A stretch of DNA of 64,000 nt from Candidatus Poribacteria bacterium. GTDB taxonomy: Bacteria; Poribacteria; WGA-4E; PCPOR2b. Position 1 is the stretch's first letter, and each line of letters begins with the position of its first letter. The notes below the pieces were generated by a model. That model ran no database searches. It was not told where the DNA came from and worked only from the letters and a program-made list of their open reading frames with translations. Both the position numbers and the translations under genes were made by a program. Positions 1 through 64,000 of this stretch are shown here, in pieces. Where the stretch lies: assembly GCA_965218095.1 (NCBI GenBank), contig OZ244587.1, positions 800,001 to 864,000 on the forward strand. Direction: 5' to 3'.

Positions 1-128
1 ACAAAAAAGGTGAGCAATGTGACGATCAGCGAGATCCATTTAAGCCCTGACTCCCCTAAGAGGTGCCTGGCAAGGGCAATTAAGATCGCACCGAGTAGTG
101 GCAAAAAAATAACTGCGGAAAGTAACAA
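1..128 (-). CDS. nuoM: NADH-quinone oxidoreductase subunit M, N-terminus (runs off window)
   Basis: Manual translation from TTG at 128 after GGAGG: MLLSAVIFLPLLGAILIALARHLLGESGLKWISLIVTLLTFF; expected position downstream of nuoL. Confidence 0.75.
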   Translation of the reverse strand, partial: MLLSAVIFLPLLGAILIALARHLLGESGLKWISLIVTLLTFF

Positions 129-168
129 GTATAACCTCCGAAGTGTAATGCGTAAAACGTAAAGGTGT

Positions 169-549
169 TCACGTTTCACGATTCATGAGTGATTCCCTAA
201 TCTCAACCGTACGATTACCATAGTCGATTTCTAAAACGTAGTCTGCTAAGAGTTCACTGCCGAGTAATGCGTCCTCAGCTTCTGTCAAGATAATCTCTGT
301 CCGGCGAGTTTCCTTAGCCAAATGAACAATCTCCTGAAATGTAAGATCATGTCTGACTGTCCCATCCGCGAATTCATAATAGTGATCTCCGTATAGCTCA
401 AGCCCCAATGGAATTGCAATTGGAATGGGGACACATAAAGCCCCATCAAATCCTGTATCAATCGGGGCATCAATTGTCGTTTCTCCGCGATTACCAAATA
501 AAGACACTATAATTCGAGGACGGCCCTCATCATCGAAATATCCGCGCAT
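169..549 (-). CDS. Clan AA (retropepsin-like) aspartic protease, small single-domain
   Basis: IDTGF catalytic motif, flap-like FADG, C-terminal LLG motif; 126 aa. Confidence 0.85.
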   Translation of the reverse strand: MRGYFDDEGRPRIIVSLFGNRGETTIDAPIDTGFDGALCVPIPIAIPLGLELYGDHYYEFADGTVRHDLTFQEIVHLAKETRRTEIILTEAEDALLGSELLADYVLEIDYGNRTVEIRESLMNRET

Positions 550-821
550 TAAACCGGCACCCTTCCCCGATCGCGGTACACTGCCCGAAATCCGGGACGA
601 ACAAAATGAAAGATCTTATCGGGGTACTTTTTCTTGCCTTTGTCACCTGCCTCGATAACATTTTTGCCGACAAAATAATCGCCGCTGTAGGGTTCGATGG
701 TGACGATAAGCCCGTGATATTTCGATTCCAATTCAGGTTTCAATTTTCCATAGACTTCAGCACTTTTCTCCCTAAACTCCTGCATATTGATTGGTACAAT
801 TTTTTTTGAGTTCTCCAGCAT
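549..821 (-). CDS. Small DUF5678-like protein coupled to the aspartic protease
   Basis: LESKYHGLIVTIEPYSGDYFVG...YPDKIFHFVRPG pattern; its TAA stop overlaps the protease ATG (TAATG). Confidence 0.65.
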   Translation of the reverse strand: MLENSKKIVPINMQEFREKSAEVYGKLKPELESKYHGLIVTIEPYSGDYFVGKNVIEAGDKGKKKYPDKIFHFVRPGFRAVYRDRGRVPV

Positions 822-843
822 TCTTGTCCATGTTAATTACCCC

Positions 844-2727
844 TCACCGAATGAACAGGTAATACCCCAAGAAAATGATGATGCCGATGACCATTGACAC
901 AACGTAGGCTTGGACAACACCCGTCTGGATGCGTCGGATCGAGCCCCCGATGCCGCGAATGAGAAATGCGGTCAGATTCACAATACCGTCGATGATGCCA
1001 ACATCCATAATCTTCCAGAATAGGTAGTGGGATATGCCCTTTATCGGCTGCACGAACACAGCGTTATAGATTTCGTCAATGTAGTATTTGTTGGCGAGGA
1101 GTTTGTGTAGCGGGTTTGTCGGTTCATTGAGAGGGGCTTTGTCACGATAGATGAACCCAGCCACCAAAATTCCTGCAATTCCAACAATTGATGAAATGAC
1201 CATAAAAGGGATTGGATTGGTGTGATCTGATGTGCTGTGCTGTGTAAATACGCTTCCCAAGAAATTATGAATCGCACTATGCTCTCCGCCCCAACCGACG
1301 ATTACACCAATGATTAAGGAAGGAATTGCTAACAACACGAGCGGAATCCACATCACCGGTGGGGATTCATGGAGATGCGACTCGACCTCCGATTCGACAC
1401 GCGACTCACCGTGAAAGACCACAAAGATTAGGCGGAACATATAGAACGCGGTTAGAAACGCCGTCAGCAATCCAACGCCGAAAATTACTGGGTGTCCACC
1501 ATCCCAAGCACTGTGCAAAATCTCATCTTTACTCCAGAAACCACTCAAGAATGGGAAACCCGCAATTGCTAACGCACCGATGAGAAATGTCCAATAGGTA
1601 ATCGGTAGCTTTGATTTCAACCCGCCCATCTTACGCATGTCCAGTTCATTCGACATGGCGTGCATCACACTTCCCGCTGTGAGGAACATCAGTCCTTTGA
1701 AGAAGGCGTGCGTCATCAGATGGAAGATCCCAGAAGCATACGCGCCAACCCCCACGCCCACGAACATATAACCGAGTTGGCTCACGGTCGAATACGCCAG
1801 CACACGCTTGATGTCATTTGCAGCCAACGCCATTGTTGCAGCAAACAAGGCAGTGAGCACGCCAATTCCTGCGACGACAATACCCGTGTGTGCGAGGTTA
1901 AATAGAACTGATGACCGTGCGACCATGTAGACGCCCGCGGTGACCATCGTTGCGGCGTGGATGAGTGCACTGACAGGCGTTGGACCTTCCATCGCATCGG
2001 GGAGCCAAACGTAGAGGGGAATTTGTGCAGACTTGCCGATTGCACCGACGAAGAGCAGCAAAGTTGCAACAATGAGCGTACCGGCCCCGAAAACCTGTTC
2101 GTAGGTGTTGGATTCAGCGAGTTCAAAAAGCGTGTCAAAATGCAATGTACCAAACGCCGCAAACAGCGTGAATATACCGAGCAGGAAACCAAAATCGCCA
2201 ATTCGGTTGACGATGAAGGCTTTCTTGCCTGCGTCAGTGGCGGACGTTCTTTCATACCAATAGCCAATCAACAGATAAGAACAGAGTCCGACGCCTTCCC
2301 AACCGATGAACATCATTAGGTAGTTGTCCGCCAAAACGAGGATTAACATGGCAAACACAAAAAGGTTGAGATAGGCGAAATAGCGTGTGTACCCGGGATC
2401 GCCATCCATGTAGCCAATCGAATAGACATGGATAAGGAAGCCAACCCCTGTGATGACTAGCAGCATCACTGTGGTCAGGGCGTCAATATGAAAACCGATG
2501 TTAAAGGAAAAGGATTCGCTGGCAATCCATTCGTAGAGCGTTGCATCCAGGGCGTCGCCACCGCGGACAGCAGGAAATACGAAGAATGCACTGATAATAA
2601 ATGGTATTAGAACCGCGAGACACGCAATCCAACCACTTACATTTTTCAGCCATTTGCCGAACAACCCGTTGATCAGAAAGCCAATCAAAGGGGAAATCAA
2701 AAGTAGAACAACGAGATTCGTTGACAT
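844..2727 (-). CDS. nuoL: NADH-quinone oxidoreductase subunit L
   Basis: GWEGVGLCSYLLI, KSAQIPLYVWLPDAMEGPTPVSALIHAATMV. Confidence 0.97.
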   Translation of the reverse strand: MSTNLVVLLLISPLIGFLINGLFGKWLKNVSGWIACLAVLIPFIISAFFVFPAVRGGDALDATLYEWIASESFSFNIGFHIDALTTVMLLVITGVGFLIHVYSIGYMDGDPGYTRYFAYLNLFVFAMLILVLADNYLMMFIGWEGVGLCSYLLIGYWYERTSATDAGKKAFIVNRIGDFGFLLGIFTLFAAFGTLHFDTLFELAESNTYEQVFGAGTLIVATLLLFVGAIGKSAQIPLYVWLPDAMEGPTPVSALIHAATMVTAGVYMVARSSVLFNLAHTGIVVAGIGVLTALFAATMALAANDIKRVLAYSTVSQLGYMFVGVGVGAYASGIFHLMTHAFFKGLMFLTAGSVMHAMSNELDMRKMGGLKSKLPITYWTFLIGALAIAGFPFLSGFWSKDEILHSAWDGGHPVIFGVGLLTAFLTAFYMFRLIFVVFHGESRVESEVESHLHESPPVMWIPLVLLAIPSLIIGVIVGWGGEHSAIHNFLGSVFTQHSTSDHTNPIPFMVISSIVGIAGILVAGFIYRDKAPLNEPTNPLHKLLANKYYIDEIYNAVFVQPIKGISHYLFWKIMDVGIIDGIVNLTAFLIRGIGGSIRRIQTGVVQAYVVSMVIGIIIFLGYYLFIR

Positions 2728-2782
2728 TTCAGACTCCTCAAGACATAAAACGCAGGAAATTTCACGTTTTACGTTTCACGCA

Positions 2783-3079
2783 CTACCCCTTCATCGTGTT
2801 GATCTCATCAATATTAATCGTTTCACGATGTCTGAAAACACTCACGATAATAGCGAGCCCAATGGCAACTTCGGCGGCAGCAACGGTCATGACGAAGAAC
2901 ACGAAGATCTGCCCCGAAGCATCCCCCAATTCCCGACCGATTGCGACGAAAGCAAGATTTGCCGCATTGAGCATCAGTTCAATGCACATAAAGATAATGA
3001 TCGCGTTTCTTCGGATGAGTACCCCTATCACCCCGATGGTAAAAAGCAACGCGCTTAAAATGAGATAGTATTGCAGCAT
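2783..3079 (-). CDS. nuoK: NADH-quinone oxidoreductase subunit K
   Basis: [22 protein letters not shown]. Confidence 0.97.
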
Positions 3080-3127
3080 ATTTCAACCCCGAAAAAGATT
3101 AAAGGATTTTCAGGAAGATTTGGACAA

Positions 3128-3823
3128 TTAGTTAGTGTTTGGACTTTCACGTTTAACGAGCGCGATGACTCCGATTAAAGCGGCAAGGAGTATAAGCGAT
3201 GTAACCTCAAAAGGCAGCAAGAATTTAGTAAATAGCACCGTGCCAATACGGTCTGGTTTGCCCATCTCCCCTTGGAGTTTTTCGATGAGTTGATTCGCTT
3301 CACCCGCGGTGAGTGCGGTAACATCGGTTTTCTGCGTCACGATCGCTGGTACATAGTCGCTATTAATCTGCGCACGGTCAAGTTGGTAGGTGGATTCAAT
3401 TGTCTCAATCTGTTTCAGTTGTTCTGAGGTAATGGGTTCTCCGACAACTTTGCCTTCATATTGGGTCGGTCCAACAGCAGTACCGTTAAAAACATTCACC
3501 CCAATGTAGATAGCTTCCGCTGCCAATATAATCCCCAGAATAACGGCGAATACCTTTGCCTTGCTGATTTGGCGTGCTGTTTGCAACTGCCCCAAATTGA
3601 GCAACATAATCACAAACAGGAATAGGACCATAATCGCGCCGGCATAGACAATCACTTGCACCGCAGCGACGAAGTACGCTCCCAGTGAGATAAACAGCCC
3701 CGCCAATGAAAAGAAGGTCAACACCAATGCCAGCGCGCTGTGAATCGGATTCTTAAATGCAATGACACATATCGCAGAACCAACAACTAGTATGCCAAAA
3801 ATGATGAAAAGAATCGTTTCCAT
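3128..3823 (-). CDS. nuoJ: NADH-quinone oxidoreductase subunit J with long soluble loop insertion
   Basis: NPIHSAL, QVIVYAGAIMVLFLFVIML, LPFEVTS. Confidence 0.95.
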   Translation of the reverse strand: METILFIIFGILVVGSAICVIAFKNPIHSALALVLTFFSLAGLFISLGAYFVAAVQVIVYAGAIMVLFLFVIMLLNLGQLQTARQISKAKVFAVILGIILAAEAIYIGVNVFNGTAVGPTQYEGKVVGEPITSEQLKQIETIESTYQLDRAQINSDYVPAIVTQKTDVTALTAGEANQLIEKLQGEMGKPDRIGTVLFTKFLLPFEVTSLILLAALIGVIALVKRESPNTN

Positions 3824-3913
3824 TTCATTCCTTTCAACCTATGCGAACTTGGTTAAGGTAATTTGCTTTCCGTTTTTTTTAGAAAAATTTCATGCAAGAT
3901 TATGGGGTCGCTT

Positions 3914-4942
3914 TTAGTGCAATTCCTTGAAACTTCCAATGATCTGTTGAAGTTTGGGCTTTATGATTGAAATTTTTTCGTTGGGACCGAATCCTATTAC
4001 CTGATGATAATGGCGTTTTCCTTCAAGGGAGGTGTGCAGGTAAGTAAATCTACTATTATCAACGCTGCCATGAATTTCATATTGGATCGCTGGATATCCA
4101 TTCAATGTTGTCTGAATAGGATTGCCTATTGTTACGGGGCGCGACAAATTAGAAATGACTATGCTTGTGACTAATTCGGCGAACTCACCGAGGCTAATAA
4201 AGCCTAATTCTTCTTTAGTTTCAGTTATTACCTGAACAACAGTTTCGCCAGATGGGTCATAAACTTCAAGTGTGGAATCCTGATTGGATTATTGCCAAGT
4301 ATGAAGTTGATCCCAACTAAAAGGTGCTCTGATCTGTACAAGTCCGTCGGTAGATTCAAAGTTACACGGTGCTTCTTCAAGCAAAGCATATCCAATCACC
4401 CAAAACCCTACCAAAATTCCGAATCCAACGCAGAAGGTCTTTACAATCTTGGGAGGATCTGCCGGAACGCCGTTTTTTGGCGGGTTACCTTTTACGACAA
4501 GCGTTTTGGCTAGTTTATCACCAAGCCGTTGCCTTTTATCACCAAAAATCATGAGGGCATCTACTATATTAACGAGCGGAATCAGGATAAAAAGATTTCG
4601 TAAAATTGATTTTCCGTAGCTACACGGAGCCCCCGTTTCAGCGTTCACAACCCGCATTGACATGATACGCTTGCCAAAACTCCGACCTTTGTTAATTCCG
4701 TCTTGAAAAAGCAAATAAAATCCAATCCAGATTAGTGCCACTGCGAAAAGTGGATCGATTGCGATACCCAACCGACCCAATACCCCTATAACAAAAACAG
4801 GTGGTATTAGCAAAACCAAAAAGTCAAGCCATTATGCAAACCATCTTGCAAAACGTGAGGATAGCTTAAAGTCTTGACCTGCAATTTCAACGGATTCTAT
4901 AAAATAGTCCTTGAATTCCTTAGAATGGTCTTTGGACTCCAT
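3914..4942 (-). pseudogene. RDD-family membrane protein with C-terminal soluble domain, two in-frame TAA stops
   Basis: One frame from ATG 4942: MESKDH...RFARWFA*WLDFLV...GRSFGKR...QRLGDKLAKT...HTWQ*SNQDSTLEVY...FKELH; stops at 4832-4834 and 4289-4291. Confidence 0.8.
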
Positions 4943-4958
4943 AGAATACTCTATTCAA

Positions 4959-6143
4959 TTATGCGCTAGGCGAACGATGTTCCATGAAACTCGGCACACG
5001 TTGATCTGACACAGTTTCCGGTAGACGATTCATATCAATTAGGCGTGAGACGATGCCAACGACCACGCACGCGGCGATCACATTTCCAACCCCAACCCAA
5101 ATTTTGGACTGTGTTGTTGCCCAAACCGTCGCTGTCACAACAATTGTTGTAAGTGCAATGGGCAGTAGAAATTTCCAGCCGAGATTCATGAGCTGATCAT
5201 ACCGGAATCGGGGCAGTGTCCATCTAACCCAGATAAAGACAAAGAGGAAAAACGCTGTTTTGGCGAAGAAGATTCCGAATGAAATCACGCCACTCCAAAT
5301 GGGACCACCGACTGTTTCCAACCCGAAGAAATGCCAACCACCGAAGAAAAGGGTCACGGCTACTGCCGAGCCGACAATCATATGCATATACTCCGCCATG
5401 AAGTACATAGCGAATTTCATGCTGCTATATTCCGTGTGGTATCCACCGACAAGTTCCTGCTCCGCTTCGGCGAGATCGAAGGGGAGACGATTTGTCTCTG
5501 CGAAGGCGGCGGCGGTAAAGGCTAAAAAGGCGGGAAAATGGATTAGGAAATTCCATGTCCAAGGATAACTCCCTTGTTGGATTGCAATTTCCCGGAGGCT
5601 TAACGATCCTGAAAGCATCAGAACGCCGATAATCGAAAGTCCCAACGTCAACTCGTAGCTAATCATCTGCGCAGAAGAACGCAAGCCACCGAGTAGAGAA
5701 TACTTGTTATTCGATGCCCATGCACCAAGCACGACGCCATAAACCCCCAACGAGGTAATTGCCAGAATATACAGAATCCCGATATTAATATCGGCAATTT
5801 GAAGGGGGATTTCGTAGCCTGAAATTGTTATTGAACTGCCGAAAGGGACGACCCCACAGGTAACTAGCGCCGGCACCAAAATAATCGCAGGTGCGAGTAA
5901 ATAGATAGGTTTATCCACATGGGATGGAATCAGGTCCTCTTTCAACAGAAATTTTATTCCGTCGGCAATCGGCTGCAAAATGCCCCAAGGCCCAACACGG
6001 TTAGGACCGTGTCGGTCTTGAATCCATCCACTCACTTTCCGCTCGGCAAGAATCATCGCCATAACACCGATGAGCAGCAGATGAACGACGACAACAATTT
6101 TGATGAGTGAACTAATGATTAAAACGTGAAGTGGTAGTGCCAT
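4959..6143 (-). CDS. nuoH: NADH-quinone oxidoreductase subunit H
   Basis: ERKVSGWIQDRHGPNRVGPWG, AETNRLPFDLAEAEQELV. Confidence 0.97.
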   Translation of the reverse strand: MALPLHVLIISSLIKIVVVVHLLLIGVMAMILAERKVSGWIQDRHGPNRVGPWGILQPIADGIKFLLKEDLIPSHVDKPIYLLAPAIILVPALVTCGVVPFGSSITISGYEIPLQIADINIGILYILAITSLGVYGVVLGAWASNNKYSLLGGLRSSAQMISYELTLGLSIIGVLMLSGSLSLREIAIQQGSYPWTWNFLIHFPAFLAFTAAAFAETNRLPFDLAEAEQELVGGYHTEYSSMKFAMYFMAEYMHMIVGSAVAVTLFFGGWHFFGLETVGGPIWSGVISFGIFFAKTAFFLFVFIWVRWTLPRFRYDQLMNLGWKFLLPIALTTIVVTATVWATTQSKIWVGVGNVIAACVVVGIVSRLIDMNRLPETVSDQRVPSFMEHRSPSA

Positions 6144-6151
6144 ATCCCTCC

Positions 6152-6256
6152 CTATCTGGATTCTGAAACAACTTTATTCTCAAGATCCCCCCAAATTTCC
6201 ATGATTGCATCTAATGTATATTGAAGTCTCGCCCGATTACCCGGATCCTCTCGCAT
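6152..6256 (-). pseudogene. Truncated HepT/HEPN (DUF86) toxin N-terminus
   Basis: MREDPGNRARLQYTLDAIMEI... directly after the MNT gene; ends after about 34 codons. Confidence 0.5.
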
Positions 6257-6539
6257 AGACCAGCATTCTGTCTTGTTCAATGTAAGGCTAAATGTATTTG
6301 GGGATGGCTTTTTGCGAAAGGAGATCCACTTGTCTGTTTAGCAGGTCTTGCAAATCTAGCTGCATTTGGACAAATTCTAAACCAATCGGTTTAGCATAGT
6401 CTAACTCAACCCAAATATCTATATCGCTCTTATCATCAGCTTCATCCCTTGCACATGATCCGAAAAGGTATGCCTTCAGCACCGGCTTATCTTTGAAATA
6501 ATTACCAACTTCTGCAATTTGTCTTGAGTCTAACTTCAT
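6237..6539 (-). pseudogene. MNT (MntA-like) nucleotidyltransferase antitoxin with late nonsense codon
   Basis: YLFGSCARDE...SDIDI motif; frame continues past TAG 6288-6290 as PYIEQDRMLVYARGSG. Confidence 0.8.
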
Positions 6540-6586
6540 TTTGCTCTCCGCTCTGCAAGCCAGATTTCGCCGCGCTTCACGATCAT
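6536..6586 (-). pseudogene. MazF/PemK toxin N-terminal stub
   Basis: MIVKRGEIWLAE matches the conserved PemK start (RGEIW); stops after 16 codons. Confidence 0.6.
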
Positions 6587-6700
6587 AAAGTGTCCTCTTT
6601 TGTCAATCCTTCGTTGTAATCAAACAGGCCTTCTTCAGCGAGTTTTCGGTCTTCGTCGGCGAATTCAGCGTAGAGAGCAGCTAAACGTATTTCATCCTCT
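6583..6700 (-). pseudogene. C-terminal fragment of a MazE-like antitoxin
   Basis: LAALYAEFADEDRKLAEEGL acidic tail; stop overlaps the PemK stub ATG (ATGA). Confidence 0.5.
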
Positions 6701-8344
6701 ATCAAGTTTGACCCCACCATCCCCAATCTTCTGGTGCGTAGCATCTTGATAATCAGGCACATTTTCCGCAATCTCCATCGCGATTTCGCCAGCGAAGTGA
6801 TAATCCATCGCACCGCCCAACCGCTTGGCTACCCGTTGGATAATTTCCCAATCAACACGCGCCTCGCCGGGGGGATCGATCGCGTGGTGTATGCGTTGCA
6901 CCCAATCACTCGAATTGGTAAAGGCACCATCTTTCTCCGCAAAGGTGACGCCAGGCAACACGACATCAGCCAACTGTGCCACATCAGACTCGAAGATGTC
7001 TTGCACGACCAGAAAATCGACCGCTTCCAACGCCTGTTTCGACGTTTCGTCGAGCGGATGTTCTGGGGCACCATTAACGAGGTAGACAGCTTTTGCGTTA
7101 GACAGACGCTCCCAGAGCTCTTTTCCTTCTAAGACCGATCCATTTCCGACCCCCAGCATATCCCGCGCACCGCGAGTGTTCGGGTTTTTGTCGGCTTCAA
7201 TGGTAAATTGAGGGAATTTGTGTTCCTCACCCGGTTCGCGTCCAAACAGGCCAATCGACTCCGTTTTTAGGACTTCACGCGCTAACTTGCCCAGCAGGTA
7301 GTTCTCCTCATTGGTGCCTTGTGCAGAACCGATGACGACGATGGATTCCGGATCTGTCTCAGAGAATTTCTCCACGATGAGATTCAGCACATCCACCCAC
7401 GACGTTGGGACCAGTTCATCTGCCACACGCTTCATCGGAATCTTGAATCGGTCTTCGCTGTTGACATAATGATAGCCGAGCCGTCCGTCATCGCACATCC
7501 AATGTTGGTTAATATCAGCGTGGAACCGCGGTTGAATTCGATAAAGACCATCTTCCTTATAGTCAACGGTGATATTACATCCGACGCTACACCCTGGACA
7601 GATGCTGTTGACCTGTTTCATAAACCAGGGGCGAGACTTAAAAAGAAAATCCTTGCTAATCAGTGCCCCAACGGGACAGATATCCACGACGTTGCCAGCG
7701 AGTTTATTATCGAGCAACCGGAGCGGGGTCTCATCATGGTCGCGTGGAATATCGACTTCGTCATGTGAACCCCGATGAATCAGCCCAAGTTCTCCCGTGC
7801 CCGCAACCTCATCGCAGAAACGGATGCAACGGGTACAGACAATACAACGAGTTGAGTAGAGCAGCACATCAGGTCCAAGGTCTTTTTTCGGTGGGACGTT
7901 CTTTACCTCAACATATCGGCTCTTGCCGCTGCCATGATTAAAGCTGAAATCCTGAAGGTCGCACTCGCCTGCTTGGTCACAGACGGGGCAATCAAGCGGG
8001 TGGTGAACGAGCAGAAACTCAAGGATGTCCTCCCGTGCCTTCTTGACACGCGGCGAATCGGTCCGGACGATAAAGTCATATTTCCCATCCAGTTTTCGAT
8101 CCGGAGGGGCGGTACGCACCGTAGTTGTGCAACCGGTTGCGAGTTGACGGTCTGGAACAACCTTGCCCGCAGGCGGAAAGAAGACATGGGGCTCCACAAG
8201 ACACATGCGACAGTTGGCAGGGCGGCTCAACCCAGGGTGATAGCAGTAATGCGGCACTTCAATTCCGTTTTGCCTCGCAGCCTCAATGACATTGGTTCCG
8301 TCTTCAACTTCAATCTCAAGGTCGTTCAATTTAATGAATGCCAT
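6692..8344 (-). CDS. nuoG: NADH-quinone oxidoreductase subunit G (short form)
   Basis: CYHPGL..CRMC, HPLDCPVCDQAGEC, CIVCTRC, CPGCSVGC Fe-S motifs. Confidence 0.93.
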   Translation of the reverse strand: MAFIKLNDLEIEVEDGTNVIEAARQNGIEVPHYCYHPGLSRPANCRMCLVEPHVFFPPAGKVVPDRQLATGCTTTVRTAPPDRKLDGKYDFIVRTDSPRVKKAREDILEFLLVHHPLDCPVCDQAGECDLQDFSFNHGSGKSRYVEVKNVPPKKDLGPDVLLYSTRCIVCTRCIRFCDEVAGTGELGLIHRGSHDEVDIPRDHDETPLRLLDNKLAGNVVDICPVGALISKDFLFKSRPWFMKQVNSICPGCSVGCNITVDYKEDGLYRIQPRFHADINQHWMCDDGRLGYHYVNSEDRFKIPMKRVADELVPTSWVDVLNLIVEKFSETDPESIVVIGSAQGTNEENYLLGKLAREVLKTESIGLFGREPGEEHKFPQFTIEADKNPNTRGARDMLGVGNGSVLEGKELWERLSNAKAVYLVNGAPEHPLDETSKQALEAVDFLVVQDIFESDVAQLADVVLPGVTFAEKDGAFTNSSDWVQRIHHAIDPPGEARVDWEIIQRVAKRLGGAMDYHFAGEIAMEIAENVPDYQDATHQKIGDGGVKLDRG

Positions 8345-8385
8345 GATGTCCTCATTATGCAACGCGTAAGGTGTGGTGATACGTG

Positions 8386-10053
8386 TCAGATTGAGGTTGG
8401 AGTATACGCTTCAACCCCAATCTGATTTTTTGAAATTTGCTCCTCTTTTTTGCCAAAAAAGTAGATAAAGAGTAGAACCCCAGCAATGATTGTAACACTA
8501 TAACAAGCGATATAAAGCCCCAAATGGATTTTGTACATCACAAATTGGAGAGCTAAAACGACTCCAAAAACGAGTAGACCACATAAGTGCAAAATAAACA
8601 CCATATAATGCGTATAACGTTCGCTTTGAATATATTCTTGGGTGAGCGGTAGTCCGAAACTCGGTTTTGGGTAAAAGACAACGTAACAGAGCAGAGCGAT
8701 TAGACCCGGCAGCAAATAAAAACCTCCCCAAAAGCGGGGCCAAAGAAAGGTTGCAACGGTTGTGAATAACAAAGTATAAGGGAAGATCATGTAGACCAAT
8801 GCTGTTGCCTGCACGCCTCTCCATAAAGCATGAGGATTTGCAAGTGGGGCGCAGCGAAACAACCACGCAGCTCTCCAATGCTCCGAATACCGAATCTGAC
8901 TGAGGAAAGAGACGATGAAGCCTGAGCCGATAAAGAAGAAAAGAGCTGAGACACCGAGTGCGAGCCAGATAGTGAAAGGTTTTCCAATACTATTCAGAAA
9001 CAAATCATAGTCACGAAACAGGAGAACGAGAATAATAACGATACTCCCAAGATTACGGAGAAACCGGAATTGTGTCGTCCTATCGCGTCGCAGGTAGGCG
9101 AAAACAAGATCAGCCGTAGCACGGGTTTCACGCCTCCTGAACAGACGTGCGACGACAGATGTCTTGATCTTGAGTTGCGAACTTCGTGTTCTCCTAGCCT
9201 CCGACAAAGAGGCAAGATATTTTGAGTAACTTTTGGCAATACTGCGGAGCGGTCCAACCACCAACAGCACAATTGCAGCGATCGCAAGGGCGGTTAAAAT
9301 CAGAAATTGGCGGTGTGTATTTCCAAGTGCAAGCGACACTGCCCCAGCAAACCAACTGTTGGGTAACAGATAGAACGCCTTAAAGAGGGAGACCATCTTA
9401 TCCGTTGCCAACTCTGTAAAGAAACGGGGACCGAGTAGATAGATAGCCGGAAAGAAAATAGCAAAAGCCAACTGCGCGTATTGAGCAATATTTCGGAACC
9501 GCTCTTTCGTGTAAAGTTTTGTCAAATACCCTGCAAACACCGTCATCAATCCAATCATGAAAAAACCAGCGATAAAGGAGATAGGAAAGTAAACGACGGG
9601 AAAAAACGGATTTTGTTCTTCTGTCCACAACCCAAAGATAGCGGGTAGCAGATTTAAGCATCCCAACAACAGGACAGCGTAAGTCAGCAGCTGCGTTAGC
9701 TTCACAATAAAATAGGTGCGCGATGACACCGGTGTATGTGATACGACAAGATAGTTTGTCGAACTAAGAATAATATCAAAGTGCGGAAGAATCAAAAGTA
9801 CAACCAGCACCATTGTACCTGACAGTGTCAAAAGTGTATAACTGAACGTATCCAAGGGTAGGAAAAATACTGTCGTGGCAATTACGGCACTAAAAATAAA
9901 ACAGAAGAAGCACGTCAAACCGAGAGAAGCGTTGGCAAAACCACGTTCGCGTTCTGCATCAACTGCACGGGTGGCGACAGCCTTCTCTACTGTCAGAAGT
10001 TGCCTGTAGTGCGTTGGATCTGCCCCGAACATCTCAGCGATTTTGTCAAGCAT
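8386..10053 (-). CDS. ABC transporter permease (large polytopic membrane protein)
   Basis: About 12-14 hydrophobic segments; overlaps the upstream ABC ATPase. Confidence 0.75.
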   Translation of the reverse strand: MLDKIAEMFGADPTHYRQLLTVEKAVATRAVDAERERGFANASLGLTCFFCFIFSAVIATTVFFLPLDTFSYTLLTLSGTMVLVVLLILPHFDIILSSTNYLVVSHTPVSSRTYFIVKLTQLLTYAVLLLGCLNLLPAIFGLWTEEQNPFFPVVYFPISFIAGFFMIGLMTVFAGYLTKLYTKERFRNIAQYAQLAFAIFFPAIYLLGPRFFTELATDKMVSLFKAFYLLPNSWFAGAVSLALGNTHRQFLILTALAIAAIVLLVVGPLRSIAKSYSKYLASLSEARRTRSSQLKIKTSVVARLFRRRETRATADLVFAYLRRDRTTQFRFLRNLGSIVIILVLLFRDYDLFLNSIGKPFTIWLALGVSALFFFIGSGFIVSFLSQIRYSEHWRAAWLFRCAPLANPHALWRGVQATALVYMIFPYTLLFTTVATFLWPRFWGGFYLLPGLIALLCYVVFYPKPSFGLPLTQEYIQSERYTHYMVFILHLCGLLVFGVVLALQFVMYKIHLGLYIACYSVTIIAGVLLFIYFFGKKEEQISKNQIGVEAYTPTSI

Positions 10054-10825
10054 CGGAGCCTCCCATCAGAATCCGAAGGGCTTCCTCAGTTTTCTGGTCG
10101 ATTCCGCTGCTGGTATCCGTAAGTTGTGTGAAAATCTGGTTCAGTGCTGTTTCGCTTGTCATCTTTCGCAGTTCATCAACCGTTGCGTCGGCGATTAGTT
10201 TTCCTTGGTTGATAATCATAATCCGTGGACAGAGCGTCTCTGCGACTTCAAGAATATGAGTACAGTACAAGATGGTTTTCCCCGCATCAGCGAAGCGTTG
10301 TAGAATCGTTTTCATGAGTGTGACTGTCGTCACATCCAAGTTGGTGAAGGGTTCGTCCAAAAACAGAACATCCGGATTATGCAACAAGGCGGACATAATG
10401 AGCAGTTTCTGGCGCATCCCTTGCGAAAAACTACCTATCTTTTGCGTTCCCTGCGGCTCCATGTCAAAGAGTCGCGTGAGGTCACGTATCTTCTGGGCGA
10501 TAAGCGTTTCTTCGACGTGATAGAGCCTACCCATCAACTGAAGGTGCTCGACTAAGGTTAAACTTTCGTATAATTGCGCGTCTTCGGGGACGTATCCGAC
10601 ATGCTTTTTTAGTTCGAGCAGCTCGGCCGCCGCATCATAACCGGTGACCGAGATTTTACCTTCCGTCGGTTCAAGCAGGCCGACAAGCATCTTTAGTGTC
10701 GTGCTTTTTCCCGCACCGTTGGGCCCGAGGTAACCCACGATCTGACCTTGTGGCACATCAAAGCTAATATCATCAACAGCGACGGTCCTTCCATATCTCT
10801 TTGTGAGATGAGAGACGTGAATCAT
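10046..10825 (-). CDS. ABC-2-type transporter ATP-binding protein
   Basis: GPNGAGKST, FSQGM signature, LFLDEP, TH switch. Confidence 0.93.
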   Translation of the reverse strand: MIHVSHLTKRYGRTVAVDDISFDVPQGQIVGYLGPNGAGKSTTLKMLVGLLEPTEGKISVTGYDAAAELLELKKHVGYVPEDAQLYESLTLVEHLQLMGRLYHVEETLIAQKIRDLTRLFDMEPQGTQKIGSFSQGMRQKLLIMSALLHNPDVLFLDEPFTNLDVTTVTLMKTILQRFADAGKTILYCTHILEVAETLCPRIMIINQGKLIADATVDELRKMTSETALNQIFTQLTDTSSGIDQKTEEALRILMGGSDA

Positions 10826-10960
10826 AGAAGCACTCCACGCGCTAAGTCACCATTTAGCGTTTATCAGTCCCCCACTAAAAATCGGAAGAAACCGATGGCG
10901 TTTTGTGTCAATCAATTCGCTCGCTGTTGAGCACGACGTACCTGATAGCACCGGTAAAAT

Positions 10961-12433
10961 TTATGCTTCAAGCAACCTTGGGACGATTCGCTGTTGGTAA
11001 GCATAATTTTCTTCCGGCGGCACCGTCGCTTTCTCTATAGGCAAAGTAACCAGTTTGCCTTCGTGGATAGCAGCCTCAAACTCCGGGCGGAATTTCCGCA
11101 GATAACTCACCGCGGGCCACGAGACAGCAATGCCAAAAACGCAGATTGTATTCCACGTCATTGTGTCCACATTGGCGATGTTATTTGCGACGTCCTCCAG
11201 CAAGTCAAGATCTTCATAGACCTCTTCCACTTCGCCGGTATCACCCCATCTACCGCTCTCTGTAATACTAAACTTGGGTCGCGTAATCGTCGTTTTGCGG
11301 CCTTTCCCATCAGCAATCCGTTGTACGATGTCTCGTACCCAGGGCGTTCCCCAACGGCACGGGGTGCACTGTCCACACGATTCATGCGCGTAGAATTTCA
11401 TAATGTTGAGGAGGCAATCAACAATGTTTCGCGTTTCGTTCATGACGATAATGCCCCCGGAACCGAGCATCGACTTCCAGAGCGTCAATGAGGTGAAGTC
11501 CAGGCGACACGCCAACTCATAATGCGTCAAGATCGGCGCGGAACTTCCGCCGGGGATGACGGCTTTTACACGCTCACCCCTGACGCTGCCCGCGACTTCG
11601 ATTAACTCCTCGGCGGTCAAGCCGAGGTCGAGTTCATACACGCCCGGCTTATTCACATCCCCACTGATGCAATACAGTTTTGTCCCTGTGTTCGGGTCTG
11701 GCGTTGGCGGATTAAACCGCGTATCCCCGTAAGTGCGTCCGATACTGGTATACCATTCGACGCCCTGCGCCATCAGGAAAGGCAGATTACACAAAGTTTC
11801 CACATTCTGCACAACCGTTGGTTTGTGAAATAGCCCTTCGACTGCGGGGAATGGTGGTTTCACCCGCGGTTGCCCCCGTTTCCCTTCAAGAGATTCAATC
11901 AGTCCCGTTTCCTCACCGCAGATATACGCACCAGCACCGGGATGCGTATAGATGTCAACATTAAGACCGCTCCCGAGAATATCTTTGCCGAGATAACCTT
12001 TGGCGTAGGCTTCGTCAATCGCGGCATCAAGCATCTTCTTGCCAAGCGTGAACTCGCCACGAATATACACGTAGCAAGTCTCGATACCCATCGCGTAACA
12101 GCAGATGAGAATACCTTCAATCAGCAGGTGCGGATTTCTCTCCAGTACATACCGATTGCTGAACGTCCCCGGCTCACTCTCGTCCGCATTACAACAGAGA
12201 TAACACGGCTTGATGTCTCTAGGCACAAAACTCCATTTTAATCCCGTCGAAAATCCTGCACCGCCACGCCCTTTCAGCCCGGATTTCATCACCATATCGC
12301 AAATTTCTTCTGGCTTATACTCCTTGACTGCCTTCTCAAAGCGTTTATAGCCATCATACTGACGGAACACATCAAATGTGTTGATGTCCGGTACATCCAA
12401 ATGTTCGTAGAGAATACGTCTTTCTTGAACCAT
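10961..12433 (-). CDS. nuoF: NADH-quinone oxidoreductase subunit F
   Basis: GRGGAGF, NADESEPGT, GAGAYICGEETGL, ESCGQCTPCR. Confidence 0.96.
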   Translation of the reverse strand: MVQERRILYEHLDVPDINTFDVFRQYDGYKRFEKAVKEYKPEEICDMVMKSGLKGRGGAGFSTGLKWSFVPRDIKPCYLCCNADESEPGTFSNRYVLERNPHLLIEGILICCYAMGIETCYVYIRGEFTLGKKMLDAAIDEAYAKGYLGKDILGSGLNVDIYTHPGAGAYICGEETGLIESLEGKRGQPRVKPPFPAVEGLFHKPTVVQNVETLCNLPFLMAQGVEWYTSIGRTYGDTRFNPPTPDPNTGTKLYCISGDVNKPGVYELDLGLTAEELIEVAGSVRGERVKAVIPGGSSAPILTHYELACRLDFTSLTLWKSMLGSGGIIVMNETRNIVDCLLNIMKFYAHESCGQCTPCRWGTPWVRDIVQRIADGKGRKTTITRPKFSITESGRWGDTGEVEEVYEDLDLLEDVANNIANVDTMTWNTICVFGIAVSWPAVSYLRKFRPEFEAAIHEGKLVTLPIEKATVPPEENYAYQQRIVPRLLEA

Positions 12434-12448
12434 GAGCCATCTCCAACC

Positions 12449-12970
12449 TTACGCTAAACTGTCCAAAACCTCATCTATCTTTTGCGAGGTGAAGTTTTTA
12501 TACAACTCGTCGTTGATCATTACGACAGGCGCCACATCGCAAGATGCCAAACATTCTGATTTCAGCAGGGTAAATTTTCCATCCGGGGTCGTCCCTTTTG
12601 CCAGGTCTGTCTCAGAAGCAACCTCTATATCGAGCTTTTGTTTAATCTGATCTAGCACCAATTTACAATCTCTCAACGCACAGGGGAGTGTATAGCAAAC
12701 GCGGATGACATATTTACCAACCGGTTCCTCAAAGAACATCGGATAAAATGTCACCACATCCTTGACCTTCATCACTGCCACTTCTAGGAGTTCAGCGACA
12801 TACTCCATGACGGCGGGACTGATGTAGCCCGCCTGCCTCTGTGCAAGATGAAGTGTCGGAAGCATGGCAGCCTCCTTCACCGGATACCGCTGAATCAGCC
12901 GATCAAACTCCCGTTGATTTTCCTCTGAAAACTGGAATGGCGTTTCTATTTGAATAAGTTCATCGGACAT
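12449..12970 (-). CDS. nuoE: NADH-quinone oxidoreductase subunit E
   Basis: VCYTLPC...ECLASCDVAP 2Fe-2S motif. Confidence 0.95.
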   Translation of the reverse strand: MSDELIQIETPFQFSEENQREFDRLIQRYPVKEAAMLPTLHLAQRQAGYISPAVMEYVAELLEVAVMKVKDVVTFYPMFFEEPVGKYVIRVCYTLPCALRDCKLVLDQIKQKLDIEVASETDLAKGTTPDGKFTLLKSECLASCDVAPVVMINDELYKNFTSQKIDEVLDSLA

Positions 12971-13069
12971 CTACTCGTTCTTTCTGAGAAGAAATGACTA
13001 AAGTGCGTTGCGTCAGTTAGGGTGTCTAGAATCACTACTATTCGCGGAGAGTGGACGCCACAATCTCCG

Positions 13070-13502
13070 TTAGTCTGAAGGACGATCAGTTCGTAAGCCC
13101 ACAGCAATCGCTAAACCAACAATCAAGACCGCAGCAACTCCTAAACAGAGAAGCAGCAGCCAAGGAGGCTCTTTTTTGTGCATTTTTAGAGACACATAGT
13201 GATCTGCGCCAGCAATAATTGTGACCGGTTTGCCAGTGCGATCGCCATATCCCTCCTTGTAAATACTAAGCAGATAACGACTTGGCGGTATACCAGATTT
13301 CTTAAATTCACCCGTGCTATCTGATGTCGTTTCAAATTCTGTACCATCAGCACTGACAATAACAACTCTGACCCCTTCGATTGGGAGTTGCGCCGTTGAG
13401 GTATCAGAGATATAACCACGAACTGTCCCCGTTTTTGCATCTTGGGCAAACACCACCCCGGGAATGCCCCACAGACAGCAAAATAAGGCTTAACCGCTTC
13501 AT
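13070..13502 (-). pseudogene. Carboxypeptidase-regulatory-like beta-domain protein with C-terminal TM anchor; signal peptide frameshifted
   Basis: GTVRGYISD..PIEGV..TTSDSTGEF..YLLSIYKEGY; MKRLSLILL start at 13502 is out of frame with LWGIPGVVFAQD. Confidence 0.65.
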
Positions 13503-13636
13503 GTTTTCGCCTCGACTTATGATGTGTCTCTGTTGAACGGTCTCCAGCAGATACCGAATGATCGCAGAGTGATTCCCACCGCTTCGCCGTCAAAGATAGC
13601 GAGGCTTGGCAGTGCAGGGGCTTGAACCTTTTGCTA

Positions 13637-14833
13637 TCACCGATCCAATTCCCCAGCAATGATATTTAGACTCCCCAATACGGCGACAATGTCTGATACC
13701 ATACAGCCTTCGATCATGTGAGGCACCGCTTGGAAATGGACAAAGCTGGGTGGCCGAATACGGCAGCGATACGCCTTACCACTGCCGTCACTGACGAGAT
13801 AAAATCCGAGTTCACCATTCGGCGACTCGGTGGCACAATAGACTTCACCCACGGGGGGTTGAACGCCGTGTCCATCCATAATAATCTTGAAGTGGTGAAT
13901 TAAACCTTCGATATTTCCGTAGGCGTCCGCTTTCGTCGGCAGGCTGATTTTATAGTCATCCACATTGACGGGCCCATCGGGAAGATTATCAAGTGCCTGC
14001 TGAACAATTCGACCACTCTGGATCATCTCTTCCATACGCACGAGATACCGGTCATAGACATCGCCATTGGTCCCGACGGGAACATCGAAATCGAAGTTCT
14101 CATAGGAGGAGTACGGCTCGGCTTTGCGTAAATCCCAATCCACCCCGGACGCACGCAGACATGGACCTGTAAAGCCGTAATCGATTGCATCTTCGGCGGA
14201 CACCACCCCAACATCTTTGGTCCGATCCATCCAGATCCGGTTTCGGGTCAGCAGTGTATGAACCTCTTTCAGGGTTTTCGGAAAGCTACTGATGAACGCC
14301 CGGACATCTTCCTCAAAACCGTCGTATATGTCTCTCAAGAGCCCTCCGACGCGGGTATAGCTGGTGGTCAAGCGGGCACCGGTGGTTTTCTCGAAGATGC
14401 TGTACAACTTCTCGCGCTCTTCAAACCCGTATAACATCACTGTAAGTGCCCCCAGGTCTAGCGCACCCATACCGAGCCAAAGGAGGTGATCTGCGATGCG
14501 GGAGAGTTCAGCAAGGATAACGCGGATATACTCGCAACGCTTGGGGACTTGGAGTTCCATCAACTTTTCCACGGCAAGCACATAGCCGAAGTTGTTAGAC
14601 AGCGGTGAGAGGTAGTTCATCCGGTCGGTCACGACGATAAACTGGTTGTAATCATGGTGCTCCCCTAACTTCTCGAAACCAGTATGTAGATAACCGAGAT
14701 GGGGCGTCGCTTTCAGGATGGTTTCGCCATCAAGTTCTACGACAATTCTCAGGGTGCCGTGGGTTGCGGGGTGCTGTGGACCAAAGTTCAGCGTCATCGG
14801 TTCGCCAGCAACTCGATCTGGATCGTTGTGCAT
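13637..14833 (-). CDS. nuoD: NADH-quinone oxidoreductase subunit D
   Basis: NFGPQHPATHGTLR, GELDR C-terminus. Confidence 0.97.
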   Translation of the reverse strand: MHNDPDRVAGEPMTLNFGPQHPATHGTLRIVVELDGETILKATPHLGYLHTGFEKLGEHHDYNQFIVVTDRMNYLSPLSNNFGYVLAVEKLMELQVPKRCEYIRVILAELSRIADHLLWLGMGALDLGALTVMLYGFEEREKLYSIFEKTTGARLTTSYTRVGGLLRDIYDGFEEDVRAFISSFPKTLKEVHTLLTRNRIWMDRTKDVGVVSAEDAIDYGFTGPCLRASGVDWDLRKAEPYSSYENFDFDVPVGTNGDVYDRYLVRMEEMIQSGRIVQQALDNLPDGPVNVDDYKISLPTKADAYGNIEGLIHHFKIIMDGHGVQPPVGEVYCATESPNGELGFYLVSDGSGKAYRCRIRPPSFVHFQAVPHMIEGCMVSDIVAVLGSLNIIAGELDR

Positions 14834-14896
14834 CTTTTTTCTCCAAGCGTAAAGTGTGAAAAGCACTCACAAATGGCTTTCTTCTTACGTTTTACA

Positions 14897-15448
14897 TTAC
14901 GCATTCTGCCGCTCAAAGTTAAAGGTCTCACGTTCTCCACGACCACGTAGCGGATAGTCCTTACGAAGCGGGTGTCCTTCATAGTCATCGGGCATCAAGA
15001 TTCGGCGGAGGTCCGGATGATTCTCAAAGGTGATCCCAAACATATCGTAGGTTTCCCGCTCCAGCCAATCCGCGACCTTCCAGATTGACGCCATTGATGG
15101 GAGGCTGAGTTCTCTTTCATGAACGGGAACTTTGACACGCAAACGTTCTCTCTTTTCTGTTGAAAGCAGATGATAGACGACCATGAACCTCGCATAGTCG
15201 TATTTCATGAGGGCGTCTTCCATCAGGGAATAATCAACTGCTGTGACATCAGCAAGAAAGTTGTATGCGAGTTCTGAATCGTTTTTCAGGAACGCCATTA
15301 GTTCATAGATGGCATCTTTATGCACAACAATCGTCAGTTCGCCCCGTGCATCGGAAACGTCAAGGATCGCATCAGGGTATTTTTCTTGAACTTTTTGAAC
15401 GACAAGGGGCCGTTGTGCTTTAGCTGTTACCTCTTGCTCTTCACTCAT
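14897..15448 (-). CDS. nuoC: NADH-quinone oxidoreductase subunit C
   Basis: WLERETYDMFGI, HPDLRRIL, GHPLRKDYPL. Confidence 0.97.
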   Translation of the reverse strand: MSEEQEVTAKAQRPLVVQKVQEKYPDAILDVSDARGELTIVVHKDAIYELMAFLKNDSELAYNFLADVTAVDYSLMEDALMKYDYARFMVVYHLLSTEKRERLRVKVPVHERELSLPSMASIWKVADWLERETYDMFGITFENHPDLRRILMPDDYEGHPLRKDYPLRGRGERETFNFERQNA

Positions 15449-15460
15449 TGGACTTATCCT

Positions 15461-15967
15461 CTAACTAGTACTAGCAATCGCACCTTTCTGCTTTCCAGGG
15501 GCGACACTCTCTCCTTCCACGATGCGTTGGATTTGCATCACGGCGTCAATGAGATCTTCAGGACGGGGTGGGCAGCCGGGGATGTAAATATCAACGGGAA
15601 TAAACTGATCAACGCCTTGTATTAAAGTATAGGTATCAAAAACACCGCCTGTGGAAGCGCATGCCCCCATTGAGATGACCCATTTGGGTTCAGGCATCTG
15701 ATCGTAGATTTTTTTCAAGACCGGCATCATTTTAATCGAGATGCGCCCCGAAACAATCAACAAATCCGACTGACGCGGCGAAAATCGAATGGCTTCCGCA
15801 CCGAAGCGGGAGAGGTCGAACTTCGACGCCAAGGCCGCCATCATTTCAATGGCACAACAGGCAGTGCCAAACGGCATCGGCCAGAGCGAGTTTTTTCGTC
15901 CCCAGTTCACAAACTTATCGATGGTAGTGGTGAATATATTGTCTCCCAGCTTACTTTCTAATCCCAT
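15461..15967 (-). CDS. nuoB: NADH-quinone oxidoreductase subunit B
   Basis: [20 protein letters not shown]. Confidence 0.97.
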
Positions 15968-16326
15968 GACAGACCACCTTTCTTCCAAGCGTAGATATAA
16001 CCTAAAAAGAGAATACCGATGAAGACCAGCATTTCAACGAGAATAAAATAGCCACTGGTCTCCGTGAATTTCTTAAAGACAATTGCCCATGGATAGAGAA
16101 ACACAACTTCAATATCAAAAATGATAAAGAGCATAGCGATTAGACTAAAGCGGATGGAAATCCGTTGGCGGGTATCTCCGACCGGCTGAACGCCGGATTC
16201 GTAGACAGAGAGTTTTGATTTCGTAGATTTCTTTGGCCCAACTAGGTGAGTGATCGCAAGATTCACTCCCGCGAAACCTATGGCAAAAAGCAGCAACAGG
16301 AGTATAGGTAAGTAATCGATTAACAT
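15958..16326 (-). CDS. nuoA: NADH-quinone oxidoreductase subunit A
   Basis: [28 protein letters not shown]. Confidence 0.96.
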
Positions 16327-16566
16327 TTTTAAGATAAGCGGCGTTTTCAGCCAAAATGTACGGTGGTAGCCCGAATAAAGCAATTGAATATCGGCTTGTG
16401 AAATTTTTCACATACTCAAGCCAAAAAAGAACGGGGCTCATTTTCAGCCCGTTTCATTTGACAAACGGCCATATTTTCTCACATTTTGGAAATGGTGTCA
16501 AGTCTTTTTTATCATGAACAAAAATAAATGCAAGACGAGACATTTTCTTGACCTAATCATGTTGCC

Positions 16567-16974
16567 CTAATCATCTAGCACGATTGGTAGGCACTTATAC
16601 TGTGTCCGAATCTTGTTTACCGTGGAAAGTACAAGCGGGCGTTCAATGATTTTGCGTTCCAGCCTTCGCTTACCGGGGAAATCGCAAAGAATCATGCCGA
16701 CAAGCAGGCTCAAGATACCTTGTCCCGGCGTAAATAGCATAATGAATCCGCCAATCAAAAAGACTATACCGCACACATTTTTTAAGCAACGCAGAAATAG
16801 ACGTAAAATGGGATTCCTTATACGGCTCACCCGCTTTTTCCGATTGAAATAGTCCGATGGTAGCGAAATGAGCAGTACCGAAACGCTCGCAAGACTTACA
16901 ATGATGGTGATTATAGATAGAATTAAGAACAGCATCCAATGGGTTTTAATCTGAAGGGTAATAAATTCAATCAC
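16567..16974 (-). CDS. Putative transmembrane protein (PGPGW-like)
   Basis: LPSDYF...LKNVCG...FTPGQGIL...DFPGKRRLE pattern. Confidence 0.65.
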   Translation of the reverse strand: MIEFITLQIKTHWMLFLILSIITIIVSLASVSVLLISLPSDYFNRKKRVSRIRNPILRLFLRCLKNVCGIVFLIGGFIMLFTPGQGILSLLVGMILCDFPGKRRLERKIIERPLVLSTVNKIRTQYKCLPIVLDD

Positions 16975-17026
16975 GGATAATTCTTCTTCTCTCCGTTTGG
17001 ATTTCCGTCCGTCAGCTAATTGACTC

Positions 17027-17798
17027 TCATCGACGGGAGACCGCGCCTCCGTCAATTGTCAAGATATCGCCACTTATATAAGCTGCTTCATCGGATGTGA
17101 GGAATAGCACAGCACCGATATAGTCCCATACAGTTGCACGCCGATCCAGCGGAGGTGCGTCGGCTGGAGCGAAGGACAGATCTGGTAAGGAATTATCCTT
17201 TGGCAGATTCTGTGAGGAATTGATGCCTGTGGGTGCACCGCCACCGGGGGCAATCGCGTTGACGATAATGCCGTATGGGCGCAACTCAAGGGTGAGGCTC
17301 TGGGTAAGTTGATTCAACGCCGCCTTGCTGACACAGTAGTTCAAGACGCCATCATGAGATTCTTCAGCGTAAATCGGAGTTGTTGATGATGCGCCCACGA
17401 ATCCCTTGGCCAATCATCACCCTTGCTGCTGCTTGCACGCAAAGCAGGCGCCCCTTGACGTTGACTCCCATGACGCGATCAAATTCTTCGGCGGTCACTT
17501 CAAATAACGTTTGCCGGCCCAGAATACCCACATTATTGAACACAATGTCTAATTGTCCGAATGTTTCAACGGTGGTGTCAACAGCAGCTTGCACCTGTCC
17601 GGGGACAGTTACATCCACCGGTATGGCGATTGCCTGACCGCCTTCGTTTTGAACATCCGCGGCAACCGCATCCGCCATTCATCCGCCCGCAACGACGACG
17701 GCTGCGCCTTCGCGTGCAAATGCCAGACATGCCACCCTGCCGATGCCGAGCGGCCCACCACCACCTGTCACAAACGCAACTCGGTTTTCAAAACGCAT
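17027..17798 (-). pseudogene. SDR-family oxidoreductase, broken by a stop and a frameshift
   Basis: MRFENRVAFVTGGGG..GIG, FNNVG, YCVSK, VNAIAPG, IDGG spread over three fragments. Confidence 0.85.
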
Positions 17799-18386
17799 CT
17801 GTTCTGCCTTGGTCAACTAATGAAATTTTATGTCAGCAAACTGCCGCTCATAATACCACATATTGCAGATACCGGTCAATCAAAAATAGAGATTATGAGT
17901 TGACGTTCCGTATAGGTTATGGTAGGATAGGGAAAAGAAAGGAAGCATAGTCAGTAGCAGAGAGGTTCTCTTGCGTCATACGCATTACGCTTTGCACACA
18001 ATGCACCGTGTTGTAGAAATTGCGGCAAATCTTAATCTCTTTTCCGATCTACCTACGTACCCATCGGGAGGAAAACCGTGATCTGGTTCGTCTTCGGTTC
18101 TGTTGTCATTGTGATGACTGGGGCGGGAATACTCATATCAAGATTGGCAGAGATTGCTAAAGCGGGCCGAGGCAAGAAGACGTGGATTTGGGGGGCGTCA
18201 TCATACTCATTGCGCTTATTGCGGCGCCGCTCCTTTTGTTGGGCATCATCGTCAAATTCGCGCAGTATACATCAGTAGGAAATGTTTTTGGGAATTTTGA
18301 TAACTCTCATAATTAGCCACCATATCGCCGTTTGCGCGTAAAGACATATTATACCATACGGCTAAAGTGGGACAAGCAAATTTGCT

Positions 18387-21300
18387 TTACTTCAGAATCA
18401 GCATCTTCCGCGTCGCCGTAAAGTCGCCTGCTGTCAGTGTGTAAAAATAGAGGCCACTGGCGACAGACTCACCGAACTGATTGTGTCCGTCCCAATACAT
18501 CGCACGGCTTCGGTTCTGATACATACCCGCCGCCTGATGCCCCACCGCCAAACGCCGAACCGCCCCCCCGTTTATATCATAGATCGTCAGCGTCACCTCT
18601 GCGGGTTCTGCCAACTGATACGGTATCCATGTTTCCGGGTTAAACGGATTCGGGTAGTTGGGGTGCAACGCGGTTTCTTCAGGAATCAGCGAGGCTAACA
18701 GGTTTTGAAGATTCTCGATACCCTGTTGGAAGGCAACCGAACCGTCATCCGCCAACCGTGCATCCGCAATCCACGCTTCTATTGCCACTTTCAGTCCCCC
18801 CATGGTTGCAACCGGCGGCGCGGCAGGCGTTCCGAACTCCGCTGCCACGCGGATGAGGTCGAGAATGCTGACAACACCATCGCCATTGACATCCACCGGC
18901 GAGTTGGTGGGCACCGTTTCCCCCAACTGCTGTGCGACGAGAATCAGATCCAGAATGCTCACCTGCCCATCTCGATTCACATCCCCGCTTGCCAGTTGTC
19001 CCTCAACTGTAATGCTGATTTTATGTGGGCCCGCGGGGATGTTTTCTCCGGTGAGAGTGCCGAACTGAAAATTTTGTAGTGTTAAGTCTGTTTCGCCACC
19101 GGATTTTGCTTTGAATGTTACTTGTACTAGAGTGCCGCTGCCACTCACACCGTGCTCGGTTAGCCGAGCCGCGGTAATCCCTGTGATTTTACCCGCAGTG
19201 TTATCAATCCGCCCACCCTGAAAGAAGGTCGTTCCGCCTAGGAAATCGCCTTCGTTCACATCAATAGCTTCCAGCGCAGCAGCATTGAAGGCAATATCAA
19301 ACTGCCAGCCCGCGAGGTCGAAGACATCTTCGGCGCGGATGTCGAGGGTAAAGGTATCGCCGACATGAATGGGCGTCTTGGAAAAAGTGTAGCCGACACC
19401 GGGGATTGCCACTGTATATTCGGTGCTGGGTTCAAATCCGAAATGTGCGTTACCCAAGCTATGAACCTGGACTAACAAGACATTTCTCCCCTCCTCCAGC
19501 GTGACCGGGTAAAAATTAGTGTAATCGTCAGTCCCCCCCCTATCCCTGAAAGGGTGAATCAAAGCGCCGTTGAGCCAGGCCCTTACGTACGTGCTGCCGA
19601 CGTACATCGTTGTGTCCTGTTGCCGCGGCGAATACAGAGAGACATAACCGTAGAGGACTGCATCGATCCTGCGTTTCAGCATGGCTTCGACGTTATTATC
19701 CCCACGCGGCGGGAGTTTGTCGTGGTCGGCTGTCCACACGCTATCGCCGACAGACTTTCCTTCTGTTGCCCCATGGGTAGCCACTGCCATTTCTGTCACT
19801 CTGCCATCGCTGGCTTCTGCTAGTAGATCTGTACCGCTCTTTATATCTCTGCCTGGATCTGTGGACGGTAACACGACCCATAACCACGGCCCCTCTATTT
19901 TCGGCCCCCCTTTTGGGAACACCGGATTGTCGAACCAAAAGAGCTTTATATTCTCGCGGAACCCATCCAAAGGAGAAAGGTCGGCGATCTTGTTGTTCCC
20001 GACATGTAACCATTTTAAATCGGTTAAACTCGCAAGAGGCGATATGTCCGAGATGTTGTTGTGTCCAAGATTTAGCCATTCCAAGGCGGTTAACCCTGCA
20101 AGCGGCGATATGTCCGAGATGTCGTTGTGTTCAAGATCTAGCCATTTCAAGGCGGTTAACCCCGCAAGCGAGGATATGTCCGAGATGTTGTTGCTTTCAA
20201 GACCCAGACGGGTTACCCCGGTTAATCCCGCAAGGGATGATATATCCGATGTTTCGTTGCTGACAAGATACAGCTCTTTCAGACCGGTTAAGCCCGCCAA
20301 AGGTGTAAGGTCTGATATCTCTCCACCACAAATATTTACGGACTCCAGTGTTGTTAACCCCGCAAGGGGTGATAAATCAGATACAGGGTTGCCCCAAGTG
20401 CGAATGCGTTTCAGGCTGATTAATCCTGCAATCGGCGATAGGTCAGATACGTTGTTACTGGAAAAACTTACAAACTCCAGATTGATTAGTCCTATAAACG
20501 GCGATAGATCGGATGCGTTGTTACGGGCACAATATAACCACTCCAGGTTGATTAATCCTGCAATCGGCGACAGGTCGGATACCTTGTTATCGGGAAAACT
20601 TAAAGTCTCCAGATTGATTAATCCTGCCAAGGGCGAGAGATCCGATATCGAGTTGTCGGGCAAGTCCAGATCTGTCAGATTGGTTGCAAACTGAAGTCCT
20701 GTCAAATCTTGGATGCCCCTGTCTCCCGCCTCCAGTCTTCTCAATGTTTTCATCTCTGCCACAGTAATCGGGGCATTGGGGCTTTTGCCAAGATTTTCTG
20801 CAATGGCGGCGCGGAGGTTCGGGTCCGGGATATGAACAACGGTGCCCGGTGGAGGCGGCGGCGGCGGTTCTGGTGGCTTGACGAGCTCCGGGAAACCCAG
20901 CGCAAAAATCACAGCCAGAAAATTCGATGTCCATGTGTCGCGTTTCACACGCCCGTTCTCACCGACGAGCGGCAGCAAGCCGACGTTTTGTAGTCCGACA
21001 TTCTCACGAATCTTTTCGATGAACACTTCGGTTGTTAACCCAACCGCGGCGGCGGCATGTGCCGCGTCTACTGGGGCTTGAAACGCCTCGTGGAAACGTG
21101 AAATCGGTTCGATGCCACTCAAGACACCACCCGTCGCTTCAAGCGCCAGTCTGTAGCGGTTCATATCTTCGTCCACGCGGGTATCCATCTCTGATTTTTC
21201 GACGTAGAGGCGTAGCGCCTGCGCTTTGTCGTAAGCTGGGGTTGCATTAGCCTCAATCACCGGACGCACCTCATCTTCAAAGGTTTTCATCCCCTCGGTG

Positions 21301-22571
21301 TGGCATCCCATGCACGAAAGCCCGTTGCGGACGGTCGGATCGCTCGCGGCGGGATTGGAAACGATTTTAATCGGCGCGGCATCCAACCGGAACCCCGTCC
21401 CATTGACCAGATAGTATCCCTGCAATCCGTTGGGGAGATTGAAGATAACCTCCCCGCCATCATGCGTGAAATTGAGCGGATGGGTGAAGATGTTCTGTGT
21501 GCCAACACTCCCGGCAAAGTCGTAGCTTTTCCAATACGCTCCATATCGAGAGCTATGCCTCTCCACCACCCGGTTGTTATTGGAAACACCCGAATTGTTG
21601 AATCCCGCTCGCCAGACATCAACCCCCGGCGCATCGCGGCGATTGCGGACTACATCAACTTCCAGTCGGGTCTCTAATTCCCCATCCGTCAATGGCAGAG
21701 AAAGCAGCTCGTGGTACAGCGGTGGCAGAGATGCCGTCGCAAGAAACCAGTCGATATGAATCGATGGCACATCGCAGTCCATCTCTGTCTGTAACCGTGT
21801 TAGTTGTTCCCGCAGCGCGGTCTGTGTGGGCGCATCAAACGCGATGTGATAGGGATACGCCCCTTCAATCTGTGTCCAGCCGTCATTGCGATCCCACTCA
21901 TAGTGCCGGATGTCGATGGTGAAGATTGTCCCCTGTGGGTCAATGGACTGTGGGTTGGTGACTTCGCGCTCCCATGAGAGGCTATTGACCAGTTTGGAGA
22001 GCCCGGATCGGTACTCTTGGAGTATCTCCGCTGTCCTGCCCGCATTATAGAGATGTGTGAGTGTGAAATAGCGTGTGAAGGCGCGGTCAAATACTGGGAG
22101 TGACATAAGGTGAGTCTCAATGGTATCCAGTATTTCACCGGGGGGAATGAAACGGCTATCGGGTGGGGGGATTGCCGCCCAATCGGGTGCGCCGGCTAAA
22201 ATCCAACGGCGAATCGTGTCAATCGCCGGAGCGGACAGGGGGGGCGATCCAAGTGGCATCCGTTTGGCTGTGTCAGTGGTCAGGAGCCGTTTATACAATT
22301 CGGACGCTTCTGGGTTTCCCGGCATAACCGTTCCGTTTTCGATGAGCGGGGTGTGCTCAATTAAGAGTGTCTCTCGATAGGCGCCGTCGGGGCCGTGGCA
22401 GATGAGGCACTTTTGTTCAAAGATAGCATAGGCATCTTGTGCAATCGGCTGCTGGGCAGAGACAGTTTGAGAACCTACGATGAGAATCAATAGACTGATG
22501 AGTGAGATAAGATGCTGCTGTTGCTTACAAGCCCCAATCAAATAGGGGATGAAATGATGCTTAAACATCAT
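18387..22571 (-). CDS. Large multidomain secreted protein: c-type cytochrome domains, Pro linker, internalin-like LRRs, cohesin, dockerin-like repeats, T9SS/FlgD-like C-terminal domain
   Basis: CLICH and CMGCH; 22-aa xISDLSPLAGLxxL repeats; DLAGWQFDI; GDVNRDGQVSILDL x2; NYPNPFNPETWIPY...TRKMLILK. Confidence 0.85.
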   Translation of the reverse strand: MMFKHHFIPYLIGACKQQQHLISLISLLILIVGSQTVSAQQPIAQDAYAIFEQKCLICHGPDGAYRETLLIEHTPLIENGTVMPGNPEASELYKRLLTTDTAKRMPLGSPPLSAPAIDTIRRWILAGAPDWAAIPPPDSRFIPPGEILDTIETHLMSLPVFDRAFTRYFTLTHLYNAGRTAEILQEYRSGLSKLVNSLSWEREVTNPQSIDPQGTIFTIDIRHYEWDRNDGWTQIEGAYPYHIAFDAPTQTALREQLTRLQTEMDCDVPSIHIDWFLATASLPPLYHELLSLPLTDGELETRLEVDVVRNRRDAPGVDVWRAGFNNSGVSNNNRVVERHSSRYGAYWKSYDFAGSVGTQNIFTHPLNFTHDGGEVIFNLPNGLQGYYLVNGTGFRLDAAPIKIVSNPAASDPTVRNGLSCMGCHTEGMKTFEDEVRPVIEANATPAYDKAQALRLYVEKSEMDTRVDEDMNRYRLALEATGGVLSGIEPISRFHEAFQAPVDAAHAAAAVGLTTEVFIEKIRENVGLQNVGLLPLVGENGRVKRDTWTSNFLAVIFALGFPELVKPPEPPPPPPPGTVVHIPDPNLRAAIAENLGKSPNAPITVAEMKTLRRLEAGDRGIQDLTGLQFATNLTDLDLPDNSISDLSPLAGLINLETLSFPDNKVSDLSPIAGLINLEWLYCARNNASDLSPFIGLINLEFVSFSSNNVSDLSPIAGLISLKRIRTWGNPVSDLSPLAGLTTLESVNICGGEISDLTPLAGLTGLKELYLVSNETSDISSLAGLTGVTRLGLESNNISDISSLAGLTALKWLDLEHNDISDISPLAGLTALEWLNLGHNNISDISPLASLTDLKWLHVGNNKIADLSPLDGFRENIKLFWFDNPVFPKGGPKIEGPWLWVVLPSTDPGRDIKSGTDLLAEASDGRVTEMAVATHGATEGKSVGDSVWTADHDKLPPRGDNNVEAMLKRRIDAVLYGYVSLYSPRQQDTTMYVGSTYVRAWLNGALIHPFRDRGGTDDYTNFYPVTLEEGRNVLLVQVHSLGNAHFGFEPSTEYTVAIPGVGYTFSKTPIHVGDTFTLDIRAEDVFDLAGWQFDIAFNAAALEAIDVNEGDFLGGTTFFQGGRIDNTAGKITGITAARLTEHGVSGSGTLVQVTFKAKSGGETDLTLQNFQFGTLTGENIPAGPHKISITVEGQLASGDVNRDGQVSILDLILVAQQLGETVPTNSPVDVNGDGVVSILDLIRVAAEFGTPAAPPVATMGGLKVAIEAWIADARLADDGSVAFQQGIENLQNLLASLIPEETALHPNYPNPFNPETWIPYQLAEPAEVTLTIYDINGGAVRRLAVGHQAAGMYQNRSRAMYWDGHNQFGESVASGLYFYTLTAGDFTATRKMLILK
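19960..20720 (-). repeat. 66-bp LRR coding repeats
   Basis: GATATGTCCGAGATGT recurs at 20041, 20107 and 20173. Confidence 0.85.
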
Positions 22572-22692
22572 GGTAAAATAATCCTTTCTCGATCCACAAT
22601 TCCCCGAATTCGGTATACCCCACACGGAACGGAGTGAATCGAAGGGTGAGTTTCAATACGTAGCCCTGGATACTCTTGACTTAGAAGTTCGC

Positions 22693-23924
22693 TCATTCGC
22701 CCATCTGTCGAATTGCTTCTTCATAAATCTCTCTGAGCGGGACACCATGTTGCTCGGCAAGCCGCTTGCAATCTTCGTATTCGGGAACTGTTTTAATTAA
22801 CTGGTTTTCCAAATACCCACATTTTGCACGAACGGTTCCCCATCGCGTTTGGATGTTGACAAAATCATGAGTCAGTTTTGATCGTTCAGCTGTGTAGCAT
22901 CTAACGCCAAACGTCGTTGTTTCTACGAGAAGCATTTCGCTCAGTGCATCACGGAGCGTCGGTGTAGAAAGGACACTCAGTTTTGTCGCCGGACGACCTT
23001 TCTTCATAAAGATCGGTGTCAGGAAAACGTCGAGGGCCCCTCGCTCGAATAGTTGCTCCATCAAGTAGCCCACAATCTCTGGCGACATATCGTCGAGATT
23101 GGTTTCAATTACGCAGACCTGATCGTGCTCGACGGTTTTTTTTTACCGATACATAGCCGTAAGAGGTTCGGTTGCTCCTCAAGGTTGCGTGTCCCGGCAC
23201 CGTAGCCAATTCGGTTGATGGTCATCTCCGGCATTGTACCGAATCCATCCGCAAGCGTCGTGATAATGGCTGCGCCGGTGGGTGTCACCAGTTCTTTTCG
23301 GATTTCAGTCTGTCGGATGGGCACACTGCACAGCAACTCCATCGTTCCCGGCGTAGGGACAGGCATGAGTCCGTGGGCGCATCGGACGAAGCCGCCTCCG
23401 AGCGATAGCGGAGAGGCGTAGATCGCGTTGATCTCTAAAAGATGTAGCCCAACGACGGATCCAACGATGTCCACAATCGCATCGATGCCGCTAACTTCGT
23501 GCAGGTGTACCTGATCTTTAGGCATGTTGTGGACTTTCGCTTCCGCTCCCGCGAGTCGATCAAAGATCTGCTTTGCGCGATCGATGATTTCCTTTTCAAG
23601 ATCGCTGTTATCAAGAATAGCGAAAATATCGGAGAGATGGCGGCTCGGCTCATGCGTGTGCGGATGATTGTGATGCGCCCCTGCTGCCGATTCGGTCGAA
23701 GGATCCGTGTGTAAATCGTCAGTCAGATTGGTCGTGTCCACGATTGCCCGGGTTCCGGTGATGCCGTGTTTCGTTACTTTCTGAAAACGCAACGTAAATT
23801 CGTCCAATTTCAACTTTGCCAACTCTGCACGCAGTGCGTCTGAATCGACACCGCCATCGGCCAAAGCACCGAGCATCATGTCTCCACTGATTCCTGAAAA
23901 ACAATCAAAATATGCAATTTTCAA
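22693..23924 (-). CDS. larC: Nickel-pincer cofactor biosynthesis protein LarC, expressed across a -1 frameshift
   Basis: YFDCFSGISGDM, HLHEV, ELVTPTGAAI, GYGAG; after the A9 run the -1 frame reads TVEHDQVCVIETNLDDMSPE...PEYEDC. Confidence 0.92.
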
Positions 23925-24012
23925 CTTGTTTTCCTTCTAGTTGACAAACTTGAATGGGGACTTTGTACAGGCTTTGTGAACAGTTTTGATTCATGTTAGG
24001 GACTCATGCAGC

Positions 24013-24045
24013 AGAAACCGAGTTTTTGACAAAAACTCGGTTTCT
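24013..24045. repeat. Perfect 16-bp inverted repeat (REP-like or terminator) downstream of mdh
   Basis: AGAAACCGAGTTTTTG-A-CAAAAACTCGGTTTCT. Confidence 0.7.
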
Positions 24046-24103
24046 TTCGCACTTTACGCTTTCTTTTTACATGAGCCACAGTTCTAACGCACACCTTCCG
24101 GAG

Positions 24104-25030
24104 CTAGTACCCCAACAACTCAATTCCCTCCCGATACGTCTGAGCTGACGTTTGCAACGCCTGGAGTTCATCGTCGGTCAATTCGACTTCGATAATCTGT
24201 TCAACGCCACCCGCCCCCAATTTAATCGGAACGCCGATATACAGATCGTCAATACCGAACTGTCCGGTCAGATGCGCTGCACAGGGAATGAGCCGTTTTT
24301 TGTCACGGACAATTGCCGCCGCCATCTGAGCAAGCGAGGCACCTGCTGCATAGTAACCACTCGTTTTTAGCAGATTGACCACTTCTGCACCGCCATCGCG
24401 GGTTCGCTGTGCCAGTTCTTCGATCCGCCCCGCAGACATGAGTTGCGGAATTGGAATCCCGCCCACCGTTGTATAACGCGGCAGGGGCACCATCGTATCT
24501 CCGTGTCCCCCCATCACGAGGGCGCTGATGTCTTCAACCGACACACCCAGTTCAAGGGAGATGAAATAACGGAGACGCGCTGAATCGAGTACACCCGCCT
24601 GTCCGACAACTCGGTTGGACGGGAATCCCGAAACCTTCCACGCATGATAGGTCATAATGTCCAACGGATTTGTCAGCATCACAATAATGCAGTCCGGCGA
24701 GTGCTTCACGACGTTTTCTGTGACGCTGCCAACGATTCTCGCGTTTGTTTGCAAAAGGTCTTCACGGGTCATTCCCGGCTTGCGGGGCGATCCGGAGGTG
24801 ATAATCACCACGTCAGAACCAGCCGTATCTTCGTAACCCGTTGAACCTGTGACGCTTGCATCAAACAGTTCAACGGGCGACGCCTGTGCCATATCCAAAC
24901 TCTTTCCTTGCGGGACGCCATCAATGATATCTACCATCACGACATCACCAAGCTGCTTTTGCGCAATGAACAGCGCGGCAGTCGCGCCGACATTTCCAGC
25001 ACCAATCACACTGATTTTTTTTCGAGCCAT
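24104..25030 (-). CDS. mdh: Malate dehydrogenase (LDH-like)
   Basis: IGAGNVG, PRKPGMTREDL, TNPLD, LDSAR, GGHGD. Confidence 0.95.
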   Translation of the reverse strand: MARKKISVIGAGNVGATAALFIAQKQLGDVVMVDIIDGVPQGKSLDMAQASPVELFDASVTGSTGYEDTAGSDVVIITSGSPRKPGMTREDLLQTNARIVGSVTENVVKHSPDCIIVMLTNPLDIMTYHAWKVSGFPSNRVVGQAGVLDSARLRYFISLELGVSVEDISALVMGGHGDTMVPLPRYTTVGGIPIPQLMSAGRIEELAQRTRDGGAEVVNLLKTSGYYAAGASLAQMAAAIVRDKKRLIPCAAHLTGQFGIDDLYIGVPIKLGAGGVEQIIEVELTDDELQALQTSAQTYREGIELLGY

Positions 25031-25058
25031 TCGTTTCTCCTCGTTATTTCTGATTTCC

Positions 25059-26267
25059 TCATGGTTGTGCGTTGACGTATTCTTGCCAGCGCTCCTCGAC
25101 GCTGGCATCCTCAACGGTCTCCATGAAGTAGTCGCCGAACTCCTCGCTGGTTGCGCCTGTGCTGCGTCCGGTCATAACTACCTTGCGCTCGTACTGTCCG
25201 CAGATGTCGAGGGCCTTGTGCAGCTTTTGGCCGAGTTCATCGAATCCGATATGCTCAAGCATCATGGCACCCGCCCTGATGAGAGAGCTTGGGTCAGCAT
25301 ACTGCGCCCTTCCTTCTTGCACCATTCGTGGGGCGCTCCCGTGAATGGCCTCGAACATAGCATACCGTTTCCCGATATTCGCACTGCCTGCTGTACCAAC
25401 GCCACCCTGAATCTGGGCCGCTTCATCGGTCAGGATATCGCCATAGAGGTTAGGGAGGGCAAGCACTTGGAAGTCATTTTGACGTGCTGGGTTTATCAGT
25501 GCCGCGGTCATGATGTCGATGTACCAGCTATCCCACTCAATATCCGGATACCGTTGAGCGACCTCGCGGGCAATGTCGAGGAACTTGCCGTCGGTCGTTT
25601 TGACGATATTTGCCTTTGTGACGACCGTCACCTTAGTCTTGCCGATACGTTTCGCGTGGGCGAAGGCAGCCTCAATAATACGCTCAGACCCCTGGCTTGT
25701 GATGACGCGAAAATCTATCCCCAAGTCATCGGTCACATTGATGCCCTGGCTGCCAACCGCATACATATCTTCAGTGTTCTCACGGAAGAAGGTCCAGTCA
25801 ATGTTTTCAGCGGGAACTCGCACCGGACGAACATTGGCGAACAGGTCGAGTGCTTTACGCATGGAGACGTTCGCGCTTTCTAGGTTAGGCCACTGATCGC
25901 CCTGTTCAGGTGTATGGGTCGGCCCCTTGAGTGTTACGTGGCAACCCTTGATCTCCTCGAGCACATCGTCTGGTATGGATTTCATCTGTGCGGCACGGTT
26001 TTCAATGGTGAGCCCTTCTATTACCCGGAACTCAACCTTACCCGCGTTGATCTGGTCCCGTAAGAGGTATCCAAGCACACGTTGTGTCTCGGCGCTAATT
26101 GTCTGCCCAATACCGTCACCGCCAATCATACCAATAATGATGGGCGAAATAGATTTATAATCCATCCAATCTGGCTCTTGTTTGAGTTTCTCGACTCTCT
26201 CAAGCTGTTGCTGCAAGATGCTTCCGAAATGTTCTTTTGCGGTCTCAATTGCTTCTGAGTTGACCAC
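25059..26267 (-). CDS. icd: Isocitrate/isopropylmalate dehydrogenase family, probably isocitrate dehydrogenase
   Basis: GDGIG, LKGPT, SANV..RK.LDLFANVRP, NLYGDILTD, FEAIHGSAP; next to mdh. Confidence 0.75.
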   Translation of the reverse strand: MVNSEAIETAKEHFGSILQQQLERVEKLKQEPDWMDYKSISPIIIGMIGGDGIGQTISAETQRVLGYLLRDQINAGKVEFRVIEGLTIENRAAQMKSIPDDVLEEIKGCHVTLKGPTHTPEQGDQWPNLESANVSMRKALDLFANVRPVRVPAENIDWTFFRENTEDMYAVGSQGINVTDDLGIDFRVITSQGSERIIEAAFAHAKRIGKTKVTVVTKANIVKTTDGKFLDIAREVAQRYPDIEWDSWYIDIMTAALINPARQNDFQVLALPNLYGDILTDEAAQIQGGVGTAGSANIGKRYAMFEAIHGSAPRMVQEGRAQYADPSSLIRAGAMMLEHIGFDELGQKLHKALDICGQYERKVVMTGRSTGATSEEFGDYFMETVEDASVEERWQEYVNAQP

Positions 26268-26394
26268 TCTGCACTCCCTTCTAGAAAACAACGGCTCCAA
26301 TCAATGGTGAAACTATGAGCTTGATGAACTAATGAACTCTTGAACTCAGGTTTCAGGCAATCGAGCGCAAGAGCACTCTCCCACATATCGTTGT

Positions 26395-27978
26395 TCAATG
26401 GGTGGAAAAAGCCTCGCCCTGAAGGAGCCGGTTATGAAGAGAAGCGACCAAATCTGGTATCGTCGGGTCGCCACTTGAGGTGGGAACGATACTATGTTCA
26501 GGGGGCACGACAGGACGAATCATACCGCTCTGCTGCAACTGCTCTCTGGCATCCATCATCCAGCCGAATCCTCGGAAGATGTAGGTGAGCAGTGTGCGAT
26601 CTAATTCACGGACGCCCAAGGCTTCTTGAACCGACCATCCACCAAAGTCTGTGTTTGGCGTCAAACGAAGTGGTGGATCGGCTTCTTTGCCCGGCTTAAT
26701 TACGCCTTCAACGAAAGCTATCTGATAAATCCGTTGAACCATCCCCAGGCGTTGTTTCTGTTTATCATCAAGCGTAATCTCACCATTATCTATCGCCCGT
26801 AAGAGCAGATCGAGATAGATCGCCGGTCTCGGATCTTGCTGGATTTCATCAGATCTGCCAGCAGCCACGATCTCCGGGTGACCAAAGGTCGGTAATCCAC
26901 CAGCGAGGACTTCATTCTGAATCGCTGTCTCACGCTTTTCCGGGGCAATCTGTTCAAGTTTATTCATAAAGTGGGTCATGTCATGAATTGCGCCAAAATG
27001 TCGATCGCCGTCAAGAGTCATGTGAGAAGCACTCAAAAAGTCGGAAACAGAGGTAGTGTGTACAGTTGCCATATATCGCGCAACCATGTTGGAACCGGCA
27101 GATCCGTGATGGATTTGTATCATCCCCATTCTTTCCAGGATTTCATTCTTGATGGCATTGACGTGATAACCGAGCAGGAGGCTATAGCACGCCTGAAATG
27201 CTGTCTTTCCCGATTTCTCTTCTTTGTCAATGAAATCATCTGTTCGCTCGACAAGTTCATCGGTAGTTAGATCCACGTCCTCCTCAAGCAGGTGGCGCAT
27301 ATAAACAGCCATCACTCCCACCGCCACATTCTCCATATGTGTTCTGATTATTTCGAGTAGAAGGCAGCCATCACGTCTTTCGTCGTTCATCCCCCGATTT
27401 GGGATACAACGTTTCGCGCGATCCGCTTTCCCAAGCGTCGCAAAATGCTGAATTGCCACCTCAGGTCCTGAATCCGGGAAGGTTTGAACAAATTTGGCAA
27501 CTTGCTCGATCAACGGTCTGCGCCCCGAAACATCTTCTCTGATGAGTCCTCTTGATTGGTAGAATTTTCGGTTAATAAATGCGTCGAGCATCGCTTCTTC
27601 ATCTAAACCGTCCCCGATCTGTGATCGGGGCTTCCTGCCGAACAAACCAACAAAGATCACATACGCAGGGCTAAACTGACCAGCAATAATCTCGCTTTCC
27701 TGAATCACACCACGAATGGCAAAACTTCGGATATTCAATGTTATATTAGCACCATCACAGTGAACTTTCGCGCTGTGTAGAACCGGGTTAGCAAAGACCA
27801 TTGTTGATTGGGGCATTGAACTAAACGCTTTGAGCGCGTCTGCAATTTCCTGGTCATCCAGTTGCATTGCTCGTTTTAACGCATCTGTCACGGGGCTATA
27901 CGTCGAAGTTTCAGGCGCCTCTGAAAGCGTCCGCCGCATCGCTGCTGCATTCTCTGTCCATAATGTTTTCCCTTCCAT
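26395..27978 (-). CDS. Divergent citrate synthase / citryl-CoA lyase superfamily protein
   Basis: HHGSAGSN, DRHFGA, TFGHP..DPR, PNTDF, RGFGW..EQ in citrate synthase motif order. Confidence 0.65.
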   Translation of the reverse strand: MEGKTLWTENAAAMRRTLSEAPETSTYSPVTDALKRAMQLDDQEIADALKAFSSMPQSTMVFANPVLHSAKVHCDGANITLNIRSFAIRGVIQESEIIAGQFSPAYVIFVGLFGRKPRSQIGDGLDEEAMLDAFINRKFYQSRGLIREDVSGRRPLIEQVAKFVQTFPDSGPEVAIQHFATLGKADRAKRCIPNRGMNDERRDGCLLLEIIRTHMENVAVGVMAVYMRHLLEEDVDLTTDELVERTDDFIDKEEKSGKTAFQACYSLLLGYHVNAIKNEILERMGMIQIHHGSAGSNMVARYMATVHTTSVSDFLSASHMTLDGDRHFGAIHDMTHFMNKLEQIAPEKRETAIQNEVLAGGLPTFGHPEIVAAGRSDEIQQDPRPAIYLDLLLRAIDNGEITLDDKQKQRLGMVQRIYQIAFVEGVIKPGKEADPPLRLTPNTDFGGWSVQEALGVRELDRTLLTYIFRGFGWMMDAREQLQQSGMIRPVVPPEHSIVPTSSGDPTIPDLVASLHNRLLQGEAFSTH

Positions 27979-28111
27979 AAAAATCTCCTTAGTTTAGTGT
28001 GATCAGAACTGAGACTGTGGGGCGCCCTGGCAAAAGTGATTCTTTGAATTGAAGTCATATTGAGTAAAACATAAAGATGTGGTAAAATAGAGAAAGGAAG
28101 AGAGATAATTT

Positions 28112-28650
28112 ATGTCCCAAAATTTCCGCTTCGGATACCCATTCACTTTATGAAAGGAAATACAACAGTATTCCCAAGCAGGTTTCTCCTAAGGATTTTA
28201 ACCGCTACATCTTGCCACATTTAACGAGCAAAAGGCCCAAAGCCAAAACTCTCCTTCTACAAAATATTCAACTATATCCTCTATGTTTTGCATACTTGCA
28301 TTCAATCGAATCAACTTAGCACACAACGCAATCAACTCCACGGGTCGAACATCTACAACTGGCAGAGTCGATGGTCAAAAGATGGATTCTATCAACAACT
28401 TTTTGAGGCGTCGGTGATACATCGGCTCGACACAGACCAACTCGACACCTCACGACCTCATCGGAATGGGTCAAATACCGTTGTTAAAAAAGGAGCGATG
28501 GCATCGGTTAGTCTGGACACAAACACCACAAAGGTGAAAAAGAACTCACCATCATCAACAATCATGGATTCGTCATTGGACCGATAACCGTCAAACTGGT
28601 CAACAAACAGGATACGATCAGCTTGCCCGAAACATTCACCAATCTCATCT
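28112..28650 (+). pseudogene. Degenerate IS5-family transposase remnant
   Basis: YKIFNYILYVLHT..Q, RWSKDG, KKG.DG, GHKH.KG fragments across frames. Confidence 0.6.
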
Positions 28651-28861
28651 CACTGCTAACCCTAAAAATAGAGTGTTGGTAATCTATTCTTGTATATCTG
28701 CCGGGTGTTTCGGATACTTTAGTTATGGTAAGCCTTCTTCAATGCTCAAATGGACAGACATTATGTAAATCAGATATTGTCGCAATGATTTATGACCCGT
28801 GAAGAAAAGGAGGAAGCGTTGCTTGGCCAAGAAATGAGGGAGATAGTAAATTCTAATATTA

Positions 28862-30072
28862 ACGACTTGTGCTAGGTTCTGTTGACATTTCGCTGTCGCG
28901 AATTCGGCAAACGCTGTAATCATCATGCAACCCGCCAAAAACCAAGACAGTTGTCCGAAATCGCCTCAAGGTGCATCAGGTCGAAGACTCTCGGAACGGA
29001 GATTGGTTCAATCCGTCAAATGTCAACAGAACCTAGTTAAAAGGCAAAGGAAGTGCTATCCTTTGAGAGAAGTTACTTATCTCGAATGAAAGAGAGGAAG
29101 CATTTCAATGGAGTTATGTCAAAAGCTGAGTGCCGCTTTCGCACAAGAAGGAATCACGTCGCTGAATCTCGAAGACTTGCTGAGTGTGAGTTTCATTGTT
29201 ATTGATGATTTGTATGAACACCATTTCCCCGATGGAATGCCCCATCGGGGTGTCCCCAATAGCAACCTAGCCGACAGTGAAGTAATAACCATCGCTTGGG
29301 GCGGTGAGATGGTTGGCATTGATAGTCAACGGGTTAGTATAACCTTGTCAAAAAGGAGTTCTGCCATCTATTTCCGCATTTACCTGAGTGAACTCGATTT
29401 AATCGTCGGCGTCGTAATCTGTCGGGAGTAAGTGGAAAACTTAGACAAGCACTCAACGATGAACTTCCGTTAAACGACATCTTCATTGTCGATAGCTTGG
29501 CTGTCCCCCTCTGTGACTTTAAGCGTGCGCATTCTTCCACATCGCCTCTCAAGTGTCAGGACCTACGGGTATTGTGAAACCAAAGGATTGGGTACATTCT
29601 TAGGATTTCGCATTCATCTAATCATCAAGGCGTACCCCTCGCTTTTTCCGTACCCAATGCCAATGTTGATGAGCGGGAGGTACTTTCGACGATGTGTGAA
29701 ACAGGCGATTATCCCCTGATAATTGGAGACAAAGGTTACATTTCAGACCCATTGAGTGAGATACTCCTTGAGTTGGATGGGATTCGCTTATTCGCTATCA
29801 AGCGTGAGAATCAGAAGTCACAACATACGCCACAACTCCGGCGGAATCTCAATTGGATTCGGAGACGAATTGAAACTACCATCAATCAACTCAATGCCCA
29901 GTTTCATCTCTGTCGAATCAGAGCGCGTTATCATTGGGGCATGTTGACCCGAATTATTGATAAGCTAGCGGGGTTCAGCTTAGCAGTTTTGCTCAACCGC
30001 AGTCTAGGACGACCGCTTATGGAAATCAAAGACTTAGTTTTCGCATAGCCTATATCAACTAGCACAAGTCGT
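28862..30072 (+). mobile_element. IS982-family element copy 1, frameshifted transposase
   Basis: Terminal IRs ACGACTTGTGCTAGTT; LADSEVIT, GDKGY, RRRIETT motifs. Confidence 0.8.
28872..29036. mobile_element. MITE with IS5-type ends inserted in the left IR of the IS982 element
   Basis: CTAGGTTCTGTTGACATTT...AAATGTCAACAGAACCTAG; about 165 bp, no transposase. Confidence 0.8.
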
Positions 30073-30280
30073 TATAGTATCTAAAATGGTAAGGACAACC
30101 AATCATCTGTTGAATTTACGCTATTGTAGCAAAGGCATTCCCAAAAGTCAAGACAAAACAGGGAAAACAGTGCATCAGTAAAGCGGTAACCGTTGCATAG
30201 ACCGAACCCCTGATTTGACAGGGGTTCTGGGGGGACGATTCCCTAAAATCGGGGGTTCACCCCCATCGTGTCGGAGGTTA

Positions 30281-30652
30281 ATGAACAAGACAGTGTCTCG
30301 AAATCAAATGTGTCGGAGAGTTTTTTTTGAGGTGGATGAGATTCGATTGATGTCCAAAATTCGACTGGATAAGTATTTGGAAGGGGTTCGTCGACAAGTT
30401 ATTGGGCAGAGGGCTCGGCAAGGAAGGAAACATCAGCTATTAAGTATGCCTGATGCACTGCAGGACAGCTTTCAATTCTTTGGCCTGACCTATCCGGTTG
30501 ACTTTAATGCGTTGCCGGAACGTTATCGCTAACTCGCGCTGAGTTATCATCCGGATAAGGGCGGGAGCCTTGAAATGATGCAGCGGCTTAACACCGCGTA
30601 TCAGCGGATTTCGGATTATTTACGTCAAGCGGAAACGGACCGTCGCTTATGA
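30281..30652 (+). pseudogene. J-domain protein with in-frame TAA
   Basis: ERYR*LALSYHPDKGGSLEMMQRLNTAY; HPD lies after the stop at 30530-30532. Confidence 0.8.
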
Positions 30653-30655
30653 GTA

Positions 30656-31258
30656 TCAGGCAAAGATTGCATCCACGGTCAGTCGGAAGTCTAGAAGTGC
30701 TTCACTACGGACGGTCTCGCCAAAGCCATAGAGACCCGCTCGGATTTCTCCACCGATAGGCGCAGGACTTCAACAGATCCGGATTCACGGCTGACCAGCC
30801 AGCATTCTTTGACGCCGATCTGTTGATAATCTGCCCATTTTCCAGCTAGCCCCTTTTTTGTGTCCGAAGGTGAAAGCACTTCTATGACCAAATCCGGGGC
30901 AATCTCAAGAAATTGCAGTGCTTCAAGGTCATCAAGACTGGTGCCGGGCAGTTCGTCTTTGTGGATAAACAACATATCAGGTTGGCGCGTCCGTAACGGG
31001 TCACGTTGAAAGATAATATCAACCGGTGCAAAGAGCACCACACCCAGTTCTTGTGTTGCTTCTTGTGTTGTTATATACTGGTTTAGTGAGGTAAAGATGT
31101 TTGCGCCTATTATTTGATGGTCCGGTATTGGAATAGGGCAAGGCGTCATTTCTCCATCAATGATTTCATACGGGTGATTGAGCTCCGGCATCAGCAGATA
31201 GTCTGCGAGGGTAATCTTCTTTTTTCAGTTCATCCAAGGCGGTTGGTATCGCAGGCAT
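30656..31258 (-). pseudogene. Uma2-family endonuclease, frameshifted at both ends
   Basis: YEIIDGE, RQPD, PDLVIEVLSPS, GVKECWLV; N- and C-termini lie in other frames. Confidence 0.8.
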
Positions 31259-31352
31259 CGGTGTACCTCCAATCAAAAAAGCTGGCAATCAGGACAGGAC
31301 TGCCGGCTTTATCATTGGTCTCATATAGGCATCGCGAGGTGACTTCTCTATC

Positions 31353-32849
31353 TCACGGCAAATTCGTCGTCCCCATTAAGTATCGGTCAACTTCACGGGC
31401 GGCACCACGTCCTTCTTTGAAAGCCCAGACAACCAGACTCTGCCCGCACCGCATGTCACCGGCAGCAAATACACCGGGGATGTTGGTCGCATATTTATCT
31501 TCTTCCGCTTTGACATTAGAACGTTCATCACGCCCGACATCAAGTTCATCCAAAATTGTATCTTCAGGACCGAGGAAGCCCATCGCCAAAAGCACTAAAT
31601 CCGCAGGCCAGACTTTCTCCGTGCCTTCGATCGGCTTGGGGAAAGGACGCCCCCCGTCCCCCGGAACCCATTCGACTTCGACGGTATGGAGTGCTTTTAC
31701 GTGGCCATTTTCGTCGCCAACGAATTTCGTGGTGTTGATGAGGTAGATGCGCGGATCGCCCCCAAATTTGGCGGCGACTTCTTCTTGTCCATAGTCAAGT
31801 TGGTAAACCCGTGGATACTCCGGCCACGGGTTATTGGGTGCTCGTTCGTCTGGCGGACGTTCTAGAATCTCAAACTGGGTGAGGCTTTTGCATCCATGGC
31901 GCATGGAGGTCCCCACACAATCGGTGCCTGTATCGCCGCCACCGATAACGATGACGTGTTTGTCTTTAGCCGAAATATAGTTCCCATCTGCATGATTAGA
32001 ATCCAGCAGACTCTTGGTATTCGCGTGAAGGAACGGCACGGCAAAATGGATGCCTTCGAGCTCTCGGCCCTCAATGGGCAGGTCTCTCGCCTTGGTGGCA
32101 CCACCGCAGAGAACGACCGCATCAAATCCGTCACCTAATTCTTTCGCCGAGATATCCTTACCGACTTCGGTATTGGCAATAAAAGTGACCCCCTCCGCTG
32201 CCATCAAATTGATACGGCGTTGGACGACTCTTTTTTTATCCAATTTCATGTTGGGGATGCCATACATCAATAGCCCCCCGATACGGTCGGCACGCTCGTA
32301 AACAGTGACGAGATGCCCGGCCCTGTTAAGTTGTGCAGCGCAGGACAGACCAGCCGGACCAGACCCGATGACCGCAACACGTTTACCCGTGCGTTTGGCT
32401 GGCGGCTCAGGAACGACCCAACCTTCCTCCCACCCCTTATCGATGATTGAAACTTCGATGTTTTTAATCGTAACAGGCGGGTCAATTATCCCCAGAACAC
32501 ACGCCCCCTCACAGGGTGCCGGACACACCCGCCCCGTGAACTCAGGAAAGTTATTGGTTTTATGCAGGCGTTCTAACGCCTCTTTCCACAAACCCCGATA
32601 GACGAGATCGTTCCATTCCGGTATCAGGTTGTTGATTGGACAACCTGATGCAGCCGGGCTATTTTCCGGCAATCGCATCCCCGTATGACAGAACGGGATG
32701 CCGCAATCCATGCAACGGGCCCCTTGCGTCTGAAGCTTCTCTACAGTAAAATGTTCGTGGAATTCGTTCCAGTCTTTGATACGCTCTAATGGTGAACGAT
32801 CGGGCGGAAGTTCTCTATCATACTCCATAAATCCGGTTGGTTTTGCCAT
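31353..32849 (-). CDS. gltD: Glutamate synthase small subunit
   Basis: [35 protein letters not shown]. Confidence 0.97.
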
Positions 32850-32874
32850 GCTATCTCCTTATAATCGTAGCTTT

Positions 32875-35800
32875 CTAAGCTGCCGCCTCAGCAGCGACGC
32901 CGCGCCGAAATGCTTCTAGCCAAGCGTCTTCCCCTTCTAGCCCGTCTGCTTGAGCTTCCTCAAAGGCATTGAGGATCCTTTTGTAGCCTTGCGGCATAAC
33001 CTTGACGAATTGCGTTACCATTTTCTCCCAGTCCGCCAAAATTTCCAACGCAAGCGTGCTCCGGGTATACTCGGCGTGCCTATGAATCATCCCCTTGATT
33101 TCCGAAATCTCTGCCGCATCCTCCAGGCGTTCAAGGTCGCACTGTTCCTGATTACAGCGAATATGGAAATCACCATCGCAGTCAAGTACATACGCGATTC
33201 CACCGGACATCCCACCGGCGAAGTTGCGTCCCGTTTTGCCGAGAACAACGACTCTGCCGCCCGTCATATACTCGCATCCGTGGTCACCCACGGCTTCAAC
33301 GACAGCAAGGAGCCCACTGTTCCGCACGCAGAATCGCTCACCAGCCATGCCACGGATATAGGCTTCACCGTTGGTTGCTCCATAGAAAGCGACGTTGCCG
33401 ATAATGATATTTTCTGCGGGCTTGAATGTGGAGGCTTCGGGAGGATAAACAATCAACTTGCTGCCGCAGAGCCCTTTGCCGAAATAATCATTCGCGTCGC
33501 CTTCAAGGCGAAACGTGATGCCAGCAGGCGTAAAAGCGGCAAAGGATTGGCCCGCAGATCCTTCAAAATGAATATCAATGGTATCTTCAGGCAGCCCTTC
33601 GGGGCCATAACGTCGGGTCAGCTCGCTGCCTAAAATTGTACCGACAACCCGATTTGTATTCTTAATCGGTAAAGTCCCCGTAACTTTTGTCCCATCCCGT
33701 AAAGCAGGCTCACAAAGATCTAAAAGGACTTCGTTATCCATAGCCTTTTCCAAACCGTGGTCTTGATCAATTTGGCGATAGCGACCAATTTCCGGTCCAA
33801 CTTGAGGCTGGTAGAGAACCGGCGAAAGATCGATTCCTTTTGCTTTCCAGTGGTCAACTGCCTTTTTCGGCTCAAGTAAGTCGGTGCAACCCACAAGTTC
33901 GTTGACCGTGCGAACCCCCAACTGCGCCATGATTTCACGCATGTCCTGTGCAATGAAACGCATGAAATTCACTACGTGGGAAGGGGCTCCCATGAATTTC
34001 TTGCGCAGTTCTGGGTTTTGAGTCGCTACACCCACCGGGCAGGTATCCAGATGGCACACACGCATCATAATGCAGCCGAGCGTCACCAGCGCCGTAGTCG
34101 CAAAACCGAATTCTTCGGCACCCAACAGCGCAGCAATAACAACATCTCGACCGGTTTTAAGTTGACCATCCGTTTCCACGATAATACGAGAACGCAGATT
34201 ATTCAACACTAAGGTCTGATGCGTTTCCGCCACCCCAAGCTCCCAAGGCAAGCCAGCGTGTTTAATGCTGGTCTGCGGCGAAGCCCCGGTGCCGCCATCA
34301 AGCCCGCTGATCAGCACGACATCCGCGTGTCCTTTTGCCACGCCAGCGGCGATGGTACCAACGCCGACTTCGGATACCAGTTTGACGTTAATCCGCGCAT
34401 GGTGATTCGAGTTTTTCAGATCATGGATGAGTTGGGCGAGGTCTTCAATCGAATAGATGTCGTGGTGCGGCGGCGGCGAAATGAGCTCAACCCCCGGCGT
34501 CGAGTGACGCACCGTGGCGATCCACGGGTAGACTTTTCGTCCGGGCAACTCACCGCCTTCACCGGGCTTGGCGCCTTGCGCCATTTTAATCTGAAGTTCC
34601 TTCGCATTCACTAGGTAGTTGCTGGTTACGCCGAATCTACCGGAGGCGACCTGTTTAATCGCGCTGTTTTTAGAGTCGCCGTTGGGTTCGAGAAAATACC
34701 GCGCCGGATCTTCTCCTCCTTCACCGGTATTACTCTTTCCACCTATACGATTCATCGCGATCGCCAGTGCTTCGTGTGCCTCCTTGCTGATGGAGCCGTA
34801 AGACATGGCACCGCTCTTGAAACGCTTGCAGATTTCTTCAACGGGTTCTACCTCGTCGATCGGAATCGGTTCATCAGGGAACTTCAATTCTAGGAGTCCG
34901 CGTAGGGTCGCCATATTCCGAGAATAGTTATTGATTAACTCCGCGTAGTCTTTATAGACCTCATAGTTATTGGCACGGGCGGCCAATTGCAACTTATGAA
35001 TCGTGGCCGGATTGAACAGATGATATTCGCCATCCTGTCGCCACTGAAAATGCCCACCGACGTCCAAAGTACGATTATCAACCGGAATTTCCGGGAAGGC
35101 TGCGTGATAACGCATCAGGGCTTCGCGAGCAATAATCTCAAGTCCAATCCCTTCCACGCGAGTATCCGTCCAGGTAAAATAACGGTCAACAACCTCTTGC
35201 TTGATGCCGATAGCTTCAAAGATCTGCGCCCCTCGATACGACTTGATGGTTGAAATTCCCATCTTCGCCATGACCTTGACCACACCTTTGGTCACTGATT
35301 TGATGTATCCCTTGACGGCGTCTTGATACCCAATATCCGTCAGTTGCCCTTCGGCGAGCATGTCCGCTAGGCTTTCAAATGCCATGTAAGGATTAACCGC
35401 TTGGACACCATACCCGATCAGCAGACAGAAGTGATGAACTTCCCGAGGTTCACCCGATTCAAGTGCGATACCGACTTTCGCGCGCGTGCCACCCCGAATC
35501 AGATGGTGGTGGAGGCCTGCGACAGCCAGCAGCGCGGGAATAGGTGCGGCCCCTTTGTCAACGCCGCGGTCAGACAAGATGAGAATGGTAAAGCCCTCTT
35601 CGATCGCGCGATCGGCGGCCTCAAAGAGCCCATCCATCGCTGTTTCAAGTCCGCCCTCTCCATCAGCGACGTTAAATAGGATTGGAAGGGTAGTGGATTT
35701 GAACCCCGGTTGATCGACCTGACGCAACTGCTCTAACTCCTCGTCTGAAATAATTGGAGTATCGAGGCGAATCTGACGACAATTCTCCGGCTCCGGCACG

Positions 35801-37470
35801 AGCAGGTTCCGCTCGGGGCCAATTGTTGTTTCAGATGAAGTGATGATTTCTTCCTTGAGCGGATCCAGCGGCGGATTGGTCACTTGCGCGAATAGCTGTT
35901 TGAAATAGTTGTAAAGTAGCTGCGGTCGGTTAGAGAGTACCGCCAAAGAGGCATCATTCCCCATCGAGCCAACAGGGTCACGACCGATTTTCGACATCGG
36001 GCCAAGGAAAATGCGCTGATCTTCAAATGTATACCCGAAAGTCTGTTGGCGTTGTAAAATTTTGTCGTGGTCTGTTTCGGGGGCCTTCGGTTCAACCGCC
36101 GGCAGGTCTTTCAATGAAATTAGGTGCTCATCTAGCCACTGGCGATACAGATGCTCAGAAGCAATTTTAGCCTTCGCTTCTTCATCGCTGATGATGCGTC
36201 CCTCGCTCGTATCAATCAGAAGAATCCGACCCGGTTGGAGACGCCCCTTGTAGGCAACCCGCTCGGGGGGTATGTCCAGCACCCCGGTTTCCGAAGCCAG
36301 CACGAGCAGGTCATCTTTCGTGATGTAATAACGGGAGGGGCGGAAACCGTTACGGTCTAGAGAAGCACCAACAACCGTACCATCGGTAAAAGCGATGGAG
36401 GCAGGACCATCCCAAGGCTCCATTAAACAACTATGATATTCATAAAATGCGCGTTTCTCAGCACTCATGCTCTCGTGGTTTTCCCACGGTTCCGGAATCA
36501 TCATCATCACCGAGTGGGGCAGCGACCTGCCAGAGAGTGCAAGAAATTCCAGACAGTTATCGAAAATAGCGGTATCGCTGCCATCCTCGTCAAGGATGGG
36601 GAAAAGTTTCGGTAAGTCATCACCAAACAACTCAGATGCCAGCATCGCCTGCCGCGTTTTCATCCAGTTCTGGTTCCCGCGCACGGTATTGATTTCACCG
36701 TTATGAATCATATATCGGTACGGATGCGACCGTGCCCAACTCGGGAAAGTGTTCGTCGAAAATCGGGAATGAATCAGGACAATCGCCGCTTCCATCCGAG
36801 GGGCTTTCAGATCGGGGTAGAATTCGGGGACCTGCATCGGCGTGAGCATCCCCTTATAGACGATAGTTCGGCTAGATAGGCTCGGAATGTAGAAATCTTT
36901 ATCCATCCCGCCGTATCGGATGATATTGGAGGCGCGCTTCCGAATCACATACAACTTGCGCTCAAAGGCGAGGTCATTTTGGATATTGGGGCTTCTGCCG
37001 ATAAAGATCTGCCATACAAGAGGCTCGGAAGAGCGGGAAATCGGTCCTAAATAGAAATTATCAGTAGGGACTTTCCGCCAACCTAAAACCGTTTGTTCTT
37101 CTTCAGTAACAATTTCTTCAAGCTTCCGCTGACAGCGGTGACGTAGTTCACGGTCCTCGGCATCGGTGAAAAACACCATACCAACGCCATAGTGCTTTGG
37201 ATTGGGTAGATCAATTCCCACGCTTTCGCAGGCGTGCTGTAGGAATTTGTGCGGGACTTGCATGAGAACGCCCGCTCCGTCGCCGGTGTTTTCTTCGGCA
37301 CCGCGGGCCCCCCGATGGTCAAGACAAGTCAGCGCATCTAGTGCCTGACGCACGAGCACATTGGATTTTTCACCTTTGATGTTGACGATAAAACCAATCC
37401 CACAAGCATCATGTTCGTAAGCGGGATTATAAAGTCCTTGCTTCTGCGGAATACCTATCTTTCCTTTCAT
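32875..37470 (-). CDS. gltB: Glutamate synthase large subunit
   Basis: [31 protein letters not shown]-terminal domain; 1531 aa. Confidence 0.98.
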
Positions 37471-37920
37471 ATCAGCCTCTCTTGTTCAACTTCGTTCCGA
37501 AAAACCTGTATCTATTTGCGACTTCTGCTGCGGTCTGTGTTATCTTATCTGTGACTTCCTTTCCGCCCTGATAGAAATCTGACCATACTTCCTCGAATCA
37601 ATGACAAACGCTTTGCCAGAAGGGATCGGCAGACACGAGGAATGTCCACCCAATAGTCCGAAACCTAACGATTACTTGCTGAAACAGTTAGGTAAGATGA
37701 AGGTTCAGGAAGGAAAATCATTTCGTGGGGATCTGTTACGCTCGCTTCGAGAACACTGCATTCGATAAAAAATTGTGGCGAATAGACTTGTAATAATACA
37801 TCACATAAATTGCCCATGTCAAGAAAATTTCCTTGTCATCTATCCAAACGATTTTGGTTGACAATCCCACTGCAAATTTGCATAATAAAAATGCTAAACA
37901 CGAGATGGAGGGAGAAGCCA

Positions 37921-38646
37921 ATGATCAACCTGAGTGTGAATGTCAATAAAGTGGCAACGTTAAGAAACTCCAGAGGCAAAGATGTCCCAAATGTCATCCA
38001 AGCGGTACAAACCTGCATCAATGCGGGCGCGCAGGGGATTACTGTGCACCCGCGAGAAGATCAACGACACATCAAACTTCACGATGTTTATGGGATCGCT
38101 GAGATGGTCACGGTTGAATATAATATTGAGGGCGATCCGCGACCAGATCTGTTGGATATGGTAATAGAGGTACGCCCTAACCAATGCACCCTCGTGCCCG
38201 TTACCCCAGGCGAAGTTACGAGCGATCATGGCTGGAATCTCACGAAGGAAGGTGAAAGGGTCAGACCGGTCATTCAACGCCTCAAAGATGCCGGAATTCG
38301 GGTTAGCCTGTTCAGCGGAACAGAGCTTCATCAACTCGAATTGGCGAAGGAGGTTGGTGCGGATCGGGTTGAGTTTTACACCGCCCCTTATGCGTGGGCA
38401 AAAACGGAGCAGGAAATTGCGCGTGAATTTGGCTTGCTTGTTAAAGCCGCTGAAAAGGCGGTCAGTCTGCGACTCGGCGTGAATGCGGGGCATGATCTTA
38501 ATCTGGAAAATCTGCCATGCATGTGGAATCTACCCGGCTTACTCGAGGTTTCTATTGGTCATCACCTGATCTCTCATGCGCTTTATGTCGGACTTGAGCA
38601 ATCGGTTAAGGACTACCGAGCAGCATTGGGGCAGGAGGTGGAGTGA
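37921..38646 (+). CDS. pdxJ: Pyridoxine 5'-phosphate synthase
   Basis: LSVNVNKVATLRNSRG, TVHPREDQRHI, NAGHDL, EVSIGH. Confidence 0.96.
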   Translation: MINLSVNVNKVATLRNSRGKDVPNVIQAVQTCINAGAQGITVHPREDQRHIKLHDVYGIAEMVTVEYNIEGDPRPDLLDMVIEVRPNQCTLVPVTPGEVTSDHGWNLTKEGERVRPVIQRLKDAGIRVSLFSGTELHQLELAKEVGADRVEFYTAPYAWAKTEQEIAREFGLLVKAAEKAVSLRLGVNAGHDLNLENLPCMWNLPGLLEVSIGHHLISHALYVGLEQSVKDYRAALGQEVE

Positions 38647-38889
38647 TGCGTCACTAAATTGTGTTCCAATTGAGCCCATAAGCCCATCTTCGTTAATTCG
38701 CTGATTCGCCGAAAGCTGTCTAACCCAAATGCAACGATAGTGAGAGAAAATAGGAGAGGCAAGTCAGAGGAGGCACTAGCAGCAAAGCACGGTCACGTCA
38801 GCTTGAGAAGGCGGGTGGGCATAGGCATGGAGAGAATCGTGAGCACGGCGTAAGCAAGAGAACCAACAAAAATTCGTTTGGGGGCATAG

Positions 38890-39537
38890 ATGCATTCATG
38901 CGCAATTTTCGATCTTGATGGGACAATCATCGATCATTCGTCTGAAAGGGTTTTCCTAAAATATCTATTTGAACAGGGGGAGATTCCATTTCGCAACCTG
39001 TCCCAATGGTTCTTCGATTTTATTAAGACTCAAGATCTCCGTCAAGCCAAAGCAAACAAAGTCTATCTACGAGGGCTGAACTACCAGCACATCTGTAACT
39101 TAGCGCAGATCTGCTTTACGGAACGTCTCATGAATCGGATCTCTCCCAAAGTTTTCGACCTCATCGAATTTCACCGCGCTAATGGACGGACAATTGTTAT
39201 CTTATCGGGGTCGCTAGAATTATTAGTTAAGCTTTTCCACGAGCGCCTGGAAGCAGATCTGATGATTGGATACACCCTGGAAGTCGTTGATGGAGGAATC
39301 ACGGGGTGTCGTGTGGGCTTAAATCCCTATGGCGAGAATAAGGCAAATTTGGTCCAGCATCTTGCCCAAACACACGGTTTTGATCTCAGCCAATCCTATG
39401 CTTATGGAAACCACCATTCGGACGCACACAAGCTCAAGCTGGTTGGACACCCCTTCGCCGTCAACCCCAATCGGAAATTGCACCAAATCGCTGCTGCCAA
39501 CGGTTGGCAGATTGAACAGTTTCATATGGATAAATAA
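38890..39537 (+). CDS. HAD-IB family hydrolase
   Basis: FDLDGT, LSGS, YAYGN..SD, VNP. Confidence 0.88.
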   Translation: MHSCAIFDLDGTIIDHSSERVFLKYLFEQGEIPFRNLSQWFFDFIKTQDLRQAKANKVYLRGLNYQHICNLAQICFTERLMNRISPKVFDLIEFHRANGRTIVILSGSLELLVKLFHERLEADLMIGYTLEVVDGGITGCRVGLNPYGENKANLVQHLAQTHGFDLSQSYAYGNHHSDAHKLKLVGHPFAVNPNRKLHQIAAANGWQIEQFHMDK

Positions 39538-39587
39538 CGGGACGGGTGAATCAGAGCAATGGGTCACGTTTCACGCATCACGAAAAA

Positions 39588-40292
39588 ATGCGCCTCGAAA
39601 AATTCCTTGCTGAATCCGGTATTGCTTCTCGACGGGACACCAAAAGACACATCCACGCCGGCCGAGTCACAGTCAACGGCAAGCGGGTGTTTATCCCCGG
39701 CACCCCCATCGATCCACAGCAGGATGACATTAAATTTGATAGCAAACAGATACCTGGGAAACCGAAGAAGATTTACCTAATGCTAAACAAACCGGCGGGA
39801 TACCTTACCACGGTGCGTGATGATCGGGGGCGTACGACGGTCATGGATCTGGTACGCGACATTCCTAAACGCATCTATCCGGTCGGACGGCTGGATGTCA
39901 ATACGGAAGGGCTTCTGCTGATGACGAACGATGGCGTGTTCACACATCGAATCATCCACCCGAATCACGAGATCAAGAAAACATACATTGCATGGGTAGA
40001 AGGACGTCCAGGTCAGCGGGCGATTCGGCAACTGCGAGAAGGGGTAGAAATTAAGGGTGGGTTAACTGCTCCAGCAGTGGTGATTCAAATTGGGCGAAAA
40101 AAAGGGTTGACCCAATTCGAGCTCATCATCCACGAGGGAAAGAAGCGGCAGATTCGGCGCATGTTCCACGCCGTGGGGCATAAAGTGGTATACCTCAAAC
40201 GGGTTCAGATTGGATCCCTTTCACTTGGCAAGCTCCCGATTGGGAAGTATCGTCTGTTGACGGCGGCTGAAGTCGAGGGTTTACGAAACTAA
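39588..40292 (+). CDS. rRNA pseudouridine synthase (RsuA/RluB family)
   Basis: S4 domain, NKPAG, GRLD, EGKKRQIRRM. Confidence 0.93.
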   Translation: MRLEKFLAESGIASRRDTKRHIHAGRVTVNGKRVFIPGTPIDPQQDDIKFDSKQIPGKPKKIYLMLNKPAGYLTTVRDDRGRTTVMDLVRDIPKRIYPVGRLDVNTEGLLLMTNDGVFTHRIIHPNHEIKKTYIAWVEGRPGQRAIRQLREGVEIKGGLTAPAVVIQIGRKKGLTQFELIIHEGKKRQIRRMFHAVGHKVVYLKRVQIGSLSLGKLPIGKYRLLTAAEVEGLRN

Positions 40293-40326
40293 AAAAGCCC
40301 ATATCGCAAAGGATATGGGCTTTTTT
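40291..40326. terminator. Bidirectional intrinsic terminator
   Basis: AAAAAAGCCCATATC-GCAAAG-GATATGGGCTTTTTT between convergent genes. Confidence 0.9.
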
Positions 40327-40345
40327 ATGAGCGAGTCTAAGACGA

Positions 40346-41245
40346 CTACTCCATCTCGCTTTTGACACGTTGTAGCATAAGCATAGCCTGCTTTCGGATG
40401 TCATCATCTTTGGCATTACTTAACATCTCAAGCGTTGCAATTGCCAATTGGGACTTACCTTGGATCGCGTAAGTAACTCCTAAATAATACTGCGCGGGTT
40501 CATAGGACTCGCTGTCGGAATATTTGTCGATGACGATTTGGAAATGCTTTTCAGCTTTTTGGAAATAGTCTTTCTCATTTTCGCCGGCAGCGTTCTGCCC
40601 GTACTGGAGTCCCAAATTCACATACAATTCCGGCAACAGTCCGGTTTTGTTATTCGGGTCGTGTTTCACCACTGTATCGAATAGGGGCTTTCCTTTTTCA
40701 AGTTTGCCTCGCTTGATGTAAATCAGTGCAAGTCCGGCGGTAGCCTTTAGATCGTTCGTATCCCTCTGGACCGCTTCCTTCAGCTTCTTAAATTCCTCTT
40801 CATCTTTGAGGGCGCTTTCCATCAATGTGGTAAATTCTTGGGGTGGCCGATAACCGGGATTGAGGCTTATGAAATCCCCCTCGGCACTGAGGAATACAAC
40901 TGCCGGATATCCGGTAACGCCGTATTTTCTCTGGGCATCAGCGTTTTCCGGGCGGTCTGTATCTTCAGGATTGACCTTGAGGTTGACAAACTTCTTTGAA
41001 AGCTCAATGATTTTTGAATCCGTAAATGTTTCGGCATCCAGCCGCTTACACCAGCCTCACCAATCGGTGTAGAAGTCCATCATGACTGGCTTGCCTGTTT
41101 TTTGGGCTTCTGCCAACCCTTTCTCGATTGACTCCTCCCACTGAATCTTTCCTGTTGCCAGTGCTGCCGGACTTGCAACAACAGCCAGTAACAGGGTGGC
41201 AAGCACGATGCGCCATCTTTGTCTCCAAACAGAATTTAACATCAT
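40346..41245 (-). CDS. Exported thioredoxin-fold + TPR protein with in-frame TGA (probable selenocysteine, UxxC)
   Basis: Signal peptide, KPVMMDFYTDW-TGA-GWCKRL...YGVTGYPAVVFL; open frame continues into TPR helices; 299 aa if read through. Confidence 0.8.
41025..41052 (-). promoter_or_regulatory. Candidate bacterial SECIS hairpin
   Basis: After UGA: GGUGU-AAG-CGGC-UGGAU-GCCG-AA-ACAUU; apical loop starts after a 16-nt spacer, G at loop position 2. Confidence 0.6.
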
Positions 41246-41369
41246 TTTTCTCCTTTGAAGGAAGTTTTTTCTCCTTTGAAGGAAGTTGGGGATAGAAACT
41301 AAAGACCTAAATAAATCCGTCAATACTCTAGACGAATCGATCCGAAAAAAGTGTAATTTTGATTCCAAG

Positions 41370-41585
41370 TTAGCCTCCAGACGTCGGCTGGTCAGCAGCA
41401 GATTCTGCTTGCATCTGTTCAAGGGCTGAAGCACTAATTGTTTTGCTGCTCAATGTTGTCCGACACTTCTGGCAGGTCGTCACCAGTTTCACTAGATTGC
41501 TCCGCCTGCCGAGTTTGTTCTGCTTCTGTTCCGTTTCGACGTAACGCTTGCAGCGAGGGCACCACTGCTGTTGGGGTGTCAACAT
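41370..41585 (-). CDS. Small zinc-ribbon protein
   Basis: CPRC...CQKC, AAGGAGG RBS; 71 aa. Confidence 0.65.
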   Translation of the reverse strand: MLTPQQQWCPRCKRYVETEQKQNKLGRRSNLVKLVTTCQKCRTTLSSKTISASALEQMQAESAADQPTSGG

Positions 41586-41637
41586 TTTGTATCCCTCCTT
41601 CTTCACTTCACACCTGTTGATGATGTAAAGTTTCAAT

Positions 41638-43023
41638 TTACTTACCAATACAGAATTGGGAGAAGATTCTGCCCAGAATGTCCTCGGTCGTTGTCTTGCC
41701 AACAATTTCACCGAGGCAATCTAGACTGCTGCGCAGATCGACCGCAACGAGATCTAGAGGCATTTCCTGGGTGAAGCTTTCTATCGCATGCCCAAGAGCA
41801 AGCCCGGCTCGACGCAGCGCGTCATGGTGACGAAGGTTCGTGACAATCGGAGAATCACCCAAAATGACGTCCCCTTCAAGTACCTCCTGGAGCACTGCTG
41901 ATTTCAGATCTTCAATTCCTTTCACATAAAGCAGTGAGGTCTGAACGATCGGTCTCTGAGGGGCGCAGGTATGCAGATCCGCTGGAGTCATTATAACGGG
42001 CAAATCAATCTTGTTTAGAATAAGAATTGATTGACGGTCTTTCGCCGCATCCAGTAGTTCTCGATCTTCCGCCGTTAAAGGCTGAGATGCATCAAACACC
42101 ATTAAAAGCAGGTCGGCGCGGTCGAAATAGGCTTTACTCCGCGCTACCCCTTGCTGTTCGACAACATTGGTTGTTTGGTGTATCCCGGCGGTGTCGATCA
42201 GCTTGAGCGGAATGCCGCGAAGGTTCAAGGGTTCTTCGATTGTATCTCGTGTCGTGCCGGGTATCTCCGTGACAATTGCCCGGTCCTCCTGCAACAAGGT
42301 ATTTAGCAAGCTCGATTTACCGACGTTTGGCTTTCCAAGGATTGCGATGTTGATGCCTTCCCGCAGGAGTTTGCCGTCCGATGCCGTCGCGATCAATCCA
42401 TTCAGGTCATCAAGGACGTCTTGCGCGGTTTGCTTCATCGTGGTTAAATCCATGAAATCGAGCTCTTCTTCAGGAAAATCGATGGAGACTTCGATTTCTG
42501 CAAGTAGATCCGCCAGCCGATCGCTGAGATCGTTGACCACTTGCGATAACCTGCCTGCTAACTGATCTATTGCTACTTGACGGCTGAGGTCTGTCTTTGA
42601 TCGGATTAGATCGACGACCGCTTCTGCCTGTGCGAGGTCTAGCCGTCCGTTGAGAAAGGCACGTTTGGTAAATTCCCCCGGCTCCGCAAGACGCGCCCCA
42701 GCTTGTAATGTTAATTCGAGGACGCGCCTGAGTGGTACAATGCCGGCGTGGCAGTTAAATTCAACGACATCCTCCGCCGTATACGATTTTGGCGCACGCA
42801 TGATACCGAGCATTACTTCATCGATAACCACTCCTGATAATGGATGGACGACGTGTCCGTAATTCAGCGTATGGGTCGGCAATTCAGTCGGAGAAATGCA
42901 GCGAGGCGAACGAAAGATCTGACAGGCAATGGGAATCGTAAGGTTTCCACTCACTCGGACGATGCCGATGCCGCCTTCGCCGCGTGGTGTTGCGATTGCT
43001 GCAATCGTATCCCATTTAATCAT
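41638..43023 (-). CDS. mnmE: tRNA modification GTPase MnmE
   Basis: DTIAAIATP, GKPNVGKSS, GTTRD, DTAG, FCIGK. Confidence 0.97.
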   Translation of the reverse strand: MIKWDTIAAIATPRGEGGIGIVRVSGNLTIPIACQIFRSPRCISPTELPTHTLNYGHVVHPLSGVVIDEVMLGIMRAPKSYTAEDVVEFNCHAGIVPLRRVLELTLQAGARLAEPGEFTKRAFLNGRLDLAQAEAVVDLIRSKTDLSRQVAIDQLAGRLSQVVNDLSDRLADLLAEIEVSIDFPEEELDFMDLTTMKQTAQDVLDDLNGLIATASDGKLLREGINIAILGKPNVGKSSLLNTLLQEDRAIVTEIPGTTRDTIEEPLNLRGIPLKLIDTAGIHQTTNVVEQQGVARSKAYFDRADLLLMVFDASQPLTAEDRELLDAAKDRQSILILNKIDLPVIMTPADLHTCAPQRPIVQTSLLYVKGIEDLKSAVLQEVLEGDVILGDSPIVTNLRHHDALRRAGLALGHAIESFTQEMPLDLVAVDLRSSLDCLGEIVGKTTTEDILGRIFSQFCIGK

Positions 43024-43666
43024 ACTGCTTTGAATTTGCTTCATACCTCTCCCGTATTGTAACGGCAACGCGCCGCATGACCCCCTCGCCCCGACTATAG
43101 GTCCGAATATGCTCATCTGACTGTAAAGTGATATGAATGATACGCCGATCTTGAGGAGGCATCGGATCTAGAACAATCTCCTGGTTGGTCTGTTTGACTT
43201 TCGTCGCGACGCGATAAGCTAAGTCAATTAGCATCTGCTCGCGCCGTTCACGGTATCCTTCTGCATCAACGATGACCTTTTTTTTAACAAGAGACGATCT
43301 ATTTAAGATACAGTTCAGCAAATATTCGACAGCATTAAGTGTTTGCCCATGTTTACCGATCAATACACCAGCGTTATCGGTACTCACCATGAGATGTACA
43401 CTCCCATCGATAATCTGGGTTTCAATCTGCGCTTCGATTCCCATGTGGCTTAAAATCTCATGAAGTACAACTTCTGGAGTCGAAGAAACGTCTTCTTTCA
43501 GGGTGACGCGGACTTTGGCGAGCTTGGCGCCTAATCCCAAGAGCCCCTTTGTGGCTTCGTGCATAACTTTTACACTCACTTGCTCATGACTAACACCGAG
43601 CTCTTTTAGGGCATCATCCAAAGCCTCTTCTGCTGTTTTACCTTCTGTTTCAATAAATTGTTGCAC
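43016..43666 (-). CDS. jag: RNA-binding protein Jag/EloR (KhpB)
   Basis: Jag_N, KH (IGKHGQTL), R3H (RRIIH). Confidence 0.94.
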   Translation of the reverse strand: MQQFIETEGKTAEEALDDALKELGVSHEQVSVKVMHEATKGLLGLGAKLAKVRVTLKEDVSSTPEVVLHEILSHMGIEAQIETQIIDGSVHLMVSTDNAGVLIGKHGQTLNAVEYLLNCILNRSSLVKKKVIVDAEGYRERREQMLIDLAYRVATKVKQTNQEIVLDPMPPQDRRIIHITLQSDEHIRTYSRGEGVMRRVAVTIRERYEANSKQYD

Positions 43667-43767
43667 GATTCATTGTCCTCCTGAACACCCCCATAATATC
43701 GCTATTCACGGAGATTAAATGCGGGGTAAAAATTGACAATCATCATTGGCAATCAGTAATTTGCGCT

Positions 43768-45624
43768 TCATGAATTACGTTTCGCTTTTGAGGAATTTCG
43801 TTTTTTGGGTTGAGATTGCTTTTTTGTCGGTAAGCTCTTAACAGGTTCTGCTTCGTCTGAGTCTTTCAATTTGGTGACATACTGTTGTCCGATTGTAAAA
43901 ACATTGTTGCATAACCAATATAGAACAAATCCCGATGCCCAGTTATAAAAGAGAAAAACAAACAAGAGGGGCATAAACTGCATAATCTTTGCCTGTATAT
44001 TGTCGGTGGCAGGGGGCATACCGCTCCCTGTTTTCTGTTGTAACCAGGTTGTTAAACCGTTGACAATTGGTAAAAAGCGCACAGCATTTCCAAGGAAAGG
44101 AATCGTAAAGGGAAGAGTGAATAGAACATCGGGAGCGGCTAAGTCGTCGATCCATAAAAAGAAGGGGGCGCCTCGCAGTTCAACCGCATTGCCAAGAAGC
44201 GAAAATAACGCCCAGAAAATCGGAATTTGTGGAATCCAGGGAATGCATCCACCCAATGGATTGACGCCGTGTTCTTTGTATAATTGCATTGTCGCCTTAT
44301 TGAGTTTCTGCGGATCATCTCGATACTTCTCACGGAGTTCCGTGATTAAGGGCTGTAATTTCTGCATCCTCTGCATGGACTTGTAACTCTTACGTGTCAG
44401 CGGATATGAAACCACTTTGGTCAATAAGGTCAGCAAGATGATGGCGATACCGTAATTTGGGATGATGCGCTCAAAACCGTTGAGCAGCCAGAGCATTGCC
44501 CAAACCACTGGCCAGAAGAAGCCGAAATCGATAATCTTGGTGAGTCGGATTGGTACTTCCGGGGCGCCCGGACCTTCAATTCCTTTCAGAATTTTGTCTT
44601 CTTTGGGACCGACATAGATCCGAAATAGATCAGCCCGGCTTTGGTGAGAATCCAGGGAGAAACCGGGGATGATGAGGCTTGCCGCTTCCGATGGGGCGGT
44701 AATATCCATCGGCGCCATTTCCCCGTTGTCCTTGAGGATTTTGTACGCATATTGCGCCGCAAGCTGCGGATCTGGAATCATGATCGCGGCGAAATACTTG
44801 TTATTCAGACCTGCCCATAAGACAGTCTCCGTAAGCTGGGATTCCTCTAATTCTTTGACCGGTTTACCAAACCCTGTATAGGCTTTGGCTCCTTCGCTTT
44901 TCGGATTGTGCTGCCCACGTTTGCCGGTGTTGCGTTCATGGGGGAGAAGGTCTGCATTGATTCCAGGTCCCCAGCGGAGTTTATATCCGCTGCGATTATC
45001 ACTCATCGTATCAAGAGAAATTAACGGTTGATCGGATAAATTTTGAAAAGTCAATTCGAGGTCAACGTAGTAGCTATCCCAGTAAAACGTAAATTTCTTC
45101 AAAACCTTCAGGTCTTTTCCGATTTGCGTGCTGAATGTGAGGGTGCCTCGCGGATTTCGATCTGTGAGAACAAGTTCTGTCTTGTCGGCTTTCCATGTCG
45201 CCCCCATCGCATCGTGCTCCAATCCCGGGTTAAAAAAGCGAACTGACAGACAGTTTTGGGCTGTTACGGGGATCAGGTTAATCGACGATTCACCATCACC
45301 TGATCGGTCTGGATATTCTTTAAGCATCCATTTGTGAGCGTAGGCAAATCGTCCAACCGAAAAAATAACATCATATTTTCCAGTTTCAACATGAACCTTT
45401 TCGCCTTGCTCCCAATCGGGCGTCGATTCCTCCGCTGACGCAGAAAATTCCTGATCGATTGTTGGTTCATCGGATGGTAAGGGTGAGGCTTGATCCGGTC
45501 GTTCAGTGGTTTGCTGAGTTGGTTGCGGACGATTCGGACTTGGGAGATTTCGACTATAAAACCAACTCCAGCCAAACATCACAACGATCATGAGTACGAG
45601 TGCTAAGATGTAACGTTTCTCCAT
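43768..45624 (-). CDS. yidC: Membrane protein insertase YidC
   Basis: NYGIAIILLT, NPLGGC, WIDDL, LYW..NN. Confidence 0.95.
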   Translation of the reverse strand: MEKRYILALVLMIVVMFGWSWFYSRNLPSPNRPQPTQQTTERPDQASPLPSDEPTIDQEFSASAEESTPDWEQGEKVHVETGKYDVIFSVGRFAYAHKWMLKEYPDRSGDGESSINLIPVTAQNCLSVRFFNPGLEHDAMGATWKADKTELVLTDRNPRGTLTFSTQIGKDLKVLKKFTFYWDSYYVDLELTFQNLSDQPLISLDTMSDNRSGYKLRWGPGINADLLPHERNTGKRGQHNPKSEGAKAYTGFGKPVKELEESQLTETVLWAGLNNKYFAAIMIPDPQLAAQYAYKILKDNGEMAPMDITAPSEAASLIIPGFSLDSHQSRADLFRIYVGPKEDKILKGIEGPGAPEVPIRLTKIIDFGFFWPVVWAMLWLLNGFERIIPNYGIAIILLTLLTKVVSYPLTRKSYKSMQRMQKLQPLITELREKYRDDPQKLNKATMQLYKEHGVNPLGGCIPWIPQIPIFWALFSLLGNAVELRGAPFFLWIDDLAAPDVLFTLPFTIPFLGNAVRFLPIVNGLTTWLQQKTGSGMPPATDNIQAKIMQFMPLLFVFLFYNWASGFVLYWLCNNVFTIGQQYVTKLKDSDEAEPVKSLPTKKQSQPKKRNSSKAKRNS

Positions 45625-45796
45625 TAAAAAATCTCCTCATGGAAGAAAGGTAATAGACGTCTGGGGATGGCTTCCAAGAAAGTTAGCTTGACACCTGTTG
45701 CACCCTTTGAAAAATCCCGTTGTCCGTCAATTACGCATTGCATATTTCGTATTGGGTTGTGCGCAATATGCAATATGTTCTACGCAATATGATCAG

Positions 45797-46638
45797 CTAG
45801 GTTCTGTTGACATTTGAGTATAAGGTTGTGGCATAATAGAAGAATGATGCCAATAATCTTACCCGATGACCAATGGAAAAAGATATACTCGTTTCTTCTA
45901 ACTTGTCCCAACATCTATGTTGGCAACGAAGCGACAACACGCCGCTTTATCGAAGCTGTTCTCTGGGCGACCCGTAGCGGTGCTCAATGGAGACTTCTGC
46001 CAGACACCTATGGTAAATCGAACACCCTCTATAAGCGTTTTGCTCGGTGGTGCGACAAAGGGGGCTTCACACAGATGCACCACCACTTCGCCTCTGACCC
46101 CGATATCGAGTCGCTTATTGTGGACAGTACAATCATTCGAGCGCACCCGTGTGCGGCGGGCACCTTAAAAAGCTGGCACCTTAAAAAAAAGGGTGGCACT
46201 GAAAACCAAGCGTTAGGTCGCTCTCGCGGGGGATTCAGTACAAAAATTCACATCACAGTTGACGGCCTGGGTAATCCCCTAAGAATTCATCTGACCCCCG
46301 GTCAAAGAAACGACATAGCAGAAGCAGAAGGGTTGATACTTGGATATAAAAGCGAGTATGTGATTGGAGACAAGGGATATGACTCCGACAATTTTATCGC
46401 GGTTATTGAGGCGAATGGAGCGATTGCGGTGATACCGCCCAAAAGTCATCGTGTGGATCAAAGAGATTACGACAAACATCTGTACAAAGAGAGACATCTG
46501 GTTGAATATTTCATTAACAAGATAAAATGGTATCGCCGCATCTTCTCTCGGTTCGAGAAGTTAGCTATCCGTTATTTTGGATTTCTCAGCTTTGTCGCCA
46601 CTCTTATATGGCTCCCTTGAAATGTCAACAGAACCTAG
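45797..46638 (+). mobile_element. IS5-family (IS427-like) element copy 1 with in-frame fused transposase (ORF to 46620)
   Basis: IRs TAGGTTCTGTTGACA, CTAG at both ends; GAQWRLLP, GRSRGGFSTKIH, GDKGYDSD, RFEK. Confidence 0.9.
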
Positions 46639-46642
46639 TATA

Positions 46643-46852
46643 TTACTTGAGGGGATGGTAGCCGCCGGGGTGATAAGGATGGCACTTTGACAGGCGTTTA
46701 AGCGTCAGCCAGCCCCCTTTCAAAACCCCATGCTTCGTGATTGCTTCGAGGGCGTATTGGGAGCATGTTGGATAGAACCGGCACGTCGGCGGAAAGAGCT
46801 GTGAAATCAGTTGACGATAGCAGTGGATGGCATAAATCAGCAATATTTTCAT
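46643..46852 (-). CDS. yidD: Membrane protein insertion efficiency factor YidD
   Basis: [15 protein letters not shown]. Confidence 0.95.
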
Positions 46853-46870
46853 AGCGTTAAGGAAGCCGCT

Positions 46871-47218
46871 CTAAGTTTTGAGGACATTGGCTTGCTGTAG
46901 AAGTTGCAAGAGTGAGGCTTGGACTTGCTGGCACTTCATACCAACCGCCGCAGATCTACCGACCACAATAATATCATATCTTGGACGAATTTGATGCTTT
47001 GATAATCTGAAGGATTCCCGAATCAGGCGTTTGAGGCGATTTCGTACGACGCTTTTCCCTACTTTCTTACTGACGGTGATTCCGAGACGGGTGCAACTTA
47101 GAGACTGCCTGAAAACGTATATAACAAGGTAACGATTCCAATACTTCTTTCCTCTTTTATACCCTCGTTGAAATTCCCAGCGATGCGTGAGTCGTTCGGG
47201 ATGAACCTGGTGTGCCAT
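46871..47218 (-). CDS. rnpA: Ribonuclease P protein component
   Basis: RLGITVSKKVGKSVVRNRLKR. Confidence 0.95.
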   Translation of the reverse strand: MAHQVHPERLTHRWEFQRGYKRGKKYWNRYLVIYVFRQSLSCTRLGITVSKKVGKSVVRNRLKRLIRESFRLSKHQIRPRYDIIVVGRSAAVGMKCQQVQASLLQLLQQANVLKT

Positions 47219-47220
47219 AA

Positions 47221-47889
47221 CTAAAATCTTTTGAGTCGAAGCCGTTCCTCCCATTGCTGTCCGTCAATCTGTCCGTGAAGATAAGCCCTATAATTTGCGA
47301 CTTGAGCCTCTAAACTCATTTGCGGTGTTCCATCTTCTTCTTCTGCAATTCCTCGTATAACATCGATTGTATTCTCCTGCATCTGCGCCCCATGCACAAT
47401 CGCACAAATCATCAGGAATTCTTCCTTGATTGCGCGGTCCGAAAACGCACGAGGAATAAAGTTGAGCAGCACAATATTTTGTTTACCCTCAAGACGACCA
47501 TTCTTCAGCCGCCAGTGGATAACCCGAATTTGTTTCTCAACAAAGAGTTGACGCAATGCTTCTTGCTGTAGTGAAATCGGTGCCTTAGGCGCCGCAACAT
47601 CAGTTGGTTGATCTATTGCCTGTGCATCCGGAATGTCGTAGGGAACAAAACCAAGTAACTCTGCAGGCGGTTTGCCAACTTCAAATGCAATCACAAGGGG
47701 CTTGGTGTTCTCAGGATGACGAATCACTTCATAGGGCATCCGTCCGGTTTCCCGTCGGTTGTATTTCCCCCACTCTTCCATTAGGGCGAACTGGAAGTAA
47801 TAATCCTCTGGTGTTTGTAGTGTGCAAGCCAACAACAGAAAAGGAAAACTCAAAAGCAAAAAACAGGTTTTGTTGACTGAAGATTTCAT
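47221..47889 (-). CDS. Hypothetical lipoprotein
   Basis: Hydrophobic N-terminus ending LLAC (lipobox-like). Confidence 0.55.
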   Translation of the reverse strand: MKSSVNKTCFLLLSFPFLLLACTLQTPEDYYFQFALMEEWGKYNRRETGRMPYEVIRHPENTKPLVIAFEVGKPPAELLGFVPYDIPDAQAIDQPTDVAAPKAPISLQQEALRQLFVEKQIRVIHWRLKNGRLEGKQNIVLLNFIPRAFSDRAIKEEFLMICAIVHGAQMQENTIDVIRGIAEEEDGTPQMSLEAQVANYRAYLHGQIDGQQWEERLRLKRF

Positions 47890-47893
47890 CAAC

Positions 47894-48406
47894 TCAGTTG
47901 ATATACAGGTACTTTTTCCAGGATTCGTCATAAGATCGACCACCACGGCTTAGGTGCAGATAGGAGATGATTGAGGGTGCCTTAGGAGAACGCTTGGGAA
48001 ACATCCGCGCTTCATGAGGCTTCCGATCTCCCTTGTTGGAGTTGCATCCTTTACACGCCGTCACGACATTTTCCCACGCCGTTGAACCTCCTCTCGAACG
48101 CGGGACGACATGATCAATTGTTAGCGTTGATGGAGGAAAATGTTCATGACAATATTGGCATGTATATTTATCGCGCACTAGGACATTCTTACGTGAAAAC
48201 TTCACAACGCAGTGAGGGATATGGACATAATTCACCAAACGGATCACCAATGGCACTTTCATCGAAGTGGTTGGCGAGCGAATTTCCCGATCAGAAAATT
48301 CCTCCGGGCATGCAACACCCTTGACGAGCATCTTCATTGCACGCTTTAAGTTACAAACGTTAATCGCCTCATAGCTTGCATTTAAGACAAGTACACTTGC
48401 TTCCAT
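47894..48406 (-). CDS. HNH endonuclease
   Basis: VLVLNASYE, RDKYTCQYC, TIDHVVPRSRGG..WENVVTACKGCN. Confidence 0.92.
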   Translation of the reverse strand: MEASVLVLNASYEAINVCNLKRAMKMLVKGVACPEEFSDREIRSPTTSMKVPLVIRLVNYVHIPHCVVKFSRKNVLVRDKYTCQYCHEHFPPSTLTIDHVVPRSRGGSTAWENVVTACKGCNSNKGDRKPHEARMFPKRSPKAPSIISYLHLSRGGRSYDESWKKYLYIN

Positions 48407-48690
48407 AACCCCTGCTCCAATTACCAATCTGAGTCTTCCAAATTGGATAAATTAATTTTATTGTAACACACCTGTCTTTGAACCTGCAAGCAAAATTCCA
48501 TTCGTCATCCCTTGAGGGGCTTGATCTCAACGGATATTTCCTTTGACATACAAAGGGTTTGATGATAAAATCGCAGCCAACGAGTCAAAGTGGACTCTCA
48601 GACAACAGGCCTCAGGAAGAACTCCGCTAATGCCTGATGCCCAGGTCCTGATACCTAACATCCTGATGCTTGAAACTCCGGTGAAATCCG

Positions 48691-49800
48691 ATGTATAACC
48701 GAACCCGAACCAGACGACGCACAGGCATCTCATTTGTCATTTCCTTGTTTTTGCACCTCGTGGCAGTCCTTGTGGTCAGCATCAATTTTCCGCGATGGTA
48801 TCAACTGCTGCCACCGCCGGAGCCAATCGTTGCAGAGCCCATCGAGGTGAAGCTTTATTCCCAACTTCTCCACCCGATAGATGTCAAGAAGCCTATCTCT
48901 CACGTCAATGCACAAATCCAACGTCACGAAAAACGTGCCCCTTCCACACCACGAGTCCCTCCAAAGACTCCAGTTGAGCAGGTGGTCCAGGTGAATCAAC
49001 CTGTACGGCTGACGGCAAATCCACCGAGCACGACTGCACAATTACCACCTACGCCAGACGTTTTGCTTGCAGAGGCATTCACAGATGACTGGCGTCTGCA
49101 AGACTCAATTGGTGAACCCCTGGAAACCATAGTCGAATCCCCTCAATCTCTTAACCTCGAAATCGAGCGCGACTTTTCACAAAAACAAGAAACGGAAGAA
49201 CAAGCGCTACAAACCGACGGTGATGAGGCGCAACCGCTCGATCGTGATGCGCAGATTGCATCCACACTGCAAACAATCGCTGGTGGCATCGCGAGTGGAA
49301 GGGGTTCACTGCCCGTGGATATTGTCTTTCTATTGGATGTGAGCGGAAGCATGGAGGATAACATTCGCGCGGTGGGGAGGCATCTAATCAACATGGTGGA
49401 CATTTTTCAAGAAAGTCAATTGGATTTCACGGTGGGCGTTGTCAAATTCAAGTATTCTGCGCTGATCTTTCCACAAACGAAGGATTATCAAAAGTATGAG
49501 CGCTTATTAGAAAACATGGAGTGTGGTGGGGATGAGCGGGCTTATGACGCCATCGCCAAATCGATTGCACGGGTAAAATTCCGTCCGGAGGCCCGACGGC
49601 GTTTCATCCTCGTCACCGACGAGCCGTTCAAAGGATCTTATACAATTCAAGAAGTGTTGAAACGTTGCCGGGAGGCGGGAGTCACGGTGGACGTAATTGG
49701 GGGCGTAATTAACGCCGACGATCCACTCAAAGCTAAACGTGAGCAAAAGGCTCTAGCGAGTCAAACCGGTGGGATGTGGTTTCCGATACCGGGGACCTAA
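48691..49800 (+). CDS. Membrane-anchored VWA-domain protein with Pro-rich linker
   Basis: N-terminal TM (ISLFLH), DIVFLLDVSGSM MIDAS, LVTDE. Confidence 0.85.
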   Translation: MYNRTRTRRRTGISFVISLFLHLVAVLVVSINFPRWYQLLPPPEPIVAEPIEVKLYSQLLHPIDVKKPISHVNAQIQRHEKRAPSTPRVPPKTPVEQVVQVNQPVRLTANPPSTTAQLPPTPDVLLAEAFTDDWRLQDSIGEPLETIVESPQSLNLEIERDFSQKQETEEQALQTDGDEAQPLDRDAQIASTLQTIAGGIASGRGSLPVDIVFLLDVSGSMEDNIRAVGRHLINMVDIFQESQLDFTVGVVKFKYSALIFPQTKDYQKYERLLENMECGGDERAYDAIAKSIARVKFRPEARRRFILVTDEPFKGSYTIQEVLKRCREAGVTVDVIGGVINADDPLKAKREQKALASQTGGMWFPIPGT

Positions 49801-50453
49801 TCTGCAATGGTTTTCCCATCTTCGATGCGAATCACGCGCTTACCAAGTTGTTGGACGAGCGCGAGATCATGCGTTGCAACCAATACCGTTGTACCACGGA
49901 AGTTGAAGCTCTCAAAGAGGTGCATAATTTCGAGCGATAACTTTGGATCCAAATTACCGGTCGGTTCGTCAGCAAGGACGAGTACCGGGTCATTTGCCAT
50001 TGCCCTGGCGATGGCGACACGCTGTTGTTCACCCCCCGAGATGTCTTCTGGCATCGCGTTTCTTCGATGGACAAGGCCCATCTGATGAAGGAGTTGATTG
50101 ACCTGCTGCCGAATTAGAGATCGCTTTGCTCCCGTCACCTTCATGGCGAGAGCGATGTTTTCTTGAACTGTTTTATTGGGAAGGAGCTTAAAGTCCTGAA
50201 AGATAACGCCCATTCTCCTGCGCAGGTGGGGGATTTGTGAGCGAGAAATTTGGGCGAGATTTTTCCCGGCGAGGACAATGTGACCCGAAGTCGGGACAAA
50301 CTCCCGGTACAAGAGTCGAAGGATTGTTGTTTTTCCGGCCCCACTTGGGCCTACCAGGAAAACAAACTCCCCTCTCTTTACGTGAAAGCTGATTTCGTGA
50401 AGGACTTCAATGTCCTCCTTATAACTTATGGAGACATTGTAAACTTGGATCAT
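49797..50453 (-). CDS. ftsE: Cell division ATP-binding protein FtsE
   Basis: GPSGAGKTT, LRRRMGVIFQDFKLL, SGGEQQR, ADEPTGNLD. Confidence 0.88.
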   Translation of the reverse strand: MIQVYNVSISYKEDIEVLHEISFHVKRGEFVFLVGPSGAGKTTILRLLYREFVPTSGHIVLAGKNLAQISRSQIPHLRRRMGVIFQDFKLLPNKTVQENIALAMKVTGAKRSLIRQQVNQLLHQMGLVHRRNAMPEDISGGEQQRVAIARAMANDPVLVLADEPTGNLDPKLSLEIMHLFESFNFRGTTVLVATHDLALVQQLGKRVIRIEDGKTIAD

Positions 50454-50548
50454 TTTAACGTAAAACGCGATGCGTGCGTTCAAGAGTGCATAAGCCTCAA
50501 GACCTCAGTGAAGCCTATGAACTACCAATGAACCTCTAAACTACGAAT

Positions 50549-52837
50549 TTATTCATCACCCGGTAACGCTTCTGTGTAACCACACTCCTTATTGTGGCAG
50601 GCGAGACGATGTTCCTTCGTTTTTGTCGTTTTTTCAAGCAGGAACGGCACACCACACTTCGGACATGCCTTGTTCACTGGTTTATCCCATAGGACGAAGT
50701 TACACTTCGGGTAGCTACTGCAACCGTAGAAGACTTTACCGCGTCTACTGCGACGCTCACCGAGATAGCCGCCACAGCCCTCTTCGGGACAATCAACGCC
50801 AATGCTGATTGGCTTTGCGTTTTTGCACCTGGGATACGCCGAACAAGAAAGGAATTTCCCGCCGGCGCGGCTGGTTTTGATCGTCATCGGATTGCCGCAC
50901 TTGTCACAGACTTCATCGGTTGGTTCACTTTCAGCGGGCGGGGTATCGTCGGTCGTCAAACGCTTGATATTGCTGCACGCCGGATAGTTAGAACAACCGA
51001 GAAAGCGCCCATATCTGCCCCACTTGATGATCATTTTGCCGCCACATTTTTCACAGACTTCATCAGATTCTTCCTCCATTTCCTTGCGTGCTTCATACAT
51101 TACATCTGGCGCCGCTTTTAAGGCGTGGCGAAAGGGTTGATAAAACGCGCTCAAGACGCCGACCCAGTCTGATTTTCCCGCTGCAATATCGTCAAGCTGA
51201 TTTTCCATTTTCGCTGTAAACTGAACGTCAAGAATATCGGGAAATCCCTTGATTAGCAGTTGGTTGACGAGCTTGCCAACATCCGTCGGCTTAAAACGTC
51301 TCTCCTCCTTGACCACGTACTCTCGATCCTGAATCGTCGAGATAATCGCGGCATAAGTACTCGGACGACCGATTCCCTTCTCCTCCAGTGCTTTGACGAG
51401 GGGCGCTTCGGCATATCGGGGCGGTGGCTGCGTGAAGTGCTGTTTGGGGGTCAATTTGCGCAGATCAAGCTGTTCGCCAATCTCCAACATGGGCAGGATG
51501 GCTTCCCCCTCCCCATTCCTACCGGTTTCATTGCGGTTATCGTCGCGCCCCTCCAGGTAGATTCTCATGAACCCATCGAACTTGACGATGGCTCCGGTTA
51601 CGCGGAACAGGTACTTCTCAGCGGAAACATCAATCGTCGTCACATCTAAAATGGCGGGATTCATCTGACTGGCAACGAACCGTTTCCAAATCAGATCATA
51701 CAGTCGATACTGTTCAGGAGACAGGTGAGATTTCAATTTCAATGACTCAGGCGTCTGTTCAACAGTGGTTGGACGAATCGCTTCGTGCGCATCTTGTGCT
51801 CCCTGTTTGCTTCTGTAGCGCACAGGGTTGCTCGGAAGGTAATCCGCTCCGTAAGTCGCTTTGATGTATCCTCGCGCGTCTGTGAGTGCTTCCTCTGCAA
51901 TGCGAGTTGAGTCGGTCCGCATGTACGTAATTAAACCGACGGAACCCTCAGCGCCGATCTCTAAACCTTCGTAGAGTTGCTGGGCAACCGCCATCGTCCG
52001 TCTGGCAGTGAACCTAAGTTTACGAGCAGCTTCCTGCTGCAAACTGCTCGTGATGAACGGTGGAACAGGTCTCCGTTTACGCTTCTGTTTCTTAATGTCT
52101 TTGACGATAAACGGCTTTGTCTTCGCGTCTTCAACGATTTCTTTTGCACGCGCTTCATCAATTGGGAATCCGTAGGTGCTGATTGAGCCCTTTTCAGATT
52201 CAATCTGGAGCAACTTCGCGTCAAATGGGGGTGGCTTTTTCCCTTTCAGGTTCGCGGTAATTGTCCAGTATTCCTGGGGAACAAAGGCTTCAATCTCCGC
52301 TTCCCGCTCACAGATGAGTCGAACGGCGACAGATTGCACTCGTCCGGCACTTAATCCCGTTTTCACGCTACGCCACAAAATGGGGCTGATTTGATAGCCA
52401 ACCAACCGATCCAGAACCCGTCGTGCTTGTTGGGAATCCACAAGCCCCTGATTGATCTGACCGGGATTATCCATTGCCGCTTGGATCGCTCCCTTTGTAA
52501 TCTCGTTGTAAATGATCCGATAGATCGGCTTTTTCGAGTTTTTGAGTGTCTCAGCAAGATGCCAGCAAATCGCCTCGCCTTCGCGATCTGGGTCGGCAGC
52601 AAGGTAGATTGCATCGGCTTTGTTCGCTTCGGTCTGAAGTTCTTTGATAACTTTCCCTTTACCACGGATGGTGATATATTCCGGGGTAAATCCGTTCTCA
52701 ATGTCCACAGCCAGCTTCTTTGCCGGTAAATCACGAATATGCCCCACAGAGGATTTCACAACATAATTTCGACCGAGAAATTTGTTAATCGTTTTCGCCT
52801 TCGCGGGTGATTCAACAACGACCAATGATTTAGGCAT
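50549..52837 (-). CDS. topA: DNA topoisomerase I with C-terminal zinc ribbons
   Basis: VESPAKAKTI, DPDREGE, ITYMRTDS, C4 zinc fingers. Confidence 0.97.
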   Translation of the reverse strand: MPKSLVVVESPAKAKTINKFLGRNYVVKSSVGHIRDLPAKKLAVDIENGFTPEYITIRGKGKVIKELQTEANKADAIYLAADPDREGEAICWHLAETLKNSKKPIYRIIYNEITKGAIQAAMDNPGQINQGLVDSQQARRVLDRLVGYQISPILWRSVKTGLSAGRVQSVAVRLICEREAEIEAFVPQEYWTITANLKGKKPPPFDAKLLQIESEKGSISTYGFPIDEARAKEIVEDAKTKPFIVKDIKKQKRKRRPVPPFITSSLQQEAARKLRFTARRTMAVAQQLYEGLEIGAEGSVGLITYMRTDSTRIAEEALTDARGYIKATYGADYLPSNPVRYRSKQGAQDAHEAIRPTTVEQTPESLKLKSHLSPEQYRLYDLIWKRFVASQMNPAILDVTTIDVSAEKYLFRVTGAIVKFDGFMRIYLEGRDDNRNETGRNGEGEAILPMLEIGEQLDLRKLTPKQHFTQPPPRYAEAPLVKALEEKGIGRPSTYAAIISTIQDREYVVKEERRFKPTDVGKLVNQLLIKGFPDILDVQFTAKMENQLDDIAAGKSDWVGVLSAFYQPFRHALKAAPDVMYEARKEMEEESDEVCEKCGGKMIIKWGRYGRFLGCSNYPACSNIKRLTTDDTPPAESEPTDEVCDKCGNPMTIKTSRAGGKFLSCSAYPRCKNAKPISIGVDCPEEGCGGYLGERRSRRGKVFYGCSSYPKCNFVLWDKPVNKACPKCGVPFLLEKTTKTKEHRLACHNKECGYTEALPGDE

Positions 52838-52901
52838 GATTCAGTCTCCAAATGATTACGGTTATAAACGTTCTGATAAAATGGAATAATGCTACGTCGT
52901 C

Positions 52902-52925
52902 CTAGGTTCTGTCAACAGAACCTAA
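52902..52925. mobile_element. Collapsed IS5 end-to-end scar
   Basis: CTAGGTTCTGTCAACAGAACCTAA = partial left IR fused to right IR. Confidence 0.75.
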
Positions 52926-52982
52926 TGCGTGAGATGTGAAATGTGATAAATGCAATTACAGTTTCCAATTTTTTTGAACCAC

Positions 52983-54146
52983 CTAATCGCCAGTCGCTTC
53001 ATCGACGAGCGCCGGTTGGACTTTCATCCACTGTGTGACAATAAGGGTGATAAGCGCAACAGCCGCACCGCTGATAAAGATCACTTCGTATCCGAGTTTC
53101 ATCCAGACCAAACCACCCACCAATGGCGCGGTCACCGCAGCAATGTGGTTCATAGTGACGCCCATCGCAAGCGTCGGCTTGAGATCGCTTTTGGGCGCAA
53201 TCTTATTCACATAAGTCATCATCGCAATCCCACCCACAAACAGGAAATTATCAATGCAGTAGAGGAGATACAAATGATGAGGATTTTTCAACAGCGCGTA
53301 TCCGACGAATACGAAGATTAAGCCGATATAGCTGGCACTCAACATAATGCGCTCGCCGAGTTTGTCCACAAGTTGTCCCATCAGTGGAGAAAAGAAAAAA
53401 ACGATGACCTGATTAATCAGGATGAGCGTAATAATGATACTTCGATCAGTGCCGTACACCTTGACGAGCGCGAAAACGGCAAATGTAATAAAGATTTGCC
53501 TGCGACAGCCTTGCAAAAAGGACAGCAGGTAGTAGAGCCAGTAGCATTTTCTCAGCACAAAGCGGTTTTCGCGCTCTGCCTGTAGCTGACGTGAAGCGAA
53601 CATCAAAGCGACGCCGCCGATGGCAACGCTCGCGCCGCCAATTTGAAATAACCCTTCAAATTCTAACATGTTTACGGCAAACATGCACAAAATAATCGCA
53701 GCTAACATCGAAAGGCTCTCGACGCTCCTCAAGCTACCAAGCCACTTTCCCTTCTCCTCTCCCTCCGAGTAAGAGAGCGCCATTGTTCCTTGCAGCGGGA
53801 TCCATGCGTGAAACCCGATGCTCCACACAAACGAATAGATGAGGACGGCCAAAAAACTGTTCGCTTGCGAGTACAATGCCAAGCCGAATCCCATCACAAT
53901 AAGGGAAATCCCAGCGAGAATGGGTGGGGCGAAGTACATCATAATCGCGATAAAGAGTGCATTGAGGAAGCCGGGGACTTCCCGAAACGCTTCCATGTAG
54001 CCCAACTCATGTGCATCAATACCGATCCGCTCGACGATAAAATTATGAAAAAGCGAGAACTGAATGCCAAAAAATACGCCTGTGCCAAAGACAGCGCACG
54101 CCAACAATCGGAAGTTACGATTCCAAGATAGTATCCAAGAGAGCAT
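52983..54146 (-). CDS. MFS transporter
   Basis: About 12 TM segments; GQLVDKLGER motif. Confidence 0.85.
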   Translation of the reverse strand: MLSWILSWNRNFRLLACAVFGTGVFFGIQFSLFHNFIVERIGIDAHELGYMEAFREVPGFLNALFIAIMMYFAPPILAGISLIVMGFGLALYSQANSFLAVLIYSFVWSIGFHAWIPLQGTMALSYSEGEEKGKWLGSLRSVESLSMLAAIILCMFAVNMLEFEGLFQIGGASVAIGGVALMFASRQLQAERENRFVLRKCYWLYYLLSFLQGCRRQIFITFAVFALVKVYGTDRSIIITLILINQVIVFFFSPLMGQLVDKLGERIMLSASYIGLIFVFVGYALLKNPHHLYLLYCIDNFLFVGGIAMMTYVNKIAPKSDLKPTLAMGVTMNHIAAVTAPLVGGLVWMKLGYEVIFISGAAVALITLIVTQWMKVQPALVDEATGD

Positions 54147-54241
54147 AGTTTTCCTTTATTTTTCATTTCGCACCAGTAACTATGTAGTCTGGAAAAGCCT
54201 AATCAGCACGATATTCCAATCTATTCTTCAGCAGCGTCCTT

Positions 54242-55074
54242 TAGGTTCTGTTGACATTTGAGTATAAGGTTGTGGCATAATAGAAGAATGATGCCAATAA
54301 CCTTACCCGATGACCAATGGAAAAAGATATACTCGTTTCTTCTAACTTGTCCCAACATCTATGTTGGCAACGAAGCGATAACACGCCGCTTTATCGAAAC
54401 TGTTCTCTGGGCGACCCGTAGCGGGGCTCAATGGCGGATTCTGCCAGACACCTATGGTAAATCGAACACCCTCTATAAGCGGTTTGCTCGGTGGTGCGAC
54501 AAAGGGGGCTTCACACAGATCCACCCCCACTTCGCCGCCGACCCCGATATCGAGTCGCTTATTGTGGACAGTACAATCATTCGAGCGCACCCGTGTGCGG
54601 CGGGTGCCGAAAAAAAAAGGGTGGCACTGAAAACCAAGCGTTAGGCTGCTCTCGCGGGGGATTCAGTACAAAAATTCACATCACCGTTGACGGCCTGGGT
54701 AATCCACTAAGAATACATCTGACGCCCGGTCAAAGAAACGACATAGCGGAAGCAGAAGGGTTGATACTTGGATATAAAAGCGAGTATGTGATTGGAGACA
54801 TGGAGACAAGGGATATGACTCCGACAATTTTATCGCGGTTATTGAGGCGAATGGAGCGATTGCGGTGATACCGCCCAAAAGTCATCGTGTGGATCAAAGA
54901 GATTACGACAAACATCTGTACAAAGAGAGACATCGGGTTGAATGTTTCATTAACAAGATAAAATGGTATCGCCGCATCTTCTCTCGGTTCGAGAAGTTAT
55001 CTATCCGTTATTTTGGATTTCTCAGCTTTGTCTCTACTCTTATATGGCTCCCTTGAAATGTCAACAGAACCTAG
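54242..55074 (+). mobile_element. IS5-family element copy 2 (orfA/orfB, orfB disrupted)
   Basis: Near-identical to 45797-46638; A9-G slippery site at 54610-54619; 8-bp TGGAGACA duplication near 54793-54808. Confidence 0.88.
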
Positions 55075-56110
55075 TTAAAAGGCAAAGGAAGTGCTATCCT
55101 TTGAGAGAAGTTACTTATCTCGAATGAAAGAGAGGAAGCATTTCAATGGAGTTATGTCAAAAGCGGAGTGCCGCTTTCGCACAAGAAGGAATCACGTCGC
55201 TGAATCTCGAAGACTTGCTGAGTGTGAGTTTCATTGTTATTGATGATTTGTATGAACACCATTTCCCCGATGGAATGCCCCATCGGGGTGTCCCCAATAG
55301 CAACCTAGCCGACAGTGAAGTAATAACCATCGCTTGGGGCGGTGAGATGGTTGGCATTGATAGTCAACGGGTTAGTATAACCTTGTCAAAAAGGAGTTCT
55401 GCCATCTATTTCCGCATTTACCTGAGTGAACTCGATTTAATCGTCGGCGTCGTAATCTGTCGGGAGTAAGTGGAAAACTTAAACAAGCACTCAACGATGA
55501 ACTTCCGTTAAATGACATCTTCATTGTCGATAGCTTGGCTGTCCCCCTCTGTGACTTTAAGCGTGCGTATTCTTCCACATCGCCTCTCAAGTGTCAGTAC
55601 CTACAGGTATTGTGAAACCAAAGGATTGGGTACATTCTTAGGATTTCGCGTTCATCTAATCATCAAGGCGTACCCCTCGCTTTTTCCGTACCCAATGCCA
55701 ATGTTGATGAGCGGGAGGTGCTTTCGACGATGTGTGAAACAGGCGATTATCCCCTGATAATTGGAGACAAAGGTTACATTTCAGACCCATTGAGTGAGAT
55801 GCTCCTTGAGTTGGATGGGATTCGCTTATTCGCTATCAAGCGTGAGAATCAGAAGTCACAACATACGCCACAACTCCGGCGGAATCTCAATCGGATTCGG
55901 AGACGAATTGAAACTACCATCAATCAACTCAATGCCCAGTTTCATCTCTGTCGAATCAGAGCGCGTTATCATTGGGGCATGTTGACCCGAATTATTGATA
56001 AGCTAGCAGGGTTCAGCTTAGCAGTTTTGCTCAACCGCAGTCTAGGACGACCGCTTATGGAAATCAAAGACTTAGTTTTCGCATACCCTATATCAACTAG
56101 CACAAGTCGT
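55071..56110 (+). mobile_element. IS982-family element copy 2, outer left IR missing
   Basis: Near-identical to 29033-30072 including the frameshifts; right IR CTAGCACAAGTCGT. Confidence 0.82.
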
Positions 56111-56294
56111 AACTTAGTGATTTTACGTCTCTTCGCCATCATACGTCAAGGATAAAATCGGGATAGAATGGCATCGATTTTCGTATTGCGTGATGAGTGA
56201 AACGTGATTTAATGCGCATTTCATATTGTGTAAAACGTAAATGACTCTCCTCTCCTCTCACCCACTTCCTCCCTCCTTCCATCTTTGGCTAAAT

Positions 56295-58464
56295 TTATAT
56301 CTTCTTCTGCAATGCTGTGACCTTCGCCTTCAAGGCACGGTAGACATATTCGTTCATCACCGCAATCGCCCCGCGGTCGGACTGGTCACGAGTAACTCGT
56401 ACATATGCTTCCAGTGCACGATGCGCGGTTGCTAGAGCAGTTTCGGTGTGCTGTAACGCTTCGGCGATTTTACCATCGGCTTCTGCTATCGCGGCAGAGC
56501 GGACGGCGGATATCATGTTCAGATAACCGATACCGAACTCCAGGCGGCCAATCTAGTAGTCCACATAACCTTGCCCTGACGATTGTACCTTCTGCCGCGC
56601 CCGGCATGCAGCATCCAACGCGCGTTGGTAGCCCTGGCGGACTTCGATCAGTTCAACAGGCATTGGTTAAGGCGTCCAGTGCTTCATCAACATCCCCGGC
56701 ACAGGGAAGGTCAGCCCCAATCCGTGTGTTTCCAGCGCAACCGTCGTCGCCTCGACCTCACGAAACAGCGTCAGCATATCCGCGACACACGCCTCGCCGC
56801 ACACAGCGCGGATTTGGTCACGGTAAATGGTAAATGGTATCGGGTGTTGTGTCCGCGTCCCACGCCGCTCGCCCAAGATATACAACACACGGGTCGTGGT
56901 CGGCGATTATCCAGTAGCGCGTCGAGAAACCCGCCCAACCGTGTCGGCGTAAGTCTTGGGTCAACTCGTGCAAGGAGCCAGTTGTCAATTGCGGCAGCAC
57001 ACCCACGTTGTCGTCGTGGAGCGTGTAAATCAAGCTGCACGGGATGTCACGACTCGGAACGTTTTCGAGGGCTTCCCGCCGTTTCACAATGCGCGACGCG
57101 GTATAATCCACGAAGTTCAGCGTTTCGCAACCGTGAGGCACAAGCCATCCAAGTACCGGGAACAGTTCATCCGCTACGCTGTTGTAGAGAAGCTTCATGT
57201 CAGGACGCTGAGTATCCTTGAGGATTTGTAGTTCATTGAGAAGTCAGTCGTAGAAGTAGAGGGCGACGATGTCGCCTTTGACCTCCTGTAGCGCGCGATC
57301 TGCTCCACCGGGATAACCCGTGCGCTGCGCAGCACCCGTGAGGACGTCATCAAGCGAGCGTTGAGCCGAGATATTATACTTAGTGTCGAGCGCCCCCCAC
57401 GCTCGTTCATACAGCCCCAACCACTAGCGAAACTCCGGCATCCCCAACGCCACATAATCCGCTTCGAGATAGGTGTTCACCGTCGCCTGCAACACAGCGG
57501 CGGTGAGTTCAGTCAGTGCAGGGTTGTCTATGTCCGTCTCCGCGCTCGGCACAATGGTCAACTCAGACAATTGGTGTGCTTTCTGCGAATCCTTCAACAG
57601 TGACGTAAACTCAGGGGAAAACTCTGTCAGCGTGGCGACGATGACACATTCTATCCCGCGGCGGTGCACGTGATCCATCAGGTTGTGCACCAGTTGTTCA
57701 CCTGCCGCCATAAATTCGTCATAACTCGCTTCACGCGGCAGGTCAGGATTCCAGAATTCATCCGCATCTCCGAATAGGTGCCGCCCCACCATATCGTCGG
57801 TGATGGGGTAATGGAAATTAAACCACAGCGTCGCCGGACCCCGTTTGACCCCTTTGACCTCGTAGTGCACAAACGGGTGCCATGGCCATACGGACAGAAA
57901 GATACGGTTAAACTTGAGTTTAGCCAGTTGGTCGAGCACAAGGCGATAATCCGCCATGCCCCACGATTCGGGACCCCAGGCAAAGCAATTGATGACGCGC
58001 CACTGACGCACAGGCAGCGTCGGCTCCATCACGATGTCCACATCGGGTAAATGAAAGGCGTCAAGTTCTGGTAGCACGTCGCCATGCAACAGATAGCGCA
58101 CACCCCAGCGTTCGACCAGTTCATATACCGCCTACAGCATCGTACGGGGACTGCCGCCCCCGACCAGCACCGAAGGGCGCTCCTGAAATTGCACGTGACA
58201 TAGGACGAGCCCCTGCTCACTAACTTGCGGAAACGGGGCGCCTTCGGTTGCACACTTGACGGCAAGGTTTGTGTCGGAACTGCCGATAAGAAAAAGTACA
58301 TCCGCTTCGGCAGTTGCGCTTGAGGTGGGGCAGGTACGGATGCCGAAGAGCTTTTCAAGATAGTCGCAGAGTTGCGCCGCAGCAAAGTGTTCCAGTTCAG
58401 GAGCATCCCCACCGACTACCACGGCGATTTTCACATTTTCGCTACCTGTCTGATCAATTTGCAT
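56295..58464 (-). pseudogene. Large putative glycoside hydrolase (hexosaminidase/glucuronidase-like N-domain), multiple stops and frameshifts
   Basis: EHFAAAQLCDYL, GGGSPRTML*AVYELVERWGVRYLLHGD, DQLAKLKFNRI; fragments continue to 56295. Confidence 0.65.
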
Positions 58465-58586
58465 GTGGATTTTCTCCTTGTATCTTGAGAGATGGTTCAT
58501 TTACTAATTTCCGTACCGGTCTTTACGCGCCGCTTACAGTTGACACAACCGATGCAAGTCTGTATGTCTTCCGTGCTTGTGTGACG

Positions 58587-59294
58587 CTATTCTCCCAAAT
58601 ACGCCTGACGGACGCGCTCATCATCAAGGAGTTCAGCCGAAGTGCCTTCAATCGAGATTTCTCCAGTCTCCATAACGTAGCCACGATGTGTGACCTGTAA
58701 GGCGAGATGGGCGTTCTGTTCAACCAGAAGGATTGTTGTTCCTTGTTTATTAATCTGCTGGATAATCTCAAAGATCTGCTCGACGAGAATCGGCGCAAGG
58801 CCAAGCGAGGGTTCATCAAGGAGCAGGAGACGTGGATGGGACATCAGCGCACGTCCGATTGCGAGCATCTGCTGTTCGCCGCCGCTTAACGTGCCGCCGT
58901 GCTGCCTTCTTCGTTCACACAAGACCGGAAAGAGATCGAAAACCTGCTCAAGGTCTTCTTTGATGACAGGCGTGTCCTTCCGCCGGAATGCGCCAAGTTC
59001 AAGATTCTCTAACACCGTCATTTCGGGGAAAATCAGCCTGCCCTCGGGAACCTGGGAAATCCCCAATTCAACTCGCTTCTCTGCTGAAACATTGCTCAGA
59101 TCTTGCGCTTCAAAGGTAATTATCCCTTCTACGGGACGGTGAATTCCTGAAATCGTCATCAGTGTCGTCGATTTACCCGCCCCGTTTGCGCCGATCAGAC
59201 AAACCATCTCCCCCGCTTCAACGTGGAGCGAAACGCCTCTGACAGCGCAGATATTGCCGTAGTAGGTGTGGATATCATGAAGTTCAAGCATCAT
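58587..59294 (-). CDS. livF: Branched-chain amino acid ABC transporter ATPase LivF
   Basis: GANGAGKST, VPEGR, LSGGEQQM, DEPSLGLAP, VEQN. Confidence 0.92.
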   Translation of the reverse strand: MMLELHDIHTYYGNICAVRGVSLHVEAGEMVCLIGANGAGKSTTLMTISGIHRPVEGIITFEAQDLSNVSAEKRVELGISQVPEGRLIFPEMTVLENLELGAFRRKDTPVIKEDLEQVFDLFPVLCERRRQHGGTLSGGEQQMLAIGRALMSHPRLLLLDEPSLGLAPILVEQIFEIIQQINKQGTTILLVEQNAHLALQVTHRGYVMETGEISIEGTSAELLDDERVRQAYLGE

Positions 59295-60066
59295 AAGATT
59301 TTCCAAGGTAGGCTTTGATCACCCGTTCATCGTTCTGCACCACTTCAGGTTGACCGTGACTAATCTTTTCGCCGTGATCGATCACAGTGACCCAGTCCGA
59401 AATTTGCATGACCACCTTCATGTCATGTTCGATAAGCAAAATGGTGATACCACGTACACGAATTGCATAAATGAGATCCATCAGACGCTGCGTTTCTTGC
59501 GGGTTCATCCCCGCCGCAGGCTCATCTAAGAGGAGCAGTGTTGGTTCTGTGGCTAAAGCCCGCGCAATCTCAATTCGCCGCTGATCGCCGTAAGAGAGAT
59601 TGCCTGCGAGCTGATCGTTATACCCGTCCAATGCGACAAATTCGAGCGCATCAAATGCTTCTTCCGTGATCTCTGCTTCTTCTTGACGCTGTTTTTTGTG
59701 ACGGCTGATTGCTCCCCAAAAATGGCTCTTTGATTGGCAGTGTCTACCGATCTTCACATTATCCAGGACGGTGAGTTGAGAAAACAGGCGGATGTTTTGA
59801 AAGGTCCGCGCCATTCCAATTGCCGCAATCTGATCCGGACGCAGACCAATTATGCTTCGATCTTGAAACTTGACCCTCCCTTCGGTTGGGCGTTCAAGTC
59901 CCGTGATACAGTTGAACAATGTCGTTTTTCCCGCGCCGTTAGGGCCAATGAGACTAGCAATCTGTCCTTGTTGCACAGACAAATCGATCTTTGACAGGGC
60001 AACCACGCCGCCAAAATGTTTGGTGAGGTTGGTGATTTCAAGAATGGGTGTGGTCGTATTCATCAT
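59284..60066 (-). CDS. livG: Branched-chain amino acid ABC transporter ATPase LivG
   Basis: GPNGAGKTT, ARTFQNIRLF, LSYG, DEPAAGMN, IEHDM. Confidence 0.92.
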   Translation of the reverse strand: MMNTTTPILEITNLTKHFGGVVALSKIDLSVQQGQIASLIGPNGAGKTTLFNCITGLERPTEGRVKFQDRSIIGLRPDQIAAIGMARTFQNIRLFSQLTVLDNVKIGRHCQSKSHFWGAISRHKKQRQEEAEITEEAFDALEFVALDGYNDQLAGNLSYGDQRRIEIARALATEPTLLLLDEPAAGMNPQETQRLMDLIYAIRVRGITILLIEHDMKVVMQISDWVTVIDHGEKISHGQPEVVQNDERVIKAYLGKSYDA

Positions 60067-60124
60067 TCGTATAAAGGAACGAAACACCTTCTGTTGCTTC
60101 CTTTCCTTCCAATTGCAAAGTGTT

Positions 60125-60514
60125 TTAGGGCTCTGCACGCTTCGCTTCCTGCATCATGGTAGCAAACATCATGATATCTTGTTGAAAATCCTCCGTAAAA
60201 TCTTCTGCTTTCTTTACTGTGGCAAAACGATTGAATACCGTCTCTAATGCCTGGAGGAATTGCTCTGACTTGCCTTCATCCTGTACCTCCTGCTTCATCT
60301 GCTGAAGAACTTTCATCTTAGCCGCTTCTTCTCGTTCTGCTAGTACTTCCTGGATTGATTTGTCAAAAGTGATCTGAAGCGTTTCAACGATATGATACGC
60401 CATTGAGCGGTTATACTTCTGCGCGTCCCGTTTTGTGCCTTCATAAATATCATGAGGTAGTAACAGGCTAATTTGTTTTTTTAGGGAATGTTTAGATTGG
60501 CGGTATTCTTTCAT
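60125..60514 (-). CDS. Hypothetical protein with Arc/ribbon-helix-helix-like N-terminus
   Basis: KQISLLLPHDIY...AQKYNRSMAYHIVETL. Confidence 0.55.
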   Translation of the reverse strand: MKEYRQSKHSLKKQISLLLPHDIYEGTKRDAQKYNRSMAYHIVETLQITFDKSIQEVLAEREEAAKMKVLQQMKQEVQDEGKSEQFLQALETVFNRFATVKKAEDFTEDFQQDIMMFATMMQEAKRAEP

Positions 60515-60651
60515 TAAAATTCTCGGTGCTTTATGATGTTACATAATATGTTGAAATTTACAAGTTAAATTATTGAATTTATTATACCATAAAAAAACGC
60601 AAGTGTGTGGAAAAATTTACAACAAAAATAATATGCCTAATTTTACAAGAT

Positions 60652-61557
60652 TTACTCCCATGATATGCTTTCCATAGTTATGGATAAATCATGTTCTGTA
60701 GGCATAGTATAAATTGCCGTTGTATTCACACTTGAATGTCCTAATATTTTCGCAACTCTATCAATTGGTTGTCCAGCATCAATTAAATTCTTGGCGCAGG
60801 TATGCCTAAACACGTGTGGAGACAGATGCTTTATCTTGGCTATATAGGCATGTTTCTGAATGATATAGCGCACCCCACGATCTGTCAACGGCATCCGTTT
60901 TTGTCCGTAAAACAGAAACCGTTCCCGCTCTGGATTTGCACCTGTTATCAATGTGGCTTGTTTATCTTCAAGCGACTCCAAGTAATCCTTTAGGATGCGC
61001 ACCGCAGTTGAGTTTAACGGGATATTCCGCTGTTTAGTCCCTTTGCCTTCACGAACAGTAATCATATTACTATTTTCAGACAAAGTAACATCAGAAACTC
61101 TTAAATTACAAAGCTCACTAACGCGCACGCCTGTATGGAGCAGCATTGTGATAATCGCCAGATCCCTGATATTCCCTGATTTACGCACGGCCCTGAGCAA
61201 TGCGAGTTGCTCCTTACGCGCCAACGACCGCGGACCAAGCGGTTCCTCAGTGACAGCGCGTATGCCGTCAACAGGGTTATTCGGAATGAGATCGTTCTGT
61301 TGCGCCCATTGACAAAAACTAGAAATACTCATTAGACTGCGATTAATTGTTGACGGCTTTTTGCCCCAATCAAGCATTGCATTTCGATAGTCGATTACGT
61401 CCATCGGTGTAATGCTTTCTGGGTGCAGCGGTTCCCCGGTCGCGAGCTGAAACCAATGTGAAAATGAGCGGAGATCCGCCATGTAAGCTTTAATGGTTTG
61501 CTCGGATTTATCTTGATCATGCAGAGAATCGCGATAATCTTGTGATAGATTGTCCAT
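60652..61557 (-). CDS. Tyrosine recombinase (Xer/TnpI-like)
   Basis: HTGVRVSEL, GKG, PHVFRH, LGHS, TTAIY catalytic set. Confidence 0.93.
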   Translation of the reverse strand: MDNLSQDYRDSLHDQDKSEQTIKAYMADLRSFSHWFQLATGEPLHPESITPMDVIDYRNAMLDWGKKPSTINRSLMSISSFCQWAQQNDLIPNNPVDGIRAVTEEPLGPRSLARKEQLALLRAVRKSGNIRDLAIITMLLHTGVRVSELCNLRVSDVTLSENSNMITVREGKGTKQRNIPLNSTAVRILKDYLESLEDKQATLITGANPERERFLFYGQKRMPLTDRGVRYIIQKHAYIAKIKHLSPHVFRHTCAKNLIDAGQPIDRVAKILGHSSVNTTAIYTMPTEHDLSITMESISWE

Positions 61558-61570
61558 TTTTTGATGTCTC

Positions 61571-61696
61571 CTTATCGGACATTTTTTTTAAGAAGTGGGC
61601 TATTATCAAGGTTAAAACGTCCTGATTCAGAGAATCGTTTCATTTATCGGACATTTTTCAGGCGGGTTATGTCCGATAAGAATACTTATCGGACAT
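61571..61696. promoter_or_regulatory. Putative recombination/operator site: 11-6-11 palindrome plus two direct repeats
   Basis: ATGTCCGATAA-GAATAC-TTATCGGACAT at 61669-61696; TTATCGGACATTTT at 61572 and 61644. Confidence 0.75.
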
Positions 61697-62643
61697 TTTA
61701 GTATAAATATCGGGAGCATGTCTCAAATTGGCACGGTTTTTGGTTGATAGAAAACGGGAAAACAAAATTCTCAAACCGCTACCTAAGTCCGCCAATGAGA
61801 ATCCTATTGGTTGTTGAGTATCAATTGCCTCAAGCAAAGCACGTGCTCTGCGCCTTTCCTGTTCCCGTTTTGTCCCCGTAACTTTGGTCGGTGGCAGACC
61901 AACAACTCAATGGCTTTCTCGGCGAAAACAGAGCTGATGAAATAGCGCTTGTCTCTTTTCGCTTGGTAATCGACGATTAAACCAAGATTCCGCCAGATGT
62001 ATTGAAACAGAACGGGGAGGCGGGGTTCCCCTATACCTGGCGTGGAACGATGGTCTGTACGAGACTAACCTCGAAGCCACTGACAGCGCCAAGCCGGTTA
62101 AAGATGAGGAATACCGAAAGCGAAATCTCGGACGAGGGCTACCCGCAGGGCCGCTACATGCGGAACCTGACGCCCCGGAGATCCTCGCCACCTTCGTCTC
62201 AACGCGAGCTTACCACTGGCATGTGGTCGGCGAACCGGTCAGGGAGTTTGAAGATCTGCTGCTTGCCGTGGAGCTAGATCCTGTCTGCCCGGCGTATCAA
62301 AGTAACATGGTCAAAATCTGGCCGCGAGTCCGCCAGATGATTAAGAGTGCGAGGGCATTGTCGGCGAAGAAGTCATGTTGGTAGCGATGCGCGAACAGAA
62401 GCAGCAACGTGCCTACGAGCAGGCGAGAGCGGAGGCCGAAGCCCAGATGGTCGGATTAAACGACAAAGCAGCATTCCGGACGCGAAGCAGATCACTGGCA
62501 ATCGGCTTCGCCACGCGCTAATTCTCAATGACTAAAATCTGGCGTAACAGGGTGAGAATCTGTTATACTTTATTTAAGGTTGATGTAGATTTGAGAACCA
62601 ACCCACGCGACTGTGGATTTTTCGTTGAACGGAGGACAATGGA

Positions 62644-62892
62644 ATGTCGGCGCAAGGTGGGACGTATATTCTTCGCGACCCTGAGGCCGGACAGATCATG
62701 CGAACAGGGCGTACGAAAGACCTAGAGCGTTGAGCAAACGAACACAGAAGATTGGAGGAAGCAGCAGATTTAGAGTTCGTGGTCGATCGACGGACTGATG
62801 TTTATGCTGCACAGCGTAGTCGGGAATAAATCCTCCACGAGAAATATCGACCATCACTGAACAAGCTTGCGCCGACTCACGCGAAAAATTAG
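62644..62892 (+). pseudogene. GIY-YIG nuclease remnant resembling a polymorphic toxin tip
   Basis: GGTYILRDP...RTGRTKDLER*ANEH...RTDVY..QRSRE*IL...LNK; two in-frame stops. Confidence 0.6.
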
Positions 62893-63480
62893 GGATCAAC
62901 TTAACGAAAATACCTCTTTCTTCCTTGATGCTTACTTTTACCCACAAGTTTTCAACCTCCCCCGCTACGCGGGATCTTGCTCCGCTAGAGACTTGCCGGA
63001 CTGTTCAGATCGGCCGAAACCCTGATTCATCGGGCGCCGTTTTCTGTAGCTCGGCGACTTCATCGCCGAGCGAAAAGATCTGGGTAAAAGTAAGACATTG
63101 TGGAGAGGGGGTTAGGGAGTGAGTCCCGGAGAATTAACGTAAATGACCCTATGCTTTTATGCTTTCGTGAAAGGAACTCAAAATGGACAAGAAAGAAAAC
63201 TCGCATCCCAAGTAATCAGATTGCTTCCGTTGAACAGATCGAAGATCTGCAACGCCTCATCATTTCTACTGAGGGCGCAAATTTAAGCAACGACGATTTC
63301 AAAGTCATCAACGGTCAACGGACATGTTTCAGACAAGAAACTGAATCTCTCTGACCATGCTATGCGCGACATCACTCAGATTCATACAAGGGTAGGCTGG
63401 CACCTACCAAATTTACGGGGCCAGTGGGAAGTTGGTTCGCCGACACAGAATGAGCGCGTCATCAATTTGGGTGCTTCAAT

Positions 63481-64000
63481 ATGTCTTTGACCAATACAAC
63501 TCGACAGTCCCCAACTAAGTTGGGACAAAGGGAGTCGCCTCCACCCTATAAAATCATCTTCAACTGGGACGGGACGCCTGACGGTTACTCGGAATACCCT
63601 CAATCACTGGAGCAGTTGCTAGACATTGTCTACGCACCGATAGAGGACACGCAAATCGGGGCGCTGTTCTGGTGCCTGGGCGCCGAAGAAGCCAAGTGGC
63701 CCTCCGAGACCTTGCCGGTCATCGGGGAGGCGGAGAACTGCTTCTACGGCTCCGTGAAGAATATGCGCCGTGCCGAGGGGGTGCGAGCGATGTTTGAGCG
63801 CGGTGAAGAACTGTATGCGGCAATGGTCGAGCGAGGACATCAGATGGGCATCCACGTTTACTGCTCCATTCGGATGAATGACAATCACTTCTGGTCGGAG
63901 GCCGCTAGACGGGAGCCACCCCTTAATCCCGAAGAAATGGCGAAGACAGCAAGGCCCGGGCTGACACAATTTCGCAAAGACCATCCAGAATGGTGTCTCA
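63481..64000 (+). CDS. GHL10-like glycoside hydrolase, N-terminal part (runs off window)
   Basis: Manual translation: YKIIFNWDG...ALFWC...HVYCSIRMNDNH...FRKDHPEW. Confidence 0.7.
   Translation, partial: MSLTNTTRQSPTKLGQRESPPPYKIIFNWDGTPDGYSEYPQSLEQLLDIVYAPIEDTQIGALFWCLGAEEAKWPSETLPVIGEAENCFYGSVKNMRRAEGVRAMFERGEELYAAMVERGHQMGIHVYCSIRMNDNHFWSEAARREPPLNPEEMAKTARPGLTQFRKDHPEWCL

Follow-up and report, generated by a model that had tools for sequence, protein, structure and literature searches.

A conserved gene for a predicted exported selenocysteine-containing thioredoxin-TPR protein of Poribacteria, with a compact SECIS-like hairpin

The gene described here lies on the minus strand of the window, i.e., the whole 64-kb stretch of DNA that was analyzed, and is a single frame of 299 codons (41245..40346) that is interrupted by one in-frame TGA (41059..41057). 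Two start codons are possible, ATG at 41245 or ATG at 41242. The earlier note on this DNA had proposed that two listed open reading frame fragments (41057..41434 and 40346..40825) are parts of one gene, and they do share one frame, with no stop in the 77 codons that separate them. The TGA is the only in-frame stop and takes the place of the first Cys in a W-C-x-x-C motif of the thioredoxin type, so that the read-through product has the context DFYTDW-U-GWCK around codon 63. Upstream of the TGA, the frame is open for 130 codons (62 when counted from the ATG), and downstream of it for 236. The 77 intervening codons encode the remainder of the thioredoxin fold, including the cis-Pro candidate Pro114, and the Pfam matches span this region. 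All the sequence elements described in the earlier note are present where it had placed them. A six-frame scan of the window for TGA codons that have a redox-type context and are flanked on each side by 30 or more open codons returned 39 sites, among which the TGA at codon 63 alone was judged to lie within a real coding frame; the other 38 were set aside by context and position alone. The features of the gene and its flanks are collected in Table 1.

Table 1. Coordinates, in the window, of the Sec-thioredoxin-TPR gene, its parts and its flanking elements
Feature	Position	Strand	Remarks
Ribosome-binding region	41245..41286	-	Perfect 21-nt tandem duplication, AAGGAG in each copy
Sec-thioredoxin-TPR CDS	40346..41245	-	299 codons plus TAG stop (40348..40346); orthologues align over the full length
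Predicted Sec-type signal peptide, residues 1-30	41156..41245	-	Inspection of the sequence; matching pattern in orthologues
Thioredoxin-fold domain, residues 35-141, DsbD-gamma/DsbH-like	40823..41143	-	Pfam, PDB sequence match, Foldseek
In-frame TGA, codon 63, interpreted as Sec	41057..41059	-	First, nucleophilic position of U-G-W-C
Cys66 codon TGT, resolving Cys of UxxC	41048..41050	-	Invariant in 39/39 aligned sequences
SECIS-like mini hairpin CGGC-UGGAU-GCCG	41032..41044	-	Loop 41036..41040; loop GG invariant
cis-Pro candidate Pro114 (G-Y-P)	40904..40906	-	Invariant in 39/39 aligned homologues
All-helical C-terminal TPR domain, residues 147-299	40349..40807	-	Pfam TPR families, AlphaFold2 helices
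Intrinsic terminator hairpin and U-tract, 3' of the stop codon	40290..40327	-	Direct fold

The N terminus, MMLNSVWRQRWRIVLATLLLAVVASPAALA followed by TGK, resembles a Sec-type signal peptide by eye, with an Arg-rich n-region, a hydrophobic core of 12 residues and A-L-A ahead of Thr31, all assigned by inspection. The following region matches Pfam Thioredoxin_2 (PF13098; 58.4 bits against a cut-off of 27, 1e-15, residues 47 to 141) and Thioredoxin_7 (PF13899; 57.7 bits against a cut-off of 27, 1.3e-15, residues 35 to 120), and TPR_19, TPR_1, TPR_2 and related Pfam families match residues 147 to 295. The AlphaFold2 model, which was built on a 39-sequence alignment, has a pLDDT of 91.6 and a pTM of 0.80. 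In this model, Sec63 follows a strand (residues 54 to 58) and directly precedes a helix (residues 64 to 73), the N-terminal helix (residues 3 to 23) is of low confidence, and eight further helices extend across residues 135 to 298, which include the TPR domain, with a pLDDT of at least 95. The thioredoxin domain superposes in Foldseek on DsbH, DsbD-gamma and thioredoxins with target TM scores of 0.68 to 0.79 and RMSDs of 2.1 to 4 Å; the top matches are DsbH (PDB accession number 2ju5) and DsbD-gamma (1vrs and 2fwe), with target TM scores of 0.70 to 0.79. The top PDB match by sequence is 2kuc, a putative disulfide isomerase (1.2e-13). The TPR domain matches only designed consensus TPR proteins in the PDB sequence search, which thus gives no functional clue.

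The gene is the last in a minus-strand run that consists of yidC, jag, mnmE, an ORF of 71 amino acids with two CxxC motifs (Zn-ribbon) and the Sec-thioredoxin-TPR gene itself, on which an rsuA-like gene converges from the other side. Genes for a redox partner, e.g., DsbD or CcdA, do not adjoin the Sec-thioredoxin-TPR gene. The 21-nt unit that is duplicated in the ribosome-binding region occurs as a single copy in each of the seven orthologous upstream regions that were compared. The terminator folds with -21.9 kcal/mol (z = -6.17), and none of 200 shuffled sequences is as good; because it is flanked by an A-run, it is probably bidirectional and shared with the rsuA-like gene. A consensus scan for promoters and terminators missed this terminator and gave no convincing sigma-70 promoter upstream of the gene.

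A profile search of genome contigs, for which 12 close relatives were aligned, gave 34 loci, 32 of which belong to Poribacteria MAGs with 44 to 73% amino acid identity. The gene order is well preserved among these 32 loci: mnmE is located upstream in 30, and the small two-CxxC ORF is found in 30. The homologous codon is TGA in 32/32 Poribacteria loci, where the motif takes the form U-[G/S]-[W/F/S/V/A]-C, and it is TGC in a spirochete locus (L033; 27% identity), which answers the comparison of TGA with TGY among orthologues that the earlier note had suggested. The remaining locus, L034, was left unused, as only part of its thioredoxin domain was matched, and the codon analyses omit L009, whose signal-peptide region is frameshifted, and L019, which has a non-ATG start. 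The dN/dS values against the window sequence are 0.49 for the signal peptide, 0.23 for residues 31 to 62, 0.20 for residues 64 to 145 and 0.18 for residues 146 to 299; therefore, both sides of the TGA are translated and constrained. The possibility raised in the earlier note that the TGA is peculiar to this genome and is followed by relaxed selection does not agree with its presence in 32/32 loci and the downstream dN/dS of 0.18 to 0.20.

An exhaustive protein search gave 25146 matches at E <= 1e-3, of which 78 were at E <= 1e-30. W-C-x-x-C is found in 119 of the best 150 cluster representatives; of the others, 30 are fragments that lack the site, and 1 has W-S-x-x-C instead. Together with the TGC of the spirochete locus, this places the TGA at the catalytic Cys site of the homologues, as had been proposed from the window alone. 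In a word-indexed protein search, 167 matches were obtained. P0078, P0080, P0084 and P0086 have Cys at the position of Sec63, and P0194 is a Cys homologue that combines a signal peptide, a thioredoxin domain and a TPR domain (29% identity over 251 residues). Only five close relatives among the 167 matches (P0002 to P0006) span at least 91% of the query. Trp stands at codon 63 in all five of them and also in P0050 and P0054; these entries stem from short contigs (954 to 15193 bases) and, judged from the protein entries alone, are most simply explained as gene calls under a table in which TGA is Trp. The prediction that gene callers would split the gene holds for the databases: many close relatives are C-terminal fragments of 166 to 235 amino acids, one of them labeled 'tetratricopeptide repeat protein [Candidatus Poribacteria bacterium]', and 7 of the 24 aligned relatives (P0007 to P0012 and P0052) start with a Met immediately before the second Cys (Cys66). 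Public annotation thus either cuts the gene into 'TPR proteins' or places Trp at the active site, and a conserved protein with a predicted redox role in the envelope is thereby hidden.

The CGGC-UGGAU-GCCG hairpin noted earlier is present, with exactly 16 nt from the UGA to the loop. It starts 12 nt past the UGA; its stem is 4 bp long, and its 5-nt loop carries G as the second nucleotide. According to the legend of Fig. 2 in PMC13188914, the bacterial SECIS model has a loop of 3 to 9 nt and an upper stem of 4 to 16 bp; the same model asks for a G among the first two nucleotides of the loop, a spacing of 16 to 37 nt from the UGA and an MFE of at most -7.5 kcal/mol (PMC13188914). The geometry of the present hairpin is within this model as given in PMC13188914, at its lower limits, and the 16-nt spacing is itself a limit. 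For the hairpin alone, the folding energy is -6.8 kcal/mol, which is above the limit of -7.5 kcal/mol; the 48-nt stretch taken from the UGA onward reaches -11.9 kcal/mol. An 81-nt fold around the hairpin is no better than that of shuffled sequences (z = -0.54). RNAalifold, applied to 33 sequences, retained just 3 conserved base pairs (GGC/GCC). These core pairs are kept in 30 to 31 of the 31 distinct sequences, the fourth pair of the stem (C16-G28) is missing in 8 of the 31, and no pair in the hairpin is changed on both sides in the 33-sequence alignment, i.e., there is no covariation. The Cys homologue of the spirochete locus has no comparable hairpin (-0.5 kcal/mol).

Codon usage points to a constraint on this segment beyond that on the protein. 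For the 116 columns with a conserved amino acid in 31 sequences, the normalized codon entropy averages 0.65, and the lowest-entropy 5-column windows of the whole gene fall on residues 67 to 73. Leu69 (CTG in 31/31), Ala71 (GCC in 31/31) and Arg68 (CGG in 28/30) are the lowest of 59 conserved columns with 4- to 6-fold degenerate codons, whereas Leu columns elsewhere use five to six codons (six at Leu82 and Leu89). The earlier description of the hairpin as SECIS-like thus draws support from the strong synonymous-site constraint on its codons; the base pairs do not covary, and the 81-nt fold is not special. Rfam gave no matches in the window at the gathering threshold, and the six sub-threshold matches of a permissive Rfam scan of 40900-41400, e.g., snoRNAs and preQ1-II, were set aside as chance matches. 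Two longer stems were rejected. A 6-bp extended stem has 74% of its cells paired and zero compensatory changes, and an 8-bp alternative stem (UGUAAGCG with CGUUUACR), which was seen in several single-sequence folds, is not conserved, because sequences whose codon 73 is ACA or ACU no longer form it. The three sequences L022, L023 and L025, in which a core pair is weakened, are among the four sequences whose codon 72 lengthens the stem downward; the link between the two changes is suggestive and not significant.

No selA, selB, selD or tRNA-Sec was found within the 64-kb window, in which 41 ORFs were scanned against families and which was searched with Rfam and ARAGORN. ARAGORN found 0 tRNAs in the window and none in the 34 fetched loci, and for this reason no tRNA-Sec was seen. 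In Supplementary Table 1 of PMC13582414, a freshwater Poribacteria MAG is listed with SelA, SelB and SelD, each in duplicate, and with two tRNA-Sec, and for the same tabulated MAG, Sec-type formate dehydrogenases and six selenoproteins are given (PMC13582414). The COGs of SelA and SelB co-occur in most of the sponge-symbiont bins reported in PMC5649159. This evidence for the Sec trait is at the level of the phylum, and the material cited here from PMC13582414 and PMC5649159 does not concern the source genome.

These observations support the interpretation of the gene as that of a Sec-thioredoxin-TPR protein, which was first put forward in the earlier note, and we consider it very probable that one gene encodes a genuine exported protein of this kind, export being judged from the sequence. 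Other accounts of the TGA can be weighed on the same data. One TGY-to-TGA change would suffice for a nonsense mutation that makes the gene a pseudogene in the source genome; its probability is virtually nil in view of the TGA in 32/32 orthologues down to 44% identity, the purifying selection on both sides of it, and the conservation of the synteny and of the upstream region. The current annotation agrees with a true stop, which would leave a 62-residue N-terminal peptide and a separate TPR protein made from an internal start, in that the database calls begin past the TGA, and one of these calls bears the name of a TPR protein. The 77 codons past the TGA, however, complete the thioredoxin fold and are conserved with a dN/dS of 0.20, and residue 65, the first residue in some gene calls, is W, F, S, V or A among the loci, so that no start codon is conserved there. 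Since a thioredoxin fold severed at its active site would also be non-functional, a true stop is extremely unlikely.

Reading of the TGA as Trp or Gly, by an alternative code or by general read-through, would account for the Trp at position 63 in the near-full-length entries P0002 to P0006 and in P0050 and P0054. The homologues, however, carry the catalytic Cys at position 63 and not Trp, and TGA serves as a stop both in the window and in the gene family. The 29 family-assigned ORFs of the window end with TAA in 13 cases, TGA in 10 and TAG in 6; because TGA ends 10 of the 29, the genetic code is standard, and six orthologues (L021 to L025 and L027) terminate this same gene with TGA. A Trp or Gly reading is therefore barely credible. 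A further rival is the recoding of the UGA as Cys, in which a SelC-like tRNA-ReC would act via SelB and the hairpin, and the product would be an ordinary CxxC thioredoxin-TPR protein. tRNA-ReC-like tRNAs are reported in several Sec-using phyla in PMC13582414, which also cites Vargas-Rodriguez 2018 for SECIS-dependent UGA-to-Cys recoding, and sequence alone does not tell the insertion of Sec from that of Cys. On the other hand, the Poribacteria MAG tabulated in PMC13582414 has two canonical tRNA-Sec as well as SelA and SelD, and the insertion of Cys would bring no evident gain from the retention of TGA over TGY in 32/32 lineages, which makes this account very unlikely. We return below to the decoding of the UGA as Sec.

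Among the selenoproteins tabulated in PMC13188914, the 'Thiol:disulfide interchange protein' family is the nearest by description: it likewise has the PF13098 domain and a UxxC motif with Sec in the first position, and both that family and the present protein are thioredoxin-fold redox proteins predicted by Sec/Cys homology. The entry in PMC13188914, compared by its description only, mentions neither a TPR fusion nor Poribacteria, and the words 'TPR', 'tetratricopeptide' and 'Poribacteria' have 0 occurrences in the main text of PMC13188914. The Trx7/PDZ (seleno)protein NF041199 also joins a Thioredoxin_7-type Sec domain to a protein-binding module, and the first 60 positions of its model align with residues 34 to 91 (E = 2.1e-7); its partner domain, however, is PDZ instead of TPR, and its motif is CxxU instead of UxxC (PMC13188914). 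The NCBIfam selenoprotein models score below their cut-offs (TsoB NF045694, 81.6 against 805; Trx7/PDZ NF041199, 30.2 against 300; VPGUxxT type 2 NF041383, 23 against 275), and all the NCBIfam matches are at the domain level, far under the cut-off.

The structures that match the thioredoxin domain best are those of DsbD gamma and DsbH, with target TM scores of 0.78 to 0.79 for 1vrs and 0.70 for 2ju5; both are thioredoxin folds of the periplasmic reductase type. The corresponding sequence models (DsbD NF001419, 4.4e-17; DsbH NF043050, 1.4e-11) match the thioredoxin domain only, and their scores of 61.9 and 44.8 are under the cut-offs for membership of 330 and 190, respectively. Compared with DsbD, the present protein is without the membrane or alpha domains, has Sec in place of Cys and has an added TPR domain. 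YbbN/CnoX has the same order of domains, with the thioredoxin fold at the N terminus and the TPR domain at the C terminus, and YbbN (3qou and 3qdn) gives the top whole-chain Foldseek matches (E = 2.6e-7 to 4.8e-7, probability 1.00). The likeness is architectural only, with 14 to 16% identity, and the TM score of 0.28 to 0.30 and the RMSD of approximately 22 Å show that the domain packing differs. CnoX is a cytoplasmic protein, whereas the present protein has a predicted signal peptide and a domain of the Thioredoxin_7/DsbD-gamma type.

TGA is kept by every poribacterial relative examined; therefore, the gene appears to be real and a fairly ordinary addition to the thioredoxin-fold selenoproteins. 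UxxC members of this group are already well known, and the new gene is of a type that specialists would expect. What appears to be new is the combination of a Sec/Cys pair with the Trx-TPR architecture. A text search of the literature, as distinct from sequence-level databases such as BSepDB, found no description of a TPR fusion of a selenoprotein, and the same search found none of the Poribacteria-wide conservation or of the compact hairpin. The hidden protein belongs to an uncultured sponge-associated phylum, to which the correct reading adds a selenoprotein conserved in all 32 poribacterial species genomes examined, and this reading implies Sec machinery in those 32 genomes. The hairpin, which is very small, invariant in sequence and at the lower end of the consensus model, is also a test case for SECIS predictors.

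In the mechanism that we propose, the UGA at codon 63 would be decoded as Sec by SelB with Sec-tRNA(Sec), and SelB would be recruited by the CGGC-UGGAU-GCCG hairpin, in which the loop G-G is located 17 to 18 nt past the UGA. The predicted N-terminal signal peptide of approximately 30 residues with its A-L-A site would direct the product to the Sec translocon for export into the periplasm. There, the DsbD-gamma/DsbH-like domain with U-G-W-C may perform thiol-disulfide (selenenylsulfide) exchange, with Sec as the putative exposed attacking residue at the N terminus of helix α1, and the C-terminal TPR domain may, by analogy, bind client proteins or a partner. The Trx-TPR chaperedoxin YbbN/CnoX has a corresponding layout, which the present protein would bring to the cell envelope. 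As to its origin, the gene probably arose by the replacement of Cys with Sec in a widespread Cys-type Trx7-TPR family, and it is fixed across the Poribacteria genomes examined, in the conserved order yidC-jag-mnmE-(Zn-ribbon ORF)-gene.

A specific role as an envelope reductase or chaperedoxin can be suggested with moderate confidence. A wider proposal, namely that the Poribacteria examined all need selenium for a periplasmic counterpart of CnoX that is made via an unusually compact SECIS of 3 to 4 bp, is rather unlikely. If it were true, the CnoX counterpart would protect or repair exported proteins, e.g., against oxidants inside the sponge host; this selenoprotein would serve as a marker of the phylum, and its hairpin, at the bottom of the bacterial consensus range, would be a natural example of a minimal SECIS. 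Two of the Cys homologues carry the JGI label 'thioredoxin-like negative regulator of GroEL'.

The start codon of the selenoprotein gene is directly preceded by a perfect tandem duplication of a 21-nt element (two copies; window 41245-41286), and the Shine-Dalgarno motif AAGGAG is present in both copies. In all seven orthologous upstream regions compared, by contrast, the element is single-copy. Downstream of the gene, a strong hairpin at 40290-40327 has an A-run on one side and a T-run on the other. Because of these two flanking runs, it is probably a bidirectional terminator common to the selenoprotein gene and the convergent rsuA-like gene; the consensus terminator scan did not pick up this hairpin. 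The zinc-ribbon-like 71-aa ORF upstream was detected by tblastn in 30 of the 32 Poribacteria loci carrying orthologues of the selenoprotein gene, and a Pfam search assigned it to no family.

Among these orthologues, that of locus L009 carries a frameshift within the signal-peptide region (L009:10000-10140) but is otherwise intact and retains the TGA; the frameshift is possibly an assembly error. An insertion of approximately 39 residues, which duplicates one TPR-like helix pair, was observed in the orthologues of loci L011 and L030 and in the database relatives P0003, P0007, P0014, and P0040. In other organisms, the Cys-type relatives P0023, P0032, P0122, and P0123 are built from one W-C-x-W-C thioredoxin domain repeated in two or three tandem copies, and they lack a TPR domain.

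Coordinates of the small upstream ORF and of other features in the window
Feature	Position	Strand	Remarks
Two genes interposed between nuoF and nuoG	8386-10825	-	within nuo gene run
1412-aa protein	18387-22625	-	internalin-like leucine-rich repeats; type IX secretion C-terminal sorting domain
71-aa ORF, zinc-ribbon-like	41370-41585	-	two CxxC pairs; between mnmE and selenoprotein gene
IS5-family transposase	45814-46620		adjoins ORF with partial IscB/Cas9d-like match
ORF without assigned family	47221-47946		also adjoins IS5-family transposase
ORF with partial IscB/Cas9d-like match	47894-48427

Of the two genes interposed in the nuo run, one encodes an ABC-transporter ATPase; the other is a 555-aa ORF that had no match in the family search. 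The segment from 45814 to 48427 may represent a degraded IscB-type element.
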